A stretch of 64,000 nucleotides of DNA. Source: Escherichia phage UPEC06. The stretch is taken from sequence record MW250786; one strand, written 5' to 3'. Below the pieces are notes generated by a model that made no database searches, was not told the origin of the DNA, and saw only the letters and a list, made by a program, of their open reading frames with translations. The position numbers were made by a program, and so were the translations under genes. This document shows positions 1 to 64,000 of this stretch, piece after piece (the first letter of the stretch is position 1; the number at the start of each line of letters is the position of its first letter).

Positions 1-17
1 CTTGGAAATAACCTCAA

Positions 18-44
18 GGGAGCCTCGTGCTCCCTTTTCTTTTA
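18..44 (+). terminator. Rho-independent terminator closing an upstream + strand gene
   Basis: GGGAGC-ctcgt-GCTCCC hairpin followed by TTTTCTTTT; approx coords. Confidence 0.6.
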
Positions 45-102
45 ATTCTCTGGATATTATGATAAAATACGCTTATCGTCTAATTTTGGAGCAGGAGGAA
101 CA

Positions 103-1587
103 ATGGCGTCCAATTACGGTCTAACGGGTAGTGGATTTAACCTCCCGCCGATGGAAGACTTGATTCAGGAAACGAAGAAAACTTTCAAGAATGAATTTGG
201 TGAAGATTTCAATACCGAAAGTAACTCAGTTGCTGACAAACTCATTTCTATCTTTAACGAACGTGAATATCAACTCTGGTTGTTGATGGGTTCTGTTTAT
301 TACGCACAGACAATGCAAGGTGCAGAAGGTATTTACCTTGACGACCTTTTATCTAAGCGTGGTATTTATCGTAACGGGAAGACTCGAAGCACAGGTCAGG
401 TTCAGTTGACCATTGATTCCACTATCCCTTACAACATGATTTACTCTGCCTCTGCATACACCATCGACAACGATTATCGTCTATCTAACGATGTTCAGGT
501 TGCAGGAAACATTTTTGCTCAGGTCATCCGTGGTTCGGATCTTTCTGTCGGAAGTTACCGATTACAGATCCAGAACATCAATGATCAATCGATCAAGACC
601 ATGACATATCAATTGACAGCCACCACTGGTGCGCCTGTTATCGCATTCTTCTCTGCAATTAAAGATTTCATTGTGGAGAACACTATCCTGTCCAACCGTG
701 ATAAAATCATTATTGATTCCGTAGCCAACTCTATCCACATTGGGTATGATAGTAACAAGAACCTTATCGGCTTGTCAAGCAGAATCGATTTCCGTACTCA
801 ACCATTGGCAGGTACTAGAACTATCACAATGGATGTTAGAGCTACGGAGCCTGGTTTAACATCTCGTGATGCTTTCAGTGTTCGTGGAATAAGTCCGGTT
901 CCGGCGGGTTTCCTTGACTTGACGAACCTGATTGCATTCACCCCAGGGTCAGACGTAGAATCAGATAATGAATACCGTCTCCGTGCAATTGATGCAGTTA
1001 ACACAGGAAAGGCCACTCGTGCAGCGATCCTTTCTGCACTGCTGAACAAAGTTGAGGGTATAGAAAAGGTAAGGATCTTTGCAAACAATACCGACAAGAC
1101 TAACTCTGTTGGTGTACCTCCTTACTCCTTCATGCCTGTTGTTTACGGTGGTAACACTGCTGAAATCAGTCAGGTACTTTACGACACTATCGCGGGTTCC
1201 AACAATACGTCAGGGAGTACTTTCTACAATATCACCACTGAAGATGACCAAGTAGAAACAATCTGGCACACGAAGGCCCAAGCTCGTAACCTGAGTATGA
1301 GAATCAGCTATCGTGGAAGACCTCTTTCTGTTGTCGAAGAAACAACTATCTCAAATAGCTTGATTACTGCGATAAATGGGACTATTATAGCCGGAACTCT
1401 GTACAACGTTCAGTTGGTAGGTACAGTTATCAGTTCAACGGCATCATCTCGTTTCACTCAAGTTTTTGTTGAGATTAAGAACGTAGAAGAACCTGAGTCT
1501 TCCTATGTTGGAACAGATGTATCTGCCGATGTTACTGAAGTATTCGCCCTGTCCGCAGAGAATATTGAATTCCGTCAGATAGTTTAA
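103..1587 (+). CDS. putative baseplate protein (Baseplate-J/wedge-like)
   Basis: 494-aa ORF with GGAGG RBS, first of a same-strand structural block before fibre genes; family call from overall resemblance only. Confidence 0.45.
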   Translation: MASNYGLTGSGFNLPPMEDLIQETKKTFKNEFGEDFNTESNSVADKLISIFNEREYQLWLLMGSVYYAQTMQGAEGIYLDDLLSKRGIYRNGKTRSTGQVQLTIDSTIPYNMIYSASAYTIDNDYRLSNDVQVAGNIFAQVIRGSDLSVGSYRLQIQNINDQSIKTMTYQLTATTGAPVIAFFSAIKDFIVENTILSNRDKIIIDSVANSIHIGYDSNKNLIGLSSRIDFRTQPLAGTRTITMDVRATEPGLTSRDAFSVRGISPVPAGFLDLTNLIAFTPGSDVESDNEYRLRAIDAVNTGKATRAAILSALLNKVEGIEKVRIFANNTDKTNSVGVPPYSFMPVVYGGNTAEISQVLYDTIAGSNNTSGSTFYNITTEDDQVETIWHTKAQARNLSMRISYRGRPLSVVEETTISNSLITAINGTIIAGTLYNVQLVGTVISSTASSRFTQVFVEIKNVEEPESSYVGTDVSADVTEVFALSAENIEFRQIV

Positions 1588-1596
1588 GGAGAAAGA

Positions 1597-2238
1597 ATGG
1601 CAGAGGTTACAGAAAAGAAGGATGTTAACCACATCCATCCTCTGCCTGATTTCGTCAAAGGGGGTATTGATTATTTACCCCCTGAGGTCTTTGAGAATAA
1701 AGATAACATCCAAAAGGTCCTTGAGATCTTCTTGAAACGTCTTGAACTCATCGATCAGAAAGCTGTTGAACTGGCAGAGATGAGAACAATCATCAATGCA
1801 GAGGGCGACACTCTCGACGAGATAGGCAGACAAAATGGTATCTTCCGTAACGGATTGAATGACCCTGAGTACAGGGCTGTTATTATAATCCTTACAGGTA
1901 TCGGATCTAAAAGCGGAACAAGGTCTGAAATAATATCCACACTGAAGCAATTATTCGGCGAAGAGGGTGTGACTACCTACAAGGGTAGAAACTATCGTAT
2001 GGATATCAACATCTTCAACACCTGTGTGGAAGTTGAGCTTATTCTTGACCAAATACTTGATATGCTCCCTCTGGTGACTCACTTGCGAGTTGTGGAGAAT
2101 CAGGGATACCCGTTTGGATTTGAGGGTGACGAACAAGCATTTGGGTGGGCATCCGTCTACGACACTGATCGTACTGGCGCGGGTGGACTTGCAACTTTAG
2201 TTTATGTATCTGACGACGAAGACCCTTGGGGCTTTTAA
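1597..2238 (+). CDS. putative baseplate/tail-associated protein
   Basis: 213-aa ORF 10 nt after previous stop with AGGAG RBS; position between baseplate and fibre genes. Confidence 0.4.
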   Translation: MAEVTEKKDVNHIHPLPDFVKGGIDYLPPEVFENKDNIQKVLEIFLKRLELIDQKAVELAEMRTIINAEGDTLDEIGRQNGIFRNGLNDPEYRAVIIILTGIGSKSGTRSEIISTLKQLFGEEGVTTYKGRNYRMDINIFNTCVEVELILDQILDMLPLVTHLRVVENQGYPFGFEGDEQAFGWASVYDTDRTGAGGLATLVYVSDDEDPWGF

Positions 2239-2250
2239 TGGGAGAATTTA

Positions 2251-3885
2251 ATGGCTAGACCAACAACACCGATTGTTGTCTTTGCGGCACAAGATGTTAA
2301 CCTTCCTGGCACTGGAAGACCTAACAAATCAAAACCGATTGATGACCTTTTAGCGAAGGGCTATGACAAAGGACAAAAACCAGCGGCAGAGGAATTCAAC
2401 TATATTCTTCACCAATCTGGTGCTTGGCTTAACTGGATCGTAGAAGAGAAGTTCCCTGAAGTTGAAGAAGAATATAAGCGACTGATTCAGGAACTCGAAA
2501 CACGAGTAAACAATCAACTGGAAGTTATTCGTGAAGATGTTGCAAACGTAAGACAATCAGTTGCAACCTTGAGAACTTATGTAGAGCAAACTGTTGCAGA
2601 CATTCGTCGTGAGATCACTGCGGTTGATCAGCGTGTTACTCGTTTGTCTCAAGACTTGGATAATGCTGTTTCCAGATTAAACGCCCGTATTGATGAGCTT
2701 GAACCTCGTTTAGTTCCGATCGGTGCAATTCTTACTTGGGCAGGCCAAACACCTCCGGCGGGATTCTTGGAATGTAATGGACAGGTATACAGTACATCTC
2801 AAAACCCGAAACTTTATCAAGTCCTTGGTAGGAACGTAGTACCTGATTATCGTGGATTGTTCCTTCGTGGCTGGGCGCACGGATCTGGCGCTTACGATCC
2901 TGACTCTGGTCGTGCTTTGGGTTCTATTCAAGGTGATGCGATTCGAAACATTACTGGCGCGATGGGTTACGAAAGTATTCGTACTGACCACGGATATCGT
3001 GAGAGTGGTGCACTTTATACGCAATATAACTCAAACTCAGGTCCTGATCACGATCGTAAAAACCCAGCGGGTGATGTTCGATTTGATGCAAGCCGTGTTG
3101 TTCCGACTGCACCAGAAAACAGACCTAAGAACGTCGCAGTGATGTATATTATCAAGACTGATCAGGCACAAGGTACGGGAAGTCTGTCACCAACTGCACT
3201 TGTTACTACGCCGGACACTATTACAAACCGCGTAGGGTTTACTCAAGGGATTTCTGCTCAGGTTCTCCCTGCAAACTTGGCAAGTCAATACCCTGTGACG
3301 TGGACTTCTCAGAACGGTAATGTTGCAACAGTGGATAGTGCAGGTAACGTAAGATTAACTGGTCCAGGTGAAACTAACATTATCGCCTCTATCTCTACTG
3401 GTATCTCTGCCCAAGTTAAAATAGTTTCATATACACCACTGACAGCAATCAGTATCGGTAGCATACCTAGTGTAGAGGTTAATGATTCCGAGGTTATTCC
3501 TGTTAATAGAACACCTGCTAACTCTAACGAGCCTCTCGTGTATTCTACCAGTAATGCTAACGTCGCTGTTGTAACTCAAAGCGGTTACGTATCTGGTGTT
3601 TCTCCAGGTACAGCGGTAATAACAGTTCGTGGGTCTATCACAGGCATCCAAGCCACAAGACAGGTCACTGTAATTCCTGCAACGATTGTTCAGACCATAG
3701 AGGATGTTCGTTTAGGTCTTGAGCAACAGACGACAATGAATGGCGATGATTATACAAATCCTGTGCGTGCTCCGGCGGGTTGTGTTATTACTGGCGTTGT
3801 ATCAGCAGGTCTTGGGTTAAATCAAGGTTATTATAAACCGATCCAGAAGCGTATATCTGGCGTATGGGTAACGGTGGAGGGTTAA
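2251..3885 (+). CDS. tail fibre protein with phage tail-collar domain and C-terminal Ig-like (Big_2-type) repeats
   Basis: Motif LTWAGQTPPAGFLECNGQ...YQVLG...DYRGLFLRGW typical of tail-collar domain; N-terminal coiled-coil; C-terminal VTWTSQNGNVATVDSAGNV Ig-like repeats. Confidence 0.7.
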   Translation: MARPTTPIVVFAAQDVNLPGTGRPNKSKPIDDLLAKGYDKGQKPAAEEFNYILHQSGAWLNWIVEEKFPEVEEEYKRLIQELETRVNNQLEVIREDVANVRQSVATLRTYVEQTVADIRREITAVDQRVTRLSQDLDNAVSRLNARIDELEPRLVPIGAILTWAGQTPPAGFLECNGQVYSTSQNPKLYQVLGRNVVPDYRGLFLRGWAHGSGAYDPDSGRALGSIQGDAIRNITGAMGYESIRTDHGYRESGALYTQYNSNSGPDHDRKNPAGDVRFDASRVVPTAPENRPKNVAVMYIIKTDQAQGTGSLSPTALVTTPDTITNRVGFTQGISAQVLPANLASQYPVTWTSQNGNVATVDSAGNVRLTGPGETNIIASISTGISAQVKIVSYTPLTAISIGSIPSVEVNDSEVIPVNRTPANSNEPLVYSTSNANVAVVTQSGYVSGVSPGTAVITVRGSITGIQATRQVTVIPATIVQTIEDVRLGLEQQTTMNGDDYTNPVRAPAGCVITGVVSAGLGLNQGYYKPIQKRISGVWVTVEG

Positions 3886-3887
3886 TT

Positions 3888-4400
3888 ATGAGAATGAATA
3901 ACTTCAAGCTTTATACACCGGAAGTTAAATCTTTCGGAGAAGGAGTTCAGTATTTTCAGGATGATAAGGGTCGTGATTTCTACGACTCTCGTGCACTATT
4001 CAAAAAGAAATATGTTGTTTTCTTTGATGAGCATAATATTGTCCGTGGCTGGGCAAAGAGTGAAGAAGTTACCCGTCTTCACCCAGGTGGTTTATCTGTT
4101 GTGGATCTTAATACCCTCCCTAAAGATTTTTCTTTGCAAGGTGGTGTTTGGTCATTCAACGGAAAACAGGTAGTTAAGGCAGACTATGATCCTGCTTTTA
4201 GCACCGCTGCAAGAAAGGCTGGCATTCTGCAAGTGATCGGTTCTGTTATCGTTCCGCTTCAGGATGCTGTTGAATTGGGAGATGCTACAGATGATGAGCT
4301 TGAGAAGTATAACGATCTTCGTAAGATGAGAGTTAAAGTCATGCGTATCCCTGATAGCACCTCCCCTGGTGATATCGACTGGTCAGAGTTCACCTTTTAA
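3888..4400 (+). CDS. tail fibre assembly chaperone (Tfa-like)
   Basis: Resembles Tfa/P2 gpG N-region (FDEHNIVRGWAKSEEVTRLHPGGLSVVDL); start moved to ATG 3888 with GGTGGAGGG RBS, track start 3864 overlaps upstream gene. Confidence 0.6.
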   Translation: MRMNNFKLYTPEVKSFGEGVQYFQDDKGRDFYDSRALFKKKYVVFFDEHNIVRGWAKSEEVTRLHPGGLSVVDLNTLPKDFSLQGGVWSFNGKQVVKADYDPAFSTAARKAGILQVIGSVIVPLQDAVELGDATDDELEKYNDLRKMRVKVMRIPDSTSPGDIDWSEFTF

Positions 4401-4410
4401 CCTTAGATGA

Positions 4411-4428
4411 GTCGGGCTTCGGCCCGAC
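4411..4428 (+). other. GC-rich hairpin after fibre chaperone gene, no U-tract
   Basis: GTCGGGC-ttc-GGCCCGAC perfect stem directly after stop at 4400. Confidence 0.4.
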
Positions 4429-4439
4429 TATGGAGACTT

Positions 4440-4772
4440 ATGATTGTTGATATAATGGCAGTTCTTAAAGCACTTTGGGGTCTTTTAACATTTATTTTGC
4501 TGGGTGCACTAAAGATCTTTTACACCGACTTTAAAAAATTAGAGTCACGTCAAAGCGAGCTTGAAAAAGATGTTCTTCGTTTGAAGGAATCTGCGGTTAC
4601 TAAGGATAGTATCGATGCCATTCTTGACCGTAAGATAAAACATATCACTGATACGATCCAGGATATTAGGACCGATATCACAGATATGCGAAAGGAAGCA
4701 AAAGAAGAAAACCACGCTCTACAGAAGGATATTCGAGAATTACTAAACAAAATTATTGAGAACCGCAAATGA
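4440..4772 (+). CDS. membrane-anchored coiled-coil protein
   Basis: N-terminal hydrophobic helix then charged heptad-like region; start set to ATG 4440 with GGAGA RBS (track start 4407 lies in hairpin). Confidence 0.5.
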   Translation: MIVDIMAVLKALWGLLTFILLGALKIFYTDFKKLESRQSELEKDVLRLKESAVTKDSIDAILDRKIKHITDTIQDIRTDITDMRKEAKEENHALQKDIRELLNKIIENRK

Positions 4773-5227
4773 TTACAGCCATAATATATGGCATTTGTTT
4801 CGTAATCCTTGCTACTCGAAAAGAGAGTGGAACAAAGATAATGGCTGGGCTTTGCCTAGCCTATCTCGTATTGGAGAACCTGATCCTTTGGTTCTTCTCT
4901 ACGCAACAATATTTCGACATCACTCTTTATTTTAATGTTCTCTGGACATTGGATTCGATACTGCTTTTCACTATGGGTTGTACAGTGAAAGGATTACGAC
5001 AAAAACTTATCGTATGCCTAAGTATTCCGTTCATGCTTATTCAAGTGTTTGCAATCCAATATCCAGAATTGTTCCCCTTATGGGTTTACGAATTCGCTCT
5101 TAGAGACGCTCACAAATATTTCATAGAAACCTTTGTGTTCGTTTATTCTTGGAAGGATAATACCGTACCGGAATGGATAAGGACAGCAGTGGTGATATTT
5201 CTGGTGCTCATTGCCCATATGGTATGA
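4769..5227 (+). CDS. multi-pass membrane protein
   Basis: 152 aa with 4-5 hydrophobic segments; ATGA overlap with upstream stop. Confidence 0.5.
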   Translation: MITAIIYGICFVILATRKESGTKIMAGLCLAYLVLENLILWFFSTQQYFDITLYFNVLWTLDSILLFTMGCTVKGLRQKLIVCLSIPFMLIQVFAIQYPELFPLWVYEFALRDAHKYFIETFVFVYSWKDNTVPEWIRTAVVIFLVLIAHMV

Positions 5228-5249
5228 ACATTGATAATGAAGGTGATCT

Positions 5250-5510
5250 ATGTTAAAATTTCTCAAAGACCTCGTTACCTCTGCGGTGGAACCAGATAAA
5301 GCTTCCCATACAAAGTTTTGGTCTAACGTAGGTATGGCTGCTATGACTGCCGTCTTTCTATGGTATGGATTCAACAATACATTGCCTGAATGGTATGTGT
5401 GGCTTTATGCTCCTACGGTAGTGGCTCCACACCTTTTGAGTGATCTCATTAACCTCCGCTGGGGATTATCTTTGAAAAAAGATAAAGGCCCTTCTGACGA
5501 AAACAAGTAA
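5250..5510 (+). CDS. small membrane protein (holin-like topology)
   Basis: 86 aa, two hydrophobic segments, charged C-terminus, RBS-like sequence upstream. Confidence 0.45.
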   Translation: MLKFLKDLVTSAVEPDKASHTKFWSNVGMAAMTAVFLWYGFNNTLPEWYVWLYAPTVVAPHLLSDLINLRWGLSLKKDKGPSDENK

Positions 5511-5522
5511 GAGGAGAAAACT

Positions 5523-8500
5523 GTGTCGTCTAATACTGATATATTGGCACTGGTAAGTACCGAAGCAGATCTTGCTGTTGACCAGATCATTGAAGACTCT
5601 CGAAGACTTCATTTGATCGTCAACGGAACTGCAACAGAACAAGCTGTTACAGAAGATGGTAGCTTAATCCCTAGTGTACGTAAAGCGATAATTGATAACT
5701 TTTATTTTAAAACTCCACCGTTACCGTGGAGAAATGGAAGTTCAGTTATTGAATTCAATCAGTTATATGCATTTACCGATGTAAATGGCAACGTAACTTG
5801 GTGGTATGCCCCAGGTGCAACTACCAGCACTCCTGTCGTTATGCGAGACAGTCCAATCAACGACGGTAAGTTCAGACCTTTCTTCGATAAAGGTAACATT
5901 CAAGAAACTTACGCCCCTATCCTTTCCCCTGTTTTTCGTGGAAACCCTACTGTACCTCTTGCTGCTGAAGGTGATAACTCATTTACTATCGCGAACACAG
6001 CTTGGGTTAGTCGAGAAATAGAAAAAGTACGTGGTGAGGTTCTTGAAGAGTCCAGAGGTGAATTCCAAAACATTATCGTTGCAGATGATGCGAGTCTGAA
6101 AGATCTCTATGTAAGTGGAGAAACCATCTTCACTGGCGACAGGATCGCTGCTCTTGATGCCGAGTTATCTTTAAAAAGATTACGAATGACAGGGACAGAC
6201 GCAGAAATCGCATTTGAACAAAATGGCGTTCCACCCCAGGCAGGGTTAACAAAAAGAACAAATATCAAGCCTTTCCAAGTCACCACTGGTGTTGTTGATA
6301 CCGATAATATAACTGCGAGAGAGATCAAGGTTGGAAATACCTCTGTTTCCACGAATTCTCTTGATGTTGATGGATTCATGCAAGGTGACTATCTTCACTT
6401 AGAGGGTAATGCCAATAACGCAGAAGACCGCCCACAACTGATCGTTGACGGTATTGCGGAAATAAATACTCTTCGTGTGACGAACACCATTGAAGGATTG
6501 AAGGCTGACGTTGAAGGTCTGGATATTAATCCTAACAGCATTGTGGTTGAAAGAACTGCGGAGATTAAGGGAAATACAACCCTTGGTGCAGATCTTGCCG
6601 TTACTGGCAATACGGTATTGAAAAATGTAAGAATCGAAGGTACTCTCACGGGTGCTGGAATCGGTGTTGACGGGAAAGACATTTCCCCTCGTAATGTGAG
6701 TGCAACATCCGTTACTGTGGCAGAGAGCTTAAACATTACTGGACCTACTACGGCTTCCGGCGACGTTACGGTAAACAACCTGACGGTTAATGGAACACTC
6801 AGGGCCGATATCGACTTTGGAACTGCTGCTGTTGAATTCCAAGATCTGACTGTGACTAACAAGGCAACGATCAAGGATCTTGAAATCACCGGAAACCTGA
6901 CGGGAGTTACAGTCTCTGTTGATGGTGAAGCAATCTCCCCTTCTTCGGTGACAACCACAGGAAACATCGATGTTGGTAACAACATGCGTGTTCGTGGTGA
7001 TATTACTCTGGACGGTGAGTTAAGTATCCCAAGCTTAGATACTGGGGACATAACGGCTGCTGCAATTGATGGTGCGAGCCTCTCAGTTAGTGGCGACATT
7101 ACCGCAGGAACAACTTCGACCACAACGGTTAACAATCTTGTAGTCACAGGAACCACTACAGGAATCACTGTAACGGGCAATGTTGACGGACAAGACATTC
7201 TCCCATCCTCTGTAGAAACAACGTCTGTAGTGGCCTCTGAGAGAGTTACAACGGCAAACCTGACATCTACAGGTGACACTCAGGTAAATAACCTGACAAT
7301 TACTGGAACTGTAACAGGATTCGATGTAGATCTTACCGGAAAGGACATTCAGGTTAATACCTTGACGGTTACTCGCGGGTCAACTTTTGACGAGGTTACT
7401 GCTAATAACATAACCAACAATCAAAAGATTACCACAGTAGACCTTCAGGTTACTGGAAACCTGACGAATGCAGACGGTGAACAATTCTTTGCAAACGTCA
7501 CTGGTCAAGATATACTTCCTAATAGTGTGCAGTCTGCAACGTCTGTGAGAACTAAAACGCTACGTGTCGAAGAGACTAGCCTATTGGAAGGTGCTGTTAC
7601 CTTAAATGATGGTTTGACTATCACTGGTGGTAATATCACATCTGTTCAAGGTCAAGCAAGCTTCAATGACGTACAGGTATTTGGATCTCTTCTGGACGCG
7701 AATGGTAATGCCTTAGGGACAGCGGAAAGCATAAACGGTAAAGATATCTCTCCTCGTAGCGTTACTGCTCAAGTTGAGATTCAGACTACTGCAATTGTTG
7801 CTACAGGTCAAGCTGAAGTTGGTTCTTTGATTTCAACTGGACAAGTAATGGCAGGAAGCTTAGAGGTTTCAGGGATAGGTAATATTGGTCAGGTTATTAC
7901 CGACGACGTTCGTGCTGGAAAGGTAACTTCTGGTAACACCGTTATTACTCGTACTGTTGGATCTAGCGATCCTGCTCTTGAAGTTCGTGGACCAGGTGAG
8001 ATTCAGGGTGACCTTAATGTAACCGGAACTGTAACTGGTAACATTGACCTTAGCTCTCAAGACGTTAACGTTGCTTCAATGACCTCAACGGGAACAGTAA
8101 ATGCCCTTTCCATTGAGTCTCGTACATCGGTAACTGGATTGTCTGGTACATTCGGTGAAGATTATGAAGGTGCACCTACCTATGGTATAACTTCTCTTTC
8201 CGGCGCAAACATCAACAAGAACCTTCGAGTTGGTGGAAACCTGACTGTTGTTGGTAACATCTCTGGCAATATCGACTTATCTGGAAAGGCGATCGAGCCT
8301 GCATCTTTGTCTACCACGACAGCTACGTTAACGACGGCGAACATAACAGACCTGACTGTAACTGGTCAGTTTAATATCCCGACTGTACCGTTAAATGTTC
8401 AATCCCTTAGTTCTGAAAACGCTATTTCCGCAAGCAAGTTCAGCACCACACCAAAAGAAGTAAGCACCACCTCTTCTTCTTACATCCCAGACGGCTCAAC

Positions 8501-8756
8501 GAGCATATATAACGTAAACGTTATAAATGATGTTGAAGTGAAAGCGCCGATTGGCCTGTTGAGTTCAGGAAAAGGTGAGTCGGTATTCCTCTTCTTTGAA
8601 CAGGATGGTACTGGTGGACATGCGGTAACATTCGGATCGGAGTTTGTTGTGCATGGTACTGAAACCATCAAAACAGATGCAAACACTGTATCGGTAGTTA
8701 ACATGGTTTATCGTGGCAAAGGCCCATTGATTGACGTATTCATCACTCGTCGCTAA
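5523..8756 (+). CDS. long tail fibre protein with internal periodic repeats
   Basis: 1077 aa, GTG start after GAGGAG; many recurrences of GxDISPxSV...TGN.T.. units; Ser/Thr/Gly/Val/Asn-rich fibre-like composition; terminator follows. Confidence 0.75.
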   Translation: MSSNTDILALVSTEADLAVDQIIEDSRRLHLIVNGTATEQAVTEDGSLIPSVRKAIIDNFYFKTPPLPWRNGSSVIEFNQLYAFTDVNGNVTWWYAPGATTSTPVVMRDSPINDGKFRPFFDKGNIQETYAPILSPVFRGNPTVPLAAEGDNSFTIANTAWVSREIEKVRGEVLEESRGEFQNIIVADDASLKDLYVSGETIFTGDRIAALDAELSLKRLRMTGTDAEIAFEQNGVPPQAGLTKRTNIKPFQVTTGVVDTDNITAREIKVGNTSVSTNSLDVDGFMQGDYLHLEGNANNAEDRPQLIVDGIAEINTLRVTNTIEGLKADVEGLDINPNSIVVERTAEIKGNTTLGADLAVTGNTVLKNVRIEGTLTGAGIGVDGKDISPRNVSATSVTVAESLNITGPTTASGDVTVNNLTVNGTLRADIDFGTAAVEFQDLTVTNKATIKDLEITGNLTGVTVSVDGEAISPSSVTTTGNIDVGNNMRVRGDITLDGELSIPSLDTGDITAAAIDGASLSVSGDITAGTTSTTTVNNLVVTGTTTGITVTGNVDGQDILPSSVETTSVVASERVTTANLTSTGDTQVNNLTITGTVTGFDVDLTGKDIQVNTLTVTRGSTFDEVTANNITNNQKITTVDLQVTGNLTNADGEQFFANVTGQDILPNSVQSATSVRTKTLRVEETSLLEGAVTLNDGLTITGGNITSVQGQASFNDVQVFGSLLDANGNALGTAESINGKDISPRSVTAQVEIQTTAIVATGQAEVGSLISTGQVMAGSLEVSGIGNIGQVITDDVRAGKVTSGNTVITRTVGSSDPALEVRGPGEIQGDLNVTGTVTGNIDLSSQDVNVASMTSTGTVNALSIESRTSVTGLSGTFGEDYEGAPTYGITSLSGANINKNLRVGGNLTVVGNISGNIDLSGKAIEPASLSTTTATLTTANITDLTVTGQFNIPTVPLNVQSLSSENAISASKFSTTPKEVSTTSSSYIPDGSTSIYNVNVINDVEVKAPIGLLSSGKGESVFLFFEQDGTGGHAVTFGSEFVVHGTETIKTDANTVSVVNMVYRGKGPLIDVFITRR

Positions 8757-8758
8757 TA

Positions 8759-8785
8759 GAGGCCCTTCGGGGCCTTTTCTTTTTA
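8759..8785 (+). terminator. Rho-independent terminator after long fibre gene
   Basis: AGGCCC-ttcg-GGGCCT hairpin plus TTTTCTTTTT. Confidence 0.7.
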
Positions 8786-8795
8786 GGAGGACAAC

Positions 8796-10031
8796 ATGAT
8801 CCCTTTTCCAATTATTAATTTCGGTGGCAGTGTTCCACTACCTGTAGGCGTTACAATCAAGTATGCAGTAAGTACCAGCACCGGAAATATTTTTATTCTG
8901 CTTACCAATGGGCATCTATATGTAACTGGATCTAATTATCTAAACGGACTTGGTAAAACAGGGACCACAAATAATGCAACTTCGGGATGGTCACTTACTA
9001 ACACAGGTGTTGAAGAAGTTTATGAGGCAGGAACAGAAAGTACACTGTACGGCGGTGTGTGGGTTAAGAAAAATAATAACCACTATGAATATATCTCTGC
9101 TGTAATCTTCCCCACTGTTGACACAACTCTCCAAAACAGTTGGAACGTCTTGCCTGAATCTGCATACATTGTCGATGGCGTAAATATCTTATCTTCCGCA
9201 ATACAAATAGCCAGATCATACGCGATCCAGCCCGACGGCACTGTTTACAGACTTCTTCCAGAGGGACCTCAAGTAGCTTGGCCTGAGAAAACAAAATACC
9301 TGTATTTTGCAAACTATAATGCTATTCGTGTCGAGGTTGACGGAACTTTAAAATACCGAGGCGACAATGGTATAGATCAAGTGGCAGGCACTTCTGCCGG
9401 AACAACATTATCAACTTGGACAACCATCGGGGATTCTTCTGTAAGGTATATTAGGGCAAAATGTGCTCGTGGTCAAGTGGCTAACACGAGTGGCGGTTCA
9501 GGTGCTCAATCTATTGTACTTGTTGTTGCACAGAGGGAAGATGGGTCATGGGATGCAGTTGGATCGGCAGCAAGAGCAGGGATAAACTCAACCAACGTCC
9601 TCGGTCCTAATTTAGCACCTATGACAAGCATTCCTGCTGGAGTTGAAGTTTACCTAACTAACCAGATCAGTTATACAAACGCAAGTGTGAGCACTAGGGC
9701 AGCACTGCAAGTATTCATCTCTGACAGGGTTAATGGAGTTTATCAATCGACAGGTGGACAAGGTGGATACACATACTCCTTATTTAGAGATCTTCCTATA
9801 ACCACCAACGCAACATCTTTTGAAAGCATACATCAAGATATTATAGATGATGGCGGCATTCTCCATATGACTGGCTCATTGGCTGACACTTTCAAAGTGA
9901 TTGTTAGTGGTAATGGTAATCTTTACTGGACAGGGAGAGGTTACACAGGGGCTATGTACCCTGCTGACTTTACGGCCTCTAATACGATAGCTCAGAAGTT
10001 TAACTTGGAAGGTATAGTTATTCCAGCATAA
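8796..10031 (+). CDS. putative distal tail fibre / receptor-binding protein
   Basis: 411 aa, strong RBS AGGAGG, immediately after long fibre gene; no recognisable motif. Confidence 0.4.
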   Translation: MIPFPIINFGGSVPLPVGVTIKYAVSTSTGNIFILLTNGHLYVTGSNYLNGLGKTGTTNNATSGWSLTNTGVEEVYEAGTESTLYGGVWVKKNNNHYEYISAVIFPTVDTTLQNSWNVLPESAYIVDGVNILSSAIQIARSYAIQPDGTVYRLLPEGPQVAWPEKTKYLYFANYNAIRVEVDGTLKYRGDNGIDQVAGTSAGTTLSTWTTIGDSSVRYIRAKCARGQVANTSGGSGAQSIVLVVAQREDGSWDAVGSAARAGINSTNVLGPNLAPMTSIPAGVEVYLTNQISYTNASVSTRAALQVFISDRVNGVYQSTGGQGGYTYSLFRDLPITTNATSFESIHQDIIDDGGILHMTGSLADTFKVIVSGNGNLYWTGRGYTGAMYPADFTASNTIAQKFNLEGIVIPA

Positions 10032-10066
10032 AGAAAAGGCGCTCAAATGAGCGCCTTTATTTTTAT
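10032..10066. terminator. bidirectional terminator at convergent strand switch
   Basis: AAAGGCGCTC-aaat-GAGCGCCTTT hairpin flanked by A-run and T-run, between + gene ending 10031 and - gene ending 10080. Confidence 0.7.
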
Positions 10067-10079
10067 CTAAATTTTACGA

Positions 10080-11255
10080 TCAAAACGGAATATCGTCGTC
10101 AAAATCCATATCATCTACAGACATATTCACATGGCCTTCGATATCAGGTGTAGGTGAATCTTCTGCTGACGGAGTTAACTGCGGTTCCGGCTCAGATTTC
10201 TTTTCTTCTTGCTTAGGGGTTGAAGCCCCGTTACGGATCTTATCTTCCAACTGACAGATAAATCGGAAATTCTCTTCTGTTTTAGCAATAAACGTTTCAA
10301 TGTTATTACTTCCCCAACGGGCAGAAAGAATACCACACTGGCCTAAACGAGCACCAAAAGAATAATCATCCATAGATTTAAACTCTTCGCGAAGTTTTGC
10401 TTTAATGGAGTCCATCGCTGCAAGAACTTGCTCTACAACAATACCCTGATTTACGATCGTTTCATTCGGGAACATCGCATCTGTGATAGACAGTGCATTA
10501 CCTAAACGAATAGGCAGATCGTCTTTACCTTTACCTGAACGTGATCCTGTTCCAGTACTTGCACCTTTTGGACCGTAAGCTTTAAAGCCTGTAACCGTAC
10601 CATCATCTGAACGAACACCTGCAATACGACCACCTTCTGTAATCTGACCCGTCTGTTCATCAGTGAGGTTTACAGTAACTTCTGTGCCGTCTTCCAGCTT
10701 AACAACTACCTTATTGCCTTCGATAGATGTGATATCACCATAAATCTTCTTAGCTGCACCACCAGACGGCTTTTGCTGCTGTTGGGAACCATTTGATTGC
10801 TGCTGTTGCTGACGAGGCTCACGAGCACCGGATGCGTCAGTAATCTTGATACGTGCTTTCTTACCTTCCGTAGAAGAACCCTGACTACCATCTTGTTTGG
10901 TGTAGGTCTTGATAACAACAGGTAAGCGAATTTTCATACCTTCTTTAAGATCAGTGTAACCACCTTCAGGATTTTTAATCTGGAACTGATTCTCATACTT
11001 CAGGTTTTTAACTTCACCTTCACCAAAAGAAATCCAAGCCTGGTCTTCACCTTCTTTCAGAAGAACTGCATAGCGGTGGGTATTGTTAATGCTTTTTTGC
11101 TGACCTGTATTCTTATCTTTAAAGGTGGTAACGCGTGGACTACCATCTTCATTAATACGTTTAATGAGGATACGTTCAATCGTACCTGCTGCAATGTTTA
11201 CTGTGGTATCGGAAACAGCATCGTATACAGCATTGATAACTTTAACTTCAGACAT
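10080..11255 (-). CDS. single-stranded DNA-binding protein with acidic C-terminal tail
   Basis: C-terminus ...DDMDFDDDIPF matches the SSB acidic tip (DDDIPF); Gln/Gly-rich linker. Confidence 0.65.
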   Translation of the reverse strand: MSEVKVINAVYDAVSDTTVNIAAGTIERILIKRINEDGSPRVTTFKDKNTGQQKSINNTHRYAVLLKEGEDQAWISFGEGEVKNLKYENQFQIKNPEGGYTDLKEGMKIRLPVVIKTYTKQDGSQGSSTEGKKARIKITDASGAREPRQQQQQSNGSQQQQKPSGGAAKKIYGDITSIEGNKVVVKLEDGTEVTVNLTDEQTGQITEGGRIAGVRSDDGTVTGFKAYGPKGASTGTGSRSGKGKDDLPIRLGNALSITDAMFPNETIVNQGIVVEQVLAAMDSIKAKLREEFKSMDDYSFGARLGQCGILSARWGSNNIETFIAKTEENFRFICQLEDKIRNGASTPKQEEKKSEPEPQLTPSAEDSPTPDIEGHVNMSVDDMDFDDDIPF

Positions 11256-11338
11256 TTAAATCTCCTTTAACTATTGAACACACCACTTAAGGCCGAGAAA
11301 CTATATTACAACTAACTTATTTGAATTGCAAACAACTT

Positions 11339-11719
11339 TTAGAGATAAACTCGCTTAACTTTTTCATGAACATTATCAAACAAAGTGTTGATCATCTGCA
11401 AGTCTTTAATAAGTTCTTCCGTAAATTGTTCTTCTTTGTGAGCAAACACACGAGAACGGTCAATGTTTACGGGATCTGCACTTTGGTCACCAGACAGGTC
11501 GAAAATGTCGATACCAATACGAGCACGACCTTTTTCAATCTTATTCTCATCATCAATACCATAAACACTCATGATTTGCATTTCACGATCTTCTTCTTTG
11601 TTTGTATAGATGATCGTGGTATTCAGATTCTTAATGCCATCATAAATGTGGATATTACGTGTAGCTGAGATAGGAATCCAATCACCAACCAGATAATCTT
11701 TACCGTCGAAAATACTCAT
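11339..11719 (-). CDS. hypothetical protein
   Basis: 126-aa ORF with RBS in - strand gene array. Confidence 0.5.
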   Translation of the reverse strand: MSIFDGKDYLVGDWIPISATRNIHIYDGIKNLNTTIIYTNKEEDREMQIMSVYGIDDENKIEKGRARIGIDIFDLSGDQSADPVNIDRSRVFAHKEEQFTEELIKDLQMINTLFDNVHEKVKRVYL

Positions 11720-11773
11720 CTTCTTTCCTCTGTTGTTTAAGTGGGGCCATTATGCCCCAAGTAGTACTTTCTG

Positions 11774-12361
11774 TCAAGGACGTTTTGGTGGACTAACGAC
11801 ACCTTTTTTAGATAAAGGTAATTCGTCTGCATCTTTTCCACGAAGAGATTCTAGCCACTCATCTAAAGACAGGGGTACTTTACCATCACCTTTGGACCAC
11901 ACAGACAAGCAATACAGATCGTATGCAGATGGACCTCGATCACCTTTGTCACCATTCGGCCCTTTTAAGCTCTCCAACCAATCCTTTTCGTTCAGTGGGA
12001 TAGCACCTGGATCTTCTTGATGAAGAACTCTTAGGTATGTTTCATAAGCAGACTCTCCACGAGGACCCATTTGACCCTTCTCACCTTGTGGCCCTTTTGC
12101 ATAATCTGCGTACTTAGATTCCAGATATGCAGACTTCACACCTTCAGGGGCAACGGAAACCTTATACAATGACCAAGCTAACAGAGCTATCCAACAAGCA
12201 AACAGTGCAAGCGGATAAGGGATCATTGAAGTAAAGAATGACAGAGCTAAAATTACAACCTTGTTCTTGTGATTACGACGGAAAGCGATGATCACAGGGG
12301 CTAACCAGATAGCAAAGATAACCCACGCAGATAAGATAAACAACCAACTAATGTATTCCAT
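11774..12361 (-). CDS. membrane protein with short collagen-like G-X-Y repeats
   Basis: Two N-terminal hydrophobic segments; GPQGEKGQMGPRGES and GPNGDKGDRGPS triplet runs. Confidence 0.5.
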   Translation of the reverse strand: MEYISWLFILSAWVIFAIWLAPVIIAFRRNHKNKVVILALSFFTSMIPYPLALFACWIALLAWSLYKVSVAPEGVKSAYLESKYADYAKGPQGEKGQMGPRGESAYETYLRVLHQEDPGAIPLNEKDWLESLKGPNGDKGDRGPSAYDLYCLSVWSKGDGKVPLSLDEWLESLRGKDADELPLSKKGVVSPPKRP

Positions 12362-12549
12362 TAAGCCTCCTCGGTATCGTCTTTAAAGTAATCTAACATC
12401 CAACTTTCTACAGGGGTTGCATAGTAACCCGTTCGACCTTTCTTTTGAAACTCCATGATAATTTCATTTGCAATACCTTTTGTGATTGCGATCCCGATCA
12501 GTGCACCACCAGGTCCCATTACTGCATGTGAACTAAGATCATTACTCAT
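12361..12549 (-). CDS. hypothetical protein
   Basis: 62-aa ORF, start/stop abut neighbours. Confidence 0.35.
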   Translation of the reverse strand: MSNDLSSHAVMGPGGALIGIAITKGIANEIIMEFQKKGRTGYYATPVESWMLDYFKDDTEEA

Positions 12550-12841
12550 TTTTAACCCCCTTCATTTTATCTCTTAAACTTTGAGCATCCCACGTATAAC
12601 CTGAGGAGATACCTTTTTCACGTTCACTATCTTTGAACTTGCAAATTACAGATTTTGCTTCACCATCAACAACAACCGCATAACTGTTGTAATAATTGTG
12701 TTGCTTCTTGCAAAATTCGTGTAACTCCTTAACCTCTATTGGCATCAGAGAAGGTAGATTTTTGTATCGCTTTGTCTGATCATCTTCACCATCTCCGCAA
12801 CCAACAAGAAGAAGTATACATAAAATGATTAACCTTTTCAA
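12542..12841 (-). CDS. putative lipoprotein
   Basis: Signal peptide with lipobox-like LLVGC. Confidence 0.5.
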   Translation of the reverse strand: MKRLIILCILLLVGCGDGEDDQTKRYKNLPSLMPIEVKELHEFCKKQHNYYNSYAVVVDGEAKSVICKFKDSEREKGISSGYTWDAQSLRDKMKGVKNE

Positions 12842-12989
12842 TAGCTACCCCCAAAATATTTTGTAATCTCTACTGCAAATATTGTCCCAAGTATAAACCA
12901 TGTGGCACTTAGTACGTTGAAGGGTAAAAACCTTGATCCTGTAAGAGAAACCATAATGAAAAACGTTACAAAAATCTCTGGAGAAATCA

Positions 12990-13391
12990 TCATTGTTTGA
13001 TAGTCCCCTTGGCGATCATCTCGTCAAGTTCATCTTCCGCACGACACATAATCTGATAGATAGTCTCTGGATTGTTTAAGAATTCTGTGTACTTTTTGAT
13101 ACGACAAACTAAACGTGCACGAACTTTACGCTCACGGGCCACATGATTAAAGTAATGTCCCTTTTGTCTGTAGATCCAAGCATAATATACAGTTTTTGCT
13201 CTATTGCGATCACAACCTAAACGTTCAGCCAACAGAGTGTAAGGGTCATTATTAGTGGGACCAAACAAAAATATTTCTGCAAAACTTTCCTTCATGATAC
13301 GAGATTCTTCATCCGTGATTCGCGGACATTCTTCAGAACCGTAGCGTGGGGTTTTAGTGGCATTTGGCTTCTTAGGGTATACTTTACGCAT
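12990..13391 (-). CDS. hypothetical protein
   Basis: 133-aa basic ORF with RBS. Confidence 0.5.
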   Translation of the reverse strand: MRKVYPKKPNATKTPRYGSEECPRITDEESRIMKESFAEIFLFGPTNNDPYTLLAERLGCDRNRAKTVYYAWIYRQKGHYFNHVARERKVRARLVCRIKKYTEFLNNPETIYQIMCRAEDELDEMIAKGTIKQ

Positions 13392-13458
13392 TTCATCACT
13401 CCTCTAATTAAAACTCTTACTCCCGATGTGAGGAGCCTTTCGGCCCCTCTCTTAAATA

Positions 13459-14067
13459 TCAATCACAACTACTTGAAGAACTACTGCTGCTACTGTCAGA
13501 AGAATAACTATCATATGATGATGAGCTATCATACGAACTTGATCGACTTGAAGAACAGTAAGAACTTGAACTACTTGTACGATCTTCACTGGAGGACATT
13601 ACAGCAGCATACGTTGCCACACCACCTAAAGCTGCCACCTGAGGATCAACCTGGCTAGTTCCATATCCATTTGGAGAGTCGCTCATCTTACGTGGTGCTG
13701 CCCGACGTGCCTGATCAATATACTGTCGCTTTGCCTTCGGCGGTAATTTCTTACCTTGAGCATAGGACGGTAATTCAACGCCCTTCAGTTGTTCATTCAA
13801 AGGTTTCGGCGGTGTAGCCTGTGATTTTGGTCGTTCAACAGAGATATCAACAACCTTCATCGTCTTATCCTTGATGTTTACCCCAACCAGTACTTCATTT
13901 TCTTTTAATGGCTTTTCAAGATCGCGTGTTTCAACTGGACCAAATTTAACGCTTGCAGTTTCCTGACGTTGTTCGGCCTGCTTTGCAATATATTTGTCGA
14001 TCGCCGCAGTTTCTACTTCCAGCGGAATAAACAGTGATTTTACCCAAGCAACAAACTTCTTGATCAT
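13459..14067 (-). CDS. hypothetical protein with Ser-rich C-terminal tail
   Basis: 202 aa; C-terminal ~40 residues almost entirely Ser with Tyr/Asp/Cys. Confidence 0.5.
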   Translation of the reverse strand: MIKKFVAWVKSLFIPLEVETAAIDKYIAKQAEQRQETASVKFGPVETRDLEKPLKENEVLVGVNIKDKTMKVVDISVERPKSQATPPKPLNEQLKGVELPSYAQGKKLPPKAKRQYIDQARRAAPRKMSDSPNGYGTSQVDPQVAALGGVATYAAVMSSSEDRTSSSSSYCSSSRSSSYDSSSSYDSYSSDSSSSSSSSSCD

Positions 14068-14288
14068 ACTCTTTCTCCTTTTTCATCAATAACAATCAGT
14101 GGCTCAATAACTAAAAGACGTTGCTTCATAAGACTTTTTATAGTCTCATCAATGTCAGACAGAAGAATATCTTTTTGACCTTCTATCCAATTGAGTGCTG
14201 CCTTTTCTGAAACAAATGCAATACCTTCTTGACCAATATCCCATTCACAGAATACTTTATACACCATCATCCTCTCCCTTGTCAACAT
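14064..14288 (-). CDS. hypothetical protein
   Basis: 74-aa ORF, overlaps neighbours by 4 nt. Confidence 0.4.
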   Translation of the reverse strand: MLTRERMMVYKVFCEWDIGQEGIAFVSEKAALNWIEGQKDILLSDIDETIKSLMKQRLLVIEPLIVIDEKGERV

Positions 14289-14574
14289 TATTCGGATTCA
14301 GTTTCTTTTCTGCGGTCTTCAAAATAATATCCAGCTTTTCAATTTCCTTATGTAAAGGCTCAGATAATAACTTCTCACCAAAAAGCCAGAATTTCTTCAT
14401 GCCTTTCTTAACGCACTTCCCCATAAAGCCCGCGAGGTCTTCTAGTCGCCAAGCGATAAAACTAAATATTGCAGCTAAAAGGTGAATCACGGCCAGCAGT
14501 AAACGATGTGGGTTTAGTACAGCAAGGCACAGGATCATAAAGATTATTTTAGTAAATCCCCAAATAATTTTCAT
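14257..14574 (-). CDS. small membrane protein
   Basis: 105 aa, two hydrophobic helices. Confidence 0.4.
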   Translation of the reverse strand: MKIIWGFTKIIFMILCLAVLNPHRLLLAVIHLLAAIFSFIAWRLEDLAGFMGKCVKKGMKKFWLFGEKLLSEPLHKEIEKLDIILKTAEKKLNPNNVDKGEDDGV

Positions 14575-14957
14575 TCGTAATTAATCTCCACTTTAACAAT
14601 TTCACCAGTTTTATCATTGAATACTTCAATGTCATAGTATTCAACAATGCCTTCATCATCAAAAGAACTTTTTTGTTTGCAAGGTGATACCCAAAAACCG
14701 TGGATTACTGCCTCCTCAAGTCCGTCGGTATGTGATACAACACTCAATGTCGGGTAAGGAACCATAATAGGTTTTACCTCACCACAACCACACGTACAGC
14801 AAAATACTTCATCTTCTTCCAGTTGGTACAATCGCTTTTCTGGAACAAAGGTCAGATGCGCCAAAGGATATTTAGAGACGATAGCATTAATATAAGGTTT
14901 TCCTGCCAAGCTGTCAATAAATTCATTAAACTCTTTTCTATTTTTTGATAAACTCAT
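14571..14957 (-). CDS. hypothetical Cys-containing protein
   Basis: 128 aa, CCTCGCG cluster, overlapping stop/start. Confidence 0.45.
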   Translation of the reverse strand: MSLSKNRKEFNEFIDSLAGKPYINAIVSKYPLAHLTFVPEKRLYQLEEDEVFCCTCGCGEVKPIMVPYPTLSVVSHTDGLEEAVIHGFWVSPCKQKSSFDDEGIVEYYDIEVFNDKTGEIVKVEINYE

Positions 14958-15190
14958 CGAGTACCTCCAAAAATATTTAAAGCTTTAGAATAATCAATGT
15001 GACCTGGAACAGTGTGAGCCTCTTGTACAAGACATTCCCGACAAATACGTGACACAACTGTTGTCTTGATCTCTTCTGTATCGCAGAAGCGAGACAATAC
15101 TTTTGTAACTTGATTGCATTGAGTAATGACAAAATCATGTTTACAACTTGGTTTGTTTTCTTCAGTTTCTTTCTTTTTAAAAGGCCACAT
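14954..15190 (-). CDS. hypothetical Cys-rich protein (possible zinc ribbon)
   Basis: 78 aa with CxH...C...CxxC spacing. Confidence 0.4.
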   Translation of the reverse strand: MWPFKKKETEENKPSCKHDFVITQCNQVTKVLSRFCDTEEIKTTVVSRICRECLVQEAHTVPGHIDYSKALNIFGGTR

Positions 15191-15198
15191 GATGACTC

Positions 15199-15381
15199 CT
15201 ATTCTTCAACTATTTCATATTCATCTTTCAAGAGCATAAATTGATAGTCCTTGCCCTTATTCGCAATAATAGTACCAGACGCGCTTTCTTTTGTCACGAA
15301 AAGAATTGAATCTTTTTGGACACCGTAATACTTAAGTTGCTCAAGCAGTTTGGTCTTCGATTCTAAGATTTTGACTTTCAT
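15199..15381 (-). CDS. hypothetical protein
   Basis: 60-aa ORF, start overlaps upstream stop. Confidence 0.35.
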   Translation of the reverse strand: MKVKILESKTKLLEQLKYYGVQKDSILFVTKESASGTIIANKGKDYQFMLLKDEYEIVEE

Positions 15382-15638
15382 TAGATATCAATTACTACGA
15401 TTTCAAGCATTGAATTTTCAACAGCTTCCTTAAGCTCATCGTATACAATAATAGACCAATCATTATTAAGATTACCTTTGATCAGTTTAGCCACCTGTTC
15501 TAACGAAGTCACAAAAGGTGTGTCACATTCATTATTGGAAAGACTTAACTTTGTGTGCATAAAGCCATCATCATCGGCAGTTTGCCAAAATGAAACAAAT
15601 TCACCACTGACTTTATGTTTTGCTGAGTAAAATTTCAT
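15381..15638 (-). CDS. hypothetical protein
   Basis: 85-aa ORF in compact array. Confidence 0.4.
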   Translation of the reverse strand: MKFYSAKHKVSGEFVSFWQTADDDGFMHTKLSLSNNECDTPFVTSLEQVAKLIKGNLNNDWSIIVYDELKEAVENSMLEIVVIDI

Positions 15639-15809
15639 TTAATTGACCTCTTTCTTTCCGAGATACTCTTTAAGGATTTCGAAAAGTTCTTCAGCTTGGA
15701 TTTTGTCCATAATAACAGAATCTTCGGCATGGTAGATTTCGATAGTGTCGTCAAAGATTGCAACTTGTTTTTTGTCAAACTCTTCAGTTTCTTTTAAGAA
15801 TTTTTTCAT
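15639..15809 (-). CDS. hypothetical small protein (below track cut-off)
   Basis: 56-codon ORF read by eye, ATG with AAGGGG RBS, stop abuts next start. Confidence 0.35.
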   Translation of the reverse strand: MKKFLKETEEFDKKQVAIFDDTIEIYHAEDSVIMDKIQAEELFEILKEYLGKKEVN

Positions 15810-15830
15810 TTATTTATTCCCCTTAGTAGT

Positions 15831-16097
15831 TTATAACTTTTCTTTACCTAAAGTAAGATTGATCTCGAAAGCTTTTGTTGTAGCTTTGTCGTCTTCGTTG
15901 AAGAAATTAAATTGGACATAGCTCTCAGTCGAACTAACAGCCATACCTACAGAGACAGTTCCTTCTGGTACGAGATGCTTATATTCTTCTTTTAACACAA
16001 CGTCGTAAAAATACATCGTCCCACAATCAATTTCATCCCACCCATCAAAAGATTCGATGAAAGCTTTTTCAATACCAACTAAAGTCTTTTCTGACAT
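15831..16097 (-). CDS. hypothetical protein
   Basis: 88-aa ORF. Confidence 0.4.
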   Translation of the reverse strand: MSEKTLVGIEKAFIESFDGWDEIDCGTMYFYDVVLKEEYKHLVPEGTVSVGMAVSSTESYVQFNFFNEDDKATTKAFEINLTLGKEKL

Positions 16098-16120
16098 TAT
16101 ATTTTCCTCTTCGTTTCAAG

Positions 16121-16393
16121 TTAGATATAGTCTACACCAGCTTGTTCCAACAAGTCAAGCCTTAATTTAAGTTCTTTTTCACGATAGTCGGAAACAAGTT
16201 TATCCTTTTTCTTTTCTTCTTCTTCGAACTGGTCGAGTGGAAGAATACGAATAATGTGTTCTGCCTTCATGTAGGATGTTGATCCGATAAGCTGAACATT
16301 ACCATTTGGCAGCAGTCGGCCTTTGATCACCCGATAACGAGGAAACAGATCATATTTGACGATTGCTGTAACTGCCATATTACTCATGTGCAT
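16121..16393 (-). CDS. hypothetical protein
   Basis: 90-aa ORF. Confidence 0.4.
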   Translation of the reverse strand: MHMSNMAVTAIVKYDLFPRYRVIKGRLLPNGNVQLIGSTSYMKAEHIIRILPLDQFEEEEKKKDKLVSDYREKELKLRLDLLEQAGVDYI

Positions 16394-16757
16394 TCTCCAT
16401 GTCAGAAATTCGATCTTCTACCCAACCACGACGGTAAATGTTGAGGTAAGATTTACCTTTTGAACCATGATGGGCATATTCGTCAAAATCAAAATCGAAA
16501 GGTGTCTCGGTGTTAAGACCTGCGTCAAAGAATTGATTCTTCATTTCGAATTGCACTTTCATGTCTGGATCATTTTTACCCAGGAATGAGGACAAATTAA
16601 AACAAAGGCCAGCGCCTCGGTAAAAAGCACCATCTTTTGGTGCACCAATGTCTAACCATTTCTTATATTCCTTGTAGAAATTCAGAAGTTGCGGACTGCT
16701 TTTCATTTTGTTCTCCTCATTTGTTTTGATAGGACTACTATAACATAGTCCTATCAA
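16380..16757 (-). CDS. hypothetical protein
   Basis: 125-aa ORF with RBS. Confidence 0.45.
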   Translation of the reverse strand: MIGLCYSSPIKTNEENKMKSSPQLLNFYKEYKKWLDIGAPKDGAFYRGAGLCFNLSSFLGKNDPDMKVQFEMKNQFFDAGLNTETPFDFDFDEYAHHGSKGKSYLNIYRRGWVEDRISDMENAHE

Positions 16758-16839
16758 CTTGTATACTATTTAATTAAAGATTTTATGAATGCTTGGTAGG
16801 ACCCTTCTTTACATACCCATCTGGATAATAAAAATCATC

Positions 16840-17217
16840 TTATACTCCAAATGTGGATTTGATTTCAGCAATAACCTCATGCACATTGTTTTCGTTTACT
16901 TCAAATGTGTAGGACGTTGGTTTAAGGAACGTCTGAGGTGAAACATTAACAAAGAATTCAAATTCATCATCAAAAATTTCAAAGTATTTTCCCGGTGTTG
17001 ATTCTTGACTTTTGAAAACAGAACCATCTTCCATAGTAACAGAAGAAACAGATTTTTCACCAAGGGTGTATGTTTTTAACTCATCAACAACGAAACTAGG
17101 ACCGTGACGACGTAGTATTTCAACCATAGTTCGGTTGGCCCCGCAAATACCTGCCCGCTTAATAAATAACTCTTCACACCGAGGATTGAGAATATAAGTT
17201 TTTCCTACTTGCATCAT
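16840..17217 (-). CDS. hypothetical protein, paralogue family member 3
   Basis: MxVGKTYxLNP...HGPxF...EDG...E.EF.FF...ETI.xIKSTF shared with the two upstream genes. Confidence 0.55.
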   Translation of the reverse strand: MMQVGKTYILNPRCEELFIKRAGICGANRTMVEILRRHGPSFVVDELKTYTLGEKSVSSVTMEDGSVFKSQESTPGKYFEIFDDEFEFFVNVSPQTFLKPTSYTFEVNENNVHEVIAEIKSTFGV

Positions 17218-17227
17218 AACAACCCCC

Positions 17228-17587
17228 TTATGATAAGTTAAATGTGGATTTGATCAGGTCGATAGTTTCTTGTGCGTTTTGCTCAGATACTGACACCTGG
17301 ATAATTTTAAGATCACTGACCTCTTCGAAGTATTTGAACTCGGATTCACGAAGTTCAAAGTACATTGCCCCGCAGCCCACACTGAATGAATCACACCCTA
17401 CAGCACCATCTTCTGTTGTGATGTTATTAACATACATATCACCTTCGATCATACTCATGTTGTTAACAATAAATCGCGGCCCGTGCTCATCCAGAAAAGA
17501 AACAATCTCGTGATTGTAACTTGGGTCAGCCTTAATAAATTCTTCCACGAATTTTGGATTAAGTTTATAAGTTTTACCCACTTCCAT
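17228..17587 (-). CDS. hypothetical protein, paralogue family member 2
   Basis: Clear similarity to 17599-17973 product; AAGGAG RBS. Confidence 0.55.
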   Translation of the reverse strand: MEVGKTYKLNPKFVEEFIKADPSYNHEIVSFLDEHGPRFIVNNMSMIEGDMYVNNITTEDGAVGCDSFSVGCGAMYFELRESEFKYFEEVSDLKIIQVSVSEQNAQETIDLIKSTFNLS

Positions 17588-17598
17588 TTTTGTTCTCC

Positions 17599-17973
17599 TT
17601 ACGCTAGGTTAAAGGTAGCTTTAATCAAGTCTACGGTTTCTTGTGCATTACTACGAGAGACGGCAACTTGAACGATAACAGGATCTTCATCTTCCCCGAC
17701 TTCTTTAAAGAAGGGAAATTCACTCTCTGCAAGTTCAAAGTATACACCCTTGTTACATTCGCAGCCGTGAAGACTGTCACTACCTAAAGTACCATCTTCA
17801 AATATGACATTGTTAACGTATGTAACATTATCATAAACGTGGGTGGTGTTGACAACAAATTTAGGACCGTGTTTATAAAGAAGGTCAGCCAATTCTTGAT
17901 TGTAGCTAGGGTCCATATTGATAAAAGCTTTTTCTAAGTCTTGATTAAGAATGTAAGTTTTTCCGATTTCCAT
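17599..17973 (-). CDS. hypothetical protein, paralogue family member 1
   Basis: Start moved to ATG 17973 (MEIGKTYILNQ) with GAGGAG RBS; track N-extension lacks RBS. Confidence 0.55.
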   Translation of the reverse strand: MEIGKTYILNQDLEKAFINMDPSYNQELADLLYKHGPKFVVNTTHVYDNVTYVNNVIFEDGTLGSDSLHGCECNKGVYFELAESEFPFFKEVGEDEDPVIVQVAVSRSNAQETVDLIKATFNLA

Positions 17974-18047
17974 CTTTGTTCTCCTCTTCAGTTGATGGAT
18001 ACATCTTAGTTGATGTGGATATGTCTTGTCAATAGCTTTTTGCACAT

Positions 18048-18075
18048 AAAAGAAAACCACCCCGAAGGGTGGTTT
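18048..18075 (-). terminator. Rho-independent terminator after DNA polymerase gene
   Basis: AACCACCC-cgaa-GGGTGGTT hairpin followed by T-run on - strand. Confidence 0.65.
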
Positions 18076-18081
18076 AAATTA

Positions 18082-20736
18082 TCAGTGGCACGCCCCCCAG
18101 TTCATCCCTGTGAGGTATTCACCTGTTATGTGTACAGGAGATTTCATCATTCGTGCTGCTTGCTCTACACAACGAACAACCATCTCTCCAACTGGACAAT
18201 ACATGATCGTGTAGATTCCATTCTCATCAGGATCACACTTAAACTTCCCTTCTTTCACACAATGACCATCCAAGATCATTTTCTTAGCCAAGCAAGCTTC
18301 TACAAATTTCTTCGCGTCAGCTTCGTTGTCAAAGGTCCAAGTCTTCTTGAACTTGTGCGGCACTTCAAGCTGGTATTCATCATGATAGTAAATGATACGG
18401 CGAACACCCTCATCATACCAACCTTTCTTGACCAACTGCCAGTGCAGGAGGATACCCACCAAGTCAAACAGTGCAGCACCACCATTCTGCTGATAAGCAT
18501 TAAGCAATGAGTGTTTGGAACGAGTGTAGATCTTACGTCCATCAAGACCGTAGATGAATCGCTTACCGTTAGCTTCCCAAAACTTCTCTAATGCTTCTTT
18601 ACGACCTTTCAAGCCGATGTTGCTATCCCAGAATGCGTCGATTACTGCCTGGGCTTTCTCAAGAGTGATTCCCAGCATTGATGCAATCTTCGCCGCCTGC
18701 GCCCCGTACATGATTCCGTATGTCACGCCTTTACCTTCACCACGAGAAACCTTCTTCCCTGCCGCTTTGGTATACGCTTCTGCGTTTCGGGAGTGAGCAT
18801 CTCCAGATTCCATGATACGAAGATAAGCGCCACCATCGAAATCATACGCGCCCCATGCCGCGATCATACCTTCCAAGTTTGAACCGTCGATACCTACCTG
18901 ATATTTACCCTCGGAGGCTCTAAACAGTTCACGCATCTCTTTACCGAGAAGAACTTTCTCATCCGGCTTAGGTACGTTTGCTACGATCGTATGCTTACGA
19001 CGACCTGTGTTAGTTATTCCACTATAACGGGCCGGAAGTTTACCGTCAACCCGTAGACGTGGATGGTTAAGCCATCCGGTATCAACCTTCTCTTCTTTCA
19101 GTGGGTCAAGAACAGATCGTCGGTTACGTAAAGACAGCCATTTAACAATCTGTTTAGCCATTTCACCATCTACTCGCTCAAGGTTAGGGCAAAGACCCTG
19201 CTGATCCTTAAGTTGTGGAGATGTTGGTAATGCACGGGCTTTCTTACGGAAGAACTTGAACATCTTTTCTTTATCGGACCACTGTTTAGGGGTGATCGAT
19301 AAGCTTTTCAGAATCAGATCACGATACTCCGTCTGATCCAAATCTTCAATATATTGACGAACAATCAGGTCAACCTCACTATCTGGACGTTGTTTCTTGA
19401 ACTGATCTTTAGTTGCATCCTTTGTACGCCAAATTGTTGGAATCCACCCTGCATCACGGATCAGGAACTTCTTAACGTCGTCCTGGTTACCAATACGCAT
19501 CGGGATCATAATGTCCGGCATCTTTTGTTCTTTGATATCCATCAAAGCACGAGCCATATCTTCCGGCGGCAAAGGAACAAGCCCTTGCTGCTTAACGTTT
19601 TGTGCACGGATAAAATCACCCATTTTGGATTCATCTTCTACACCGTGTTCAACACAATACTTGATCGCGGCGGCAGTAAGAGATCCGTCAGCCTTAAACG
19701 GCTTACTTGGTGCACCTTTAAACTCTAATGCTTCCCAATTGATATTATAACCTAACTTCTCTAACCATTTCCAACCTGTACCGGAAAGAGATCCATCACC
19801 CTTGAAAGGCTTAGATGGGAATGTCGGTTGTGCTGATTTCGACATTTCTTTCTTCGGTAACTTAGGTTCAACCTCTAACTCAATGTCTGTCATCATCTTA
19901 TCGATACGATCACGGAGCTTGAGTGCTTTTTCTTCATCAAATGAAACACCCTGAATCTCTTGCTCAATCATCAGGTAGTCGGTCAGCATACCTCGACGCA
20001 AGGCATTCTTCCAGTTGATCATTTTAAACTTCTTCTGATCTTTGTCTGTTTCATCCTTAAACATGAAGCGTTTATCATCGGGCATGGATTCACAAGAGAT
20101 CTCTTTCATCAGAGCATCCCACACCATTTCGTTGATAATTACGTCTTCAATAATACGATCGCAATATTTCCAAAGTGGAAGGCCACGCCAATCTTCAATC
20201 GCCACTTTCTGGTTGGCTACTCGCATACCCCAAGCTTCAAGCCCGTGAGGGCCTACAGGCTTCATTTTACCTGTGACTGGGTTCTTTACCATCTCGGGAC
20301 AACCACGAGGCAGAGGGCGATCTGGATACAATGTACGAGACATTGACAGTGTATCAAAGATGGTCACTTGTTTACCATTAATCGTACCCATGCAACCAGG
20401 GTCTGCAAACATATCGTAAGTTGTTCCAAGCATCTTCTTAAACAACTGGAGGTCGTAGCCGAAGATGTTGTGGATAGCAATTGCCTTAGGCTCTGTGACA
20501 AACCATTCGTTTAATTCTTCAATAGTGCGAATCTTAAAGTTTTTACCTTTAGATTGGATAAATTTAACAGCTTGATCGTAACCTTCCCGTTGGGGATCAA
20601 GAAAGATGTTCCAGTTATCTTTTTTATACTCTTTAAACAGGACGCAGTGAATGAGATCAACCTCTGTCAACAGGCCGTTAGCTTCCGCATCTCCAATAAA
20701 TAAGCCTTTCATTTTTTCTCCTTCTTTAAACTCCAA
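18082..20736 (-). CDS. DNA polymerase, family A, with 3'-5' exonuclease domain
   Basis: Exo I-like FIGDAEANG; motif A-like VGIDGSNLEGMIAAW; motif B-like RGEGKGVTYGIMYGAQ; motif C-like YYHDEYQLEV. Confidence 0.85.
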   Translation of the reverse strand: MEFKEGEKMKGLFIGDAEANGLLTEVDLIHCVLFKEYKKDNWNIFLDPQREGYDQAVKFIQSKGKNFKIRTIEELNEWFVTEPKAIAIHNIFGYDLQLFKKMLGTTYDMFADPGCMGTINGKQVTIFDTLSMSRTLYPDRPLPRGCPEMVKNPVTGKMKPVGPHGLEAWGMRVANQKVAIEDWRGLPLWKYCDRIIEDVIINEMVWDALMKEISCESMPDDKRFMFKDETDKDQKKFKMINWKNALRRGMLTDYLMIEQEIQGVSFDEEKALKLRDRIDKMMTDIELEVEPKLPKKEMSKSAQPTFPSKPFKGDGSLSGTGWKWLEKLGYNINWEALEFKGAPSKPFKADGSLTAAAIKYCVEHGVEDESKMGDFIRAQNVKQQGLVPLPPEDMARALMDIKEQKMPDIMIPMRIGNQDDVKKFLIRDAGWIPTIWRTKDATKDQFKKQRPDSEVDLIVRQYIEDLDQTEYRDLILKSLSITPKQWSDKEKMFKFFRKKARALPTSPQLKDQQGLCPNLERVDGEMAKQIVKWLSLRNRRSVLDPLKEEKVDTGWLNHPRLRVDGKLPARYSGITNTGRRKHTIVANVPKPDEKVLLGKEMRELFRASEGKYQVGIDGSNLEGMIAAWGAYDFDGGAYLRIMESGDAHSRNAEAYTKAAGKKVSRGEGKGVTYGIMYGAQAAKIASMLGITLEKAQAVIDAFWDSNIGLKGRKEALEKFWEANGKRFIYGLDGRKIYTRSKHSLLNAYQQNGGAALFDLVGILLHWQLVKKGWYDEGVRRIIYYHDEYQLEVPHKFKKTWTFDNEADAKKFVEACLAKKMILDGHCVKEGKFKCDPDENGIYTIMYCPVGEMVVRCVEQAARMMKSPVHITGEYLTGMNWGACH

Positions 20737-20877
20737 CTAGACTAAAACAAAGCCCAGCCGGAGGTATTACCCTTCGGCTAGGTTATCAAAAGTGCAGGTA
20801 TCCTTCATCAATAAAGTAAAGCATAACTAAAATAGCGAATACCCCACCTAAGAAGATTAAACCCAGTAAAGTAGGCA

Positions 20878-21123
20878 TCAGTCTTCTATTACCTCAAATT
20901 CACTACTAAAAGCTACAATAGTCTCACCGTAGCCCATGTTCAATCGGGCAGTTGTAGGTTTGCCATTCCTAGATAGATAGTACACCCTCGCTTCGTAAAT
21001 GTCACCAACTTTTACACCGTAATCCTGTAGGTCTTTGTTATTGATATCTTTATTTTCAGCATTGATTATTCGAACACTGCTGATCTCTGAGTATACAGAA
21101 TTATCTTTCATAGGTATTACCAA
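20878..21123 (-). CDS. hypothetical protein
   Basis: 81-aa ORF. Confidence 0.4.
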   Translation of the reverse strand: MVIPMKDNSVYSEISSVRIINAENKDINNKDLQDYGVKVGDIYEARVYYLSRNGKPTTARLNMGYGETIVAFSSEFEVIED

Positions 21124-21605
21124 TCCTCTTCTGTTTGTTCATACTCGGAAGGGGTGATGAAGTAATTCTGACCCCGCTTGCACTGGTTGAAAGTCCCAAT
21201 ATACCAAGTGCCGATATCCATATTGATGAAAGTTTCTTCGTGAACAAGGATGAAATCAGCAAGATTATTGTCTGACCGTTGAGTTGCTAATAAAATATGC
21301 TCAAAATCTGCTAATGTCATGTTGTAACAGAAACCATCTTCGTCCTCCATAACCGCAACAACAGAACTACGCCCTTGAGTGAATTGACGAAACTGTAAAC
21401 GTAAATGACGATGTTCATGTTCATTCGTCTTCACCTTTTTCCGATTTTCGAAATATTCTTCGGAATAATTTGGATGCCTTAATTTCAGCTTTTCGATCTC
21501 TTCGGTAGAAAGAGCATCCTTATCCCAACCAGTAAACCATTTACCGTTATCATTAAATACCGCAGGGTATTTACGCTTACTCAAATCTTTAAACATTTGA
21601 ATCAT
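21117..21605 (-). CDS. hypothetical protein
   Basis: 162-aa ORF, overlapping neighbours. Confidence 0.5.
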   Translation of the reverse strand: MIQMFKDLSKRKYPAVFNDNGKWFTGWDKDALSTEEIEKLKLRHPNYSEEYFENRKKVKTNEHEHRHLRLQFRQFTQGRSSVVAVMEDEDGFCYNMTLADFEHILLATQRSDNNLADFILVHEETFINMDIGTWYIGTFNQCKRGQNYFITPSEYEQTEEDW

Positions 21606-21975
21606 CTCCTTCAGCTAGGCTACGAATATACTTGAAAATTTCTTCATGATCATTACCAAATGCAACATATCCATTTTCAGCATCAAGTCCATAATTATGC
21701 TCTATTTTCTCTAAAAAGCAATTTCCGTAAGTAATTTTTTCAACCAGGGGATCGGATTCTGAAAAACCCAACCCAAAAGCTTTCCAGTGCTCACGTTTAA
21801 GCTCCACGTATTCCCACGGTTTATCTCCATCGTGGAATAACACAAGGGTGTCTTGATCTTTCTTTTCTACATTGACATGACCATAAAATCCACTGGGCGA
21901 TTTGTTAAATTTCATAATCTTCTCCGTAAATATCTTTAATTTTTGAACTGAGGTATCCAGGATCGCTACCATCAT
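21589..21975 (-). CDS. hypothetical protein
   Basis: 128-aa ORF. Confidence 0.45.
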   Translation of the reverse strand: MMVAILDTSVQKLKIFTEKIMKFNKSPSGFYGHVNVEKKDQDTLVLFHDGDKPWEYVELKREHWKAFGLGFSESDPLVEKITYGNCFLEKIEHNYGLDAENGYVAFGNDHEEIFKYIRSLAEGDDSNV

Positions 21976-22237
21976 ACCACACTTCTACGAAAACCTTTTG
22001 GGAATCCTTCACGATCTTTGCCCCTGCTCTTTCAACCTCCTTGAAGAAAGATTGCAAGATGTGATCATCTAACAGGTTTACCCCATAAGCATCGTGGAGG
22101 GATTTTTCATCGTGAACATACACAACCATCTTACCATCATACGTAACTTGAATGTAATGGTCATCTTCCCAAGTAATAGCCGGAGAATCCGGCTCAAGCT
22201 TTGCAATAACACCAATAGTCAATCGGTTGTCACTCAC
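21905..22237 (-). CDS. hypothetical protein
   Basis: 110-aa ORF; overlaps neighbour by ~70 nt, start may be internal. Confidence 0.4.
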   Translation of the reverse strand: MSDNRLTIGVIAKLEPDSPAITWEDDHYIQVTYDGKMVVYVHDEKSLHDAYGVNLLDDHILQSFFKEVERAGAKIVKDSQKVFVEVWYDGSDPGYLSSKIKDIYGEDYEI

Positions 22238-23451
22238 TCTTTACCCCCTGCGATGCGTAACATTTGGATAGTTTTCTCCAGTTCTTTACGAGGTTTGGCA
22301 ACTAAACGACGTTCGTGTCGCTTCAGGAAGCCTTCTAAGAACTCTAACGGTTTAAAGGATAACACTTCCTGTACTGATTCGTCAACAGCATACTCTTTCT
22401 GGACCATACGATAAACCGGATTTTTTACAGTTACAGGAGTATAACCCTTACTGATCGCCATTTGGGTAACAACACGCTTCTTGCCATCGGTCCATGAGTC
22501 ATCGATCGGGAAAGAATCTTTGCCGTATTTTTCAGAGAATAACTTAACTGCTGTTTTTGTCAAGTCATCCTGATCCTCTTGTGACCGACTTTGACCCCAA
22601 TAATAGCCACCAGAGGTCTTAGCACGACGTTCTGAGAACAAAGCAAGGTCATCGTACTGCTCAAGAGCCAAACGCGCCAGAAGCTCGATATCGTCGCTTT
22701 CTGACAGTAGTCGGTTTGCTTCGTACTTAACCTCAAAAGTATTTGCACTATCACGATCACGGTCGAGAGTAAAAGCTTCCGGCTTAAAGTCATAATCGAA
22801 TTTAAAATTGCCTGGAACACGAGTAACGAACAGTCCATTTACAAACAGGTTGCAGTCACCACCTGTGATAGATCCATCCTCTTCTTCATTTTGGTATTCG
22901 TCCGCAGCATTATACAGTTTAGTATAAGCTTTGCCGCGATCATTCTGAATAACGACTGTACGTTCAGTGGTTGGCGCATAGTTATTCATAATTTCAGACA
23001 TAGCACAATGAGGGATGTTTTCAATGATCACAGTTACAGTATTTGAATCACGGCCTGACAAAGCCTTTTCATGGATATCTACCGCCAAAATATTCTGTTC
23101 GTATACTGTATCATAAACCATATTTGGAATCCAAAGATCATTACCATTTTCGATAACAATGTCTGCACCTTCACGAACAAGCACCAGAAGACCTACTTTC
23201 AGACCTTCACCAAACTTACCGATCTTGCTGTCATCATCACGTTTGGTTGAAACACCCATCAAAAGGCCGGAAACGGGAACAACACCGCCACGAGAGATGA
23301 TTGTGATCTTACCTTGATTACTATCATCTTTACTAAAATAAATATTGAAATCTTCTGTATCGATAGCATTTTGCATTAGTTCACGAGCACCTTGCCACCA
23401 TGACCAGTGACTGACGTAATTTTCAGTGATGCTCAATTTAATCTGTTTCAT
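22234..23451 (-). CDS. putative GHKL-type (Bergerat-fold) ATPase domain protein
   Basis: N-box-like RELMQNAIDT (ExxxNxxD) near N-terminus and Gly-rich IGKFGEGLKVG; motif-level only. Confidence 0.4.
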   Translation of the reverse strand: MKQIKLSITENYVSHWSWWQGARELMQNAIDTEDFNIYFSKDDSNQGKITIISRGGVVPVSGLLMGVSTKRDDDSKIGKFGEGLKVGLLVLVREGADIVIENGNDLWIPNMVYDTVYEQNILAVDIHEKALSGRDSNTVTVIIENIPHCAMSEIMNNYAPTTERTVVIQNDRGKAYTKLYNAADEYQNEEEDGSITGGDCNLFVNGLFVTRVPGNFKFDYDFKPEAFTLDRDRDSANTFEVKYEANRLLSESDDIELLARLALEQYDDLALFSERRAKTSGGYYWGQSRSQEDQDDLTKTAVKLFSEKYGKDSFPIDDSWTDGKKRVVTQMAISKGYTPVTVKNPVYRMVQKEYAVDESVQEVLSFKPLEFLEGFLKRHERRLVAKPRKELEKTIQMLRIAGGKE

Positions 23452-23463
23452 TTATTTGCCCTC

Positions 23464-24180
23464 TTATTTGTTGTATTGATAAATTGCTTCAGCCAAGCCC
23501 CGTGGGGTTAATGACCGGATCATCTTAGTTCTTGCTGACTTACCCCCCAACTTATTCTGCTGATCTGACCAACCAGGTGCAACAGGAACCGGAGAGGTTT
23601 TTGGAATTATAAACCCATTCCCTGTCCAAAGTCCAGTCTTTTTAGGATAAGCATCCCGTGGTTTAATGTACTGAGGAAAATAAGGGTTAACATCATTTAC
23701 CGGAAGATAACCACCATATTCCCAAGGGTTGAAATATACCGTAGGCTTTCGCCATTGTCCAGCTAAAACACTAACGGGGTTCTCGATCATGTAAGGACAA
23801 TCAAAAACAAATTCCGCAAGCCAAGCTGCAATCTTTGCAGTTCTTACCGCCTTGATCTGGAAGAAAGGATCTTTTGCTTTCTTTGATGCAAAGTGACGCG
23901 AACCACTGACAGCCATATCAGTACATGGAGGGTAGGCAAGGATCAGGTCCGGTGATGGCAATCCTAAGTTCTCTACATTTTCCATCCATTCAATATCGAT
24001 AAAAGCGTTAACGTAAGTGATGTTGGGATGAATTTCCTTTACACCTTCATAATCCCCGTGATCAGCATCGTCATAGTTGAAGCAGTAGCATTTGTGCCCT
24101 GCCTTCGCCCAGGGAAGAACATCAATCCCTGAACCAGAAAAGAGACTCCAGATAATCTTTTTATTCATCGTAGCATCCAA
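23464..24180 (-). CDS. short DNA cytosine-C5 methyltransferase-like protein (no obvious TRD)
   Basis: Motif I-like LFSGSGI (FxGxG), motif IV-like PPCT (PCQ variant), motif VI-like ENP; only 238 aa. Confidence 0.45.
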   Translation of the reverse strand: MDATMNKKIIWSLFSGSGIDVLPWAKAGHKCYCFNYDDADHGDYEGVKEIHPNITYVNAFIDIEWMENVENLGLPSPDLILAYPPCTDMAVSGSRHFASKKAKDPFFQIKAVRTAKIAAWLAEFVFDCPYMIENPVSVLAGQWRKPTVYFNPWEYGGYLPVNDVNPYFPQYIKPRDAYPKKTGLWTGNGFIIPKTSPVPVAPGWSDQQNKLGGKSARTKMIRSLTPRGLAEAIYQYNK

Positions 24181-24473
24181 ATAGTGGTTAATTTACAAAT
24201 ACACCAGAAAAGTCCGATCAGTGTAGCTAAAGTAATAACACAAGTCAATGCTATAGGTAAGAATATCGTCATAATCACTGCAAAGACTGAAATACCTATG
24301 CTTGCAATAAGATCCGGCACGAAATAGTGAAATGGATCTCTTGCCTTTTTAATGTTGTCCCATGTTATTACTACGGAGCTAAGGACGAGCCAGAATAAAA
24401 AGTACAAAATGCAAGGAAATAAAGTCATGTGTGACTTAACCATATCAAACCACATGTTGTAGAATTCAATCAT
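24165..24473 (-). CDS. small membrane protein
   Basis: 102 aa, 3 hydrophobic helices. Confidence 0.45.
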   Translation of the reverse strand: MIEFYNMWFDMVKSHMTLFPCILYFLFWLVLSSVVITWDNIKKARDPFHYFVPDLIASIGISVFAVIMTIFLPIALTCVITLATLIGLFWCICKLTTIWMLR

Positions 24474-24793
24474 TCAGTTTTCCTCGGTACAGATGCAATA
24501 ACAGCCTTTTCGACGAGATATACAATAAATCTCCCAATCCCTGCCAAAAGGAGAGCAAAGACTGTAAAAGGCAACCCATAAATAAGAACCAAAATCATCA
24601 ATCCAAAACAAGCGGAAAACAGGACTTCTGTGCCCAGCCACATCTTGGAGTAATTGATATAATTATGCCGCAATTTTAAAAACAGTCCAGCAATAGAACC
24701 TACAGAAAATATACCAATCAACCAAGGTGCGGTTACAAATTGACGGCTAAACGCCTCCCAAAAAACAAAAACATTAATGATTGCTTCGATCAT
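24470..24793 (-). CDS. small membrane protein
   Basis: 107 aa, 3 hydrophobic helices. Confidence 0.45.
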   Translation of the reverse strand: MIEAIINVFVFWEAFSRQFVTAPWLIGIFSVGSIAGLFLKLRHNYINYSKMWLGTEVLFSACFGLMILVLIYGLPFTVFALLLAGIGRFIVYLVEKAVIASVPRKTE

Positions 24794-25044
24794 AAACCAT
24801 ACCTCACTTCATATAAGAATTCATCAAGATCTTTACTGTCGTCTGAACCTTCTACTGTCAGTGGCATCAGATGTTCTTTAAGATAATAGCAAAGATTGCC
24901 GGAACTTGTTTCTACTAAACATGTTGTTTTGCAAACCATTTTAACCCTTACCGATAGTCCGGCATCTTCATGGCTGTGGACCATTGCAAGGCAACCATCG
25001 TAAAGCTTATCCTCATAAGGTAAGCAAGGATCTGGATTTTTCAT
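24790..25044 (-). CDS. hypothetical protein
   Basis: 84-aa ORF. Confidence 0.4.
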   Translation of the reverse strand: MKNPDPCLPYEDKLYDGCLAMVHSHEDAGLSVRVKMVCKTTCLVETSSGNLCYYLKEHLMPLTVEGSDDSKDLDEFLYEVRYGL

Positions 25045-25445
25045 TGGGAACCTTCCTCCTCTGCATATGCAATCTTAGTCATGTATTCAATACATTCACA
25101 CTGGACATTGTGGCTATTAAAAACAGCCTTGTCGTTGTAAATAACTTGCCAATAGTCAATGCTTTCAATTTCGGAAAGGTATGCAACACACTCCCCTTTT
25201 GGATTAATAAGTTCAACTCGATCAGTTTCTCGTAATTTCCAACCAGTAGGCAACTGAACAGCTTGTTCCTTAAAAATCATAATATCGTCACGGTGACCAG
25301 TAAATCTTTTAAATGCTCGCAGTAATTCTTTGTATTCACGATACTTCACATAGAGGCCATCCTCTGATTTTTCCATACGGGCTTCATTGATATTGCAATT
25401 ACCATCCATATCCCCAACAAGGTCATAACGATATACAGGTTTCAT
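25041..25445 (-). CDS. hypothetical protein
   Basis: 134-aa ORF. Confidence 0.45.
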   Translation of the reverse strand: MKPVYRYDLVGDMDGNCNINEARMEKSEDGLYVKYREYKELLRAFKRFTGHRDDIMIFKEQAVQLPTGWKLRETDRVELINPKGECVAYLSEIESIDYWQVIYNDKAVFNSHNVQCECIEYMTKIAYAEEEGSQ

Positions 25446-25654
25446 TTTTTAACTTTCTCCTTTTTCTCAGGTTTTACATCGCAAACTTTTTGTTGGTAAC
25501 TGATCGGTGTTACATAGCGCCACGTCTTTTTAAGGTTCTCAACGAGGATTCTCATTTGTTCCTCATCAGCACCCCAGCCTGCGGTATGTGCTATTTCATC
25601 AACACTCATTTGGCATTTAACATACCATCTTGTAACTGTCTTCGATTGTATCAT
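25442..25654 (-). CDS. hypothetical protein
   Basis: 70-aa ORF. Confidence 0.4.
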   Translation of the reverse strand: MIQSKTVTRWYVKCQMSVDEIAHTAGWGADEEQMRILVENLKKTWRYVTPISYQQKVCDVKPEKKEKVKK

Positions 25655-25680
25655 TAGTGTTTCCTTGAGGTCAAGAAATT

Positions 25681-25977
25681 TTATTCAATACCGAGTTCTT
25701 TTGCACTGTAAATATCGTTACCTTCATAACCTTTGTAGTAGATCAGAATATCTTTGACAATCTCTCCTGTCGGTCCGCTCCGGCGGGTACGTGGTCGTGG
25801 TGAGTTTACCAAATAAACTTCACGACGAGTATTTATTTTTGTTGTACGGTGACCTTCGACGAAGGTCAATGTTGTATATGCAGGAACCTTGACAAGAACC
25901 TCTACCTGGTCACCAGCCGTATTCTGTTGTTCATTTGCCATATCGTCTTTAACAACAGTAATCATAAGTTTGGTCAT
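25681..25977 (-). CDS. hypothetical protein
   Basis: 98-aa ORF. Confidence 0.4.
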   Translation of the reverse strand: MTKLMITVVKDDMANEQQNTAGDQVEVLVKVPAYTTLTFVEGHRTTKINTRREVYLVNSPRPRTRRSGPTGEIVKDILIYYKGYEGNDIYSAKELGIE

Positions 25978-25979
25978 TT

Positions 25980-26243
25980 TTATTCTCCCTTGTTCAATGT
26001 GGATACAAATTCGATATATGTTTCTGCATTTCGCTTATGGTAAATCCGAGGATAGCTGTCGGTTACTTTGCTGTATTTGATGTATCGCTCAAGCATACCG
26101 ACAATGCCACCAATGGAATGCACAACAACGCCTTCTTCACCAACAAAGGTAACAACCTCTACGAATGGACTATTGTCATAAGAGCGATTTACAATCAGGT
26201 CGCCGACTTCAAATTCGATTTTATCATTTTGTGAGTAGTGCAT
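25980..26243 (-). CDS. hypothetical protein
   Basis: Track ORF 25980-26663 trimmed to ATG 26243 (MHYSQND) with GGAGA RBS; longer form overlaps helicase and a terminator. Confidence 0.45.
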   Translation of the reverse strand: MHYSQNDKIEFEVGDLIVNRSYDNSPFVEVVTFVGEEGVVVHSIGGIVGMLERYIKYSKVTDSYPRIYHKRNAETYIEFVSTLNKGE

Positions 26244-26304
26244 TTGTTTCTCCTTTCTGTTTGGTATGGGAGAAGTATAGGGGAGTTTAGGAGGGGTGTC
26301 AATA

Positions 26305-26334
26305 GAAAAACCGCCCGAAGGCGGTTTATTTTTA
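26305..26334 (-). terminator. Rho-independent terminator after helicase exon
   Basis: AAACCGCC-cgaa-GGCGGTTT hairpin with T-runs on both strands. Confidence 0.65.
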
Positions 26335-26337
26335 GGA

Positions 26338-27444
26338 TCAGAAAGGCGCGTCATCGTCCCAATCATCCGGCTCTGTGTCCGGCACATCAGGAATATCACC
26401 TGCGGATTCAACGATACTTTGTTGCTCCCATGTAGGTTCTTCTGAAGGTTGTTCCATTTCTTCCATAACCTTCTTGATCTCTTCCTCTTGCTCACGCAGG
26501 AAGTTATCATCCGGCTCAGGAATATCTTCCTCTTTAATATCTGAACGAGTGAGATCACTGTTTTGTTCAGACAGAGGTTGAATCTCTGCTGCCTTAGGCT
26601 TGAAGTCTGGAGAACGATGATCATCTTCTGGATGAGCGGCATACCACTCACGAAGAGTTTCATAAGGACTCTCTAAGAAGCCCTCTGGCGGTTCCAGATA
26701 ATCACCCGTGTCAATGTCATAGAACACAGGGAATTTACCAGCACGACCGTGTTTACGGTCATCCAGAATAACAAAGTAAGAAGTGTTACGTTGTTTCATC
26801 GGGAGTTCTGGATCTTTGTTACGTTCAATACCCCACATATAATAAGTGTTTCGCATCATTGCACGACTGCCAGCAAACTGCGCTGACTGGACTTGACCAC
26901 CAAATTCATGAGGCTTGCCAGATTCAGGCTTATTAAGGTGACAGAAGCAATAATAAGTAAAGCCAAGTTCTTTTGCCAGCTTAGAGATCTCATCCGAGAA
27001 TCGTTCCAGTTCCTGGTTAGCTTCGGAAGCACTCATACCTTGCACAAGACGAGTGATCGGGTCAATAAAGATATCTTCACAACCTTCTACAATCACTGCG
27101 TGACGGATAGCACCTTTCAGTTCATCCCATACTGCACGACCATAGTTGTTATAATAGATGACACTATCACCAACCTCATCTGTAGCTTTGATCAGTTCTT
27201 CTTGCTTAAAGTAGCCACGTTGCCCTTCAAATACTTCATTACCCCAAATGTCACGGAAAGTTCCATCTTCTTGAGGAATCATTACCTTTTCTGCGTTAAC
27301 AAAGTCTTTATGATAACGCTTACCTGCGATCTTTTTACAGGTAATTTCGTTCTCTTCTTCAAACTTAAACACCGCAGCTTTTGACTTCTCAATACCCGTG
27401 ATGTGTTCAACCATTTGGTTAAGAAGTTCAGACTTGCCCATTTT
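26338..27444 (-). CDS. primase-helicase, exon 2 (T7 gp4-like DnaB-family helicase domain, acidic C-terminal tail)
   Basis: Begins at Walker A (K)MGKSELLNQ; CFCHLNKPESGKPHEFGG...ALMRNTYYMWGIERNK resembles T7 gp4 helicase motifs; ends DDWDDDAPF; no own ATG/RBS, track start is TTG two codons after a stop. Confidence 0.6.
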   Translation of the reverse strand, partial: KMGKSELLNQMVEHITGIEKSKAAVFKFEEENEITCKKIAGKRYHKDFVNAEKVMIPQEDGTFRDIWGNEVFEGQRGYFKQEELIKATDEVGDSVIYYNNYGRAVWDELKGAIRHAVIVEGCEDIFIDPITRLVQGMSASEANQELERFSDEISKLAKELGFTYYCFCHLNKPESGKPHEFGGQVQSAQFAGSRAMMRNTYYMWGIERNKDPELPMKQRNTSYFVILDDRKHGRAGKFPVFYDIDTGDYLEPPEGFLESPYETLREWYAAHPEDDHRSPDFKPKAAEIQPLSEQNSDLTRSDIKEEDIPEPDDNFLREQEEEIKKVMEEMEQPSEEPTWEQQSIVESAGDIPDVPDTEPDDWDDDAPF

Positions 27445-28200
27445 CACCGTTATGTTCAGCAAGGTTCGCTACTCCTTGCCCGTTCTCTAAGAACTGCTAC
27501 ATGTCCCCATGCAGACCAGACTATATCTTCAACCCGTAAAACAGGTGCTATGCACTTCGAGCCGCTTGGCCCTACTCTACTCGGTTCAAGAGCTTTGCTC
27601 TTGCCTTTCGATAGTCGTTGCTCCTTCCTCTCAACCGCTTTGTAATCTCTCGAACTGTATCGCGATGAATACCAAAATATTGTGCAATTTCTTTCTGAAG
27701 CATGGTTGTTTTAATGACCATATCATAAACTTCTTTTTCGAAATCATCATCGAATCGGTTTGGGTTTCTTCTTCCCGCTTTCCAACCGTGATCAACATTT
27801 TGCTTTGTAGTCATCCATTCTAGATTACTATCTGCGTTATTTTTCCTGTCTCTATCTTTATGATTAACGACAGGTAGATTATAAGGATTTTCTACATAAT
27901 GTTCAGCCACAAGTTGATGTATAAATCTCCTAGTGACCTTACCATTCTTACTTAATGAAACTCTTAGATACCCTGCACTATTCGTGTCTGGCTTTAGTTT
28001 CTTAAGTTTTCGGTACACATCTCCGCGTCTGGTAATTATGTATTGTTCAAAACCCTTTATTCTTTTCATTTCAACCTCCCTTTTAATGATAACAAAGAGG
28101 TTGAGAGGCTTGGATCAGGATTATCTGTTCTAGACTTCCCCTGAATTCACATAGTATTTAGTCGAGGCATTACTGCCAAGGCTGGCTAGACTTAATGTTT
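27445..28200 (-). mobile_element. putative group I intron (~756 nt) carrying an HNH homing endonuclease ORF
   Basis: Upstream exon ends in U; intron nt 15-20 GCCAGC can pair with exon GCUGGU (P1 with U.G); intron ends in G; phase-0 join restores Walker A; internal HNH ORF. Confidence 0.55.
27572..28069 (-). CDS. HNH homing endonuclease
   Basis: HNH motif VVNHKDRDRKNNADSNLEWMTTKQN, basic helical C-terminus, strong GGGAGG RBS; lies inside putative intron. Confidence 0.7.
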   Translation of the reverse strand: MKRIKGFEQYIITRRGDVYRKLKKLKPDTNSAGYLRVSLSKNGKVTRRFIHQLVAEHYVENPYNLPVVNHKDRDRKNNADSNLEWMTTKQNVDHGWKAGRRNPNRFDDDFEKEVYDMVIKTTMLQKEIAQYFGIHRDTVREITKRLRGRSNDYRKARAKLLNRVE

Positions 28201-29136
28201 ACCAGCACCGATGAAGTAACCTTCACCTGGACGACGACCCAAGGTAAGCTTGGTCATGGTGGGCCAAGGGAACTTCTTGCCGAGTTTAGGGATCTCATGT
28301 GCCTTTTCGCGGAACTGTGAATAAGTCGAGAAACCATCAGGCACATATTCTTTTGGCTTCATTGCAGCCCAAAACAACTGATCAGAAAGACCTTTGTTAT
28401 ACATATCGCAAGGGTCCATATCTTCTGGAATATCCACGACCTTCATTTGTGGAATTACAGAGTATACCGCTGCAACTGCATCTTTACCTTTCATGATCCC
28501 TTTGGCCTTCTCTGCTTCTGTCGCACGGTCAGCATCGAAAGCTACGATAATCTCTTCAAACTTACTCAGAAGCTTATAGTTATTCTTCTGTGATAAGTTT
28601 TGCACGGCATTTGATGTACCGTTAGAGATAGATACAACTGTGAAGTTTGGTTTACGGGTGGAACCATCCTTCGGTTTGTACTTCTCTGTCAATACCTGCC
28701 ACAAGATTGCAGCATCGTATTCACCTTCAGTGATAAAGATCATACGTTTGGAAGACTTATTTGCACCTTCCAGCCCAAACATATCACAAGCCACAGATTG
28801 GAAACCAATAGTTGTAAAGTGACCTTTCTGTTGCTTAGGGATCGTAAGATCACGCTTCTTAAAACCTACAACCTTACCTTCCAATGTGTACGGAAAATAA
28901 TGCGCCTCTGGTGTCATACCGTCTTTAGCTGACAACTTGGTACGAATACCAAATCGTTTAGCTGTCTTTTCGTCGATACCACGCTCAGGGATACTTTTAC
29001 ACGGATAAGTCAATACGTCTTCAACTGTTTCTTCCACACGAGACACACCACCACCATAATTACGTGCTACTGAAGCTTTAGGATTTTTATGTCCAAACTT
29101 ATAACCGCCAAACAGACTTTCGCCAATAGTGCTCAT
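28201..29136 (-). CDS. primase-helicase, exon 1 (TOPRIM primase domain)
   Basis: TOPRIM motifs IFITEGEYDAAIL and IIVAFDADRATE; C-terminal KLTLGRRPGEGYFIGAG resembles the DnaB/gp4 segment before Walker A; no N-terminal Cys4 zinc ribbon. Confidence 0.6.
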
Positions 29137-29293
29137 TACTGCTCCTTGATCATTGTCGCCAAATAAATAGTGTTACCGTTTGAATTAATACCTGTTGTTA
29201 CAGGACCAATCAATTTATAACCGTAATCGTAATGCTTCAGTATAAATTTTTGAAGAGCCAATAGATTTGTATATGATAAGATCTTAACGTCCA

Positions 29294-29569
29294 TCAAAAA
29301 CCTCCAGTTTCTTCATTAAATGCCTGACGTACTTGTGCATCACGGACACGTTCTTCAATACAACGATACACTACTTCATAAGGGATATCAAGAGCAATTT
29401 CTTCACCATCTTCATAAACAGTGATTGAAAAAATATCTAAGTAATCTTCGGCATCCCAATCTGACTCCGCATTTGGAATACCTTTGTACATAACAACCTC
29501 TGCTTCAACAACTACCTCTTTACCGATTGCCTTATGAAAATGTGTGAATTCGAAGTTTACTGTACGCAT
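29294..29569 (-). CDS. hypothetical protein
   Basis: 91-aa acidic ORF. Confidence 0.4.
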   Translation of the reverse strand: MRTVNFEFTHFHKAIGKEVVVEAEVVMYKGIPNAESDWDAEDYLDIFSITVYEDGEEIALDIPYEVVYRCIEERVRDAQVRQAFNEETGGF

Positions 29570-29605
29570 TTTATTTTCTCCTGATAATTTATATTTATTT
29601 ACTGC

Positions 29606-29797
29606 TTACTTTTTGGAAATGATATGTTCTTCACGAACTTGAAGCTTAGTGCCATCTTTCATCTCGACAAGGTAGGCATTGCAAAGAATGTATTCTTGCA
29701 GCATCAAGATCTTACCATCACCTTTCTTACCGTACTTTTCGCCAATCTGATCGAAGCTTACATCATCATTGATTGCGTATTTGAACACATTATTCAT
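29606..29797 (-). CDS. hypothetical protein
   Basis: 63-aa ORF. Confidence 0.35.
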   Translation of the reverse strand: MNNVFKYAINDDVSFDQIGEKYGKKGDGKILMLQEYILCNAYLVEMKDGTKLQVREEHIISKK

Positions 29798-30225
29798 GCG
29801 TATTCAACCTCACTGATCATTTCAAAACCATCATTTTGGATCAGTGTTTTAACAAAGCCGATATTACCTTCTTCTATGTTTCTGTGCAACCACATATAGC
29901 CTTCAGCACAATAAACATTGACACCATAGCCAAGTTTAGCTGCTCGTTCAAAATCACCGTTTTCTTTCTTAACTAAACAACGAACCATCTTTTTCATCAG
30001 TCTTTCCCCCTTGTGTTCAGGAACAACGTGTTTATTGATTACTTTAACAATACGTTCCCGTAATTGTTGTGTATGACCATATTTTGAAAAAGTCTCCATG
30101 ATCTCACCAATATGCTTACTGAATAGGTGAGGTGGGATTTTTAACTTTCCAAGTTGATCCATATCATTCCTCAATAATCTCAAGTTTACCGTTGATAGTG
30201 TACAACGTAGTTGCTTTATCTTCAA
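29794..30225 (-). CDS. hypothetical protein
   Basis: 143-aa ORF, overlapping stop/start. Confidence 0.45.
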   Translation of the reverse strand: MKIKQLRCTLSTVNLRLLRNDMDQLGKLKIPPHLFSKHIGEIMETFSKYGHTQQLRERIVKVINKHVVPEHKGERLMKKMVRCLVKKENGDFERAAKLGYGVNVYCAEGYMWLHRNIEEGNIGFVKTLIQNDGFEMISEVEYA

Positions 30226-30388
30226 TGGCTTTTAAAGCCTGAATGACAGAATCATAAAACTGTTCAGATTCCTTAACTTCTTGTTTGCACTTCTGGATAT
30301 GATCAGCACTAATGTCGCGAAGACTCAGCAGTTGTGCACGGTTCAGTACAGATAGGTCTACAGAAAAATCATCAACTTTAAAACTCAT
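30164..30388 (-). CDS. hypothetical protein
   Basis: 74-aa ORF; overlaps neighbour by ~60 nt. Confidence 0.35.
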   Translation of the reverse strand: MSFKVDDFSVDLSVLNRAQLLSLRDISADHIQKCKQEVKESEQFYDSVIQALKAIEDKATTLYTINGKLEIIEE

Positions 30389-30470
30389 CTATAATCTCCT
30401 TGTTTGTGTTCAGTTACTTTATCATTTTAAGATAAAGATGCAACAAGTTTATTGCATCTTTTTGAATTAT

Positions 30471-31829
30471 TTATTGATCCTTGAAGATACTGGGGAACTT
30501 CTCATGATAGAAGTTTACAACATCTTGGTCAACAATGATATCTTTTACTCGTAAGCGTTTCAAAAGGCGAAGACCTTCTACACTCGTGGCACGGGAGAGC
30601 ATAACATATGCTTGACCAGGTGTGAAAGTACCAAAGCCGAGATCGATGTTTACCTTACCTAAAGTTAAACCTTGTGCCTTGTGACCAGTGATCGCATAGC
30701 CCAACTTGAATGGGTATTGAATGTATTCACCAATAGATTTATCAACAAGAACAGTCTTTTCAACCATCTTCTTGATCATCTTTTTAGTCCCGTCCGGCAT
30801 ATCAACCTCTTCCTCTTCAAGCATCATCTTTTTCTCAGGTACTTGAGCAACGTTGTTCCATGTTGCAGGGCCAATTGGGACCATTTTACCATCAATATCT
30901 ACAACAACGAAGGTTTTTGCGATACGACGAACAATACCAACTGTACCATTGACATAATCAGGGACTTTCTTCTTCTGATCATTATCGTTAACGACAATCA
31001 TCACTTTAAGACCTTCCTTAAGGAAAAGTTTTTCATTGACTGGACGTTCAACAAATTCACCAGTAATACGAGCATTGAACTCATGCTGTTCAGCATTAAT
31101 CTTTGCATATTCTTTGTTGTTGATCTCTTCTGCCAGCTTGTTCGTGGTAGTTAAAGTTACTGCCCCGTCAAGTGGACGACCAAAGCAACGCTGGTTAAAG
31201 AAGTTAACGGCATCAGGGATGTTTTTCCCGATACGAATATTGTTCAGGTGTTCTGCAAACACTGGATCACTTTGGCGATGAACTTTAGGGAGATAAGCAT
31301 AGGTCAGATTCAAAGATTCCCAAGTTTCGCACCCAAAAGGAATTTCTTTCCCGTGCAGTTCACGGAACAAAGGAACCTCTTCTTTCTTAAGTACAGGCTT
31401 GATCTGGAAACCGTCACCAAACATGATGATCTGGAGTCCACCAAAAGGCTTATCGGATTTACGATGGTGGCGAAGTTTCATATCGATTTCTTTCAGTTTG
31501 TCACTTCGAGTCATGCCGATCTCATCAAACACGATACCATCGAGTGCATCAGATGCCATAAGCATAGCTGCCTTTTTAGATTTTGCCTTATAATCCTCAG
31601 ATGTTGTAACCCCAAATGTCAAACCAAAGGCTTTGTGGGTGGTAACACCACGAATGTTTAATGATGCTACACCTGTTGGTCCAACGAACAAGAAACTATC
31701 GGCAAAGAAATCACGAAGTGCTGCGATCATCATACTTTTGCCACTACCACCAGGTCCAGTGATAAAAACGTTTTCACCATTCATGATTGCTTGCATCGCT
31801 GCTTCGTTACCGATCACTGTCTTAGTCAT
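30471..31829 (-). CDS. SF1 DNA helicase, Dda/RecD-like
   Basis: Walker A FITGPGGSGKS, Walker B IVFDEIGM, HRQSD-type motif. Confidence 0.7.
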   Translation of the reverse strand: MTKTVIGNEAAMQAIMNGENVFITGPGGSGKSMMIAALRDFFADSFLFVGPTGVASLNIRGVTTHKAFGLTFGVTTSEDYKAKSKKAAMLMASDALDGIVFDEIGMTRSDKLKEIDMKLRHHRKSDKPFGGLQIIMFGDGFQIKPVLKKEEVPLFRELHGKEIPFGCETWESLNLTYAYLPKVHRQSDPVFAEHLNNIRIGKNIPDAVNFFNQRCFGRPLDGAVTLTTTNKLAEEINNKEYAKINAEQHEFNARITGEFVERPVNEKLFLKEGLKVMIVVNDNDQKKKVPDYVNGTVGIVRRIAKTFVVVDIDGKMVPIGPATWNNVAQVPEKKMMLEEEEVDMPDGTKKMIKKMVEKTVLVDKSIGEYIQYPFKLGYAITGHKAQGLTLGKVNIDLGFGTFTPGQAYVMLSRATSVEGLRLLKRLRVKDIIVDQDVVNFYHEKFPSIFKDQ

Positions 31830-32019
31830 TATTTAGTTCCTCATATTCATATGGGTAGAGTAGATATCCTTTGTTGTCTTTTAGTGCTACAGCTATAACA
31901 CTCTCAAGGTAAAAATCATCGTCATAGTGCATTTCTTCAATTACAAGAATATCACCTTTCTTTGGATGATCATCGCGATCACTGAAATCATTTAGTAGTT
32001 TTATTTTTACGTTTTTCAT
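31822..32019 (-). CDS. hypothetical protein
   Basis: 65-aa ORF. Confidence 0.35.
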   Translation of the reverse strand: MKNVKIKLLNDFSDRDDHPKKGDILVIEEMHYDDDFYLESVIAVALKDNKGYLLYPYEYEELNND

Positions 32020-32200
32020 ATAACATCTCCGCTGCTACAAGGGATAAGATCATTGCCATATACATTACAATGGAAGTCACACTGATCTGAATGAAAACCT
32101 CATCGGTTACATGATCAAAGTAAGCATTCTTTACATATCTTACGCCCACGAGCCAAAATACCATTACTACAGCAAATGTCAGTATCATACGTTTTATCAT
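31988..32200 (-). CDS. small two-TM membrane protein (holin candidate)
   Basis: 70 aa, two hydrophobic helices, charged C-terminus, directly downstream of cell-wall hydrolase gene. Confidence 0.45.
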   Translation of the reverse strand: MIKRMILTFAVVMVFWLVGVRYVKNAYFDHVTDEVFIQISVTSIVMYMAMILSLVAAEMLYEKRKNKTTK

Positions 32201-32712
32201 TTCTTTTTCTCCTCTTTATCTTTATAAAAGATGTGATTTTCTATGGTAACTGTTCTTTTCAGAAGTTTACGCCACACAGGCTTAACCTTCTTAGTGTGAT
32301 AATACAAAGATCCATGCGTTGGGTCAAACCTTTTATACAAAACCTCATTATTTTTTATCTTATGTACAAACTTAGAGATGCTGAGCGCACCCTCCCAGGA
32401 GTCTTTATCTGTTATGCTATAAGAGGATTTAGTTAATGTCCATGAAAACTGAGAGGCTTGATACACAACTCCTTTCATTGTTCTCGGGAATTTATCATTT
32501 TTCATCCGATTCATTGTAACGAAGGCAACAGCCATTTGACCATTTATCGTCTCGCCTCGGGACTCCATATAGACATTACAGGCTAAGGCATTTACAGAAT
32601 TATCCTTTTTCGTACATTTATGAATAACCTTCTGTGCTCTCTCTTTGGCATAAGTGACGCCTGGTGCCAGAGACAGAGTACAAATCAAACCACATAAAAC
32701 TAATTTTTTCAT
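32197..32712 (-). CDS. secreted cell-wall hydrolase (SleB/Hydrolase_2-like), endolysin candidate
   Basis: N-terminal signal peptide; NALACNVYMESRGETINGQMAVAFVTMNRM resembles the SleB-type hydrolase core. Confidence 0.5.
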   Translation of the reverse strand: MKKLVLCGLICTLSLAPGVTYAKERAQKVIHKCTKKDNSVNALACNVYMESRGETINGQMAVAFVTMNRMKNDKFPRTMKGVVYQASQFSWTLTKSSYSITDKDSWEGALSISKFVHKIKNNEVLYKRFDPTHGSLYYHTKKVKPVWRKLLKRTVTIENHIFYKDKEEKKK

Positions 32713-32758
32713 TTTCCCTCCAATTGAGGACCCAGCTTATCACTGGGTCACCCTCTTG

Positions 32759-33145
32759 TCAACTACCTTCGATATGCTTCTGAATTTGATCAGCAATACC
32801 TTTCCACAAACCATTAAGGAAAGGGTTGCTTGTGATGACTTCGCCCAACCAGGGGCCATACAGGCGGTATACGTAGTCATCTGTGATCGCATAGATACTT
32901 CCATCACGTACAGCAAGACCACGTACAAGGGAGGTTGTTACACGACGACCTGCAAACCCCGTCTTTTGGTATTCCAGTTCAGAATGTTCAATATAACCTA
33001 CCAGACTTACCAGATTTTGAGTTCCATCAATTTCAAACCCGCATTTCTTTTCGAGGTCTTCTGAAATCGTACTAACCCCTTCCAGTGCAAAGTTACCACC
33101 GAATTTTAGGCCATACTTAGCTGCCAGTTTATCGTGTGCTGTCAT
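32759..33145 (-). CDS. hypothetical protein
   Basis: 128-aa ORF. Confidence 0.45.
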   Translation of the reverse strand: MTAHDKLAAKYGLKFGGNFALEGVSTISEDLEKKCGFEIDGTQNLVSLVGYIEHSELEYQKTGFAGRRVTTSLVRGLAVRDGSIYAITDDYVYRLYGPWLGEVITSNPFLNGLWKGIADQIQKHIEGS

Positions 33146-33336
33146 TTTACACTTTCCTTGATCAGTTGTTCAAAAGTTTCAACATCCTGAGTGATATGTG
33201 CTGTACTTCCATCACGGAAGACAACAACTGTAGTTTCTTCACCAAAATGATTACCTTGACGAAAGAGAAGAATCTCATCTACACGCAGAGCAACTTTAAG
33301 ACCACCTTCACCTGACAGATTTGCTTTTACGAACAT
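33142..33336 (-). CDS. hypothetical protein
   Basis: 64-aa ORF. Confidence 0.35.
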   Translation of the reverse strand: MFVKANLSGEGGLKVALRVDEILLFRQGNHFGEETTVVVFRDGSTAHITQDVETFEQLIKESVK

Positions 33337-33527
33337 TATAAACCTCCCATACTACGAAGAATAACATCTTTCATACGAATAAGAATTTCATTCTTATCCA
33401 CCTCAGGAAAAATTTCAACCAGTTTAATAAGTAAACTTCTTCCACTTTTATACTCGCCCGATCTTGCAAGGTGCAGAACAGTTCTTGCAAACTCTAACTC
33501 GTCTAAAGGTACTTTTCCTTCAACCAC
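33336..33527 (-). CDS. hypothetical protein
   Basis: 63-aa ORF. Confidence 0.35.
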   Translation of the reverse strand: MVEGKVPLDELEFARTVLHLARSGEYKSGRSLLIKLVEIFPEVDKNEILIRMKDVILRSMGGL

Positions 33528-33781
33528 TCCGCAGCCTCCTTTAAGTTATCAAACACCTTATAAGCAACACCTGTATATTCCGAACTCCAATCGTCACTTG
33601 GATCATAATCCTCGTTAATTTCTTCTACATCGACATGATACTTATTTTCGTAGTCCTTTTCAACAAGAATACGAAGATCATGGTAAACAGATGCTTCAAC
33701 TTGGTCTGCTATTTTATCAAAGTAATCTCGATCTGTCATCTTTATACCCCGCAACGTTGGAGAAAAGCTTCGCAAATGCAC
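33503..33781 (-). CDS. hypothetical protein
   Basis: 92-aa acidic ORF. Confidence 0.4.
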   Translation of the reverse strand: MHLRSFSPTLRGIKMTDRDYFDKIADQVEASVYHDLRILVEKDYENKYHVDVEEINEDYDPSDDWSSEYTGVAYKVFDNLKEAAEWLKEKYL

Positions 33782-33993
33782 AAAAAATCTTCTTTTTCTA
33801 CATTCTTGATATCCATACCGATCTCTTTAAAAAGTTTAGGAAGATCAAGAGCCTTCGCGTCCTTTTCTAACTTGAAGTAGCCGTTCTTATCATACGGAAT
33901 TTTTTGGAGGAATAGAACATCTGGATTATCAGAGCCTTTTGTTTTTGTTGCTAGGTAATCATAAATATCTTCACGAGGTACTGGCTTCTTCAT
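33742..33993 (-). CDS. hypothetical protein
   Basis: 83-aa ORF. Confidence 0.4.
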   Translation of the reverse strand: MKKPVPREDIYDYLATKTKGSDNPDVLFLQKIPYDKNGYFKLEKDAKALDLPKLFKEIGMDIKNVEKEDFLCICEAFLQRCGV

Positions 33994-33994
33994 A

Positions 33995-34426
33995 TTATTC
34001 TCCTGTTAAATTTAACTTATCGCCTTTCCTCATTTCAAGAAAGGCTTTCAAATCTCCAAACTTGGTTTCAATAAATGCCGAACCTGCTGGGGCTTTGTTA
34101 TAATCCCAGTTATCTTTGGCCTCGTCAATATCACCATGTAGGTTCGTGAACTCATTTTTGAACTCGCGCACAGACCACTTGACAGAACGATGACGAGTAG
34201 GGATGTAGTTGGAAACAGAGGCATAACTAAGTCGCTTCTGAACCTCATCAATAATACCCTTTACCTTCAACTCGAACAACTTCCGAAACACGGGGTGGAT
34301 AAGGTCCTCAGGGGCATCTACATACACACGAGTAAGCCCAGGGTGGTGATTGAAGCTGACCTCAATCTTGTTGCGACTCTTACCTTCCCGTACTGTTACC
34401 ATATATTTACCGATTTCAAATTTCAT
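33995..34426 (-). CDS. hypothetical protein
   Basis: 143-aa ORF. Confidence 0.45.
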   Translation of the reverse strand: MKFEIGKYMVTVREGKSRNKIEVSFNHHPGLTRVYVDAPEDLIHPVFRKLFELKVKGIIDEVQKRLSYASVSNYIPTRHRSVKWSVREFKNEFTNLHGDIDEAKDNWDYNKAPAGSAFIETKFGDLKAFLEMRKGDKLNLTGE

Positions 34427-34469
34427 CTATAAAGCCCTCTCTGTTTCCAATGAGGGCAGAATACATGAC

Positions 34470-34664
34470 TTACTCTACCGAGTCAACCGTTTCAACAAAG
34501 ATAATGTTACCATATTTCAGCTTACGGCGGTTGTCACCTTTGTGGGTGTGGTCCACAGGGTTAAATGATCCAATATCATTGGAATGTTTCCAGCCAGATT
34601 TAACAGAAAACTGCTTAACAACAGCAGCAAAATCTTCCGGCTTTAACTCAATCATATGCTCCAT
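34470..34664 (-). CDS. hypothetical protein
   Basis: 64-aa ORF. Confidence 0.35.
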   Translation of the reverse strand: MEHMIELKPEDFAAVVKQFSVKSGWKHSNDIGSFNPVDHTHKGDNRRKLKYGNIIFVETVDSVE

Positions 34665-34751
34665 TACATACTCCTTTCATAAGAAATTTCTCTATAGGGG
34701 CTTCATAGAGTAAAACCCCTATTGATTAAGATAGAACCTATTATCAGTTAT

Positions 34752-35141
34752 TTACTCGTCAACAACTTTCCAACTCCAAAGATAACCATCTTTAGGCATA
34801 GTGGAACCTTTAACAAATATCATTTCGTCATAAAGATCATTTTCGTTAGGCAAATCTTCTAGGAGTTTAAACTCAACATTGTTATACTCATTATAGATGA
34901 TTTGTGCACGGAGTTTCTTGCCTACCTTAATGGAGTTAGTTTCTGATCGAACACATTCAATAATGTATCCCTTTTCATAAGAAATTTCTTCACGAGATAC
35001 CTTATAGACCTTGACCAACGCAGGAAATTCCTTTTGTATTTTCAAAGCTGTATGCTGCGCTTCTTGTTCACTATCATAGCCCTTGAAAAATTTAAAAACT
35101 TCACCTTCCCACTTGATCCAGACTTCATATTCTTTTTCCAT
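34752..35141 (-). CDS. hypothetical protein
   Basis: 129-aa ORF. Confidence 0.45.
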   Translation of the reverse strand: MEKEYEVWIKWEGEVFKFFKGYDSEQEAQHTALKIQKEFPALVKVYKVSREEISYEKGYIIECVRSETNSIKVGKKLRAQIIYNEYNNVEFKLLEDLPNENDLYDEMIFVKGSTMPKDGYLWSWKVVDE

Positions 35142-35151
35142 GTATTACCTC

Positions 35152-35469
35152 TTAAGAAATAAGTTGGATTTTTGGACCTTTTTCTTTTTCTGCTTGACGC
35201 AGGCGTTCACGAACGTAGAGTTCGATATCGGTTGGTCGCCACAATTCAACCATAACCACATCAAAACGATTTTCGTGAGCACCAGGTTGTTTATTCATGT
35301 GGCTTGCCATCAGATCTGCACTCTCTTGATCAGCAAATACAGCTTTTGCGACAATTGCTTTACCGTCTTCAGTTTGTCCCATACTCATGCTTGGGATGTT
35401 GTGACCTGCATCATTATCACGAATAGCAAACACAAGAGTAGTTTCAGCATTTTTCAGAAAGTCAGTCAT
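35152..35469 (-). CDS. hypothetical protein
   Basis: 105-aa ORF. Confidence 0.45.
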   Translation of the reverse strand: MTDFLKNAETTLVFAIRDNDAGHNIPSMSMGQTEDGKAIVAKAVFADQESADLMASHMNKQPGAHENRFDVVMVELWRPTDIELYVRERLRQAEKEKGPKIQLIS

Positions 35470-35683
35470 TAATAATCTCCACGTCAGAATTGATATCAGT
35501 TTTATAAAACAGTCCCAGAGTTTCTGCGACCTCTATGAAAACAGCATCCCCAGATACAACTGCATCAGAGGTTGCGTATACTTTATTATAAATCGGCTGG
35601 CCTGTAAAGTCATAATCAACAACATATTTAAACTTTTGGCCTTTCTTTACATCACGGGCTTTGATCAGCTTAACATTAATCAT
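35462..35683 (-). CDS. hypothetical protein
   Basis: 73-aa ORF. Confidence 0.4.
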   Translation of the reverse strand: MINVKLIKARDVKKGQKFKYVVDYDFTGQPIYNKVYATSDAVVSGDAVFIEVAETLGLFYKTDINSDVEIIND

Positions 35684-36371
35684 CGGTACTCCCTATTTGT
35701 AATGGTACAATACCTAAAGCTTCCAGGCCTGCCTCTACAACCTTACGATTTACAGAAGCTTCGAACTCTGCTTGTGCTTTCGCCTTAACAACCTCGGAGT
35801 TTTCCTTAAACACGTTGATCGCATGTTGAGTGATATCCGGCAGCTTTGAATGAACACGAGTGATCTTATTCTTAAGTTCAGTCAATTCTTTCTTTGTTGC
35901 CTTACCTTTCTCAATAAGTTGCTGGACTTCAATTACGGCTTCCAGATGGTCCTTTAAAAGATCTTTTAAGTCTTTATCCACGTTCAAGCCGATCATGTCA
36001 GAACTATTTTGTTGTCCCTCAATACCAGGAACATATCCATCGCCCTTGATATATCTTAATGTGATTGGTACGCCTTGTCCACTATGGGATGCCACTAACT
36101 CTGCCCATTGGTAAGATGTTAATTCAATCTCAATGATACGAGAGTTTCGTGACGTATAATAAGACGGCAAACCATAAGAGATCTCCTGGTATGCGGTATC
36201 AATACGTAAACAAACACGTTGATTGTGTGTGGTGTCTGATCCGAACATTTCCACATTCCCACCAGTTGGGTGAGTGATTGATGCCAACCCATAAGCTGGG
36301 TGTGTCTGGATTACACGCTCAAATACTCCAGCTTCAGATAATTTTACTTCGGGCTTCATTACGTTTCTCAT
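35676..36371 (-). CDS. hypothetical protein
   Basis: 231-aa ORF, C-terminal half Lys/Glu-rich helical. Confidence 0.5.
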   Translation of the reverse strand: MRNVMKPEVKLSEAGVFERVIQTHPAYGLASITHPTGGNVEMFGSDTTHNQRVCLRIDTAYQEISYGLPSYYTSRNSRIIEIELTSYQWAELVASHSGQGVPITLRYIKGDGYVPGIEGQQNSSDMIGLNVDKDLKDLLKDHLEAVIEVQQLIEKGKATKKELTELKNKITRVHSKLPDITQHAINVFKENSEVVKAKAQAEFEASVNRKVVEAGLEALGIVPLQIGSTDD

Positions 36372-36379
36372 AAAATCCC

Positions 36380-36580
36380 CTATTTTATTTTTACAATGTA
36401 TTTAGAAGTTCTTCGGATTCTTTGGGTCCTTGTCCAAGTTGGGTCAACATACTCTATTTCTGCCAGACCCTTACTCGGGATGATTCTGGTGATAATCCCC
36501 TTAAATATAGTTTTACGATCGTCATATGTAAAAGCTACTTTGTCACCAACTTTGATCTCTGTACCCATTAAATCTTTCAA
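36380..36580 (-). CDS. hypothetical protein
   Basis: 66-aa ORF. Confidence 0.35.
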   Translation of the reverse strand: MKDLMGTEIKVGDKVAFTYDDRKTIFKGIITRIIPSKGLAEIEYVDPTWTRTQRIRRTSKYIVKIK

Positions 36581-36584
36581 ATCA

Positions 36585-36809
36585 TCAACCCCGTCTTTCT
36601 TTCAATTCCTGTAAGAACAACTCATCAGCAAGATTATTTAAACTTTCTGCCAGATTGCGAGCTTGTTCACGAGTGACACGAATACCAACAGAATCACAAC
36701 CTTCGCGATCACAATAGTCAATACCAATCAGAATTTTACCTTTTTCAGTTGAAGGGGTGATGTTAATTTCTGCCTGATAATCTACGCCAATATCCTGGAA
36801 TATCATCAT
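36585..36809 (-). CDS. hypothetical protein
   Basis: 74-aa ORF. Confidence 0.35.
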   Translation of the reverse strand: MMIFQDIGVDYQAEINITPSTEKGKILIGIDYCDREGCDSVGIRVTREQARNLAESLNNLADELFLQELKERRG

Positions 36810-36963
36810 TTTGTATATACCTCTTGTATTTCTGCAATTAATGTTTCAGAGGAACTGGCAATCTCTGCTCGGATTTCCTCTGCTTTTTCTTTGTCTTCAA
36901 ATAAGGTCGGATGAATTTGAGCATCCTCTCCACAATGTAGACACAGTATAGCATAATACTTCA

Positions 36964-37326
36964 TCACTTATTACCTTTTTCTTCTTCATGTGGCTTAACA
37001 ATAATCTCTTCAATAATTTTAGGATCGATGTTTCTAGTATACATAAAAGTATAAAGCGCCGTTTTCAAAGCTGCACGTTTACCATAATAATGCCCTGTGA
37101 TACCGTTCTGTTTTGACAGTTTATAAATCTCTACCATTTTGCTTTCAACTTCTTCGTTGGAGATCTTAACATACTCCACTGCTGACATTTGCTCGATAAA
37201 TATTGCATCGAGGCCGTACAATTTGATATCTCGTTCAACGTATTCTTTGAATCGCTGCCATTCTGCCTCGTCTTTAATAAGATCTGCAATTTTAAAGATT
37301 ACTGGATGCTTGTTTGATTTAGTCAT
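36964..37326 (-). CDS. hypothetical protein
   Basis: 120-aa ORF. Confidence 0.45.
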   Translation of the reverse strand: MTKSNKHPVIFKIADLIKDEAEWQRFKEYVERDIKLYGLDAIFIEQMSAVEYVKISNEEVESKMVEIYKLSKQNGITGHYYGKRAALKTALYTFMYTRNIDPKIIEEIIVKPHEEEKGNK

Positions 37327-37381
37327 TTATTTCCCCTTGTTTGTTTTGATAGGGTCATATTACATGACCCTTGATATGGTG

Positions 37382-37639
37382 TCAACTAAAAATTAAAGAA
37401 ACAACGTGATAAATTACCTGAGGAACAATGATCAGAAAGTATAGATCAACAAACCCTGAGATAAAGTGATAAGCCTTCAGCTTTGTACGTTTACCTTTGT
37501 AAAAATCAGAGGCGATTTTGAAATATTTATAAAGAGTTCTTACAAATGCAAAACCGATCAATCCTAATCCAGTAAGAACCACAACAAACACTGAAAACTG
37601 TACGTCAGCACTAAAAACACCAACAATAAGATCTAACAT
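37382..37639 (-). CDS. small membrane protein
   Basis: 85 aa, two hydrophobic helices. Confidence 0.4.
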   Translation of the reverse strand: MLDLIVGVFSADVQFSVFVVVLTGLGLIGFAFVRTLYKYFKIASDFYKGKRTKLKAYHFISGFVDLYFLIIVPQVIYHVVSLIFS

Positions 37640-37914
37640 TAAATTTCCTCCAAATCAGATTCTACGATATAGATGCCTGGTGAAACTCTATAAGCCCAAG
37701 TGTTAAAAGTACAAGAATACATAATTCCTTTTACTTTGTAAGTTTTATTTGCAAACTGGCTTACAGGGTTAGTGACTTTCACCATTGTGTCACTTGCAAA
37801 CTTAGGCATACCGTGCTTTGAAATTGCTTCACGATCAACTTTGTAAACATCCCTCCCAAAGAACTTTTCTAGTGGGCAAAGATTATTCTCAAAATCAGTA
37901 CCCATAGTCAACAT
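37639..37914 (-). CDS. hypothetical protein
   Basis: 91-aa ORF. Confidence 0.4.
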   Translation of the reverse strand: MLTMGTDFENNLCPLEKFFGRDVYKVDREAISKHGMPKFASDTMVKVTNPVSQFANKTYKVKGIMYSCTFNTWAYRVSPGIYIVESDLEEI

Positions 37915-38161
37915 CTCCTGTAATTACCGAAGTGCTTTTCTTTGTCTTACCATTTGAAGTCTTGATATGAGTATCTGCATGAGGACAATACACCACATTC
38001 AGACTCATATCTCCTGGGTTAGCTTTGAGACGATAAATCTTACAACCTGCCTCTTTCATTTCTTGCGGTAAAATGTAATTAGTAGTCTTATCGACAACAC
38101 CCTTTTGATCACAACCGGAAATGAAACATATCATAAAAATCGCAGCAATAATCTTTTTCAT
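37895..38161 (-). CDS. putative lipoprotein
   Basis: Signal peptide with lipobox-like FISGC. Confidence 0.45.
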   Translation of the reverse strand: MKKIIAAIFMICFISGCDQKGVVDKTTNYILPQEMKEAGCKIYRLKANPGDMSLNVVYCPHADTHIKTSNGKTKKSTSVITGDVDYGY

Positions 38162-38508
38162 TTTACCTCCATCATAAATACTTTAACTTTTCGTACCTCT
38201 AATCTTACTTTATTAGAGCCTTGAAGTCTATTTCTTTTTTCAATTGCGTCATTAATGTCGCCATAGAAGTAGTGATCCTTACCTATTGTTGGTATTCCAT
38301 TGCCGCCTTGCATAGCCAGTGTATACATTTCTTTTCCACCTTGCAACCCTTTTGATACTTTTTCTTCAAAATATTTATTGAATTGGGTTGGTGAAGTGTC
38401 AATTTCTACATCATCTTCCCATCCCATAACTTTATCCCAAAAACGGTCAATCTTGTCAAGAACTTTGTTACTAATCTTTTTAATCTTCTTCAACATAATC
38501 TTCCCCAT
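38158..38508 (-). CDS. hypothetical protein
   Basis: 116-aa basic ORF. Confidence 0.4.
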   Translation of the reverse strand: MGKIMLKKIKKISNKVLDKIDRFWDKVMGWEDDVEIDTSPTQFNKYFEEKVSKGLQGGKEMYTLAMQGGNGIPTIGKDHYFYGDINDAIEKRNRLQGSNKVRLEVRKVKVFMMEVK

Positions 38509-38968
38509 TATTTATTTGGATACCGAAACGATTTTCATTTGAAGAAAAGAAACCCATCTTCATCCGATCAATCTCGTGTTTCATAACTTCCTGCATCGTT
38601 AATTTAAGGATTTCTTTGTTTAATTTTGGCTTAACTTCACGGAGCTTGTCAAGAAGTTTTTCCATTTCTTCTTTTACTTTTTCTTCCTCATTTTCTATCT
38701 CTAATTGGTCCATTGCATCTTTACAAACACAGCAATGGCCCACAACTCTTAAAATATGATTTTGTATAGGTAATGCTTTTCTTCCACAATACCCACAAAC
38801 AATAGACCCACCGGAGTTTCGAGCATCCACTGTCAATGTAGGTTTGGCCCCTTCTGCCTGAGAATTCCAAGTCTTTTTGCCTTGATAATCAAACATAAAG
38901 AATTCGTAGGATCTTTCATCAACGTGATCTTCGAGCATATGTAAAGTTCTTGTATTGAAATGTTTCAT
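38480..38968 (-). CDS. hypothetical Cys-rich protein (possible zinc-binding)
   Basis: 162 aa with CGYCGRK...HCCVCK cluster; first gene of - strand block at divergent promoter region. Confidence 0.45.
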   Translation of the reverse strand: MKHFNTRTLHMLEDHVDERSYEFFMFDYQGKKTWNSQAEGAKPTLTVDARNSGGSIVCGYCGRKALPIQNHILRVVGHCCVCKDAMDQLEIENEEEKVKEEMEKLLDKLREVKPKLNKEILKLTMQEVMKHEIDRMKMGFFSSNENRFGIQINNGEDYVEED

Positions 38969-39004
38969 TTTTAAACCCTCGTTGTTTGTATGAGCTAACT
39001 ATAC

Positions 39005-39018
39005 GAGAACTTGAGAGG
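39005..39018. promoter_or_regulatory. GAGAACTTGAGAGG motif copy in divergent promoter region
   Basis: Same 14-mer as the iteron-like repeats at 47.94-48.11 kb; lies between divergent genes at 38968 and 39089. Confidence 0.4.
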
Positions 39019-39088
39019 AAGATCAATACTTGATTTGTATTTTATTTTCATTATACTGTGCACATCTAAAACAAGAAGGGGATAAGAA

Positions 39089-39652
39089 ATGAGTCAAGAT
39101 AAAGAGTTAGCCATTGCGATATCCGTAGCTGCTTCTGCCCATGTTGACCAAGTAGATAAAGGGGGGAATATCTATATTCTTCATCCTTTGCAGGTGATGC
39201 AAACATTGCAGCAAAAGGGAAGGGAAGATTTAATGGCAGCAGGAGTTTTGCATGATGTGATTGAAGATACTGAAATCACTATGGAACACCTCTTTAAAAA
39301 GGGGATTTCAGAAAGAACCTTAGTGATTGTCGATGCAGTGACAAAGAAACGTAAGCAATCTTCATCTGATTACCTAGAGGGGATTTTAGAGAGTGAGGGT
39401 GCTTGTCATGTTAAGCTTGCGGATCTTAAACACAACTTAGATATTCTGCGAACTTGTAGCACCACAGAAAAAGACTTGCAACGGGTCAGGAAGTATGTAA
39501 CAATGCACTTGTTGATTACGGAGATGGTTGATTGGTATGAAAGTATCGGAAGGTATCTCGATTATTGTGATTCTTTTGCCTATTGTAGCTATCTCGACGA
39601 ACGTAAAGAATTTGTTCAGAAACTTATTAAAAAATGGAAGGAGTTTAAATGA
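39089..39652 (+). CDS. HD-domain phosphohydrolase, SpoT/RelA-hydrolase-like (putative (p)ppGpp hydrolase)
   Basis: Signature AAGVLHDVIEDT with upstream His; 187 aa consistent with a stand-alone hydrolase domain. Confidence 0.55.
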   Translation: MSQDKELAIAISVAASAHVDQVDKGGNIYILHPLQVMQTLQQKGREDLMAAGVLHDVIEDTEITMEHLFKKGISERTLVIVDAVTKKRKQSSSDYLEGILESEGACHVKLADLKHNLDILRTCSTTEKDLQRVRKYVTMHLLITEMVDWYESIGRYLDYCDSFAYCSYLDERKEFVQKLIKKWKEFK

Positions 39653-40182
39653 AAAAGGTATTAAGTATCGAACCTTTCACAACAACATACTTTGACGATT
39701 TGGAACGTTACGGTGATTATGGGGTACAAGACGCTGATGGTTGGAAAGAATTCCCTGAAGAAACAAAAGGCCACATTACAAAGTTAGGTTGTAAGATTAA
39801 TGGATCTGAACCAAAAGGTGTTTACACCATGTTTTCTTTCCTTGAAGCTATGAATCCTACATACAAGGGGGATAGACAATTTGGTTTTTCTTTTGCATCA
39901 TTCCTTACTTGTAGTTGTGGTCATGGTGGTTGTGCGGGCTATCATGATAATGTGGTTATTCGACGTAAAAAGAATACCGTGATGGTCATGGGTAAAAAGG
40001 AAGATGGTTATGACGAAGGTGTTGTATTGACAGGTGAATCTGTTGTATACTTCGATAAAAAGCAGTGGGACGGTGTTCTAGAACACTACCTTAAACTCTT
40101 CAAAGAAAGTCCTGATGGTGTTTTTGAAGATGCGGGTTTTATGTTTACTGGTCGTTGGGGGACTAAAAATTTTTCAAAATAA
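39649..40182 (+). CDS. hypothetical protein
   Basis: 177-aa ORF, ATGA overlap with upstream gene. Confidence 0.5.
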   Translation: MKKVLSIEPFTTTYFDDLERYGDYGVQDADGWKEFPEETKGHITKLGCKINGSEPKGVYTMFSFLEAMNPTYKGDRQFGFSFASFLTCSCGHGGCAGYHDNVVIRRKKNTVMVMGKKEDGYDEGVVLTGESVVYFDKKQWDGVLEHYLKLFKESPDGVFEDAGFMFTGRWGTKNFSK

Positions 40183-40252
40183 TTTAAAAACTTGTTGACT
40201 TAAGAAATAGAAAAGATATACTTATCACATCAAAAACAAGAGGAGATATAAA

Positions 40253-41482
40253 ATGCAAGAAACTTATCAACGTATGGACCAAACCATGTTCAAAAAACGT
40301 ATCAGTGTTCGTGATATGGAATCACTGATTCGCCTGGGGGCTTCCATCGGAAAGACCGTATTCTTTTTTGGTGGTGCTGGTCTTGGTAAGTCTGAAAAAG
40401 TAAAACAGATCGCTGATTCCATGTTCCCACATCGTGTAGGTAATAACCTTTGTGATGTTCGTCTGTCGGATAAAGAGCCACAAGATATCGCAGGTATTCC
40501 GATTCCGATCTCTTATCCAGATCCGAAAACTGGTAAAGAAGTCACTCGTACCGTATACGCAGTTCCAAACTTTTGGCCTACTGATCCTGATTGGGAAGGT
40601 ATCGTGTTCCTGGATGAACTGCCAAATGCACCATTGGGCACTCAGCACTCTGCATATCAGGTTATTCTTGATCACGTTGCAGGTGAGCATAAGTTCCCGA
40701 AAGGTACTGTGTTTGTAGGTGCAGGTAACCGTGATACTGATGGAGCAGGGACTACTTCTATGCCTGGTCCATTGGTTAACCGTATGATCATTGCAGAAGT
40801 TGATTATAATCTGGATGTGTGGATCGAAGACTATGCGATTCCGTTCCGTCTGCACCCGAACATTATTGGTTTCTTGAAGCAGTTTCCAGAGCATTTCTAT
40901 ACTGGTGACGTAGAAAACCGAAGTACTCCGGTTTATTCATCTCCTCGTCAATGGAAAACAGCATCTGACATTCTGTACAAGTATGATGCGGGTGAGATTA
41001 ATGAATTTATCGCAGAGGTTGCTCTTGCAGGTACAGTTGGTGAAGGCTTGGAAGTACAGATCCTTGCTTATCACTTACGTGCTAAAGAACTTCCACCTAT
41101 TGAAGATATCTTCAGTGGTGCAGTGGAAGAACATAAACTTGATCGCAGCAAGAACGACCTTGTTTACGTACTGGCACAAACTGGCCTTCGTCGCATGGAA
41201 GATGAAGTGATGGATAATGATATGCCGGATGATAAGTTCCTTGAACGTGCAGGTAACTTCCTTACGTTCATGTACAATAACTATTATGCGAACAACAAGG
41301 ATACGATGATTGCTTTGATCTTGGGCGTGTTCCGTGGTCCAAACGATAAGCCATCTATCTTGACTGTTAACCCGAAACGTCAGAAAATGATTCCGCTTAT
41401 GCGTAAGAGTTGCCCGACTGTTTCTGCCGCAGTTATGGAATACATGACTCGCTATGGTCAACTGATTAAAGAATTCGAATAA
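40253..41482 (+). CDS. MoxR-like AAA+ ATPase (CobS/RavA-type)
   Basis: Walker A FFGGAGLGKS, Walker B IVFLDELPNA, sensor-like VFVGAGNR; RBS AGAGGAG. Confidence 0.65.
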   Translation: MQETYQRMDQTMFKKRISVRDMESLIRLGASIGKTVFFFGGAGLGKSEKVKQIADSMFPHRVGNNLCDVRLSDKEPQDIAGIPIPISYPDPKTGKEVTRTVYAVPNFWPTDPDWEGIVFLDELPNAPLGTQHSAYQVILDHVAGEHKFPKGTVFVGAGNRDTDGAGTTSMPGPLVNRMIIAEVDYNLDVWIEDYAIPFRLHPNIIGFLKQFPEHFYTGDVENRSTPVYSSPRQWKTASDILYKYDAGEINEFIAEVALAGTVGEGLEVQILAYHLRAKELPPIEDIFSGAVEEHKLDRSKNDLVYVLAQTGLRRMEDEVMDNDMPDDKFLERAGNFLTFMYNNYYANNKDTMIALILGVFRGPNDKPSILTVNPKRQKMIPLMRKSCPTVSAAVMEYMTRYGQLIKEFE

Positions 41483-41562
41483 TCTCTTGACAACGAAAAA
41501 CAGTTAACTTAATATAAGGGCATCTCGAAAGAGGTGTCCTTTTTTAATTTGGAGAAAATGAA

Positions 41563-43095
41563 ATGGCAAAACTGACGATTGAAGAAAGTAACATGATTGA
41601 AATGCAAGTCTCTGAAGCGGAACGTATCATTGAGGCTGCTAGTCTACAACTGATGCGTTTTAAACCCTTCTACGGGGTGATGCTTTCGTCTATGCCTGTT
41701 AAAAAGGCAACTGAGTGGTGCAGTACAATGGCGACTGATGGACGCAACCTATACTATCATCCAGAATTCATTGCAGGTATGACAGAAGAACGTAAAAAAT
41801 TAGTACTCGATCGACTTTCCAAATCTGAGTCCGATCCTAAAAAGCTTAAAGAGGCAACTGAATTTATTAATGTTTTTTATCGACGGAAGACCGCTCGTGA
41901 AGTTGCACTTATTCTTGAGCATGAATGTGATCATGTGATCTCTGATCACGCCTCTCGCGGTAAAGGATTTAATCATGAACTTTACAACATTGCAGCGGAT
42001 CATCGTATCAATACAACGGCTGTGCTTATTCACCAGAAAGGGGATGAGTTAGGTAAAGCCTGGTTCCCTGCCGGAGAGAGAACGGTATTTGATAAGAATG
42101 CTGAATTTGGATTTATGGCCTGGTCTTATTGTGACTTCCGATTCAAAGATATGTATACAGAGCAAATCTATGAAATCTTAAATAAAGAGCAGGACGATAA
42201 AGAAAAATCCAAAGGGGAAGGTTCTGGAAGTGGAAAAGGAGATGGTGAAGAAGGTGATCAAGGCCGTAAAGGTGTTGATCAGCACATGGACCCAAATGGT
42301 GATCCAGAAGATTCAGAAGATGATAGTATCGAAGATGCACTCGGAATCGACCGTAAAGCGAAACCTAAGCAAACAGCAGAGGAACGCCAATATAACGATG
42401 GGGTTATGCGTCGAGCCATTGAGAATGCCGTACAGGCAGCAGGAAGCGGTGCACCGGAAGATGCACGACGTTTTGTAGAGGCGGCAGGTAAACCAAAGAT
42501 TAACTATCTTCGTTTGTTGCGTAAAACTATTGAACGTCTGTTCAAAGATGATGTATCATATCGTCGTTTGTCACGCCGTAGTCACTCGTTAACTCGGACT
42601 CTCCGTAGCTCAGGTTACTTGTCTGGACGACAAACAATTGGTTTACCATCAAAGAATAAACAGAAGACTATCCGTGCAGGTGTTTTCTTTGATGTGTCGG
42701 GATCATTTAACGATGAACTGTTAAGACCAACAATGCGTGAGATTCGTGGATTGTGTAATCTTTACGACGAGTTTGAGGTCACGATGGCTTGCTGGTCAAC
42801 AAAGGTTGGTAACATTGAAACGTATACGAAGAAGAATGTGAATGAGATTGCTAACTATAAGATCAAGACCACATTTGGTACGGATGTTTCTTGTGTGTTT
42901 GAAGCATTAGATGAAATGAAAGACCCTATGGATCAGATCATCATCTATACTGACGGTTACTTTGCTGATGTATCCCAAAAGAAAGATTGGGCCAAAAAGT
43001 ATGGTAAGAATGTTCTTTGGATCATCCTGGGTCGTGGGTCTTCGTTCAATCCACCTTTTGGTAAAGCCATTGATTTTGACAAGTATCTTAAATAA
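41563..43095 (+). CDS. vWA-domain protein with N-terminal HExxH metallopeptidase-like motif (DUF2201-like MoxR partner)
   Basis: HExxH in ALILEHECDHVISDH; MIDAS-type DxSxS in VFFDVSGSF; acidic Gly/Glu/Asp-rich linker; directly downstream of AAA+ gene. Confidence 0.6.
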   Translation: MAKLTIEESNMIEMQVSEAERIIEAASLQLMRFKPFYGVMLSSMPVKKATEWCSTMATDGRNLYYHPEFIAGMTEERKKLVLDRLSKSESDPKKLKEATEFINVFYRRKTAREVALILEHECDHVISDHASRGKGFNHELYNIAADHRINTTAVLIHQKGDELGKAWFPAGERTVFDKNAEFGFMAWSYCDFRFKDMYTEQIYEILNKEQDDKEKSKGEGSGSGKGDGEEGDQGRKGVDQHMDPNGDPEDSEDDSIEDALGIDRKAKPKQTAEERQYNDGVMRRAIENAVQAAGSGAPEDARRFVEAAGKPKINYLRLLRKTIERLFKDDVSYRRLSRRSHSLTRTLRSSGYLSGRQTIGLPSKNKQKTIRAGVFFDVSGSFNDELLRPTMREIRGLCNLYDEFEVTMACWSTKVGNIETYTKKNVNEIANYKIKTTFGTDVSCVFEALDEMKDPMDQIIIYTDGYFADVSQKKDWAKKYGKNVLWIILGRGSSFNPPFGKAIDFDKYLK

Positions 43096-43104
43096 GGGGG
43101 ATCT

Positions 43105-43476
43105 TTGAGCGAGTATACTTACAAGTTATCAGTTGGTAGGCGTGGTGTAGTTATGACTATCAACATGATTAATGAAAGTGCGGAGGCTGTAAAATGGTGG
43201 GCCTCCACCTTTAACGGGAAAGGTTTTACTTTATCTCGCCATAAGATTGGATCAGGAAAGCCGATAGATCTTGTAAAGGAAGACACTTTCCTGTATCCTG
43301 ATCGTATTGCTGATGAAGATATTGATTTCCTGTCTGCTACGGTTGGTAGTCTGTTAGATGAGGAGCCAGATATTGTAAGGTTGCTCTCTTTGCTTACCGC
43401 AATGTGGTCAGCAGGTCATGATGAGGAAAGTATGCATACGATGGTAAGGAATACGTTGAGACGTTGGTCTAAGTAA
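43105..43476 (+). CDS. hypothetical protein
   Basis: 123-aa ORF; track start is TTG, alternative in-frame ATG at ~43153. Confidence 0.4.
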   Translation: MSEYTYKLSVGRRGVVMTINMINESAEAVKWWASTFNGKGFTLSRHKIGSGKPIDLVKEDTFLYPDRIADEDIDFLSATVGSLLDEEPDIVRLLSLLTAMWSAGHDEESMHTMVRNTLRRWSK

Positions 43477-43796
43477 CAACATTTCCTTTATGCCCATTTA
43501 GGCATACAATACTATATTAGATGATAAACCCCTCAACCTGCTCGGTTGCTTCGACGGGGTTTATATATCTATTAAAAAATTAACCACACTCACATTCGTT
43601 CGGTACTTAATTTTTTAAGTCACCACAAAATTGTGTTGACACCACAATCAAACAGGTGTAGAGTTAACAAGAGAAGGAAAGTTAATTGGATAAGTTTTAC
43701 ATATACTGTCTAACATTGGGATTGATCTTCATGATTGTTGGATCAGTGGGTAAAGTTTTACTCAATAGTTTTGGAATTTATTAAGAGGAGATCGTA

Positions 43797-44039
43797 ATGA
43801 GAGTACGTCAACATCGTGGTACATTGATCGAAAGTTTGAAAACTGTTAAACAGATTGAAGGTACAAAACAAGCTCTTGTGGATCATATCAACAAAGAGTT
43901 AGGTAAACCGTTTAACTTCTCTGTTGATTCGATCAGCATTGTGGAAAAAGGAGTTGATGAGCGTATCAACTGGAACAACCATCTGATCCTGATTGATGGA
44001 TTTGGTGTATTTGGTTATTGTGATCAACATCCTGTTTAA
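43797..44039 (+). CDS. hypothetical protein
   Basis: 80-aa ORF with AGGAG RBS. Confidence 0.45.
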   Translation: MRVRQHRGTLIESLKTVKQIEGTKQALVDHINKELGKPFNFSVDSISIVEKGVDERINWNNHLILIDGFGVFGYCDQHPV

Positions 44040-44159
44040 GAGGTGGTTATGGCTATTAAATGGTGGTTGTTTGTAGTTCCTGCAAATGATAATGCAGGCG
44101 GTGATGGTAAACGTGCAGTCGCACAAACCTATGTCTATGGTCGTCATTAAGGAGTTATT

Positions 44160-44567
44160 ATGGATGCTTTTTTGAGTATTGTGTTTGCACTGACAGTGGT
44201 TGATTGGGTATTTATCGGTATCTATCTACTCTGTATTCCTTTTGTGATCTGGTTTTACATTGACCTTTTGGCAGGTACTGGCAAAGTAACTGGAATGGAC
44301 TACTTCATGTTTGTTGTTGTGATTCTCATGGGGCCTTTAGCCTTGTTGTCTTTCCTTATTGCAAACATTGTGGTAAGAGGGGGCGCTATCAAACAAACTG
44401 TTCTTTTAAAGGTGAGTAGAACTGATATTGGTAAGAAGATCATTGTCTGGAACATTACACGTAAGCTTAAAAAGACCAATACCAAATGGGTTAATCCTTT
44501 AGAACGAGCCGTTCAGAAACGTCACAAAGTCTTATTGGAGAGAAAACATGGGAAACGAAATCCGTAA
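44160..44567 (+). CDS. membrane protein
   Basis: 135 aa, 3 hydrophobic helices then basic tail. Confidence 0.45.
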   Translation: MDAFLSIVFALTVVDWVFIGIYLLCIPFVIWFYIDLLAGTGKVTGMDYFMFVVVILMGPLALLSFLIANIVVRGGAIKQTVLLKVSRTDIGKKIIVWNITRKLKKTNTKWVNPLERAVQKRHKVLLERKHGKRNP

Positions 44568-44708
44568 AATCAAGTGGAAGTTTTGGGAATACGCATTGGT
44601 TGTCGCTGGATATCTTTTCGGCTACAATCATGAGGTATACTATGGCGTAAAGCATAATCGAAACATGGCGTACTTCGCGTGGAAGTTTCCAGAGCGTAAG
44701 GAAAAGAA

Positions 44709-45230
44709 ATGAAAGTCACAGAAAGCTTAGTTAAAAAGGTTCGAATAGAAGAACTCCAGGAAGAAAGGCTCGATCCTATCGAGGTTATCATTGAGAACTA
44801 TGATAATGGTAGAGGTAAGATCATAATCACCTCCGGCGGTGAGTCCTGGGTAGGCCAATGGAATGCGATGGGAGGGAGTGTAGAATCCTTTATCCAACGT
44901 GTCGATAATGACTACCTCATAGGGTGTATGGGGCGAGCACCTAAGTTCATTGAAGATAAAGATCAGGACCCTGTTTTCATTAAGAAGATGATCTTGAAGC
45001 AACGCCGGACCGATTCAATAACTAAAGGGCAGGCGAGATGGGCTTGGGATTATACGGAGACGTTTGCCCCTGACCGTGATCATATCCTTCATGGGGTTCC
45101 TTTTGCGCTTCAACCCCTGAGGGAGTTAGAAGAACCTTGGTATCTGGACTGGCCCACAAAAATCAATACAGATTATACTTATCAAAGTAAAATCCTGGAT
45201 GTTGTTCGTAAAGTAATAAAGCCAAATTAA
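44709..45230 (+). CDS. hypothetical protein
   Basis: 173-aa ORF with RBS. Confidence 0.5.
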   Translation: MKVTESLVKKVRIEELQEERLDPIEVIIENYDNGRGKIIITSGGESWVGQWNAMGGSVESFIQRVDNDYLIGCMGRAPKFIEDKDQDPVFIKKMILKQRRTDSITKGQARWAWDYTETFAPDRDHILHGVPFALQPLRELEEPWYLDWPTKINTDYTYQSKILDVVRKVIKPN

Positions 45231-45305
45231 TCACAAGAAGGGGTTGACGAGTGTCGCCCCTTGATTTAAACTTCAGTTATCGAAAGAAAGAGAGGAATCT
45301 AGATA

Positions 45306-45521
45306 ATGACTAAGCTTGTAACTTACGTGTTCGAAGGTGATGCTGTACCAACTGAATTTTTTGAAGATGTTTACAGCAATGATCGTGGAGTGGAACCTTT
45401 AAAGGTTTTACTTGTTGATGTTACCAACTATGGTGATGATATCGAAGTCACAGTGCAAGGAACAACCCAACAAGTCATTGATGAACGTATGAAGTATTGG
45501 GCACTGTTGCTGAAAAAATAA
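45306..45521 (+). CDS. hypothetical protein
   Basis: 71-aa acidic ORF with RBS. Confidence 0.4.
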   Translation: MTKLVTYVFEGDAVPTEFFEDVYSNDRGVEPLKVLLVDVTNYGDDIEVTVQGTTQQVIDERMKYWALLLKK

Positions 45522-45552
45522 AAAGTTATTTTAAATTACATAGGAGAAAGAA

Positions 45553-46173
45553 ATGGCTATCTATGCAAAACTGAAAGAAAGTAAGAAAAGTTATTTTATT
45601 TCAATGGACCCATCTAACCGACGTATGATTGAAAATCATGGTGATCGCTTCATTGTACGACCTTCCGAGAATAACGATTCTTACTTACGTCCGGTGGGTC
45701 CACGTATTGAGGGTCAGTTCTTAACATCCCGAGATATCGAAGAGTATTTTACATTCTTCCCTGAATGGTCAGCAGAGTCAGCAGAATACATCGTTAACCT
45801 AGCGATCCCAAGGGGTAGCGTTGCTATTGATGATCAGTATCTGCTGGGGGATAAATGGGGTGACTACAAGATCAAAACAAGTCATCCAAATATGTGGCGA
45901 CTGTATAACTCCGATAATCCTGACGATTATGTTATGCTTAAGCAAAGTAATTTGGAGAAATACTTCACCTTACAGGAAGATAGCTTAAAGAAAGCATTGG
46001 CTAAGTTTGACAATTACACACCTGCACCTGTAGAAAAAGAACAGGAAGTTGTAGATACGGATGTTTTTGAATTGAAGATTAAACGCACAGTAAGGGTTAA
46101 GGATGCAGAAATCACAGAGGACAATCTGGATCAGTTCATTGCACAGCTTACTAAACTGGTTAAAGGAGAATAA
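45553..46173 (+). CDS. hypothetical protein
   Basis: 206-aa ORF with AGGAGA RBS. Confidence 0.5.
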   Translation: MAIYAKLKESKKSYFISMDPSNRRMIENHGDRFIVRPSENNDSYLRPVGPRIEGQFLTSRDIEEYFTFFPEWSAESAEYIVNLAIPRGSVAIDDQYLLGDKWGDYKIKTSHPNMWRLYNSDNPDDYVMLKQSNLEKYFTLQEDSLKKALAKFDNYTPAPVEKEQEVVDTDVFELKIKRTVRVKDAEITEDNLDQFIAQLTKLVKGE

Positions 46174-46176
46174 AAG

Positions 46177-46491
46177 ATGATTATCGATCAAAGAACGCAA
46201 GTAGTTATTGACAAGACTTTCAGTGTACGTAAAAGTATCATTGCAGACATTAGTCTTGAGCGTATGACCGAAGAGGGTATTGATACTTCTGTAAACTACC
46301 CCTTGATGGAAGAAGACTTCCTACGTAAAATTATGAAACAGGGTTTTACCGACCATGTTCAGATAGAGACGAACAAAGATATGTGGTTAGTCTTTAAACT
46401 GTCTGCCGATACTGATCACGAACAAGAATTCAATGCGGCATTGGCCTGGATTCTTAAATACTGTGATGACAATGACCTAGAGGTAATGTAA
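46177..46491 (+). CDS. hypothetical protein
   Basis: 104-aa ORF, 3 nt after previous stop. Confidence 0.45.
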   Translation: MIIDQRTQVVIDKTFSVRKSIIADISLERMTEEGIDTSVNYPLMEEDFLRKIMKQGFTDHVQIETNKDMWLVFKLSADTDHEQEFNAALAWILKYCDDNDLEVM

Positions 46492-46718
46492 TGTACAAGC
46501 TTCCAAAGAACTTTCGATTCTATCGTGATCTGAAATTAAAGACTGTACTGTTTGTCGAGAATTTAGAGTTGGAGGAGTTTTATGGTTTTGAATGGTATGA
46601 AGGGGATATGGGAGAGATGAACCTCAAGAATGTTCTCGAATTTTGGGGCAATGATGATGGGGAAGGATACAGCCCCACTCCAAAACACGAGCTTTCCCTT
46701 GTTGAGATCAGAGACTAA
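46491..46718 (+). CDS. hypothetical protein
   Basis: 75-aa ORF, overlapping stop/start. Confidence 0.4.
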   Translation: MYKLPKNFRFYRDLKLKTVLFVENLELEEFYGFEWYEGDMGEMNLKNVLEFWGNDDGEGYSPTPKHELSLVEIRD

Positions 46719-46823
46719 CAAAATAAGGGGTCTAAACAGGCCCCTGTAAGCATAAACAAGTACAAGACGATAAATGACCTTACCAAAGATAAAAGGTCCT
46801 CACAAACGCATACAGGAGCTTAC

Positions 46824-47642
46824 ATGGCCTACCGTAAATTTGACCCACTGATCATTTATGAAGTTGTCCCAATGAGTATAGCCAACCCTCATGGTTTGCA
46901 ATCACCTACTCCACTTGATCATAAAACAATGATCAGGAATGCAGAGTACACTTTAAGAGATCTAGAGAATGAGGAGATTGAAAGTGCTGTGCATGGGTTG
47001 AAAGACCTGATCCGTGAACTTGATACGGATGATTCTGTTCAAGAATATATTGAAAAGTCAGAGGCACTAATCACGAAGTTTCATGAATACCGCACTAAGG
47101 TATCTCGTATTCTTGATGAAGCTTTTGATCCTTCATTAAAAGACCCGATAAAGGATGACAAAGCAATACTCTTGCTTAGTCAAATAGCTGACGCTACTGA
47201 CAACATGGACCCTGGTTTTGTAAGAGCTGATCATACCTGTGTAGATCAGTTTCCTTTAGCTTATCTTAAATCCAAAAAGGCATTCGGTAGTCTGGCTTTT
47301 GTCTGGGAGTATGAGAAAGATTCCCTTACTCGTTACATCAATCGGGTAGGTAAGAAAGATATTTCAGTTACATTGAACATCTTCTCTGACGGTTCTTTGA
47401 TGGTTCATAACAACTGGACAAAAGAAAGTATCCTCTTTGGTAAAGAAAGAGATCAGAAATTTAAACTGGTAAACTATATCCGTTTCGCAACAGAGGATAG
47501 TAAAATGGGTAAGTCATTTAAAGAGGAGGACTTTAAAACTTTCTTTGAAGACTGGCTTTCCCCAACAGAAGAAGAGATCCAACTATTCAAAGCTGTGAAT
47601 GGGGATGTTTCGTTCGACCTGTACACACTCTTTAACGAGTGA
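46824..47642 (+). CDS. hypothetical protein
   Basis: 272-aa ORF with AGGAG RBS; last gene before repeat region. Confidence 0.5.
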   Translation: MAYRKFDPLIIYEVVPMSIANPHGLQSPTPLDHKTMIRNAEYTLRDLENEEIESAVHGLKDLIRELDTDDSVQEYIEKSEALITKFHEYRTKVSRILDEAFDPSLKDPIKDDKAILLLSQIADATDNMDPGFVRADHTCVDQFPLAYLKSKKAFGSLAFVWEYEKDSLTRYINRVGKKDISVTLNIFSDGSLMVHNNWTKESILFGKERDQKFKLVNYIRFATEDSKMGKSFKEEDFKTFFEDWLSPTEEEIQLFKAVNGDVSFDLYTLFNE

Positions 47643-47770
47643 TATTTGTTCGCTGAAACAAATTCAAATTTCAGATCCAAAATATATTTGAGATATTTCC
47701 CTGTGATATTTGTTTCATGGGGAATTTTCAGATTTCAATTTGAAATTCTATTTGAGATAAATTTAAGACT
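47641..47770. repeat. short direct repeats (GATATTTGTT, AAATTTCAGAT, TATTTGAGATA, each x2)
   Basis: Interleaved direct repeats in AT-rich non-coding DNA; approx coords. Confidence 0.5.
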
Positions 47771-47938
47771 CCTGCCACCGTGCCCCCTCCATACTGTGTC
47801 ATTCCTGCATACCTGCACCACTAGATCAACTTAGTTGATGCCCCTTCTTACAGACTCACCCTCCAGATTCAATACGTTACTGTTCCAGTATACCTGTGAT
47901 ACAAAGCAAACATACGACACTAGTGACCAAAATAATTT

Positions 47939-48106
47939 GAGAACTTGAGGGGTTTTTCATTTTTAAGATCGTAACCTGAAAGCTGTTCACGAGAACTTGA
48001 GAGGTTTTTCGATACAGCGATTAGGAACTTGAGAGGTTTTTCATTTTTGAGTTTGCATTTGAAATTGAGAACTTGAGCTACAGGCCAGATACTTGAGGGG
48101 TTTTTC
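47939..48106. repeat. iteron-like direct repeats, 4 full and 1 partial copy of GAGAACTTGAGRGGTTTTTC
   Basis: Copies at ~47939, 47991, 48024, 48067 (partial), 48088 with irregular spacing. Confidence 0.65.
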
Positions 48107-48469
48107 AAATTTCAGTTTCATTTCAAAATTGAAAAATTTTTTATATGCACAAAAATATAGGGCTTGTCAAGGTCTTTGATAAGAAATTTTCAGGAGGTGA
48201 GAATTATTCTCATTTGCAGAATAACGGGCAGGGGTGGTGATTGCTTCGTGAAACCGTCCTCATCACCATGAATATATAATAGCACCGTTTTTGATTAGAA
48301 AGCAACAACATTTTAAAAATATTTTTCGGTAAATTTTGGGCGAGCTACCGGCGATCCACCTTACAACCTGGCGGCGATGCCTGGTATGTTAGCCCCGCCT
48401 TTACGCCGTGGGGATGGCGATTGTTTTCCTATGTAAGCATTATGGCCCCTGGCGGGGCCGTTGTCAACA

Positions 48470-48754
48470 TTATTTTTTATCTTCTTGCCAAGTAAGAACG
48501 CCTAACCAAAAATACACGTCGCCCTTAGCGTTCGGTGGTATCTTGCTTTCTTTCCCGCCAGCACACGCCCAAAGGTAACCATCGGTAAACGTATCAAGGT
48601 AGTCCATATCTTCCACCTTTCGATCCGCCAGGTTAAGGATAGTATTAACGTCTAAGCCTGTTGCGCTTGCTACCTGGTAGACCGTGCCACCTTGCCAGCC
48701 TAACGAGTGCATAAGATGCAAAGTAGTAGTAGTAGTAGTGGTGATGGTAGTCAT
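48470..48754 (-). CDS. hypothetical protein in locally GC-rich island
   Basis: 94-aa ORF; N-terminal poly-Thr encoded by (ACT)n-type repeat; only - strand ORF in this region. Confidence 0.4.
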   Translation of the reverse strand: MTTITTTTTTTLHLMHSLGWQGGTVYQVASATGLDVNTILNLADRKVEDMDYLDTFTDGYLWACAGGKESKIPPNAKGDVYFWLGVLTWQEDKK

Positions 48755-48947
48755 AGTATCGCCCTTTCTTCTGTTGTGCGCCCTGGTTGGCGCGGTAAAA
48801 AGACTATAAATGATCTTCCTTTATATAGCAAGGAAAAAGAAATTAAAAAAGATTAAAAATAATGTTGACGTAGTGAATCTGGTAGCGTAGTATTCATCTC
48901 ATCGAACGGCGACATGCCAACAAGTAAACAAATAAAAGGGCAACAAA

Positions 48948-49133
48948 ATGAATAAAAGAATTACAAACGTAAATCCTGGCGAACGTTTCCAACATGAGGG
49001 GCATTTGCACACTGTAGTAAGCAACAAGGAGCATACTGTAAGAGTTAATCGAAATATCTTGCAATTACGTGATCGTTTTGGTATCGTACAGACTTACACT
49101 TTCGAAGCAAATAAAACAGTTAAAACTTTCTGA
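48948..49133 (+). CDS. hypothetical small protein
   Basis: 61-aa ORF after TTGACG/TAGTAT promoter-like pair. Confidence 0.45.
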   Translation: MNKRITNVNPGERFQHEGHLHTVVSNKEHTVRVNRNILQLRDRFGIVQTYTFEANKTVKTF

Positions 49134-49144
49134 GGATTTTTAAA

Positions 49145-49480
49145 ATGGCACTAGTCACTAAGTATTTCATTGAAGGCCAGCAAGCGGCGCAACAAGGTTA
49201 CAGCCGTGTTACTCGTTACAAGAAAGAAGAAAACAAGGTTGAATTTTTCAAAGGGTATGACAGTGTAAACCGTGATGCAATGGTCCTACGCTTCGAATCC
49301 GATCCAGTGGGCAAGCCTGTTACCTCTTACCAGGCATCACCGCAGATTGTTTATGTGGGGACTGTTAAAGAATGCAACGACAAATTGATCACATTGAAAC
49401 AATCGGATCGTGCTGGTTACTTTGTTGTTTACACTGCCGATGGTAAGCCTTACCAGTACGAAAGCAAATATTTTAAATAA
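49145..49480 (+). CDS. hypothetical protein
   Basis: 111-aa ORF with RBS. Confidence 0.5.
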   Translation: MALVTKYFIEGQQAAQQGYSRVTRYKKEENKVEFFKGYDSVNRDAMVLRFESDPVGKPVTSYQASPQIVYVGTVKECNDKLITLKQSDRAGYFVVYTADGKPYQYESKYFK

Positions 49481-49486
49481 AAAGTA

Positions 49487-49543
49487 TTGACAGAAAGAAA
49501 GAAGTAGATTAAATTATACCACGTAACGCCGCAATCGTGCGGC
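49487..49543 (+). promoter_or_regulatory. promoter-stem-loop cassette (TTGACA-17-TAAATT + leader hairpin)
   Basis: -35 TTGACA, 17-nt spacer, -10 TAAATT, then GCCGCA-atcg-TGCGGC hairpin; approx coords. Confidence 0.6.
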
Positions 49544-49570
49544 AATAAAAACTGATAGGAATTGAACAAA

Positions 49571-49783
49571 ATGGCTAAAATCATCATTAAAAAATCCCGT
49601 GTATCTTCTGTTGCTCGCGTCGAAATGGTAAACACTATGCCAGGTTACCGGACTCGCGAGGAAGCCCGAAGCGTTGCAAAACAGATTAAAGCCCGTGGCT
49701 TAACTGTAAGTGCACCGACCAAAACACAAGAAGGATGGAAGGTATCTATTAAATCCGGTACACTGTCGATCAATAAACACTAA
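49571..49783 (+). CDS. hypothetical small basic protein
   Basis: Track ORF starts at TTG 49562; in-frame ATG 49571 follows RBS. Confidence 0.5.
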   Translation: MAKIIIKKSRVSSVARVEMVNTMPGYRTREEARSVAKQIKARGLTVSAPTKTQEGWKVSIKSGTLSINKH

Positions 49784-49846
49784 TAGCCAAAACATTAACG
49801 GGGCAAATTTGCCCCTCACTAAATAACATTATCCAGGAGTATTAAC

Positions 49847-50005
49847 ATGACTAGCCAAAACACTAACATTGAAAAAATCAACATTACGAAAGAGCGTAAA
49901 GCATGGAATGAAACATTGAATCTCAAAGGTAAGAAGCTGAATAAAACTAAACGCGATCGCAGTACAAAGCGGGCCTTTTGTGAATTTACAGCGGATCAAG
50001 AATGA
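49847..50005 (+). CDS. hypothetical small basic protein (below track cut-off)
   Basis: 52-codon ORF read by eye after GGGGCAAATTTGCCCC hairpin and GGAG RBS; stop overlaps next start. Confidence 0.35.
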   Translation: MTSQNTNIEKINITKERKAWNETLNLKGKKLNKTKRDRSTKRAFCEFTADQE

Positions 50006-50301
50006 TGATTAAAGTTATTGCACTTACTGCTTTATTGTGTATGCCGTTTTTGGCGCACGGTACTAAGTTTTACGGTGCTAACTTGATAGATTGTAAAGCT
50101 CATATGCTGGACCATGAAACAGGTAATAAATTTGTTAAGCCCTTCCAGATCAATCCGGCGGCATTTGTTGACGGTGTTTTATATCAGGAAGGTAAAGCCA
50201 CTACGCTGATAATGCACTATGATCCAACAACAAAGAAAGGTAGTCTATCAATCCAGGTTGGAGAGGTGGAAGAGTTTTCCGGTGAAATAGTCTGTAATTA
50301 A
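50002..50301 (+). CDS. secreted small protein
   Basis: 99 aa with N-terminal signal peptide MMIKVIALTALLCMPFLAHG. Confidence 0.5.
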   Translation: MMIKVIALTALLCMPFLAHGTKFYGANLIDCKAHMLDHETGNKFVKPFQINPAAFVDGVLYQEGKATTLIMHYDPTTKKGSLSIQVGEVEEFSGEIVCN

Positions 50302-50307
50302 TATCTT

Positions 50308-50339
50308 GAGGCCCGTCATTGTACGGGCCTTTTTCTTTT
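50308..50339 (+). terminator. Rho-independent terminator
   Basis: GAGGCCCGT-cattgt-ACGGGCCT hairpin plus TTTTCTTTT. Confidence 0.7.
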
Positions 50340-50549
50340 ATGAAAATAATATTGAAAATGTTGTTGACAGTGACAACAAAAAGCGTAGAATGTATCACAT
50401 CAGGACGGGGCAACATAAGTAGACAACTTGTAAGTCGTAAGAAAACCAAGTGACCGTCAAAAATAGCTTGAAATGAAACATAAATAGTAATAAGATACTT
50501 ACATCGAAGGCGGGAATATCTCCCGATTCACAAATAAGAGAGAAATATT

Positions 50550-50822
50550 ATGGCATCATATAGCGCAACAATGATCGTAACGGGCACAACTGGTAAACCT
50601 ATGAGCGGTGGCGGATCATTCGCTAACATCAATATTGACGGGCGTTTATCCCTGGATGCCGCGATCGCCGTAGCGCAAGAAACATTTAAGAAAGAATGTA
50701 TTTTCAACAAGCAAGAGTATCTAGGCTTCGCTATTGAGAAAACTACTCGTTTTGTTGACTATAACAACCCTTTGATGGTTGATACTAACCTAAAAGCGAA
50801 AGATGTAGATTTCTTATTGTAA
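50550..50822 (+). CDS. hypothetical protein
   Basis: 90-aa ORF after promoter-like TTGACA and CGGGA-atatc-TCCCG leader hairpin. Confidence 0.5.
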   Translation: MASYSATMIVTGTTGKPMSGGGSFANINIDGRLSLDAAIAVAQETFKKECIFNKQEYLGFAIEKTTRFVDYNNPLMVDTNLKAKDVDFLL

Positions 50823-50867
50823 GTAATTGACAGCGGCAAGATTTACGAATTTTGTAGCAAATAGTAC

Positions 50868-50926
50868 TTGCAAAGTAATTAGATTAACGTATAATGTTTT
50901 ACATCGAGAGCGGCAATAGTGCCGCC
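50868..50926 (+). promoter_or_regulatory. promoter-stem-loop cassette (TTGCAA-16-TATAAT + GCGGCAATAGTGCCGC hairpin)
   Basis: Consensus -10 TATAAT with conserved leader hairpin ~15 nt downstream; approx coords. Confidence 0.6.
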
Positions 50927-50948
50927 TCACATCAAAGAGATTAAAATT

Positions 50949-51176
50949 ATGGCTATCCTTATTGTTCGTGTATCCGGTACAGTTGGTAACTCCCAAGTTG
51001 TGGCGGTTGTAACCAGCAAAAACATAAATGAGGCAAGCAATGTATTAAACAGATGGGCCGTTGCTAATTTTGGTGAGTGGTCAAGTGTTGAGTATATCGA
51101 ATCTTACCAGGTGCCAACTATTAGCCTAACCGATCTCAATGTTGATCGCTTGTTATGCCTGGATGAATTGATTTAA
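50949..51176 (+). CDS. hypothetical protein
   Basis: Start set to ATG 50949 (MAILIV) after RBS; track N-extension overlaps the hairpin. Confidence 0.5.
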   Translation: MAILIVRVSGTVGNSQVVAVVTSKNINEASNVLNRWAVANFGEWSSVEYIESYQVPTISLTDLNVDRLLCLDELI

Positions 51177-51260
51177 AAAGTAATTGCAAAGTAAGTCGAA
51201 TAAAGTATAATACATTACATCACGGGGAGAAATTATTATCCCCAGTAAGAGGAAACTAAA

Positions 51261-51404
51261 ATGAAAACTTGTCAGTGTGGTAAAAAGTCTATTGCTGGTC
51301 TGCGTCGCGGTGTTGCTTTATGCCAGTATCATTACAATACTCAAGTATGGGGTAAAATGTGGGCTGACCAGGTTGAAGCAGCAAAGAAAGCAAAAAATAG
51401 TTGA
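51261..51404 (+). CDS. hypothetical small Cys-containing protein (below track cut-off)
   Basis: 47-codon ORF read by eye after promoter/hairpin and GAGGA RBS. Confidence 0.35.
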   Translation: MKTCQCGKKSIAGLRRGVALCQYHYNTQVWGKMWADQVEAAKKAKNS

Positions 51405-51457
51405 CAGCAAGAAGAAAAAGAGTAAACTGTATTACGTAGGGCGGCAATAGCGCCGCC
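51401..51457 (+). promoter_or_regulatory. promoter-stem-loop cassette (TTGACA-16-TAAACT + GGGCGGCAATAGCGCCGCC hairpin)
   Basis: As other cassettes; approx coords. Confidence 0.55.
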
Positions 51458-51478
51458 ACATCAAAGAGAGAAATCAAA

Positions 51479-51697
51479 ATGGCTAATATCCGCACCGTGT
51501 TAAAAAATGCAAAAGAAGTTTTATTTTCTGACGATGAATATTTTAATCGCAATATCAAAGGTGTTCGGAACATCGAGGACGTAAAGGATTTATTTGGAAT
51601 CAAAGGTAACGTATATCGTAAAGGATTGCACGGTAATAATTTTGAATATAAATTAGCTGATAGTGATTATAATTTTACACTAACAATCATTAGTTGA
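51479..51697 (+). CDS. hypothetical protein
   Basis: 72-aa ORF after cassette. Confidence 0.5.
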   Translation: MANIRTVLKNAKEVLFSDDEYFNRNIKGVRNIEDVKDLFGIKGNVYRKGLHGNNFEYKLADSDYNFTLTIIS

Positions 51698-51790
51698 AAG
51701 TTTTATCACAGCACTATTGACTTAAGCGGATAGTGCTGGAATAATAACTTTTATCAAGTACTACAAATCAAACAAAGAGAGAATACAATC

Positions 51791-52030
51791 ATGGCTAATA
51801 ACAAAACTTTCAACGGTCACAAAAACAAAACTCATTGGAATGTTTCCTTGTGGATTAATAACGATATATCACTGTATCGATTGGCTAAAGATTTCATCGC
51901 CGATAATACTAATCGTTATGATGCGGCCCGCCACATGATGTTATTTTTAGAACAAATTGGACAAGATAAAACACCGGACGGCTTCAAATATAGTACCACT
52001 GCAATCCGTGCCGCGATGGTTGGAATGTAA
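51791..52030 (+). CDS. hypothetical protein
   Basis: 79-aa ORF with AAAGAGAGA RBS. Confidence 0.5.
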   Translation: MANNKTFNGHKNKTHWNVSLWINNDISLYRLAKDFIADNTNRYDAARHMMLFLEQIGQDKTPDGFKYSTTAIRAAMVGM

Positions 52031-52043
52031 AAAGAAAAAGTAG

Positions 52044-52100
52044 TTGACATAAACAAGCAAAACAAGTAAATTAATCACATCAAGCGGGGAATGGCCCCGC
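52044..52100 (+). promoter_or_regulatory. promoter-stem-loop cassette (GTAGTTGACA-17-TAAATT + GCGGGGAATGGCCCCGC hairpin)
   Basis: As other cassettes; approx coords. Confidence 0.6.
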
Positions 52101-52124
52101 TAAAAAAGAAGAGAGAGAAATCAA

Positions 52125-52460
52125 ATGGGCTTTTTATCTATCGTACAGGCTAACTTCGAAAATGATTTTATTGCTCAAGTTATCAACATTGACAAAGGTA
52201 TCCCAAATATCAATTTTGGTTTCAATAGTGGTGGTTATGAGAGATACCAGTATTTTGTAACTGACGATGGAAGTGTTTTAGGTATCAATACGGTGATGGC
52301 TAATATCCAAAACATTAATTTCAATGATCCCGATGAGCGCTCATTCTATATCGTCGGTGTCCAGGTGAACTACAATGATGACTCTTTAATCGATGATTAC
52401 ACTGGCGAGACGTTAGAAAGTGCTTACAGTGACGAATCAGAAGAAGAAGAAGAAGAATAA
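52125..52460 (+). CDS. hypothetical acidic protein
   Basis: 111 aa, C-terminal SDESEEEEEE. Confidence 0.5.
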   Translation: MGFLSIVQANFENDFIAQVINIDKGIPNINFGFNSGGYERYQYFVTDDGSVLGINTVMANIQNINFNDPDERSFYIVGVQVNYNDDSLIDDYTGETLESAYSDESEEEEEE

Positions 52461-52474
52461 GATTAAAAAAGTAG

Positions 52475-52532
52475 TTGACTGAAAGACTACAAAGAAGTAA
52501 GATAATTAACGAATAGGGGGAACATCTCCCCC
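52475..52532 (+). promoter_or_regulatory. promoter-stem-loop cassette (GTAGTTGACT-17-TAAGAT + GGGGGAACATCTCCCCC hairpin)
   Basis: As other cassettes; approx coords. Confidence 0.6.
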
Positions 52533-52558
52533 GTAAACAAAAGAAAGAGAGATTAAAA

Positions 52559-52741
52559 ATGACAGAACTGATTGCAACTACAAAGATCGAAGGCGTTAAC
52601 GATGTTACTTTGTCCTATGATCCTTCTACTCTGGTTTATGTTGTGAAATATGGCAGAATGATCGCAGAACTTGATTGCATTGATGAGGCTTTCGAAAAAT
52701 ATTTCGAACTTATCAATATTGCTTATGATGACTACCGTTAA
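52559..52741 (+). CDS. hypothetical protein
   Basis: 60-aa ORF after cassette. Confidence 0.45.
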   Translation: MTELIATTKIEGVNDVTLSYDPSTLVYVVKYGRMIAELDCIDEAFEKYFELINIAYDDYR

Positions 52742-52771
52742 CATACAACGCAAAAATAGAAAGGTGATAAA

Positions 52772-52981
52772 ATGATCAATGAAAAAACAATCAATGACGT
52801 TCGAGAGGAAGTTTTAGCCGTTGCCGTAGAATCTGGCGCACGTCAGGCATTTTGGAAAGCTACTGATCTTTACCCTGAACAAGCTGAAAATATTTTAAAC
52901 CAGGTCAGCGTTAAACTCGAAGAGATGGGCAAAGTCAAAACAAGTGAGCGCCTCGACCAAATCATTAAAGAAAGTTTTTGA
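52772..52981 (+). CDS. hypothetical protein
   Basis: 69-aa ORF with AAAGGTGA RBS. Confidence 0.45.
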   Translation: MINEKTINDVREEVLAVAVESGARQAFWKATDLYPEQAENILNQVSVKLEEMGKVKTSERLDQIIKESF

Positions 52982-53045
52982 TTGACTTTTAACATTGCCC
53001 CTATTAGTATTCAGGGGCAAGATTAAAAGAAACAAGGACACAAAG

Positions 53046-53357
53046 ATGAACGATATTGTTAGTATCATAGGTTTACTGGGTATAGGCTACGTCGCCACAT
53101 CAATTACGATGAGTTACTTCAATAAAAGGCGTGATAAAATGTTTTGTTACTTTGAATACCGTTACCGTGGTAAGGTTGGATCATCCCGTGACTATGGTCC
53201 GATGTTAGAGATTGATGCGGTTGGCGCTATGCAGTATCGCCAGTCACTAGGGGCTGAAATAATTTTTGAAGTGTACCGCAGTACAGAAGAAGAGATCCAC
53301 GACATTATTGACGAGCGTCAATATTACCACGAACAACAAACTAAACGCAGGGCTTAA
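53046..53357 (+). CDS. hypothetical membrane-anchored protein
   Basis: Start set to ATG 53046 (MNDIVS); N-terminal hydrophobic helix. Confidence 0.45.
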   Translation: MNDIVSIIGLLGIGYVATSITMSYFNKRRDKMFCYFEYRYRGKVGSSRDYGPMLEIDAVGAMQYRQSLGAEIIFEVYRSTEEEIHDIIDERQYYHEQQTKRRA

Positions 53358-53507
53358 CATATGACTAATACAAACCGACAAAAAATCATCAAAACTAAAA
53401 AACTTGATTTCAATACTTATCAAGAATGCAAGAAGAAAGTAAAAGAAAAGCGAGAGAACAAGCGGCACGAATGGATCACCAATACAATCGATCTTTAATA
53501 ACAATCT

Positions 53508-53531
53508 AAGCCCATTATGTGGGCTTTTTCT
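53508..53531 (+). terminator. Rho-independent terminator
   Basis: AAGCCCA-ttatg-TGGGCTT hairpin plus TTTTCTT. Confidence 0.6.
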
Positions 53532-53545
53532 TATGGAGAACAGAC

Positions 53546-53773
53546 ATGATTAATATTCTTTCACTGACAGAAGTGATCCGTTTCCTCAAAAACAACGCCC
53601 TGGGGACTTCTATAACGTATCTAATCCCGCAAGGTAAAGATTATGCCAGCGTTACACGTTCAATCACCGCTACGGCTTCCAGGGAAGAAATAAAGGTCAG
53701 CGTAAGCCAATTGTTGATTGTTGATCCATCATCTTGCGAGACTATCCAGGCGGTGAAGATAATTAGAAAATAA
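53546..53773 (+). CDS. hypothetical protein
   Basis: Start set to ATG 53546 (MINILS) after GGAGAA RBS. Confidence 0.45.
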   Translation: MINILSLTEVIRFLKNNALGTSITYLIPQGKDYASVTRSITATASREEIKVSVSQLLIVDPSSCETIQAVKIIRK

Positions 53774-53858
53774 TTTAAAAAACTTCTTGCATCCATTATT
53801 GAGGGGGTGTATATTAGTTTCATCAAGACGAGATAAAGATAACCCAAAGGTGATTATT

Positions 53859-54152
53859 ATGTTATACGAAGTTTTTGCTGGATTTTGTTTTTATGGTGCT
53901 GCCGCCGTTCGCCAGTGTGATGATTATGTGGTTGAGTCATTTGATGATCCTTTGGCGTGTGAGATTGTTACTACGGCATACGAGCAAGATCGCCGTTGGA
54001 TTAATCCGGCCTGTATCGCATCGCCTGAGGTTGAACCTATGCCGGAAGGTGAGGAATTAACAGAGGAAGACTTGCAAGAAGTAAAAGAAGTTATGAGCTA
54101 CATGATTGATAATCTGGACGCTGAAAACTTACAACGTGCATTGCAAAAATAA
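53859..54152 (+). CDS. hypothetical acidic protein
   Basis: Start set to ATG 53859 (MLYEVF) after AAAGGTGA RBS. Confidence 0.45.
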   Translation: MLYEVFAGFCFYGAAAVRQCDDYVVESFDDPLACEIVTTAYEQDRRWINPACIASPEVEPMPEGEELTEEDLQEVKEVMSYMIDNLDAENLQRALQK

Positions 54153-54165
54153 TTTGAAAAAGTAG

Positions 54166-54223
54166 TTGACTGAAAGCAACAAAACAAGTAAATTATTCAC
54201 ATCAGGCGGGGAATGGCCCCGCC
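54166..54223 (+). promoter_or_regulatory. promoter-stem-loop cassette (GTAGTTGACT-17-TAAATT + GGCGGGGAATGGCCCCGCC hairpin)
   Basis: Near-identical to the cassette at 52044; approx coords. Confidence 0.6.
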
Positions 54224-54238
54224 AAACAAAAAGAGATT

Positions 54239-54619
54239 ATGAAAATGGCTAAAAATACTAACGTTTGTGATTACGCTGACCTCGTTACTCTGAATGCAGA
54301 TTCTAAAATCAACTTGTCAGATGTGGAAGCGGTACACGTCCTGGCACGCCGTTGGTTCCAACAATCCTACGGTAATACATATTTTTCTTTAAGTGTAGAC
54401 GTGGAGATCGCTGGTAAATTGGTTGAAGTGGTTAGCGTGCCGTTCAAATATGGATATGGTGACCATTTCGATACCGTGGCACTGGAAGAATTTAGCAAGG
54501 TTATCAACCTGGAAGGAAAGGAGTTTTCAGAGTATAGTTACCTTTCCCGTTTTTGCCGTGACAATAACATCCCTGTTTATTCGAACGCTGTTGATGTTAA
54601 ACGCAAAAAAGATATGTGA
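54239..54619 (+). CDS. hypothetical protein
   Basis: 126-aa ORF after cassette (ATG 54239 or 54245). Confidence 0.5.
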   Translation: MKMAKNTNVCDYADLVTLNADSKINLSDVEAVHVLARRWFQQSYGNTYFSLSVDVEIAGKLVEVVSVPFKYGYGDHFDTVALEEFSKVINLEGKEFSEYSYLSRFCRDNNIPVYSNAVDVKRKKDM

Positions 54620-54706
54620 TTATTATTGACAGCACACAAAAAACAAGTAAATTGTATCACATAGAAAGCGGGAACACTTCCCGCTTATATCCTAAAGGTA
54701 AGAGAA

Positions 54707-54958
54707 ATGTTCGAACAAATCAAAACTACAACGGCTAACGTAACGGGTACAGTATCTCACTTCATTAGTGATGAATCGCGGGGCGTTCCTTATTGTGCGG
54801 TGCATGTAAACAAAAATGGCGACTACTGGTTAACGGCGTATGGATCTTATTCTTTCGGACGTAGTGCACACCAAAAGATCCTGGATAAAGTGCAGCCAAC
54901 GGGTAAAAATATTACCGCTGAAATGTTTAATAAATCACTTGCAAAGTTAAAAGCGTAA
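54707..54958 (+). CDS. hypothetical protein
   Basis: 83-aa ORF after TTGACA/TAAATT promoter and GCGGGAACACTTCCCGC hairpin. Confidence 0.5.
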   Translation: MFEQIKTTTANVTGTVSHFISDESRGVPYCAVHVNKNGDYWLTAYGSYSFGRSAHQKILDKVQPTGKNITAEMFNKSLAKLKA

Positions 54959-55259
54959 AGTATAATATATCACATCAGGCGGGGAGTGTTTCCCCGTCAC
55001 AAAATGAAAGGTTAACAAAATGAAAGCAAGCATGATGGTAGCGACTGTAAACATTATCATTGGTAACGGAACTGGACACCACGAAATCATAAAAAACAAG
55101 GCTTACTCTATTAGCTCCCTCAAAAACGACATGCGTTTATCTTTGGGCCAAATCCGCGCTTACTTTCGTGAAGGCTATCAGAAAAAAGTAGCAAATTAAT
55201 AGTTGACGCAAAGGTCATTTTAATTTAATCTATAACAAATCGACAAATGAGGCATAATC

Positions 55260-55562
55260 ATGTTTACCAAAGCAAATGAGTATTTCTTTTTAGATTCACT
55301 TGACGAAAGTATCTTTGTAGCTATGGGCAAAAAGTCAATGGTCTTTAAACGCAAAAAAGATAATGGTGACTTTGAAGATAGCGAAGCCGTGCTAACAGTC
55401 AAGGAAGGTAAAGAACCTGCTACGTCTGTTTTAATCTATACCTTGACCAACGGCGGTGAAGTTATCGCATCAGGTAGTAGCCATCCGATCCCAAAATCGG
55501 AAGTGAACACTGTAATTATTGGTTTTGTTGCAGCTTGTTTCTACGAGGAAAAAAGCAAATGA
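55260..55562 (+). CDS. hypothetical protein
   Basis: 100-aa ORF after TTGACG promoter-like site. Confidence 0.5.
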   Translation: MFTKANEYFFLDSLDESIFVAMGKKSMVFKRKKDNGDFEDSEAVLTVKEGKEPATSVLIYTLTNGGEVIASGSSHPIPKSEVNTVIIGFVAACFYEEKSK

Positions 55563-55723
55563 ATCCGCAAAATTTATCTTATGTAAATTGGCCCAATAAG
55601 GCTGAGAAGAAAGAAAACTTGAAACGTCTGGTTAACTTTTATCGTGAAGCTGATCATAGTAAAGTAACAGCGGTTAAAATGGCAAAGCGCCACCTTAACA
55701 AGCCAGGTACTAAACTAATTTAA
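55559..55723 (+). CDS. hypothetical small basic protein
   Basis: Start set to ATG 55559 (MNPQN), ATGA overlap with upstream stop. Confidence 0.4.
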   Translation: MNPQNLSYVNWPNKAEKKENLKRLVNFYREADHSKVTAVKMAKRHLNKPGTKLI

Positions 55724-55794
55724 AAACTTGTTGACGTTGGCTTGTGCCGTACCTATAATGGACGGCATAGGCAAACGAAATAGGATTTATAGAA

Positions 55795-56001
55795 ATGAAA
55801 AAGAAAATTGTATATAACTTTGTTAGCTTTATTGCGACTACCCTCCTGGCTATTGCAGGGCTATCTTTAATCGTCGCCGTAGGATCTTTGTTTCCTGGGG
55901 CAATAGGTATTAGCATAGCTTTCGCTGCATTGTCTGTTTTTACAGGCTATGCAGGGATTAAAGTTATTTACTGGTCAGAAGATTATAAATATTCAAACTA
56001 A
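55795..56001 (+). CDS. small two-TM membrane protein
   Basis: 68 aa, two hydrophobic helices; after TTGACG-N-TATAAT promoter. Confidence 0.5.
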   Translation: MKKKIVYNFVSFIATTLLAIAGLSLIVAVGSLFPGAIGISIAFAALSVFTGYAGIKVIYWSEDYKYSN

Positions 56002-56391
56002 ATTGAGGTGTAAGGTGTATAAATTATTGGCCTGGGAAACAGAATCATCGTCACCGATCAGCCGGACCTTTTTTGATTTGTGCACGGCTTACAAGCTGGC
56101 AAAGGGAGGATATCATAAGGCCCAGATCATTGATGAATTTAATGTTATCCTTTATGAATTTTAATTAATTCATGCACTTAAAAGAAAGTTATAAAAAGTT
56201 TTAAAAAGTAGTTGCAACAAACATTGGGTAGTAGTATAGTACTTTCAACGGGGCGAGATAGCCCAAAACGAAAAAACTTGAAAGGTGATTATCATGATGG
56301 CAATTTTCTTAGTTTCTCTTCTGGTCGCTGTATGTTCTGCCACTGCTGCCGCTGTACTTTACGATACACGTTACAATGAGGAATAATAAAA

Positions 56392-56610
56392 ATGAATATT
56401 GTCAACATTACAGGAAAAACTGAACTCCTTAAAAATCTTGCACCAGGTGAATCAACTGTATGGATCTGTAACAATGGAGAAGTAGAAAAACAGATGAGAT
56501 TGTTTACCGCCATTTGTTGTCGGCTGAATATGAAGGTCACACAAATCCGATCGATGATTGTTAGTGTGGGAAACATTCCGACTGAATGCATAATTCTTAC
56601 AAAGATTTAA
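56392..56610 (+). CDS. hypothetical protein
   Basis: 72-aa ORF. Confidence 0.45.
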   Translation: MNIVNITGKTELLKNLAPGESTVWICNNGEVEKQMRLFTAICCRLNMKVTQIRSMIVSVGNIPTECIILTKI

Positions 56611-56686
56611 AAATAGCTTTACAACAACGATAAAATCAGTACAATACAAATCAGGCAATAAAGCCGACTAAAGAAAGGTAAAGACC

Positions 56687-56926
56687 ATGCAAACTATTAT
56701 CACTAAATTTCTTCCTCCTACTAATACCCGTGGCGCTCGCATCAAAGCAAAATGTTGGTTGACAGATATCACTATCGCCTATCCGGTAGCCGAGATCAAC
56801 GAAGCCCATAAACTGGCGGCAGAAGTGTTAATTACAAAATTGAAGATGACAACAGATATTGATTGGAATATCGTTGCAAGCGGTGAAACACCGGACGGCA
56901 GCGGCTACGCTTTCATTATCAAATAA
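56687..56926 (+). CDS. hypothetical protein
   Basis: 79-aa ORF with RBS. Confidence 0.45.
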   Translation: MQTIITKFLPPTNTRGARIKAKCWLTDITIAYPVAEINEAHKLAAEVLITKLKMTTDIDWNIVASGETPDGSGYAFIIK

Positions 56927-56935
56927 TCATAAAGC

Positions 56936-56954
56936 GGCGGGAATAGTTCCCGCC
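56936..56954 (+). other. intercistronic leader stem-loop (GCGGGAA-tag-TTCCCGC) without promoter
   Basis: 8-bp GC-rich stem between stop of upstream ORF and RBS of next ORF; same family as promoter-linked hairpins. Confidence 0.5.
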
Positions 56955-56980
56955 TTATTAAAGAGAAAAGAGAAGATATC

Positions 56981-57259
56981 ATGACTATTACTAAATTATC
57001 CACCGAAGAGATCACCAACATTCTGACTACTAATCTTGGAGATTGGAAGCGTGAAGCTGATTTGCAAGCAACCTGTAAACTGAATACAGAGCTAACATCA
57101 GACGATATTGAAACGATCGTCCATGCTGATTTCTATGATGCTTTGCATGATGATTCTATCGTCCTTGAAACGTTGTTAGATAATGCCTGGATCAATCCCG
57201 ATTTGGCGGCGTATGGTCATAGCGCCTTTGTTACTATCCACAATATTTATAACCGTTAA
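56981..57259 (+). CDS. hypothetical protein, paralogue of 58733-59011 product
   Basis: MTITKLSTEEITNILTTNLGDWKREADLQ aligns with MTIAKLSAEEIEQVLTTNLEQWKREADIQ. Confidence 0.55.
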   Translation: MTITKLSTEEITNILTTNLGDWKREADLQATCKLNTELTSDDIETIVHADFYDALHDDSIVLETLLDNAWINPDLAAYGHSAFVTIHNIYNR

Positions 57260-57269
57260 GAGGTGATAA

Positions 57270-57533
57270 GTGGCCCTTTCAACAACAAATAAAGTAATTG
57301 GTGTTATCCCTGGGAGATCAATCAAGGTTGGCGATCTCATACGCTTACAAGTTGCTTCCTTTCCTGGTCCGGCTTATGATTTTTGTCATACCGTTGCGAT
57401 TCAAGAGAATCCGCATGATGTTAACCTCATGGTGATTTGGTACAAGCTGGCAAATGGTCAACTTTGCGAGGATATCATAGGGAAAGATGAGGCGTTCAAT
57501 ATTATGTACCAAAACGGCCCGCTAACGGCCTAA
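57270..57533 (+). CDS. hypothetical protein, paralogue of 59255-59482 product
   Basis: GTG start with AAGAGGTGA RBS; shared PxYDFC...VIWY...DIxGxDE pattern. Confidence 0.5.
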   Translation: MALSTTNKVIGVIPGRSIKVGDLIRLQVASFPGPAYDFCHTVAIQENPHDVNLMVIWYKLANGQLCEDIIGKDEAFNIMYQNGPLTA

Positions 57534-57630
57534 AACGGCGAAAGTATGCAATCACCTTACTTGATACTATTCTACGCCCTGGCTTATCCTGGGGCTTTTG
57601 ATTGGGGTAGAAAATAATTCGAAAAAGTAG

Positions 57631-57687
57631 TTGACGGCAATTAACACTATGGTAAAGTGTACCCCGTAGGGCGGCAATAGCGCCGCT
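57631..57687 (+). promoter_or_regulatory. promoter-stem-loop cassette (GTAGTTGACG + GGGCGGCAATAGCGCCGCT hairpin)
   Basis: As other cassettes; approx coords. Confidence 0.55.
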
Positions 57688-58045
57688 CACTGAAAAAGGG
57701 TAAAATCATGTTAGAAAAAATTTTCACGGTTGTAATCTTAGGTTTAACATTCTTTGTAGGAGTAACTGCAACGATGGCTAATATGATTTTATCTTTCAAT
57801 GGTATTGGTTAAGAGGAAACAACAAATGAAAACTTTCAACGCAACAGCCTCAACAATTGGCTATATTATTACAGTACAGGCCGTGGATCTGGTAGCGGCG
57901 GCAAACAAGATTAAAAAAATGATTCCGACAGATAGCAAATTTTCCGTATGGGAAGTCAAATAATCCTTGACAGTAATTTATTATCTGGTAAAGTCTATTA
58001 TGTAGGGCGGCAATAGTGCCGCTGATAACCGAAGAGAAACAACAA

Positions 58046-58219
58046 ATGATCCCAACTATCTTTTACATATCTCGCAAAGGCATCAACATCCATTGGATGG
58101 AAGATTTAGAGCAAGCTATAGAGTATGCCCGTGGTCGTGTCGCTATCGGCGGCGTAGATATCACCGTTACCGATGAGAACGGGATCGAGTATTATAACAG
58201 CGAAGAAGAAGACTACTAA
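58046..58219 (+). CDS. hypothetical small protein
   Basis: Start set to ATG 58046 (MIPTIF) after promoter, GGCGGCAATAGTGCCGC hairpin and RBS. Confidence 0.45.
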   Translation: MIPTIFYISRKGINIHWMEDLEQAIEYARGRVAIGGVDITVTDENGIEYYNSEEEDY

Positions 58220-58263
58220 TCAACAGGGCGGCAAGAATGCCGCCATATAAAGGAATAAATGAA

Positions 58264-58650
58264 ATGAAACAAGAAATCATCAATACAATTATCGACGGTT
58301 ACAAAGAAGCCTTTATTTTCGCTGAATCAGCAACGGATCAGTACGGGGAGCATATCGATAACCTTGATCCTTATGACTTCTCCCAGGACGCAAACGACCG
58401 GATCGCCCAGGATGTAACAGCCTTCATTAATGCCAATATCGCCGTTATATCTGAGGCAATGTCTGACGGTGCAACAGCGATCCAGATAGGGAATGATTTA
58501 CATCTTACACGCAACGGTCACGGCGTAGGATTTTGGGATCGTCCTGAGATATACACCACGGATACGGGTAACCGTTTGAGTAATGCCGCTAAATTAATGC
58601 CTAACGTGTCAGCTTACATTGGGAAAGATAATCTGATTTATATTGAATAA
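58264..58650 (+). CDS. hypothetical protein
   Basis: Start set to ATG 58264 (MKQEII) after RBS; track start 58237 lies in loop of hairpin GGGCGGCAAGAATGCCGCC. Confidence 0.45.
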   Translation: MKQEIINTIIDGYKEAFIFAESATDQYGEHIDNLDPYDFSQDANDRIAQDVTAFINANIAVISEAMSDGATAIQIGNDLHLTRNGHGVGFWDRPEIYTTDTGNRLSNAAKLMPNVSAYIGKDNLIYIE

Positions 58651-58656
58651 AAAGTA

Positions 58657-58712
58657 TTGACAAGCTGAATCAACCTGATAAGATGTATCACATAGGGGCG
58701 ACAAGCGCCCCG
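58657..58712 (+). promoter_or_regulatory. promoter-stem-loop cassette (TTGACA-16-TAAGAT + GGGGCGACAAGCGCCCC hairpin)
   Basis: As other cassettes; approx coords. Confidence 0.55.
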
Positions 58713-58732
58713 CCTAACAGAGAGATAGAATC

Positions 58733-59011
58733 ATGACCATCGCCAAATTATCCGCTGAAGAAATCGAACAAGTGTTAACTACTAACCTGGAACAATGGAA
58801 ACGTGAGGCAGATATACAATCAGCACAATGGCTTAACGAGAAGTTAACACCGGATGATCTGAGTAAGATTATAGATCCTCAATTCTATGAAGATATTCAC
58901 GACACGGCGTTATCCGTTGAGGATGTACTCGATAAGCATTACATTGCTACTGATTTGCAGGTTTACGGGCGTAAAAACTTTATTACTATTCACGACATTT
59001 ACAATAACTAA
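58733..59011 (+). CDS. hypothetical protein, paralogue of 56981-57259 product
   Basis: See 56981-57259. Confidence 0.55.
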   Translation: MTIAKLSAEEIEQVLTTNLEQWKREADIQSAQWLNEKLTPDDLSKIIDPQFYEDIHDTALSVEDVLDKHYIATDLQVYGRKNFITIHDIYNN

Positions 59012-59046
59012 GGGCGGCAACGCCCTACAACTAAAAGGGTAATATT

Positions 59047-59241
59047 ATGACGTTAGCAACATGTACCGGATCAAAAATTGCTTGCTTTGAGTTTATGGAA
59101 GACTACCACACGACCGCAATCACTAACCAATATATTACAGTGATCACGCGTGACGGTATCGCCTGGCATGTTCCGGTTTATGATGGGGATACCTATGAAG
59201 TCACCGATAGCGACGGCAATACAGCTATCTTTGTTGTCTAA
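59047..59241 (+). CDS. hypothetical protein
   Basis: 64-aa ORF after GGGCGGCAACGCCC hairpin and RBS. Confidence 0.45.
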   Translation: MTLATCTGSKIACFEFMEDYHTTAITNQYITVITRDGIAWHVPVYDGDTYEVTDSDGNTAIFVV

Positions 59242-59254
59242 GGGGGGAAACACT

Positions 59255-59482
59255 ATGCACAATAACATCATTACCGATCGTGCCGCTACTATGCGCCCTG
59301 GCGATCGGGCACGTTTACAGATCGGCGCTTATCCGTTCCCTACTTATGACTTTTGCAAAGTAACCGCTATCGAAAACAATCCGTTCGAACCTGATACCGT
59401 GATCGTATGGTATGAAGGAAGAGGTAATAAATTTGAAGACATTTTGGGGCGAGATGAGTTATTGAATATTCTACGTTATTAA
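59255..59482 (+). CDS. hypothetical protein, paralogue of 57270-57533 product
   Basis: Start set to ATG 59255 (MHNNII) after AAGGGGGG RBS. Confidence 0.5.
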   Translation: MHNNIITDRAATMRPGDRARLQIGAYPFPTYDFCKVTAIENNPFEPDTVIVWYEGRGNKFEDILGRDELLNILRY

Positions 59483-59600
59483 TCGCCGTCTAACAGCCTT
59501 AAGCCTGTTAAGCTATGCAACCCCCTACCTTGTCCAATCGTCGCGCCCTGGTTTATGCTGGGGCGTTCTACGTTACAGCAAAATAATTTTAAAAATACGC

Positions 59601-59659
59601 TTGACGCTCGCCAGGTGAGCGGGTATATTTTATCACGTAGGGCGGCAATAGTGCCGCTC
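59601..59659 (+). promoter_or_regulatory. promoter-stem-loop cassette (TTGACG-17-TATATT + GGGCGGCAATAGTGCCGCT hairpin)
   Basis: As other cassettes; approx coords. Confidence 0.6.
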
Positions 59660-59679
59660 ACTGAAAAAGGTAAATCAGC

Positions 59680-59871
59680 ATGAAAACTATCACCTATCTG
59701 GAATCGAATAATAAATTTTTTGCCCCTGTTGATGAAATCATCGAAGCCCTGGCAAACGGTGAGGGTGTAAATGGCTTGCCTCATGCTCAATTAGTCGGAC
59801 TTGTCAAGGCAAACAAAGAATTAGCCTACTATGTAGAAAACTTTGAAACAGCAGTTATATTTACAAAATAA
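59680..59871 (+). CDS. hypothetical protein
   Basis: 63-aa ORF after cassette. Confidence 0.45.
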   Translation: MKTITYLESNNKFFAPVDEIIEALANGEGVNGLPHAQLVGLVKANKELAYYVENFETAVIFTK

Positions 59872-59951
59872 AGGTTGTATTCATTCCGCAACTGGTTTAT
59901 ATTATTTGTGTAGGGCGGCAATAGTGCCGCTCACTGACTGGAGCTATCATT

Positions 59952-60353
59952 ATGGCCTTTACAATCACCTCTTACACTGACGTTGCCAACATTGCTAAAA
60001 CTTTCGGCCCTGAAGCCCTTAAGTATGCGGTATCCAATGGTAAACTAACGAAAGAGCAATGTTACCTGATTGGAAGCTGTAAACGTTGGGCGGCATCTCG
60101 TAACATCGAGATTGAAAACGTAAATGATGGTAACATCGAGTATAGCGTTGATGCAGTATTCAAGGCCGTGTATTTGGGCGGTATCTATAATACCAACCTT
60201 AATGATGTGCGTATCGTTCGCACTGGTTTTGGGGCTTATGATGTTCCAGTTCGCGAAGCTATGGAAAAAGGTTATATTAATCCAGCTATTTTAAGTATGA
60301 TCATGACTGAGGCCAAAGAACGTAACGAAGTACGGGCCATCCTGGGCCTGTAA
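59952..60353 (+). CDS. hypothetical protein
   Basis: 133-aa ORF after GTAGGGCGGCAATAGTGCCGCTCACTGA element. Confidence 0.5.
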   Translation: MAFTITSYTDVANIAKTFGPEALKYAVSNGKLTKEQCYLIGSCKRWAASRNIEIENVNDGNIEYSVDAVFKAVYLGGIYNTNLNDVRIVRTGFGAYDVPVREAMEKGYINPAILSMIMTEAKERNEVRAILGL

Positions 60354-60451
60354 TGAAATATTAACAGAAAACTATTGACACGGATCGTCAATATGCTAAT
60401 ATTTATCACGTAGGGCGGCAATGGTGCAGCCCACTGGAAAAGGTAAAAATC

Positions 60452-60697
60452 ATGTACCAGACAACTAAAATTGGCAATATCTATCACGATCCTAAAAACT
60501 CACGCGGTACAGCCTGGATCAAGATGCCCAACAACGTTTGGTACTATGCATTAAAAGGCAATACCTTGATGGGCAATCGTTGGAAGTGGATTAAAGAAAA
60601 TAACAACATTATTAACGATGAAAAAATCCAAGAAATGGTAGCAACGGGTAAGGTTGTAATGCAAGAAAACACCGACCGCCTTACTCGTCAATTTTAA
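60452..60697 (+). CDS. hypothetical protein
   Basis: 81-aa ORF after TTGACA promoter and degenerate hairpin. Confidence 0.45.
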   Translation: MYQTTKIGNIYHDPKNSRGTAWIKMPNNVWYYALKGNTLMGNRWKWIKENNNIINDEKIQEMVATGKVVMQENTDRLTRQF

Positions 60698-60706
60698 TAT
60701 CAATAA

Positions 60707-60722
60707 GGGGCGGCAACGCCCC
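60707..60722 (+). other. intercistronic stem-loop with GNRA-type loop (GGGGCG-GCAA-CGCCCC)
   Basis: 6-bp GC stem, GCAA tetraloop, between ORFs and upstream of RBS. Confidence 0.5.
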
Positions 60723-60745
60723 ACCTCGACCAAAGAGAAACAATA

Positions 60746-60952
60746 ATGAGTATTGCAGCGATTAGCTCATCCGACATTAAAAAGGCTTTATCTGTGTTGC
60801 GCTATCACCACCACAGGAAAGTAATCAACGATGAGAGCTATCTAGATTCATCGTTAGAAAGCGATACGTTGGAAGCCATTTCAAAATTATCCGATTTACA
60901 TAAACGCATGACCGAAAGCAACCGATCCGACTTCATAGGGGGCGAAATATGA
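60746..60952 (+). CDS. hypothetical protein
   Basis: 68-aa ORF. Confidence 0.45.
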   Translation: MSIAAISSSDIKKALSVLRYHHHRKVINDESYLDSSLESDTLEAISKLSDLHKRMTESNRSDFIGGEI

Positions 60953-61209
60953 GCATTGCAATGTTAATTAATGCGGTAGAAGAGGCAAAAGCATTAAAGC
61001 TATGTGTTGAACTGATTGATCAACCAGGCGGCGATCTCCTTGTCCAAATTTATCCCCAAAAGGATTATTCTGGCGCTTATAGTTGGTGCTACTCTGACAC
61101 GTTCGGACAAGTAGACATTAAAGCAATAACATCGTTTATCAACAGGGCCATACTTGAGCAAACGATAGAGATTAACGGAATGTTAAAAACACCCTGGCAC
61201 ATTTACTAA
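60949..61209 (+). CDS. hypothetical protein
   Basis: 86-aa ORF, ATGA overlap. Confidence 0.45.
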   Translation: MSIAMLINAVEEAKALKLCVELIDQPGGDLLVQIYPQKDYSGAYSWCYSDTFGQVDIKAITSFINRAILEQTIEINGMLKTPWHIY

Positions 61210-61216
61210 GTTCGAT

Positions 61217-61246
61217 AAAAGGGCTTGACTTGTTCGGCCCTTTTTT
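61217..61246 (+). terminator. Rho-independent terminator
   Basis: AGGGC-loop-GCCCT stem followed by TTTTTT. Confidence 0.55.
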
Positions 61247-61385
61247 GCTATTCTTATCAAACGGGCGGCAACTGGGGACAGGGGAAGGTAATCACCGGAA
61301 GACTTTGGCATATACTGATAGTAAATAACTATTAATACTCACCAAAAATAAAATAAAATTTATTAAATCTTTACAATTCTACGTA

Positions 61386-61680
61386 TTGACACCGGATCAC
61401 CGTTATATTATTATTTATCTCGTAGGGCAGCGAAGCAGTGATGCAAAGTAGTTACTCTATGATGTAAGTTCTGAGAAGTCGAATCCGATAAAGTATCAGA
61501 AAGTTTCTAAGTTTTCGAATCGTCCAGATGAAAAAGGCTGGCAAGTGTTGAGAAAGGGCACGTTGAGTAAGTCCCGAAAAGGGGCGCTCTTAGACACCTT
61601 CTACTGAGATTGCGATCAAAGTGTTAAACTGTGAGAAACAAAAAGAGTACCAGGAAAGAAAAAAAAAAGTTAAAAAGATT
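61386..61680 (+). other. promoter-driven non-coding leader / candidate small RNA locus
   Basis: TTGACA-N17-TATTAT promoter-like pair, then ~250 nt with no ORF above ~10 codons before the next promoter at ~61684. Confidence 0.3.
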
Positions 61681-61755
61681 ATTGACACAAAAGTAAGTTT
61701 TGTACTATTATCTATCTCGTAGGGCAAACATTCAAAACATTAAAAAGGGTACAAA

Positions 61756-62031
61756 ATGTTACAGCTTAACGCTAAATTAGACAAAGAAATCACTGAGTTT
61801 TGGGATATGGTAGTAGCTACAGATGTAGACGGTGTAGCAAGTCCTTACCTCAATAACATCGAGTATCACAATGTTGCAGCTATGAATGCAGAATATGCAG
61901 AAGAAGGCGGCGCGGATAAGTTTGCTAAAAGCAACGGTTTCACTGATGCTAATGATATGATGCAATCAGTATTGTGGCAAGCCCAGGAAGATTTTGAAGA
62001 AAAAACACTTGAATTCGCCAGACGTTCATAA
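61756..62031 (+). CDS. hypothetical acidic protein
   Basis: 91-aa ORF after TTGACA-N-TATTAT promoter-like pair. Confidence 0.5.
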   Translation: MLQLNAKLDKEITEFWDMVVATDVDGVASPYLNNIEYHNVAAMNAEYAEEGGADKFAKSNGFTDANDMMQSVLWQAQEDFEEKTLEFARRS

Positions 62032-62086
62032 TAGAATAATCAAACGGGCCGAGAGGCCCACTAACTGACCTAACAGGATTAATATC

Positions 62087-62356
62087 ATGAATCGCATCGA
62101 TCAGCTTAAAGTAGTTCAGCATATGGCTTACCGTATCCTTGAAGTCCAGAAGGGTAGCAAAAAAGAAGTATGCGAGAAAGCGTACAAGGTATTCAGCCAT
62201 AAATCTGACGATTGGAAATTACAGAAAGTTAAAAAGGCCGATATCCTGGGCTACCTTGAGGATGAGATCCGCCTTGCGGAGCAAAAACAGATTCGTCGTG
62301 ATGAGGCAGAACATAACCAGGCCTGGCAGGAGTGGTTTAAAGGGTATACTAAGTAA
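62087..62356 (+). CDS. hypothetical protein
   Basis: 89-aa ORF with RBS. Confidence 0.5.
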   Translation: MNRIDQLKVVQHMAYRILEVQKGSKKEVCEKAYKVFSHKSDDWKLQKVKKADILGYLEDEIRLAEQKQIRRDEAEHNQAWQEWFKGYTK

Positions 62357-62487
62357 TACTAAAACAGGGGCCATATGGCCCCTTTGTAAATATCCAATTA
62401 ATTTACAATTCTCCCTATTGACAGGCTAGTCAGTTTTGCACTATAGTTAAGTTCCTGGCAGCAAACAACAAAACAAAGGACAACAGC

Positions 62488-62907
62488 ATGAACATCAAAT
62501 CAAATAATCCGGCATACTCTTTCGATAACGCTTTTTGTCACGGTAGCGCCGCCAAAGGTTTTGAAATTGATGGTAAACTGGTTATCGTCAATGTTGATGG
62601 GGAAGAGGTTGCAGTTTATCCAGTGGCAGACGTTAAAAGCCGTTTACAGTGCCGCATGGACGTTAACGAATATCGCCTTGATCCGGTTCGTGTAGTTGCC
62701 TTAGTCCTGGAAGAAGAAATTAAAGCAATGCAGCATAGCAACAAGTTTATCGGTGATGCACAGGACAACATGAAAGTAAGCCGCCACAAAGTTAATGAAG
62801 CACTGAAAGATTTTGGCTTTAAAGACCTAGTTATTAAACGTGATGAAAAATTCCGCTTTCGTAATGATCTGGCAAATCGCTACTATGAAATCTATGAAGC
62901 ACTTTAA
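62488..62907 (+). CDS. hypothetical protein
   Basis: 139-aa ORF after TTGACA promoter-like site. Confidence 0.5.
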   Translation: MNIKSNNPAYSFDNAFCHGSAAKGFEIDGKLVIVNVDGEEVAVYPVADVKSRLQCRMDVNEYRLDPVRVVALVLEEEIKAMQHSNKFIGDAQDNMKVSRHKVNEALKDFGFKDLVIKRDEKFRFRNDLANRYYEIYEAL

Positions 62908-62920
62908 GAGGTAAGACAAC

Positions 62921-62947
62921 AAAGGGCCGCTATTGCGGCCTTTATTA
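62921..62947 (+). terminator. Rho-independent terminator ending the small-ORF array
   Basis: AAAGGGCCGC-tatt-GCGGCCTTT hairpin plus TTTATTAT. Confidence 0.65.
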
Positions 62948-63151
62948 TATCCATCGGCGTGACTCTCCCAACTCTATTAATCCCCTCCCTCATTTGGATC
63001 ATCCTACTCTATCCAACCCTTCTAACTTACTTTACCCATCAATCTAATCAGCTTCCTGAATCTCTCCTATAAAAATCAAAACTAACCTGATAGCTTACCA
63101 CAACAAAACACACAAAGAAAGAACTATTTTGCCCACAAAGAAAGCAGTTTT

Positions 63152-63790
63152 AAAGAGATACCATTGCCAGAGTATGGAGGTGGCGCGACCGTAGGGAGCG
63201 ACACTATAAAACGAGTATACCCCTCCTACCGCTATGCGGTCATCGGTGATAACCGATAACATACTGTTATCTGTTCTCTTCGTTTCCTCGTTTTATAGTG
63301 TCTACTTATAGTAATCTTTTATCCTTTGTCAATACATTATCGAAGATAATATTGAATTATTTAATGCTTTGTTAGTAATTATTTATGCATGGATACTGAT
63401 TATGTATGCAATAAGGATGCAATGGGAAGGCCGTTAGTGTGACCACACAAAGAGGCTGTAGGGTACACAAAGAGGCCGTAAAAGGCTGTATTTGCCCACA
63501 GAATGAACAAGTAAGCAGGGCGGTACGCCAGTTTGCTAGACAAAACTCTCTTCTCTCTTCTCTCCCCAAATAAATTTTTTCTTGCTTTTATTGCCAGAGT
63601 ATGGCGGGGCGCTCAGGCTATTGATGGCCCTGATGGAGTCGCTCCTGCACAGTTGGGATAGTTCATCGTTGGATAGTCACAAGTTGGTATTATTCTTCCC
63701 ACTAGTTGGAACAGGCCAGAACTGGCGGGGCTTGGAGTCGCTCCACTTGTTGGGCGGAAGAAGGGCGCTTGCAGTGCGTATAAGTTGTAT
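63152..63790. repeat. dispersed imperfect repeats in terminal non-coding region
   Basis: ATTGCCAGAGTATGG at ~63152 and ~63590 with a variant GCCAGAACTGGCGGGG at ~63713; GGAGTCGCTCC x2; CACAAAGAGGCYGTA x2 at ~63445-63480. Confidence 0.4.
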
Positions 63791-64000
63791 TATGTTAAAT
63801 GCAGATCGAAATCGGTATTCTAAATCAGATTCAGAAGTCAATAGAAATCTTTAACTTTATTGTTGGGGTAGCACAACATTTTTCTTGACAAGTCGAATCA
63901 AAGATGTATTGCGGATTGAAAATAAATGAAGATAATGCTTGACTTCTTGGATATTTTGAAAACATCGGACCCCCTCTCCCTCCCCCACGGTCGCCGTGCC

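What the first reader, a model, noticed from the sequence alone, without database searches (positions are those of the whole stretch)
31988..32712. Candidate lysis pair: signal-peptide SleB-like cell-wall hydrolase plus a two-TM holin-like protein
The 171-aa product has an N-terminal signal sequence and a segment resembling the SleB/Hydrolase_2 core. The gene directly downstream (overlapping start and stop) encodes a 70-aa two-TM protein with a charged C-terminus. This would be a secreted or signal-anchored endolysin with a small membrane partner, located in the early/middle block. A separate trio of membrane proteins sits among the fibre genes, so lysis-gene assignment is ambiguous.
Basis: inference. 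Interest (0 to 1): 0.45.

Follow-up and report, generated by a model that had tools for sequence, protein, structure and literature searches.

The report
Secreted phage wall hydrolase with partner
A large E. coli phage encodes an exported cell-wall-cutting enzyme of the SleB type followed by a tiny two-helix membrane protein. This arrangement has already been described in related phages, and it is probably an auxiliary wall-degrading module rather than the phage's main lysis system.

Summary
On the minus strand, 32197-32712 encodes a 171-aa protein with a cleavable-looking signal peptide and a full Hydrolase_2 (SleB/CwlJ) domain (83 bits; invariant Glu50; predicted fold matches only SleB). Gene 31988-32200 overlaps it by ATGA and encodes a 70-aa, two-TM protein with a basic C-terminus.

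The "lysis pair" reading is only partly supported. The window belongs to a ~140 kb Vequintavirinae E. coli phage. All five close relatives also carry, outside the window's span, a cytoplasmic T5-type M15 peptidase endolysin (99-100% conserved) and an Rz/Rz1 spanin pair beside the terminase.

The SleB-like enzyme with its signal peptide is constant across rV5-, PVP-SE1-, phi92- and T5-like phages. The canonical endolysin varies among them.

The 70-aa partner is a lineage-restricted ORFan (3 clusters in 5.8 billion proteins). It hits no holin family and is absent from a relative whose hydrolase is 85% identical, and from rV5 (rIIA sits there).

The same pair was already proposed as signal-peptide SleB plus class II holin for Certrevirus phage CB7 (PMC7344957).

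My best reading is a Sec-exported auxiliary muralytic enzyme with a dispensable, translationally coupled membrane accessory. It is a new member of a known kind, of low to moderate interest.

The parts
32197..32712 (-). Gene for a 171-aa exported SleB/CwlJ-type cell-wall hydrolase (stop codon included)
   Evidence: ORF. Pfam Hydrolase_2 83.1 bits, E 2.3e-23. phrog_938 endolysin. PDB sequence hits to SleB 4f55/4fet. AF2 model pLDDT 86.9, and Foldseek finds only SleB catalytic domains, TM 0.74.
32647..32712 (-). Codons 1-22: predicted Sec signal peptide MKKLVLCGLICTLSLAPGVTYA, with predicted cleavage between A22 and K23
   Evidence: Hydropathy and sequence. The leader and the AxA|K(E/D) site are conserved in Vequintavirinae homologs. 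A hydrophobic leader is present in 58 of 68 distinct viral Hydrolase_2 architectures and in T5-like and phAPEC8 homologs. It is disordered in the AF2 model. Cleavage itself is inferred, not shown.
32224..32556 (-). Hydrolase_2 catalytic domain (residues 53-163 by Pfam; the conserved core starts about residue 37). The Glu50 codon is at 32563-32565.
   Evidence: profile 1-100/100. (VYMESRGE aligned to SleB VYGESRGE). (E50 invariant in 28 homologs; E54, C33 and C45 conserved).
31988..32200 (-). Gene for a 70-aa inner-membrane protein with two TM helices and a basic C-terminus. It is translationally coupled to the hydrolase through an ATGA overlap.
   Evidence: Relatives are found only in five close phages plus 3 protein clusters. 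No holin family hit.
32713..32762 (-). Conserved intergenic control region upstream of the hydrolase: TTGACA, 17 nt, then a TG-extended TAAGCT (sigma-70-like), overlapping a hairpin/palindrome GACCCAG-TGATAAG-CTGGGTC
   Evidence: Alignment of six phages including CR8, with an A-T to G-C compensatory change in the stem. The motif is unique in the window. RNA fold is -20.5 kcal/mol, z -4.2. Its function is inferred.

Best explanation
The 171-aa protein is a phage-encoded SleB/CwlJ-type muralytic enzyme, most likely a lytic transglycosylase. It is made with a cleavable Sec signal peptide, exported to the periplasm and released as a basic, soluble enzyme of about 149 aa. It probably carries a C33-C45 disulfide.

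It sits in the replication (early/middle) gene block behind its own conserved host-type promoter. It therefore reaches the wall independently of a holin.

I read it as an auxiliary, second wall-degrading enzyme. The phage's principal lysis machinery is encoded outside this window: a cytoplasmic M15 L-alanyl-D-glutamate-type peptidase endolysin, a still unidentified holin, and Rz/Rz1 spanins.

The exported enzyme would nick or thin the sacculus at tolerated levels. It would contribute fully to wall destruction once the membrane is de-energised at lysis, as is known for secreted endolysins.

The 70-aa protein is co-translated with it and inserts N-in/C-in in the inner membrane. It is a lineage-specific, dispensable accessory that most plausibly tunes the timing or activity of this exported enzyme in a holin-like, membrane-perturbing way. 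It is not the phage's essential holin.

Shown: gene structure, domain, conserved Glu, fold, leader conservation, the second endolysin and spanins in the lineage, and patchy presence of the partner.
Inferred: export and cleavage, enzymatic chemistry, timing, role in lysis, and the function of the partner.
For: - Domain, catalytic position and fold. The catalytic Glu is essential for SleB lytic transglycosylase activity (PMC12331253).
- Signal peptide with an AxA|K site conserved across the clade, and leaders in 58/68 viral architectures.
- The CB7 homolog has a signal peptide and is toxic when expressed (PMC7344957).
- The PA5oct homolog is not in the virion (PMC7318152).
- Second endolysin and spanins in the lineage, outside the window.
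- Pfam screens of 106 window ORFs and 103 ORFs of the rest of A7_1 find only Hydrolase_2 and Peptidase_M15_4 as muralytic domains.
- The canonical endolysin differs between genera while the SleB-like gene is constant. GH19 in KPP-1; lysozyme-like LysECP26 in rV5-likes; 'two endolysins' in PVP-SE1/BME3; M15 next to the holin and SleB-like far away in T5-likes.
- The partner is dispensable and not conserved.
- Own conserved promoter-like region.
Against: - No experiment on this protein or a close homolog is available. Toxicity of CB7_83 is 'data not shown'.
- No holin has been identified for the M15 endolysin in this subfamily, so the 70-aa protein could still be it in this lineage. Tight ATGA coupling, two TMs, a basic C-terminus and an MIKRM N-terminus (two Met codons separated by Lys/Arg) all look holin-like.
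- An exported active muralytic enzyme made early should be dangerous, and I have no direct evidence for how it is restrained.
- Expression timing is inferred from gene position and a consensus promoter only.
- SleB itself needs muramic-delta-lactam, which E. coli wall lacks (my own knowledge). Activity on ordinary peptidoglycan is therefore assumed, not shown.
Confidence: 0.5

Rival explanations
1. This is a true, self-sufficient lysis pair, as the first reader and the CB7 authors proposed. The exported SleB-like enzyme is the functional endolysin. The 70-aa protein is a class II holin, or a small depolarising holin, whose triggering collapses the membrane potential and activates the already-exported enzyme.
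For: - Architecture and coupling of the two genes.
- The same arrangement in Certrevirus phages (PMC7344957).
- The N-terminal MIKRM/MIKM motif resembles holin dual starts.
- No other recognisable holin family in the window or in A7_1.
- The hydrolase family is listed among lysin catalytic domains of Gram-negative phages (PMC8223927).
Against: - A conserved canonical M15 endolysin exists in every close relative.
- The partner is absent in L087 (hydrolase 85% identical, 141-kb contig), L089, rV5-like, T5-like and phAPEC8-like phages.
- The Certrevirus partners lack the basic C-terminus and are not detectably homologous.
- There are no holin HMM hits.
- TM1 is strongly hydrophobic (FAVVMVFWLV), so it is not an S21-type pinholin.
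- The second Met lies about 20 nt from the SD, too far for a genuine dual start (my reading).
- The pair sits in the replication block, not the late block.
Confidence: 0.2
2. The hydrolase has no role in lysis. It is an early/middle periplasmic wall-remodelling factor. Possible roles are loosening the sacculus for cell enlargement, blocking division, or altering the envelope against superinfection. The 70-aa gene is an unrelated accessory gene occupying a variable slot.
For: - Position among replication genes with its own host-type promoter.
- It is a constant core gene in groups whose true endolysin varies.
- The slot downstream is variable: 2-TM protein, rIIA, a soluble 65-aa protein, or nothing.
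- Membrane-protein neighbours are not enriched: 18/68 architectures against a 19% per-ORF baseline.
Against: - No known precedent that I could find in the searched literature for such a role.
- The ATGA overlap argues that the two products are made together.
- The reported toxicity of the CB7 homolog fits a lytic enzyme.
Confidence: 0.2
3. The 70-aa protein is a restraint or release factor for the exported enzyme, in the manner of an antiholin, immunity protein or releasin. It keeps the hydrolase inactive or membrane-associated until lysis.
For: - Translational coupling gives fixed stoichiometry.
- An exported muralytic enzyme needs restraint.
- The periplasmic loop carries a small conserved motif, W..GVR....F.H.
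Against: Relatives with a nearly identical hydrolase lack the partner. The enzyme therefore does not need it for safety. There is no evidence of interaction. The leader looks cleavable rather than a membrane anchor.
Confidence: 0.1

Closest known systems
CB7_83 (SleB-like, signal peptide) and CB7_82 (65-aa 2-TM 'class II holin candidate') of Pectobacterium phage CB7; also CR8 gp090/gp089 (Certrevirus, Vequintavirinae)
   Same: - Same subfamily.
- Same gene order: upstream gene, hydrolase, overlapping small 2-TM gene, PIF1-type helicase.
- Hydrolase 57-61% identical with the same leader and AxA|KE site.
- Same conserved promoter/hairpin upstream.
- Same co-existence with an M15 endolysin (83.5% identical) and Rz/Rz1 beside the terminase.
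   Different: The small partners are not detectably homologous (hhalign probability 5%). The Certrevirus ones form phrog_10205 and end in AHD/GNE with no basic tail. The window's protein ends in EKRKNKTTK and belongs to a three-cluster ORFan family.
Bacillus SleB catalytic domain (PDB 4F55, 4FET) and CwlJ: germination-specific lytic transglycosylases
   Same: Pfam Hydrolase_2. 28-29% identity. Fold TM-score 0.74. The GESRGE motif with the catalytic Glu position is conserved.
   Different: - No N-terminal peptidoglycan-binding domain, so it is single-domain like CwlJ.
- Carries a Sec signal peptide.
- Encoded by a phage of a Gram-negative host whose wall has no muramic-delta-lactam (my own knowledge).
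- Extra conserved Cys pair.
SleB-like hydrolases of rV5, PVP-SE1, phi92/BME3/phAPEC8 and T5-like phages (the 'second endolysin' in the replication module)
   Same: Homologous (30-41% identity), with a signal peptide. They are located away from the canonical endolysin, in the early/replication module.
   Different: These have no small membrane partner. rV5-likes have rIIA immediately downstream with the same 4-nt overlap. This lineage has no rIIA at all.
Exported endolysins: Sec-secreted Lys44 of Oenococcus phage fOg44, and SAR endolysins (P1 Lyz, phage 21 R) with pinholin S21 (recalled from my own knowledge, not tested here)
   Same: Holin-independent export of a muralytic enzyme through Sec, paired with a small two-TM membrane protein.
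   Different: The leader here has a conserved signal-peptidase site, so it is not a signal-anchor-release domain. TM1 of the partner is strongly hydrophobic, unlike the releasable TM1 of a pinholin. A cytoplasmic endolysin co-exists in the genome.

Membership tests
Pfam Hydrolase_2 (SleB/CwlJ catalytic domain) | Profile match above the curated gathering score over the full domain | tested here: met
   83.1 bits against a cutoff of 27, profile positions 1-100 of 100.
Pfam Hydrolase_2 (SleB/CwlJ catalytic domain) | Conserved catalytic glutamate | tested here: met
   E50 aligns with the first Glu of SleB's GESRGE and is invariant in 28 homologs. The essential role of the Glu is stated in PMC12331253. 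The residue numbering in SleB could not be checked because the primary papers are not held.
Pfam Hydrolase_2 (SleB/CwlJ catalytic domain) | SleB catalytic-domain fold | tested here: met
   AF2 model pLDDT 86.9. Foldseek finds 4f55/4fet as the only significant hits (E 2e-6, target TM 0.74).
Pfam Hydrolase_2 (SleB/CwlJ catalytic domain) | Lytic transglycosylase chemistry (1,6-anhydro-muramyl products) | not testable with these tools
   Needs muropeptide analysis of digested sacculi.
Phage endolysin (functional class) | Required for host lysis at the end of infection | not testable with these tools
   No genetic data exist. A second, canonical M15 endolysin exists in the lineage, so necessity cannot be assumed.
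Phage endolysin (functional class) | Encoded in a lysis cassette with a holin and/or spanins | tested here: inconclusive
   The pair is adjacent to a 2-TM protein of unknown family. The spanins lie far away beside the terminase. The neighbours are replication genes.
SAR (signal-anchor-release) endolysin | Uncleaved, weakly hydrophobic N-terminal TM domain with no signal-peptidase site | tested here: not met
   The leader ends in a conserved Pro/Gly turn plus AxA|K(E/D) site across the clade. Actual cleavage was not tested experimentally.
Class II holin | Small protein with two TM domains, N-in/C-in | tested here: met
   Hydropathy and charge distribution. No dedicated topology predictor was available.
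Class II holin | Highly charged, basic cytoplasmic C-terminus | tested here: met
   EKRKNKTTK in the window and the four close relatives sequenced here. It is weak in L088 (VENLFKK) and absent in the Certrevirus positional partners.
Class II holin | Similarity to a described holin family | tested here: not met
   No Pfam or PHROG holin hit. The best hits are sub-threshold to unrelated membrane families. The deep search finds only 3 own-lineage clusters.
Class II holin | Indispensable, and so retained in all lytic relatives | tested here: not met
   Absent in L087, L089 and rV5, and in CR9 according to PMC7344957.
Class II holin | Forms lethal membrane lesions on a timer; complements a holin-null phage | not testable with these tools
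   Needs a lambda S-null complementation assay.
Pinholin (S21 type) | TM1 is a weakly hydrophobic, Gly/Ala-rich domain able to leave the membrane | tested here: not met
   TM1 is ILTFAVVMVFWLVGV, Kyte-Doolittle mean about 2.0, rich in Phe/Val/Leu/Trp.

The most novel reading that the evidence does not exclude
The signal-peptide SleB-type enzyme is a core gene of several large virulent enterobacterial phage groups (Vequintavirinae, phi92-like, T5-like). It defines a holin-independent, Sec-dependent second route to the cell wall. It is driven by its own host-type promoter, which overlaps a conserved palindrome. The gene slot immediately downstream encodes interchangeable membrane-integrity modulators that gate this route: a 2-TM protein here and in Certrevirus, rIIA in rV5 and PVP-SE1. 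If so, 'two endolysins' in these phages would mean two mechanistically separate lysis or wall-remodelling pathways, and the positional exchange with rIIA would give a handle on the long-unclear function of rII.
Probability: 0.2. Interest if true: 0.55.

Novelty: new member of a known kind. Interest (0 to 1): 0.27.

Why it matters
For annotation: the gene should be called an exported SleB-like cell-wall hydrolase, not simply 'the endolysin'. The 70-aa gene should be called a membrane protein, at most a holin candidate. The lineage's canonical endolysin and spanins lie elsewhere.

For biology: it is still unknown why rV5-, PVP-SE1-, phi92- and T5-like phages all keep a Sec-exported SleB-type enzyme in their replication module alongside a conventional endolysin. 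This lineage and its natural partner-less relative (L087) would be a convenient pair for testing what the small membrane protein adds.

For applications: the mature domain is a compact, basic, single-domain muralytic enzyme from a Gram-negative phage. Enzymes of this type are of interest as enzybiotic candidates.

Tried and rejected
1. Membrane neighbours across viral Hydrolase_2 genes. I asked whether these genes in general sit next to membrane proteins. Eighty IMG/VR loci were analysed. Of 68 distinct architectures, 18 have an adjacent TM ORF of 200 aa or less, against a baseline of 19% per small ORF. Only 3 have a small downstream protein with two or more TMs. There is no enrichment.

2. 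Apparent lysis cassettes elsewhere. Some contigs (L014, L050) carry two Hydrolase_2 paralogs flanking a 3-TM protein, followed by a 1-TM protein. The 1-TM protein is a staphylococcal-nuclease homolog, not a spanin, and the 3-TM protein hits nothing. I rejected these as evidence for an endolysin role.

3. Homology between the window's 70-aa protein and the Certrevirus partners (phrog_10205). hhalign probability is 5%, so homology is not shown.

4. A repeated phage promoter. I asked whether the conserved upstream motif recurs and would date expression. It occurs once in the window, so no temporal class could be assigned. The generic promoter/terminator scan was uninformative.

5. SAR-endolysin, pinholin and lipoprotein readings. 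The first two were rejected from the conserved AxA site and the strongly hydrophobic TM1. The third was rejected because the window's leader has no lipobox (LVLC and GLIC have Leu or Ile at -1).

6. rIIA in this lineage. There is none in the window or in the whole A7_1 genome.

7. Primary SleB structure papers (PMC3415495, PMC3621120). They are not held, so the SleB residue number of the catalytic Glu could not be verified. One literature 'find' call failed on a too-short term.

8. Literature searches for an experimentally characterised phage Hydrolase_2 lysin. Nothing direct was found.

Full report
**What is there.** Two minus-strand ORFs occupy the stated interval. The first is 32197..32712 (171 aa) and the second is 31988..32200 (70 aa). 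They overlap by ATGA, and each is preceded by a strong ribosome-binding site.

The larger protein matches Pfam Hydrolase_2 across the entire profile (83.1 bits, cutoff 27, E 2.3e-23). It also matches PHROG 938 'endolysin'. By sequence it hits the crystal structures of the SleB catalytic domain, with the window's VYMESRGE aligned to SleB's VYGESRGE.

In an alignment of 28 homologs, Glu50 is invariant and Glu54 nearly so. Cys33 and Cys45 are conserved within the Vequintavirinae clade.

An AlphaFold2 model is confident (mean pLDDT 86.9; the core is mostly above 93; the leader is disordered). Foldseek against the PDB returns only the two SleB catalytic-domain entries as significant (E 2e-6, target-normalised TM 0.74). 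The catalytic glutamate is essential for SleB's lytic transglycosylase activity according to PMC12331253.

The N-terminus, MKK-LVLCGLICTLSL-APGVTYA|KE, has the n/h/c layout of a cleavable Sec signal peptide. The window's leader has no lipobox.

The 70-aa protein has two strongly hydrophobic segments and basic termini (MIKR......EKRKNKTTK), giving an N-in/C-in topology.

**Whose genome.** The region is 90-95% identical at the DNA level to five E. coli phages of about 140 kb: A5-4, vB_EcoM-LTH01, A73, A7_1 and W70. These are classified in Vequintavirinae without a genus. The next relatives are Certrevirus phages such as CR8 and CB7, with the hydrolase 57-61% identical. The window corresponds to A7_1 coordinates 24,141-89,679.

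**The hydrolase family in phages.** tblastn finds relatives in 1269 phage records. These include rV5-like, PVP-SE1-like, phi92/phAPEC8-like, T5-like and Pseudomonas Pakpunavirus-like phages, annotated variously as endolysin, cell wall hydrolase or spore cortex-lytic enzyme precursor.

A hydrophobic leader is a family trait. It is present in 58 of 68 distinct architectures among 80 IMG/VR loci. It is also present in the T5-like SE7 homolog (...LPAYA|T) and the phAPEC8 homolog (...VVAKA|E). In the Vequintavirinae clade the leader ends in a conserved AxA|K(E/D) site preceded by Pro/Gly.

I conclude, by inference from sequence, that the enzyme is exported and released into the periplasm rather than tethered like a SAR endolysin. 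The conserved Cys pair fits a periplasmic disulfide.

**Is it the endolysin?** The lineage has another one. In A7_1, gene A71_42 (127 aa, beside phoH) matches Peptidase_M15_4 (56 bits) and PHROG 465 'endolysin' (E 8e-66). It has no hydrophobic segment. It is 99-100% identical in all five close relatives and 83.5% identical to the annotated endolysins of CB7 and phiTE. Immediately upstream of the terminase lie an Rz-like protein with an N-terminal TM and an Rz1-like lipoprotein with lipobox LVGC.

Both sets lie outside the window. Batch Pfam scans of 106 window ORFs and of 103 ORFs from the rest of A7_1 find Hydrolase_2 and Peptidase_M15_4 as the only muralytic families of this size. They find no Pfam holin family (2 of the 27 families were not listed).

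The literature gives the same picture elsewhere.
- CB7 has a SleB-like enzyme plus a T5-type peptidase, while other Certrevirus members have a lysozyme-like enzyme instead (PMC7344957).
- KPP-1 uses a GH19 endolysin.
- rV5-like phages have the lysozyme-like LysECP26.
- In T5-like Salmonella phages the M15 enzyme sits by the holin and the SleB-like gene lies far away.
- PA5oct's homolog is absent from virions.

The exported SleB-type enzyme is thus the constant element and the cytoplasmic endolysin is the exchangeable one.

**Is the 70-aa protein a holin?** It has the right size, topology and tail, and it is adjacent to and coupled with a muralytic gene. Its N-terminus, MIKRM (MIKM in L088), superficially recalls a dual-start motif.

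Several observations count against an essential holin role.
- It hits no holin family in Pfam or PHROGs.
- tblastn finds it only in the five close phages. A profile search of 5.8 billion proteins finds three clusters, all from this lineage.
- The Certrevirus proteins in the same position (phrog_10205, 'membrane protein') lack a basic tail. They are not significantly similar by profile-profile comparison (probability 5%).
- The gene is dispensable in nature. In the 141-kb contig L087 the hydrolase is 85% identical, but it is followed directly by the soluble 65-aa protein and the helicase. In L089 the helicase follows immediately. In rV5 and Av-05-like phages rIIA follows with the same 4-nt overlap. 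The T5-like and phAPEC8 homologs have no membrane neighbour. CR9 lacks it according to the CB7 paper.
- TM1 is too hydrophobic for an S21-type pinholin.
- The second Met is about 20 nt from the SD.

Membrane proteins are also plentiful in this genome. The trio at 4407-5510, in the late tail-fibre operon, is far more widely conserved. The 86-aa member occurs in 373 records and the 152-aa member in 106. No record annotates them as holins, but they remain at least as good candidates.

**Regulation.** The 46-nt spacer upstream of the hydrolase, together with the end of the preceding gene, is unusually conserved, even in CR8. It reads TTGACA, 17 nt, then a TG-extended TAAGCT/TAAACT. This overlaps a 7-bp-stem hairpin or palindrome, and one stem pair changes A-T to G-C in CR8.

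The motif is unique in the window. As RNA the region folds at -20.5 kcal/mol (z = -4.2). A host-type promoter inside the replication block suggests expression before the late genes, but this is inference only.

**Mechanism I commit to (confidence about 0.5).** The protein is a Sec-exported, signal-peptide-cleaved, periplasmic SleB/CwlJ-type muralytic enzyme that acts as an auxiliary wall-degrading activity. Principal lysis is by the M15 endolysin, an unidentified holin and Rz/Rz1. The 70-aa protein is a co-translated, lineage-specific, dispensable inner-membrane accessory that may modulate timing.

The rivals are:
- a genuine exported-endolysin plus holin pair as the main system (0.2);
- a non-lytic early wall-remodelling role with an unrelated neighbour (0.2);
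- a restraint or release factor role for the small protein (0.1).

**Novelty.** The gene pair, its signal peptide and the holin hypothesis were all described for Certrevirus CB7 in 2020. The 'second, SleB-like endolysin in the replication module' has been noted repeatedly.

This window adds three things. It is a new lineage with a non-homologous (or unrecognisably diverged) partner that does carry a basic tail. It has a natural partner-less close relative. It has a conserved promoter/hairpin. That makes it a new member of a known kind. The open question of what the exported enzyme is for remains unanswered by experiment, which keeps interest above the floor (0.27).

Noticed in passing
window 32713-32762 (minus strand): The intergenic region upstream of the hydrolase is conserved as far as CR8. 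It has a sigma-70-like TTGACA, 17 nt, then a TG-extended TAAGCT, overlapping a hairpin/palindrome GACCCAG-TGATAAG-CTGGGTC. One stem pair shows a compensatory A-T to G-C change. The motif is unique in the window. The RNA fold is -20.5 kcal/mol (z -4.2) and partly pairs with the Shine-Dalgarno sequence in read-through transcripts. It could be an operator or a processing or translation-control element.
   Followed up: partly
window 31822-32019 (minus strand): A 65-aa soluble ORF overlaps the 3' end of the 70-aa gene by 32 nt and the helicase start by 8 nt. It hits phrog_14198 (E 6e-9) and has clear homologs in L087 and L088. It is not annotated in LTH01 or A7_1, so it is probably a missed gene in those records.
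   Followed up: partly
window 4407-5510 (plus strand): Three small membrane proteins follow the tail-fibre assembly gene. The first is 121 aa with 1 N-terminal TM and a coiled coil (phrog_5345). The second is 152 aa with 3 TMs (phrog_7451). The third is 86 aa with 2 TMs and a charged tail KKDKGPSDENK (phrog_1322). They are conserved across Vequintavirinae and phi92-like phages (373 and 106 records for the two members searched, the 86-aa and 152-aa proteins). No record annotates them as holins. They are the best alternative holin/antiholin candidates for the cytoplasmic M15 endolysin.
   Followed up: partly
window 26338-29136 (minus strand): The primase/helicase gene is a single 2046-nt CDS in LTH01. 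In the window it is split into a 314-aa part and a 374-aa part (DnaB_C hit) around a 165-aa HNH_3 endonuclease ORF at 27572-28069. This looks like a homing-endonuclease or intron-type insertion, as discussed for CB7. A7_1 in turn carries an extra HNH gene (A71_207) where the window has none (window about 41561-41581).
   Followed up: partly
alignment A1 (homologs P0004, P0007, P0010, P0014-P0017): About a third of the Certrevirus-like hydrolase leaders carry a lipobox-compatible motif, [ILV][AVL]AC, at residue 12-13. This lies in front of the conserved AxA|KE site, so some homologs might be lipoproteins or have alternative processing. The window's protein (LVLC, GLIC) does not fit a lipobox.
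   Followed up: no
L014 1874-3885 and L050 1470-3419 (IMG/VR contigs): Unrelated viral contigs carry two Hydrolase_2 paralogs with leaders flanking a 3-TM protein of about 110 aa. A leader-bearing staphylococcal-nuclease homolog follows. This is a small cluster of exported enzymes of unknown purpose.
   Followed up: partly
window 24165-24793 (minus strand); A7_1 L006 7310-7956: There are two adjacent pairs of 2-TM proteins of about 100-110 aa, one pair in the window and another elsewhere in the relative's genome. They have no Pfam hits. Pfam also reports three FRD2-family members among the window's ORFs, which I did not locate.
   Followed up: no
window 56927-58264 and 62907-64000: These segments have no match or only low identity (81-88%) to A7_1, within the block of many small plus-strand ORFs. 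This is a variable accessory-gene region compared with the 92-96% identity elsewhere.
   Followed up: no

Follow-up and report, generated by a model that had tools for sequence, protein, structure and literature searches.

A stand-alone HD hydrolase of Escherichia phage UPEC06 as a probable Aph1-type enzyme with a proposed counter-defence role

Background

Which substrate does a small phage-borne HD hydrolase act on, and what would it do for the phage that carries it? This question is raised by an ATG-initiated open reading frame at positions 39089..39652 (+ strand) of a 64,000-nt stretch of DNA from Escherichia phage UPEC06 (sequence record MW250786); the whole of this stretch is called the window below. 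From its letters alone, the sequence-only reading had taken the 187-aa product for a SpoT-like alarmone hydrolase at the head of an operon, which could blunt the host stringent response or counter nucleotide-based defences.

The founding (p)ppApp-specific hydrolase is the adenosine 3'-pyrophosphohydrolase 1 (Aph1) of a Bacteroides caccae prophage. It hydrolyses pApp, ppApp and pppApp and has no detectable ppGpp activity. Its indifference to the number of 5' phosphates would also fit an enzyme that repairs tRNA ends. All 12 Aph homologues tested hydrolyse ppApp, and two of the 12 show modest ppGpp activity. Both (p)ppGpp and ppApp are reportedly degraded by the PbcSpo antitoxin ATfaRel, the type IV antitoxin of the FaRel toxSAS module of C. 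marina, and aminoacylation of pyrophosphorylated tRNA is restored by the small alarmone hydrolases (SAHs) ATfaRel and MESH1. In 2020, phage SAHs were put forward as a route past toxSAS abortive-infection systems; no demonstration of such a counter-defence role during infection was found in the literature searched.

Results

The hydrolase gene and its conservation

The start codon of the UPEC06 gene is preceded at a distance of 6 nt by a Shine-Dalgarno-like AAGGGGA (39076..39082, + strand; read from the sequence), and phage W70 has GAAGGAG at this position. Across five E. coli Vequintavirinae phages, in which the product is labelled only as 'hypothetical protein', amino acid identity amounts to 94.7-99.5%, and the comparison of UPEC06 with W70 gave a pN/pS of 0.12. 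The reading frame is a genuine gene on which purifying selection acts. Its composition revealed no anomaly or signal of horizontal transfer (GC 0.38 versus 0.33-0.40 in the flanks). The copy in phage CR8 is 43% identical, compared to 57-75% for the flanking genes, and this lower identity looks like the behaviour of an accessory gene.

Family assignment

The HD signature AAGVLHDVIEDT claimed for the product is indeed found at residues 50-61 (39236-39271). Residues 10-91 matched Pfam HD_4 with 32.5 bits against a gathering score of 27.2 (E 8.7e-8), and the protein was also matched by the hydrolase-domain segment of TIGR00691 (E 2.7e-15) and by PHROG 990 'metal-dependent phosphohydrolase' (E 1.7e-52). 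The other Pfam matches within the 187 aa were a sub-threshold general HD-domain and one at chance level; Pfam detected no synthetase or regulatory domain, so the protein is single-domain.

In the PDB, the best sequence match was 7SMG, the structure of Aph1 (E 6e-22, 82 bits), followed by weaker matches to Rel (about 1e-11) and MESH1 (6e-8, 36 bits). With a profile of 62 homologues, Aph1 reached 191 bits, and no Rel, SpoT, MESH1 or PaSAH chain exceeded 87 (MESH1: 64). The AF2 model of the UPEC06 protein reached a pLDDT of 92, and its four best Foldseek matches were 7SMG chains (TM 0.88-0.91, rmsd 1.3-1.6 Å, 33-34% identity). The best 46 Foldseek matches in the PDB are all RSH hydrolases (Aph1, MESH1, PaSAH, SpoT, Rel, RelH), as is every one of the 32 matches at E <= 0.001. 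Even when aligned alone, Aph1 residues 90-141 are 47% identical to UPEC06 residues 107-140 (pairwise E 2e-8); it is the HD-free C-terminal segment Y90-E143 of Aph1 that has been used to define the Aph family (Ahmad et al. 2023, PMC10083569).

The HD_4 match above the gathering score, the fold and the catalytic residues described below bear out the earlier call of a RelA/SpoT-type HD hydrolase, i.e. a small alarmone hydrolase. Other HD subfamilies that the sequence-only reading had named as alternatives, such as dNTP triphosphohydrolases or cyclic-nucleotide phosphodiesterases, received no support in the Pfam, NCBIfam, PDB sequence or fold searches. Judged by sequence, profile and predicted fold, the UPEC06 protein is nearest to Aph1 and not SpoT/Mesh1-like. 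The enzyme family is already known, and the UPEC06 system is not new in type.

Catalytic and specificity residues

In the alignments, residues 1-144 (39089..39520, + strand) form a catalytic core that corresponds to the whole of Aph1. The codons of H55-D56-V57-I58-E59-D60, with the HD and ED catalytic motifs, lie at 39251..39268 (+ strand). All metal ligands (H32, H55-D56, D112) as well as E59-D60 and N116 are present. The alignment of 62 sequences shows no variation at H32, H55, E59, D60, D112 or N116 and at least 90% conservation of D56, and in viral homologues the metal, ED and N residues each occur in 80 of 80. UPEC06 shares these metal, ED and N residues with Aph1, along with the single HD_4 domain and the fold (7SMG; PMC10083569).

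The signature described for Aph enzymes comprises D24, R96, D116, R119 and K133-Y134 in Aph1 numbering (PMC10083569). Five of these six residues are found in the UPEC06 protein as D23, D118, R121 and K135-Y136, and their conservation in the viral homologues is nearly complete (D23, R121 and Y136 in 80/80; D118 and K135 in 77/80). The sixth, R96, which in Aph1 sits away from the active site (PMC10083569), is replaced by G98; glycine is likewise found in CR8, P0002 and gp220 of Salmonella phage PVP-SE1, and the position varies among the 80 viral homologues (G in 19, R in 19, K in 17, others in 25).

In Aph1, D24 takes the place of the Arg with which ppGpp hydrolases stack on guanine, and the double substitution D24R/R119A permits ppGpp hydrolysis by Aph1 (PMC10083569); the equivalents in UPEC06 are D23 and R121. 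The positions that contact guanine read D23-K24-G25 in UPEC06, in contrast to R43-R44-S45 in TtRel and R-S-S in E. coli SpoT. In the alignment with SpoT, R stands opposite D23, a gap opposite D118 and R-E opposite K135-Y136. SpoT/Rel, MESH1 and PaSAH, which are hydrolases of (p)ppGpp or of dual specificity, share with UPEC06 the HD_4 fold, the catalytic centre and a good match over the N-terminal ~90 residues, but they carry R-S-S or R-R-S instead of D-K-G and lack equivalents of D118 and K135-Y136. Furthermore, SpoT and Rel are multidomain proteins, unlike the single-domain protein of UPEC06.

C-terminal extension

Residues 145-187 (39521..39649, + strand) have no counterpart in Aph1. According to the secondary structure of the AF2 model, the last core helix (127-153) runs on to residue 153 and is followed by a loop and an extra helix (162-186), with pLDDT values of 84-96 for the helix and about 69 for the loop. 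The extension is also present in CR8, the CR3-like L009, the phiTE-like L010 and P0002, and it is missing in PVP-SE1 gp220 and most viral homologues; the predicted helix is limited to one Vequintavirinae sub-clade. The idea of a Cys-rich or zinc motif in this part of the protein was discarded, since W70 and A7_1 have Ser in place of C166 and the extension of CR8 contains no Cys. In the CR3 and phiTE homologues, the extra helix does not keep its basic character.

The Aph1 protomer is a compact arrangement of eight helices and forms a tetramer via its N and C termini, whereas the extra C-terminal helix of other SAHs clashes with tetramer formation of the Aph1 type (Ahmad et al. 2023, PMC10083569). 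UPEC06, with ~43 additional C-terminal residues and a predicted ninth long helix, would fall into this clashing type; therefore the quaternary structure, and possibly the regulation, of its enzyme may differ from Aph1.

Promoter region and neighbour genes

The hydrolase gene is the first rightward gene; a gap of 120 bp lies between it and a leftward gene that reaches up to 38968, and the sign of the GC skew flips at ~39.0 kb. Within this gap, a consensus scan placed two candidate sigma70-like promoters back to back, each matching 9/12 positions: TTGATT-16-TATACT for the rightward genes (39030..39057, + strand) and TTGATC-17-TATAGT for the leftward gene 38480..38968 (38998..39026, - strand). 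Their hexamers are invariant among four related phages including W70, LTH01 and A7_1, an invariance of limited weight given that these three are 93-97% identical. Promoter-like sites in the 5-kb region were not above background (15 versus 13.2 in shuffles). Because the scan stayed at background level and the compared phages are so similar, it is their position that backs the promoters. The sequence-only reading had the gene transcribed first from a divergent promoter region at ~39.0 kb; its place as first rightward gene is confirmed, and the promoter itself is suggested by position.

The description as head of an operon holds firmly for one downstream gene (39649..40182, + strand; 177 aa, phrog_8242), which overlaps the hydrolase gene by ATGA at 39649-39652 and is putatively coupled to it in translation. 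It is less secure further downstream, where the ATPase and DUF2201 genes have promoter-like sites of their own. A terminator-like hairpin lies downstream of the hydrolase gene at 41516-41541. The 177-aa product had no Pfam or PADLOC match and only two homologues among 5.8 billion proteins. It contains four invariant cysteines (C48, C88, C90, C95), and its AF2 model, computed from a 5-sequence alignment, is poor (pLDDT 61, four of five models below 40). An orthologue exists in CR8 (57% identity) and none in PVP-SE1; judging by this distribution, the 177-aa protein is not an obligate partner of the hydrolase.

Screening of the hydrolase and four neighbours with the PADLOC defence models yielded matches at chance level only. 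A conserved partner gene was sought by clustering the neighbours in 57 distinct viral loci, and no cluster occurred in more than six of them. On one viral contig, the Aph-like gene is directly followed by a gene of the CCA-adding-enzyme family, an arrangement which would fit tRNA repair.

The orthologue in Salmonella phage PVP-SE1

Over residues 1-154, the UPEC06 protein is 47% identical to PVP-SE1 gp220 (E 1e-44). Each is single-copy, gp220 being the only SAH in the PVP-SE1 genome and the UPEC06 gene the only one in the window, and a syntenic block is common to UPEC06, CR8 and PVP-SE1. In both UPEC06 and PVP-SE1 a divergent junction is followed by the HD gene and then by a MoxR ATPase gene. 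By these sequence comparisons, we regard the UPEC06 hydrolase as the orthologue of gp220, a phage SAH of the PbcSpo type. Both are stand-alone Vequintavirinae proteins with the same signature residues, including the glycine at the R96 position. In contrast to UPEC06, gp220 (169 aa) has an N-terminus that is 11 residues longer, lacks the extra C-terminal helix and is preceded by a gene annotated as thymidylate kinase.

In plasmid co-expression assays, the PVP-SE1 SAH neutralised five of five toxSAS toxins tested, namely CapRel, PhRel, PhRel2, FaRel and FaRel2, and Jimmy et al. (2020) termed it stand-alone (PMC7229694). We take the tested protein to be gp220, since this is the sole homologue in the PVP-SE1 genome. 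Four of the neutralised toxSAS target tRNA, as would suit an enzyme that repairs tRNA. Of the two orthologues, it is gp220 that has been assayed, by toxSAS neutralisation in co-expression. The published neutralisation lends substance to the counter-defence suggestion of the sequence-only reading (PMC7229694).

Discussion

Taken on the basis of sequence, structural model and analogy, the UPEC06 protein is probably a 3'-pyrophosphohydrolase of the Aph1/PbcSpo branch that acts on (pp)pApp and/or tRNA A76 and serves as an orphan, antitoxin-like counter-defence enzyme. The basis in hand for this proposal consists of family, fold, catalytic and specificity residues, and of orthology and synteny with the PVP-SE1 protein. 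The enzyme would be expressed from the divergent promoter region, and a centre with HD-coordinated Mn2+ or Mg2+ (H32, H55, D56, D112; E59-D60, N116) would hydrolyse the 3'-pyrophosphate of adenosine nucleotides, yielding AMP from pApp, ADP from ppApp and ATP from pppApp. A pocket selective for adenine (D23, D118, R121, K135, Y136) may disfavour guanine; strict ppApp specificity is not guaranteed, because modest hydrolysis of ppGpp was seen with two of the 12 Aph homologues and ATfaRel reportedly accepts (p)ppGpp as well as ppApp. The pyrophosphate that toxins of the CapRel, PhRel and FaRel2 types add to the 3'-terminal A76 of tRNA could be removed via the same chemistry. As an orphan factor resembling a type IV antitoxin, the hydrolase would undo what toxSAS abortive-infection effectors or (p)ppApp-synthesising toxins have made, and translation and ATP pools would survive infection. 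For the UPEC06 enzyme, we infer substrate preference, action on tRNA and role in infection alike. We know of no toxSAS system that restricts the UPEC06 phage group.

Two known systems illustrate this logic. ATfaRel is an SAH which degrades the toxin product instead of binding the toxin, neutralises toxSAS toxins of every class and restores tRNA that has been pyrophosphorylated; it is likened to the UPEC06 protein by its mode of action, and its gene adjoins that of its toxin, whereas the UPEC06 gene has no toxin neighbour. AdfN and other phage NADARs acting against DarTG1 are likewise orphan antitoxin-like enzymes that reverse a covalent toxin product, here as stand-alone homologues of a type IV antitoxin in lytic phages, but AdfN, a DNA ADP-ribosyl glycohydrolase, is unrelated in fold and chemistry to the UPEC06 HD hydrolase, and its counter-defence role, as distinct from the one proposed for phage SAHs, has been demonstrated during infection (bioRxiv 10.1101/2024.07.11.602962).

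A narrower reading, which we hold tentatively and with clear reserve, is that the true substrate would be 3'-pyrophosphorylated tRNA A76 from CapRel-type toxins and not a free alarmone. The adenine signature, which hundreds of phage homologues keep almost unchanged, would then reflect specificity for repair of the tRNA 3' end, and the extra C-terminal helix might alter the oligomeric state and open the active site to a macromolecule. If this holds, the protein would be a dedicated phage enzyme of tRNA-repair counter-defence.

It is unlikely, in our view, that the enzyme instead lowers host (p)ppGpp, blunts the stringent response and keeps rRNA and translation capacity high. The superfamily and an identical catalytic centre are common to the hydrolase domains of SpoT, Rel and MESH1, two of the 12 tested Aph homologues act modestly on ppGpp, and ATfaRel reportedly degrades (p)ppGpp along with ppApp. 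Several phage homologues are annotated in GenBank as guanosine-3',5'-bis(diphosphate) 3'-pyrophosphohydrolase; these annotations, however, are homology transfers and not tests. Against ppGpp speak the lack of detectable ppGpp activity in Aph1, the family profile, which favours Aph1 by more than 100 bits over every ppGpp hydrolase, and the guanine-contact positions, where D23-K24-G25 stands in place of R43/R44/S45 (TtRel) or R-S-S (SpoT). Moreover, D23 and R121 are kept, and both of their Aph1 equivalents need mutation for ppGpp activity. With the Aph1 margin of more than 100 bits, D23-K24-G25 and the retained R121, the earlier idea that a (p)ppGpp hydrolase of the SpoT type blunts the stringent response found no support.

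Quite improbable is a main activity on another phosphorylated adenosine metabolite (NADPH, PAPS or a 2'/3'-phosphorylated nucleotide), by which host cofactor pools would be remodelled: conservation of the Aph-specific signature and hydrolysis of ppApp by every tested Aph homologue argue against it. MESH1, with a reported NADPH phosphatase activity, is the second-best structural neighbour, complexes with NADPH and PAPS occur among the Foldseek matches, and related Vequintavirinae have extensive NAD-salvage genes, but the MESH1 match lies far below that of Aph1 (36 versus 82 bits by sequence, 64 versus 191 by profile). The role in which Aph1 itself was discovered, immunity against an adjacent (p)ppApp-synthetase toxin (the MuF-fused Apk2) of a temperate phage, is very improbable for UPEC06. 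A Phage_Mu_F protein is encoded immediately upstream in six of the 57 distinct viral homologue loci; both genes flanking the UPEC06 hydrolase, however, are without RSH or MuF similarity, the PVP-SE1 enzyme was called stand-alone by Jimmy et al. (PMC7229694), and the UPEC06 gene stands alone in the lytic genome of a Vequintavirinae myovirus, not in a temperate MuF-toxin phage. A tblastn search with the SpoT synthetase domain, which is insensitive to divergent toxSAS, retrieved no RSH synthetase from the window or the complete PVP-SE1 genome.

The residue-level assignment to the Aph1/PbcSpo branch shifts the phenotype to be expected from altered stringent response to protection against toxins that make (pp)pApp or pyrophosphorylate tRNA. 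The UPEC06 phage group, which infects E. coli K-12, is tractable for an infection test: its hydrolase gene stands alone, occurs once and has no annotated function. Beyond this phage group, ~290 phage GenBank records of 'metal-dependent phosphohydrolase' or 'ppGpp pyrophosphohydrolase' can be re-read as probable Aph-type enzymes.

Identification of an Aph-type small alarmone hydrolase

The ORF at 39089..39652 on the plus strand begins with ATG, 6 nt downstream of a Shine-Dalgarno-like AAGGGGA, and encodes 187 aa, of which residues 50-61 form the motif AAGVLHDVIEDT cited in the sequence-only reading. The source phage is an E. coli myovirus of ~140 kb that belongs to the subfamily Vequintavirinae, and the region is 93-97% identical to phages vB_EcoM-LTH01, A7_1, A5-4, A73 and W70. 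All five carry the gene (94.7-99.5% aa identity), with 'hypothetical protein' as its sole label. Comparison with W70 revealed 26 synonymous and 12 non-synonymous differences; the resulting pN/pS of 0.12 indicates a real gene under purifying selection. The observation made in the sequence-only reading is confirmed. The differences from W70 (701-1264 in locus L006) are unevenly distributed: all 26 synonymous ones fall in codons 1-144, leaving the last 43 codons free of them, and aa changes cluster in residues 61-79. This pattern suggests a recombination mosaic inside the gene.

Pfam HD_4 matched residues 10-91 only, at 32.5 bits against a gathering score of 27.2, and the NCBIfam RelA/SpoT models covered the same N-terminal stretch, in agreement with the RelA/SpoT-type HD superfamily proposed initially. 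PHROG 990 ('metal-dependent phosphohydrolase') matched with E 1.7e-52. Models of dNTPases or cyclic-nucleotide phosphodiesterases, the other HD subfamilies considered in that reading, gave no match in Pfam or NCBIfam. When PDB sequences were searched, the best solved relative was 7SMG, the structure of Aph1, a (p)ppApp hydrolase from a Bacteroides caccae prophage (residues 8-143, E 6e-22), followed by Rel hydrolase domains (~1e-11) and MESH1 (6e-8). With a profile built from the UPEC06 protein and 61 homologues, Aph1 reached 191 bits (E 1e-55), and no other chain exceeded 87 bits. The AlphaFold2 model based on the 62-sequence alignment (pLDDT 92, pTM 0.89) had the four chains of 7SMG as its four top Foldseek matches in the PDB (target TM 0.88-0.91, rmsd 1.3-1.6 Å), with MESH1, PaSAH, SpoT, RelH and Rel ranking after them. 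The protein is a previously unannotated member of the known Aph/PbcSpo small alarmone hydrolases (SAHs), and one with an experimentally characterised phage orthologue.

Active-site residues and substrate specificity

The Aph family is defined by D24, R96, D116, R119, K133 and Y134, which are kept in (p)ppApp hydrolases and not in (p)ppGpp hydrolases, and the Aph1 double mutant D24R/R119A acquires ppGpp hydrolysis (Ahmad et al. 2023, PMC10083569). When the UPEC06 protein was aligned by MAFFT with Aph1, E. coli SpoT and homologues from phages and bacteria, these positions were occupied by D23, G98, D118, R121, K135 and Y136, i.e. five of the six signature residues are present, both specificity-switch positions included. 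At the D23 position SpoT carries Arg; it has a gap opposite D118, and Arg-Glu replaces K135-Y136. D23-K24-G25 is the counterpart of the guanine-contacting R43-R44-S45 of TtRel. The metal ligands H32, H55, D56 and D112, the ED pair E59 and D60, and N116 vary little or not at all among the 62 homologues. The deviation from Aph1 concerns R96, placed away from the active site (PMC10083569), which is Gly here as in all Vequintavirinae members examined, the tested PVP-SE1 protein included. Among the best 80 of at least 501 IMG/VR relatives, a set that as best matches is biased towards Aph-like sequences, D23, R121 and Y136 occur in 80/80 and D118 and K135 in 77/80, and the R96 position varies (G in 19, R in 19, K in 17, others in the rest).

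The sequence-only reading had emphasised SpoT-like (p)ppGpp hydrolysis that blunts the stringent response. Two of the 12 Aph homologues that hydrolyse ppApp (12/12) also have modest ppGpp activity, and for ATfaRel, a PbcSpo antitoxin, degradation of (p)ppGpp as well as ppApp has been reported, so that strict ppApp specificity is a prediction rather than a fact. However, the residue evidence and the profile preference of more than 100 bits for Aph1 both disfavour (p)ppGpp hydrolysis as the main role; we regard it as unlikely, and the emphasis on it was misplaced. Action on an alternative substrate such as NADPH, in the manner of MESH1, the next structural match after Aph1, appears less probable still.

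Least credible is a role in protecting against a (p)ppApp synthetase encoded by the same phage. Aph-like genes do occur in a matching setting: a Phage_Mu_F protein is encoded directly upstream in 6 of 57 distinct viral loci (282-2636 of locus L087 and five others), an arrangement that matches the MuF-toxin/Aph1 immunity context of Bacteroides prophages, from which Aph1 first became known. The UPEC06 gene is not so placed, no adjacent or otherwise detectable synthetase was found in the window, and the phage is lytic, which makes this explanation very improbable. The Phage_Mu_F-domain proteins of these loci are large, up to 785 aa, with a C-terminal part that received no assignment.

Orthology with the tested SAH of phage PVP-SE1

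The 'stand-alone phage-encoded SAHs' of Salmonella phages PVP-SE1 (PbcSpo subfamily) and SSU5 (PaSpo) each neutralised all five toxSAS toxins tested by co-expression, CapRel, PhRel, PhRel2, FaRel and FaRel2, and it was suggested that encoding alarmone hydrolases could let incoming phages bypass toxSAS defence (Jimmy et al. 2020, PMC7229694). A search of the literature retrieved no test of a phage SAH against toxSAS during infection. PVP-SE1 is itself a Vequintavirinae phage, and tblastn of its complete genome identified gp220 as the only SAH homologue, 47% identical to the UPEC06 protein over residues 1-154 (E 1e-44). gp220 lies in the same syntenic block, in which a divergent junction is followed by the HD gene and then a MoxR-type ATPase gene; in Cronobacter phage CR8 the HD gene is likewise first past the junction. 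The co-expression data on this orthologue support the earlier suggestion of a counter-defence function.

The UPEC06 hydrolase is only 43% identical to its CR8 copy, compared with 75% for the ATPase, 64% for the DUF2201 protein and 57% for the 177-aa protein encoded nearby, and for this reason looks like an accessory gene, in keeping with a counter-defence role.

A clade-specific C-terminal extension

Compared with Aph1, the protein has about 43 additional C-terminal residues. In the model the last core helix is prolonged to residue 153 and, after a less confident loop, an extra helix spans residues 162-186 (pLDDT 84-96). CR8, a CR3-like contig, a phiTE-like contig and the metagenomic homologue P0002 also carry this extension, which is missing in gp220 and most viral homologues (137-169 aa). 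Ahmad et al. (PMC10083569) explain the Aph1 tetramer by a compact protomer of eight helices, noting that the additional C-terminal helix found in other SAHs would clash with tetramer assembly; the oligomeric state of the modelled UPEC06 protein may thus differ. The extension is assigned no role in binding metal or nucleic acid, because its cysteines vary (W70 and A7_1 carry Ser in place of C166, and the CR8 extension has no Cys) and its lysine-rich end is not kept in the CR3 or phiTE homologues. The extension is a minor clade-specific structural variation.

Gene organisation around the divergent junction

Left of a 120-bp gap, down to about 35.7 kb, all substantial ORFs are encoded by the minus strand; on its right side, as far as 43.1 kb at least, they are encoded by the plus strand. 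The sign of the GC skew switches at ~39.0 kb. The hydrolase gene is the first rightward gene past this gap. Two sigma70-like sites stand back-to-back within the gap, TTGATT-16-TATACT (39030-39057, plus strand) and TTGATC-17-TATAGT (39026-38998, minus strand). Their hexamers are unchanged in W70, LTH01 and A7_1, which is weak evidence for promoters since such sites are no commoner in the region than in shuffled sequences and the phages differ little from one another.

The next gene (39649-40182, plus strand; 177 aa, phrog_8242, function unknown) overlaps the hydrolase gene by ATGA and, judging from this overlap, is probably co-translated with it. Four cysteines of its product are invariant, namely C48 and those of the motif TCSCGxxGCAGY, and its AlphaFold2 model was too poor for interpretation. 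The distribution is very narrow, with two cluster matches among 5.8 billion proteins and further copies in CR8- and CR3-like phages; PVP-SE1 lacks a copy. Further downstream on the plus strand are genes for a MoxR-like AAA ATPase (40253-41482, phrog_1297) and a protein that combines a DUF2201_N domain (Pfam; putative metallopeptidase) with a VWA-like DUF2201 domain (41563-43095), a pair kept in CR8 and in PVP-SE1 (38% and 40%). PHROG 1314 and the PVP-SE1 record call the latter protein 'HNH endonuclease', apparently an annotation error that has been passed on. Both genes have their own promoter-like sites, stronger than those in the gap, and the strong TTGACA-17-TAATAT (41487-41515) abuts a terminator-like hairpin between them (41516-41541; 11-bp stem, T-run). 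A minus-strand promoter-like site overlaps this hairpin. An operon headed by the hydrolase gene is therefore firm for the bicistron only.

The first leftward gene (38480-38968, minus strand; phrog_13698, function unknown) encodes 162 aa with four cysteines arranged CGYCG...CCVC; a CR8 orthologue shares 38% identity, and neither Pfam nor PADLOC gave an assignment. ARAGORN found no tRNA genes in the window (1-64000), which places any tRNA cluster of the phage outside it; the related PVP-SE1 encodes 24 tRNAs as well as a tRNA nucleotidyltransferase.

Distribution among phages and proposed function

Homologues were detected by tblastn in 292 of 50,697 phage GenBank records, with hosts including Aeromonas, Klebsiella, Streptococcus, Cronobacter, Vibrio and Salmonella and labels ranging from 'hypothetical' to 'metal-dependent phosphohydrolase' and 'guanosine-3',5'-bis(diphosphate) 3'-pyrophosphohydrolase', and on at least 501 IMG/VR contigs. 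Clustering of neighbouring genes in the 57 distinct loci revealed no partner in more than six. In a single locus, L032 (IMGVR_UViG_3300042869_000467, about 3001-4170), the Aph-like gene and its stop are directly followed in the same frame by a gene for a PolyA_pol head domain (Pfam E 5e-18) of the CCA-adding enzyme family, which places a possible 3'-pyrophosphate hydrolase beside an enzyme that repairs tRNA 3' ends.

Aph1 converts pApp, ppApp and pppApp to AMP, ADP and ATP and leaves ppGpp untouched. By family membership, the UPEC06 enzyme would take the 3'-pyrophosphate off adenosine nucleotides. It would probably also act on A76-3'-PP of toxSAS-modified tRNA, because Aph1 is indifferent to the number of 5' phosphates and tRNA ends in a 3' adenosine; such activity would explain how the PVP-SE1 orthologue neutralises tRNA-targeting toxSAS. 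Its proposed role is that of an orphan, type-IV-antitoxin-like counter-defence factor. We know of no toxSAS that restricts this Vequintavirinae phage group. A parallel to the proposed role is provided by AdfN, a phage NADAR enzyme that reverses DNA ADP-ribosylation by DarT1 (bioRxiv 10.1101/2024.07.11.602962). The main value of the gene is as a tractable E. coli model for the proposal that SAHs may enable lytic phages to overcome toxSAS immunity.

What the first reader, a model, noticed from the sequence alone, without database searches (positions are those of the whole stretch)
40253..43095. Phage-encoded MoxR-like AAA+ ATPase paired with a vWA protein carrying an HExxH motif
Adjacent co-directional genes encode a 409-aa AAA+ protein (Walker A GGAGLGKS, Walker B VFLDELPNA) and a 510-aa protein with N-terminal HExxH (LEHECDHVISDH), an acidic low-complexity linker, and a C-terminal vWA-like domain with MIDAS-type DVSGS. 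MoxR/vWA pairs are established functional units in bacteria (RavA-ViaA, CobS-CobT, NorQ-NorD), and the HExxH-plus-vWA arrangement matches the DUF2201-type partner. Its role in a lytic phage is not established; candidates include host takeover, assembly chaperoning or conflict-system mimicry. It sits next to the HD-domain hydrolase gene.
Basis: partly seen in the sequence, partly recalled or inferred. Interest (0 to 1): 0.65.

Follow-up and report, generated by a model that had tools for sequence, protein, structure and literature searches.

The report
Phage MoxR ATPase with peptidase-vWA partner
Two neighbouring phage genes encode an ATP-driven remodelling motor and its adaptor protein carrying a putative zinc-protease domain; this pair is already known from phage N4 and many other mobile elements, and most likely helps the phage overcome host defences rather than build virions.

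Summary
ORF1 (40253-41482, 409 aa) is a divergent MoxR/dynein-clade AAA+ ATPase. ORF2 (41563-43095, 510 aa) is a DUF2201 protein: HExxH domain, disordered acidic linker, vWA/MIDAS domain. All catalytic motifs are conserved in homologues, and both genes are under strong purifying selection.

The pair is not new. It is the Septuagintavirus (Vequintavirinae) version of the N4 gp24-gp25 core pair. The same architecture was described in jumbo phages (Iyer et al. 2021). It also occurs in uncultured marine phages, conjugative Burkholderiales plasmids and Synechocystis pSYSA. In 78 of 80 diverse viral loci the ATPase lies just upstream of the DUF2201 gene.

Functional evidence comes from a 2025 transposon-sequencing preprint on the Vequintavirus Bas54. 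Both orthologues are dispensable on E. coli K-12. The ATPase is required against the uncharacterised defence system DS-28. DUF2201 mutants are also depleted, more weakly, in the DS-28 host. This, together with the plasmid copies, argues against the published virion-assembly proposal.

The best reading is a mobile-element counter-defence or host-interaction remodelling machine. Its substrate and any protease activity are unknown. It is a new member of a known kind, of moderate interest.

The parts
40253..41482 (+). ORF1, 409 aa: divergent MoxR/dynein-clade AAA+ ATPase (PHROG 1297). It is a homologue of N4 gp24 and an orthologue of Bas54 bas54_0063.
   Evidence: ORF. PHROG 1297 E = 9.5e-100. BLASTP against N4 gp24 E = 8e-26. 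36.7% full-length identity to bas54_0063, E = 2e-89. AF2 model pLDDT 88.7, best PDB matches NorQ, CbbQ2 and dynein. dN/dS 0.029.
40370..40393 (+). Walker A, GGAGLGKS (aa 40-47)
   Evidence: G40, G43, G45, K46 and S47 are invariant in 28 homologues. Coordinates checked.
40601..40618 (+). Walker B, IVFLDE (aa 117-122)
   Evidence: D121 and E122 are invariant. Checked.
40721..40732 (+). Sensor-1 region, AGNR (aa 157-160)
   Evidence: A157, G158, N159 and R160 are invariant. The motif lies at the end of strand 152-158 in the model.
40778..40783 (+). N176-R177, the putative arginine finger (corresponds to the 'DRF' position of MoxR proteins; this assignment is an inference)
   Evidence: Invariant. 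Checked.
40940..40948 (+). SPR (aa 230-232), putative sensor-2 arginine at the start of the lid helix
   Evidence: P231 and R232 are invariant. Helix 231-245 in the model.
41483..41562 (+). 80-nt gap between the genes. It holds a promoter-like TTGACA-17-TAATAT (41487-41515) and an 11-bp hairpin with a T-run (41516-41551). In phages A7_1 and A5-4 a homing endonuclease gene is inserted here.
   Evidence: The number of consensus sites in the region is not above the shuffled expectation, so function is not shown.
41563..43095 (+). ORF2, 510 aa: DUF2201 protein (zincin-like HExxH domain, disordered acidic linker, helical region, vWA/MIDAS domain). It is a homologue of N4 gp25 and an orthologue of Bas54 bas54_0055.
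   Evidence: Pfam PF13203 E = 4.8e-25 and PF09967 E = 8.6e-8. hhalign against N4 gp25 gives probability 99.95%. 37.9% identity to bas54_0055, E = 1e-103. dN/dS 0.068.
41920..41949 (+). HECDHVISDH = the HExxHxxxxH putative zinc site (aa 120-129)
   Evidence: H120 and H129 are invariant; E121 and H124 are conserved in at least 90% of sequences. The motif is present in 80 of 80 viral homologues and in the plasmid homologues.
42178..42357 (+). Acidic, Gly-rich disordered linker (aa 206-265). It contains a nearly invariant D-x-H (DQH, nt 42277-42285).
   Evidence: pLDDT below 50 at residues 219-250. H241 is conserved in at least 90% of sequences. Sequence checked.
42658..43095 (+). C-terminal vWA domain (about aa 366-510). 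The MIDAS residues are DVSGS (nt 42691-42705), T440 (nt 42880-42882) and D464 (nt 42952-42954).
39089..40182 (+). Upstream context in the same rightward gene block: an HD_4 (SpoT-like) phosphohydrolase gene (39089-39652) and a phrog_8242 gene (39649-40182). They are syntenic with the pair in Certrevirus POP15. They are not shown to belong to the module.
43105..43476 (+). Downstream gene (123 aa, phrog_12385). It also follows the pair in A7_1 and POP15. Function unknown; not shown to belong to the module.

Best explanation
SHOWN. ORF1 is an AAA+ ATPase of the MoxR/dynein (helix-2-insert) clade with a complete set of catalytic residues. ORF2 is a DUF2201 protein with a conserved HExxHxxxxH zinc-site motif, a disordered acidic linker and a vWA domain with a complete MIDAS site. 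The two genes form a conserved pair in the order ATPase then DUF2201. The pair is homologous to N4 gp24-gp25 and occurs in several phage lineages and on plasmids. In the related phage Bas54 both orthologues are dispensable on E. coli K-12. The Bas54 ATPase is required to overcome the host defence system DS-28, and DUF2201 mutants are significantly depleted in the host that carries DS-28.

INFERRED. The pair is a two-component, ATP-driven protein-remodelling machine that mobile elements use early or mid-infection against host factors, most likely immune proteins. By analogy with NorQ-NorD, CbbQ-CbbO and Rea1-MIDAS, the proposed steps are as follows. The vWA domain uses its MIDAS metal to grip an acidic residue of a target, or docks the adaptor onto the motor. 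The hexameric ATPase pulls on or remodels the bound protein. The tethered HExxH domain may then cleave it.

Which protein is the target in this phage is unknown. The DS-28 phenotype in Bas54 also needs a small protein, bas54_0140, that this phage clade lacks. The specificity may therefore differ here.
For: Identity of the parts:
- Pfam DUF2201_N and DUF2201 above threshold.
- Invariant Walker A/B, AGNR, NR and SPR in the ATPase; invariant HExxH...H and DxSGS...T...D in the partner.
- ATPase model pLDDT 88.7, with best matches NorQ, CbbQ2, CHU_0153, dynein and Rea1.

Coupling:
- 80 of 80 IMG/VR loci with DUF2201 carry the ATPase within 7 kb.
- In 78 of 80 it is upstream on the same strand, with a median gap of 100 nt. 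The sample spans 24 clusters at 70% identity.
- The same order holds in marine phage contigs at 25% identity, in N4, in pSYSA and in Burkholderia, Cupriavidus and Arcobacter plasmids.

Function:
- HIDEN-SEQ preprint: clean knockout of bas54_0063 (MoxR ATPase) makes Bas54 sensitive to cloned DS-28.
- On K-12, bas54_0063 is hit at 60 of 64 TA sites and bas54_0055 at 81 of 86; both are classed non-essential.
- In CFE311, bas54_0063 has log2FC -7.23 (q = 0) and bas54_0055 has log2FC -2.20 (q = 0.009). The flanking genes 0054, 0056, 0062 and 0064 are unaffected.
- Orthology of the window genes to these two is shown.

Context:
- The pair lies in the non-structural rightward block that starts at a divergent strand switch, together with an HD_4 ppGpp-hydrolase-like gene.
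- N4 gp24/25 are middle genes.
- The plasmid copies lie beside PRTRC and T4SS genes, or within a toxin-antitoxin/DUF262 island.
Against: - The functional data come from a 37%-identical orthologue in another genus, from a single preprint, against one uncharacterised defence system.
- The DUF2201 orthologue shows only a modest depletion (log2FC -2.2). It was one of 27 significant genes in a clinical isolate and was not followed up by knockout, so its involvement is suggestive only.
- In Vequintavirus proper the two genes sit in divergent operons 3.6 kb apart. This allows partly independent roles.
- bas54_0140, which is co-required against DS-28, is confined to Vequintavirus and absent from this clade.
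- A pair that is core to all N4-like phages and conserved across very different hosts seems too universal for a counter-measure to one rare system. The true target may be a common host factor.
- No PADLOC hit.
- Protease activity, zinc binding, hexamer formation and physical interaction of the two proteins are all untested.
- No structural relative was found for the HExxH domain.
Confidence: 0.55

Rival explanations
1. Virion-assembly chaperone with proteolytic processing. Iyer et al. 2021 proposed this for the jumbo-phage pair, by analogy with the MoxR-vWA proteins p618/p892 of Acidianus two-tailed virus. In this reading the pair folds or assembles structural proteins and trims them.
For: A published proposal exists for the same domain architecture in group 2.2 jumbo phages, and there is the ATV precedent. 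MoxR-vWA systems are generally maturation chaperones. Deleting the region that contains a MoxR/vWA pair in phage 0305phi8-36 left it viable but reduced growth.
Against: Both orthologues tolerate transposon insertions at about 94% of TA sites and are classed non-essential in Bas54 on K-12, whereas its structural genes and prohead protease are essential. The phenotype is host-dependent. Homologous pairs with intact motifs occur on conjugative and non-mobilizable plasmids, which make no virions. The genes lie outside the structural module, and in N4 they are middle genes.
Confidence: 0.1
2. Metal-cofactor insertion or enzyme reactivation, as for NorQ-NorD, CbbQ-CbbO, CoxD-CoxE and CobS-CobT. In this reading the pair matures or reactivates a metalloenzyme of phage or host, for example one in nucleotide metabolism.
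For: The closest solved structures are NorQ/NorD and CbbQ2. Some homologues carry a weak VWA_CoxE signal. Neighbours in N4 and in marine phages include dCTP deaminase and thymidylate synthase.
Against: The invariant HExxHxxxxH domain has no counterpart in NorD, CbbO or CobT. There are no Pfam or NCBIfam hits to CobS, CobT, CbbQ_C or NorD families. No enzyme gene is conserved alongside the pair across the phage and plasmid loci I inspected, where the flanking genes differ from locus to locus. The requirement in Bas54 depends on a cloned defence system rather than on growth conditions.
Confidence: 0.1
3. General host take-over. The machine degrades or remodels an abundant host protein, for example a transcription, translation or envelope factor, to favour phage development. 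The DS-28 phenotype would then be an indirect consequence.
For: The pair is very broadly conserved: core in N4-like phages and present in Vequintavirinae, jumbo phages and marine phages. It is early or middle in position, beside a ppGpp-hydrolase-like HD gene and, in rV5 and N4, near rIIA/rIIB.
Against: No fitness cost of loss on K-12 in Bas54. Presence on plasmids that do not shut off the host.
Confidence: 0.15
4. The two proteins are not obligate partners in Vequintavirinae. The ATPase alone, with other phage adaptors such as bas54_0140, provides counter-defence, while the DUF2201 protein has a separate role.
For: The phenotypes differ greatly in strength (log2FC -7.2 against -2.2). The genes are split into divergent operons in rV5-type phages. 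A hairpin with a T-run and a promoter-like site lie between the genes here. The ATPase family is found in 814 phage records but DUF2201 in only 323.
Against: In all 80 DUF2201 loci sampled the ATPase is nearby, and it is usually adjacent. The pair is retained together from phages to plasmids at 22-30% identity. Part of the 814 versus 323 difference may be a sensitivity effect, because the DUF2201 query is more divergent: N4 gp25 against ORF2 gives BLASTP E = 3e-5, whereas gp24 against ORF1 gives 7e-25.
Confidence: 0.1

Closest known systems
Phage N4 gp24 (AAA ATPase) - gp25 (vWFA), core gene pair of N4-like phages (Schitoviridae)
   Same: Both proteins are homologous: gp24 at 28% identity, E = 8e-26; gp25 at hhalign probability 99.95%, and itself DUF2201_N + DUF2201 at E = 3e-87 and 1e-46. 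The gene order is the same, and HExxHxxxxH, DxSGS and the Walker motifs are kept.
   Different: The window proteins are longer, at 409 and 510 aa against 352 and 380. ORF2 has an insert of about 40 aa before the HExxH helix and a long acidic linker. ORF1 has a longer C-terminal helical region. I found no function reported for gp24/gp25.
Bas54 (phage MaxBurger) bas54_0063 MoxR ATPase and bas54_0055 putative metallopeptidase (Vequintavirus)
   Same: Full-length orthologues at 36.7% and 37.9% identity, in the same subfamily, Vequintavirinae.
   Different: In Bas54 the genes are 3.6 kb apart in divergent operons. The anti-DS-28 phenotype also needs bas54_0140, which this clade lacks. No experiment exists for the window phage.
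MoxR-vWA pair with N-terminal metallopeptidase in group 2.2 jumbo phages (Iyer et al. 2021; ASV44729.1 / ASV44728.2)
   Same: The same domain architecture is described. Rak2-like jumbo phages (K64-1, PBECO4, CBB, EC.P1) carry adjacent homologues of both window proteins.
   Different: I did not compare the two cited accessions directly. Those authors proposed virion assembly, which the Bas54 and plasmid data do not favour.
NorQ-NorD and CbbQ-CbbO (MoxR CGN subfamily with vWA partners)
   Same: These are the best structural matches for both proteins. They share the AAA+ hexamer plus vWA/MIDAS adaptor logic.
   Different: Sequence identity is only 14-17%. NorD and CbbO have no HExxH domain. ORF1 has an extra C-terminal helical region of about 130 aa. 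Their function is enzyme maturation or reactivation, not conflict.
Rea1/midasin MIDAS domain (eukaryotic ribosome biogenesis)
   Same: This is the top Foldseek hit for the vWA domain, and Rea1 is among the AAA+ hits. It is a precedent for a MIDAS site gripping an acidic residue of a substrate that the motor then removes (from established knowledge).
   Different: In Rea1 the motor and MIDAS domain are in a single giant polypeptide, and there is no peptidase.
Plasmid pairs: Synechocystis pSYSA sll7029/sll7028 and the Burkholderiales ATPase - unknown - VWA-like cassette
   Same: The same two families (HMM E = 1e-38 to 1e-65 for the ATPase, about 1e-47 for DUF2201) with all motifs kept. NCBI names sll7029 a 'MoxR family ATPase'.
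   Different: The Burkholderiales and Arcobacter versions have a conserved third gene of about 300 aa between the two, which has no phage relative. They lie beside PRTRC/T4SS genes or toxin-antitoxin genes.
   Same: The general MoxR-type ATPase plus vWA partner principle.
   Different: No family-level hits to these. None of them carries the HExxH domain. RavA has a LARA domain (established knowledge) that is absent here.

Membership tests
MoxR-type AAA+ ATPase (helix-2-insert clade) | Walker A, Walker B, sensor-1, arginine finger and sensor-2 residues | tested here: met
   G40/K46/S47, D121/E122, N159/R160, R177 and R232 are invariant in 28 homologues. They are present in 76-79 of 80 viral homologues.
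MoxR-type AAA+ ATPase (helix-2-insert clade) | Beta-hairpin insert after helix 2 and a pre-sensor-1 hairpin | tested here: met
   In the AF2 model, strands 82-89 and 96-103 lie between helix 76-80 and the Walker B strand 116-121. Short strands 142-147 precede strand 152-158. This was read from the DSSP string of a predicted model, not from an experimental structure.
MoxR-type AAA+ ATPase (helix-2-insert clade) | Closest structural relatives are MoxR, dynein or midasin members | tested here: met
   The top Foldseek hits are NorQ (9qh4, 9qh8, 9qhg), CbbQ2 (6l1q), dynein, CHU_0153 (2r44), McrB and Rea1, with E = 5e-8 to 1e-5 and target-normalised TM up to 0.64.
MoxR-type AAA+ ATPase (helix-2-insert clade) | Match to curated MoxR profiles (Pfam AAA_3, AAA_5, bpMoxR; NCBIfam) above threshold | tested here: not met
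   ORF1 has no Pfam or NCBIfam hit at E up to 1. Among 28 homologues, bpMoxR hits 10 and AAA_5 hits 4; for the two homologues scanned individually (N4 gp24 and the slur16 ATPase), AAA_5 and bpMoxR score below their gathering cut-offs. This is therefore a divergent branch, not a member of a curated MoxR subfamily.
MoxR-type AAA+ ATPase (helix-2-insert clade) | Genomic pairing with a vWA/MIDAS protein | tested here: met
   Adjacent here. In 78 of 80 viral loci the ATPase is upstream on the same strand.
MoxR-type AAA+ ATPase (helix-2-insert clade) | Hexamer formation and ATP hydrolysis | not testable with these tools
   Needs biochemistry or multimer modelling.
DUF2201 family (PF13203 + PF09967; COG 'predicted metal-dependent peptidase') | Both Pfam domains above gathering score, in the order N-terminal peptidase-like then C-terminal vWA-like | tested here: met
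   PF13203 scores 89.1 bits (cut-off 23.2) and PF09967 scores 32.8 bits (cut-off 26.4).
DUF2201 family (PF13203 + PF09967; COG 'predicted metal-dependent peptidase') | Conserved HExxH zinc-binding motif | tested here: met
   H120 and H129 are invariant; E121 and H124 are conserved in at least 90% of sequences. HExxHxxxxH is present in 80 of 80 viral homologues, and in N4 gp25 and the plasmid homologues. One distant homologue (P0101) lacks it.
DUF2201 family (PF13203 + PF09967; COG 'predicted metal-dependent peptidase') | vWA fold with a complete MIDAS (DxSxS...T...D) | tested here: met
DUF2201 family (PF13203 + PF09967; COG 'predicted metal-dependent peptidase') | Peptidase activity and a zincin fold of the N-terminal domain | tested here: inconclusive
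   The only matches are weak ones confined to the HExxH helix of M48 peptidases (E = 0.03 and 0.72). No solved-structure match to the N-terminal domain appeared among the top 50-60 listed hits. Activity cannot be tested here.
N4 gp24-gp25-type phage pair | Homology of both proteins, with the gene order ATPase then DUF2201 | tested here: met
N4 gp24-gp25-type phage pair | Middle-class expression | not tested
   Known for N4 only, from the literature. There are no transcript data for this phage. The position in a non-structural block is consistent with it.
Anti-defence factor (anti-DS-28) as in Bas54 | Orthology to bas54_0063 | tested here: met
   36.7% identity over 403 columns, E = 2e-89. It is the only hit in the window. 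BASEL Vequintavirus genomes show one such gene in a syntenic position.
Anti-defence factor (anti-DS-28) as in Bas54 | Presence of the co-required partner bas54_0140 | tested here: not met
   No homologue in the window. There is none outside the genus Vequintavirus among 50,697 phage records, which include the close relatives A7_1, A5-4, A73, W70 and LTH01.
Anti-defence factor (anti-DS-28) as in Bas54 | Conditional requirement in the presence of a defence system | not testable with these tools
   Needs phage genetics.
Cobaltochelatase CobS-CobT / RavA-ViaA | Family-specific domains (CobS_N, CobT, CobT_C; RavA LARA; ViaA) | tested here: not met
   No such Pfam or NCBIfam hits.

The most novel reading that the evidence does not exclude
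The ATPase-DUF2201 pair could be a general, mobile-element-borne 'targeted demolition' machine. In this reading an AAA+ unfoldase, a MIDAS adaptor and a tethered zinc protease together capture, unfold and cleave host immune (or other restricting) proteins. Small lineage-specific proteins such as bas54_0140 would supply target specificity. The conserved D-x-H in the acidic linker could act as an autoinhibitory plug of the zinc site that the motor pulls out. The module would be shared by N4-like, rV5-like, Rak2-like and marine phages and by conjugative plasmids, and would give the 20-year-old orphan core genes N4 gp24/gp25 a function.
Probability: 0.3. Interest if true: 0.75.

Novelty: new member of a known kind. 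Interest (0 to 1): 0.38.

Why it matters
The pair is one of the few non-structural, non-replication modules shared by very different virulent phages: all N4-like phages, Vequintavirinae, Rak2-like jumbo phages and abundant marine phages. It is also shared with conjugative plasmids. Even so, it is annotated as 'hypothetical', or wrongly as 'HNH endonuclease', 'anti-sigma factor' or 'DNA repair ATPase'.

If it is an ATP-driven counter-defence protease, it would be a mechanistically new class of anti-defence system, because most known ones are small stoichiometric inhibitors or modifying enzymes. It would also be relevant to the host range of therapeutic phages, since Vequintavirinae and N4-like phages are used in phage therapy.

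For this particular window, the value is correct annotation and a clean, adjacent two-gene version that is convenient for genetics.

Tried and rejected
- PADLOC gave only a DolB hit at E = 0.018, which is not meaningful, and NCBIfam gave no hits.
- PDB sequence searches with the single proteins and with the A2 profile found nothing significant. They gave only low-complexity linker matches and a match to the HExxH helix of an M48 peptidase at E = 0.72.
- A literature search for 'DUF2201' returned three unrelated papers. The Septuagintavirus paper does not mention these genes.
- I could not find what DS-28 is beyond 'small uncharacterised family', plasmid-borne in E. coli.
- I tried to test host specificity with the CFE303 comparison, but the two resampling sheets held as text carry identical CFE311 numbers.
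- I tested whether the plasmid middle gene, the rV5 'anti-sigma factor' (bas54_0056) or bas54_0140 have relatives next to the pair in the window or in the 80 viral loci. None do.
- Promoter and terminator consensus counts in 38400-44300 are not above the shuffled expectation, so no operon structure is claimed.
- I did not run the genome contigs or metagenome scans, so chromosomal distribution outside phages and plasmids was not surveyed.

Full report
**Observation**

All quoted motifs are present at the expected residues. These are Walker A GGAGLGKS, Walker B IVFLDE, HECDHVISDH, DVSGS, and an acidic Gly/Asp/Glu-rich linker at aa 206-265.

They are real genes under selection. Against phage A7_1, dN/dS is 0.029 for ORF1 and 0.068 for ORF2.

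The window belongs to a Vequintavirinae myovirus of the recently described Septuagintavirus clade. The closest records are vB_EcoM-LTH01, A7_1, A5-4, A73 and W70 at 93-97% nucleotide identity. In those records both genes are annotated 'hypothetical protein', and the clade's description paper does not mention them.

**ORF2**

- Pfam assigns DUF2201_N ('putative metallopeptidase domain', E = 4.8e-25) and DUF2201 ('VWA-like domain', E = 8.6e-8). Both are above the curated thresholds.
- In an alignment of 30 homologues reaching down to 25% identity, H120, H129, R132, D146 and E200 are invariant. E121 and H124 are conserved in at least 90% of sequences.
- The full MIDAS set is invariant: D377, S379, G380, S381, T440 and D464.
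- Among 80 further viral homologues, HExxHxxxxH is present in 80 and DxSGS in 79.
- The AlphaFold model (pLDDT 79.7) has a confident helical N-terminal domain, a disordered linker (residues 219-250) and a C-terminal alpha/beta domain.
- Foldseek ranks Rea1-MIDAS and NorD vWA first. These are the vWA domains that work with MoxR/dynein-type motors.
- No solved structure matches the HExxH domain among the listed hits. Only the HExxH helix shows weak similarity to M48 peptidases. Protease activity therefore remains an inference from the motif.

**ORF1**

- No Pfam or NCBIfam model matches ORF1. It matches PHROG 1297 'ATPase' at E = 9.5e-100.
- In 28 homologues the invariant residues are Walker A, Walker B (D121, E122), AGNR (157-160), N176-R177 and P231-R232. 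These correspond to sensor 1, the arginine finger and sensor 2 of MoxR-type AAA+ proteins. That correspondence is my inference from the known motif order.
- The model is confident (pLDDT 88.7, pTM 0.81). It shows a beta-hairpin insert after helix 2 and a short pre-sensor-1 hairpin.
- Its best PDB matches are NorQ, CbbQ2, dynein AAA modules, the MoxR protein CHU_0153, McrB and Rea1.
- Homologues give weak hits, most often to bpMoxR and AAA_5; where individual scores were listed (N4 gp24 and the slur16 ATPase) they are below the gathering cut-offs.
- I therefore call ORF1 a divergent member of the MoxR/dynein clade, not a member of any curated MoxR subfamily.
- About 130 C-terminal residues form an extra helical region with no counterpart in NorQ or CbbQ.

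**The pair is conserved and widespread**

- N4 gp24 aligns to ORF1 at 28% identity (E = 8e-26).
- N4 gp25 is a textbook DUF2201_N + DUF2201 protein (E = 3e-87 and 1e-46). It aligns to the ORF2 family profile with 99.95% probability.
- gp24 and gp25 are among the 14 core genes of N4-like phages. Both have unknown function, and they are middle genes in N4.
- In the phage collection, ORF2 relatives occur in 323 records and ORF1 relatives in 814. These include all Vequintavirinae genera, Rak2-like jumbo phages (adjacent, for example in CBB and EC.P1), Aeromonas phages and N4-like phages.
- In 80 IMG/VR loci found with the DUF2201 profile (24 clusters at 70% identity, 6 at 50%), every locus has the ATPase within 7 kb.
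- In 78 of those 80 it is upstream on the same strand, with a median gap of 100 nt.
- Marine contigs at about 25% identity show the same order in phage-like contexts.
- The two exceptions are rV5/PVP-SE1-type genomes. In Vequintavirus proper the ATPase lies in a leftward operon next to rIIA/rIIB, and the DUF2201 gene lies 3.6 kb away in the divergent rightward operon.

**The pair is also on plasmids**

- 74 plasmid records carry a DUF2201 homologue, and 30 of them are typed as conjugative.
- In Burkholderia cenocepacia and Cupriavidus necator plasmids, the cassette is ATPase, an unknown protein of about 300 aa, then DUF2201. It lies downstream of the PRTRC system in both plasmids and, in the B. 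cenocepacia plasmid, immediately upstream of the type IV secretion genes.
- An Arcobacter plasmid has the same three-gene order.
- In Synechocystis pSYSA, sll7029 ('MoxR family ATPase') overlaps sll7028. The pair lies among toxin-antitoxin modules and a DUF262 gene.
- Profile searches confirm that these are the same two families and that all motifs are intact.

**Prior descriptions**

Iyer et al. [quoted passage not shown] They proposed a role in virion assembly with proteolytic processing, by analogy with the tail-development proteins of Acidianus two-tailed virus. Some GenBank records already label the Vequintavirus genes 'MoxR ATPase' and 'putative metallopeptidase'.

**Functional evidence**

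The HIDEN-SEQ preprint (Humolli et al. 2025) mapped gene essentiality in Bas54, which is phage MaxBurger (MZ501093.1), a Vequintavirus.

- The window proteins are full-length orthologues of bas54_0063 (36.7% identity, E = 2e-89) and bas54_0055 (37.9%, E = 1e-103).
- On E. coli K-12 both genes are classed non-essential, with insertions at 60 of 64 and 81 of 86 TA sites.
- In the uropathogenic strain CFE311, bas54_0063 loses all insertions (log2FC -7.23, q = 0).
- In the same strain, bas54_0055 is significantly depleted (log2FC -2.20, q = 0.009). The genes flanking each are unaffected.
- The authors confirmed with clean knockouts that bas54_0063 and a 99-aa protein, bas54_0140, are required to overcome DS-28. 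DS-28 is a two-gene DefenseFinder candidate from CFE311 that they cloned into K-12.
- They did not discuss bas54_0055. The link between its depletion and the ATPase phenotype is my reading of their supplementary table.

There are caveats:

- The sheet is titled CFE303, but its command line names the 311 sample, and the following sheet has identical numbers. I could not check specificity against a second host.
- 27 genes are significant in CFE311.
- DS-28 is uncharacterised.
- bas54_0140 is confined to the genus Vequintavirus and is absent from this phage's clade.

**Interpretation**

The identity and pairing of the parts are secure. For function, three lines of evidence point away from virion assembly and towards a host-interaction role:

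- The genes are dispensable on a laboratory host but conditionally required against a host defence system.
- They sit in a non-structural early or middle block beside a ppGpp-hydrolase-like gene.
- Intact homologous pairs exist on plasmids, which make no virions.

That role is most likely counter-defence, and it would be shared by mobile elements.

The mechanism I propose is inferred from NorQ-NorD, CbbQ-CbbO and Rea1. The MIDAS site binds an acidic residue of a target, or docks the adaptor to the ring. The AAA+ hexamer remodels the target. The tethered HExxH domain may cleave it.

The very broad conservation of the pair, and the much weaker phenotype of the DUF2201 gene in Bas54, leave room for other readings. 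The target could be a general host factor. The ATPase could work with alternative adaptors. Less likely, the pair could mature an enzyme. I put about 0.55 on the counter-defence or host-interaction machine, about 0.1 on virion assembly, and smaller weights on the other readings.

**Novelty and interest**

This is a new, correctly recognised member of a known kind. The architecture, its presence in phages and a first phenotype are all in the literature. A specialist would not be surprised.

What remains open is the substrate, whether the HExxH domain is an active protease, and why the module is core to such different mobile elements. Those questions are interesting, and the adjacent two-gene arrangement here is convenient for testing them. 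Hence a moderate score.

Noticed in passing
window 41483-41562; L001 8559-9053 (phage A7_1): In A7_1 and A5-4 an HNH homing endonuclease gene sits exactly in the gap between the two genes. Against A7_1, dS is 0.07 for ORF1 but 0.36 for ORF2. This suggests a recombination or co-conversion boundary at the homing site.
   Followed up: partly
window 41487-41551: The gap holds a promoter-like TTGACA-17-TAATAT followed directly by an 11-bp G+C-containing hairpin and a T-run. This may be a terminator, an attenuator or an RNA-stabilising element between the ATPase and DUF2201 genes. Site counts in the region are not above chance.
   Followed up: partly
window 42277-42285 (ORF2 aa 239-241, DQH): A D-x-H motif with H241 conserved in at least 90% of sequences lies in the middle of the otherwise variable, disordered acidic linker of DUF2201 proteins. 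It could be an extra metal ligand or an autoinhibitory plug. That is speculation.
   Followed up: no
window 39089-39652: An HD_4 (SpoT-like) phosphohydrolase is the first gene of the rightward block. Its homologue in POP15 is annotated as guanosine-3',5'-bis(diphosphate) 3'-pyrophosphohydrolase. It is possibly a phage ppGpp hydrolase acting on the host stringent response.
   Followed up: partly
window about 38968-39089: There is a divergent strand switch. Genes are leftward from about 10 kb to 38968 and rightward from 39089. It coincides with the minimum of cumulative GC skew, between about 36 and 40 kb.
   Followed up: no
L097 8013-8942; L100 8055-8942; L099 3941-4933: Plasmid versions of the module carry a conserved third gene (295-330 aa, with no Pfam family above threshold) between the ATPase and DUF2201 genes. 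The Burkholderia and Cupriavidus proteins are 56% identical to each other.
   Followed up: partly
L004, L005, L006, L008, L009 (rV5-type phages): In Vequintavirus proper the pair is split. The ATPase sits in the operon with rIIA/rIIB (as in N4, where rIIA/rIIB lie about 4 kb downstream of gp25). DUF2201 follows a 325-aa protein annotated as 'anti-sigma factor' in the divergent operon, and that protein has no Pfam support.
   Followed up: partly
phage records: Annotation errors are propagating. PHROG 1314 labels the DUF2201 family 'HNH endonuclease', and several GenBank records repeat it (PBES 02, SPLA5a, KNP2, V18, CBB, 7t3). Other labels include 'DNA repair ATPase' (GEC_vB_MG, for the DUF2201 protein), 'ribosomal protein uS19' (SSBI34, for the ATPase) and 'gp25-like protein' (K64-1).
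   Followed up: no
HIDEN-SEQ preprint, Extended Data Table 8: The resampling sheet titled 'K-12_vs_CFE303' contains a command line for the CFE311 sample, and the next sheet has identical numbers. The CFE303 table therefore appears to be missing or mislabelled in the text copy.
   Followed up: partly
L010 4211-4510 (bas54_0140): The 99-aa Bas54 protein that is co-required against DS-28 is restricted to the genus Vequintavirus (118 records, all at least 80% identical). It has no Pfam family. It may be a lineage-specific specificity factor for the ATPase.
   Followed up: partly
HIDEN-SEQ table, Bas54 genes 0068, 0150-0152, 0132-0134: Other Bas54 genes are strongly depleted in CFE311. These include a DNA helicase (bas54_0068, log2FC -6.3), which lies five genes downstream of the ATPase in the same operon, and three small unknown genes (log2FC -6.2 to -7.2).
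   Followed up: no
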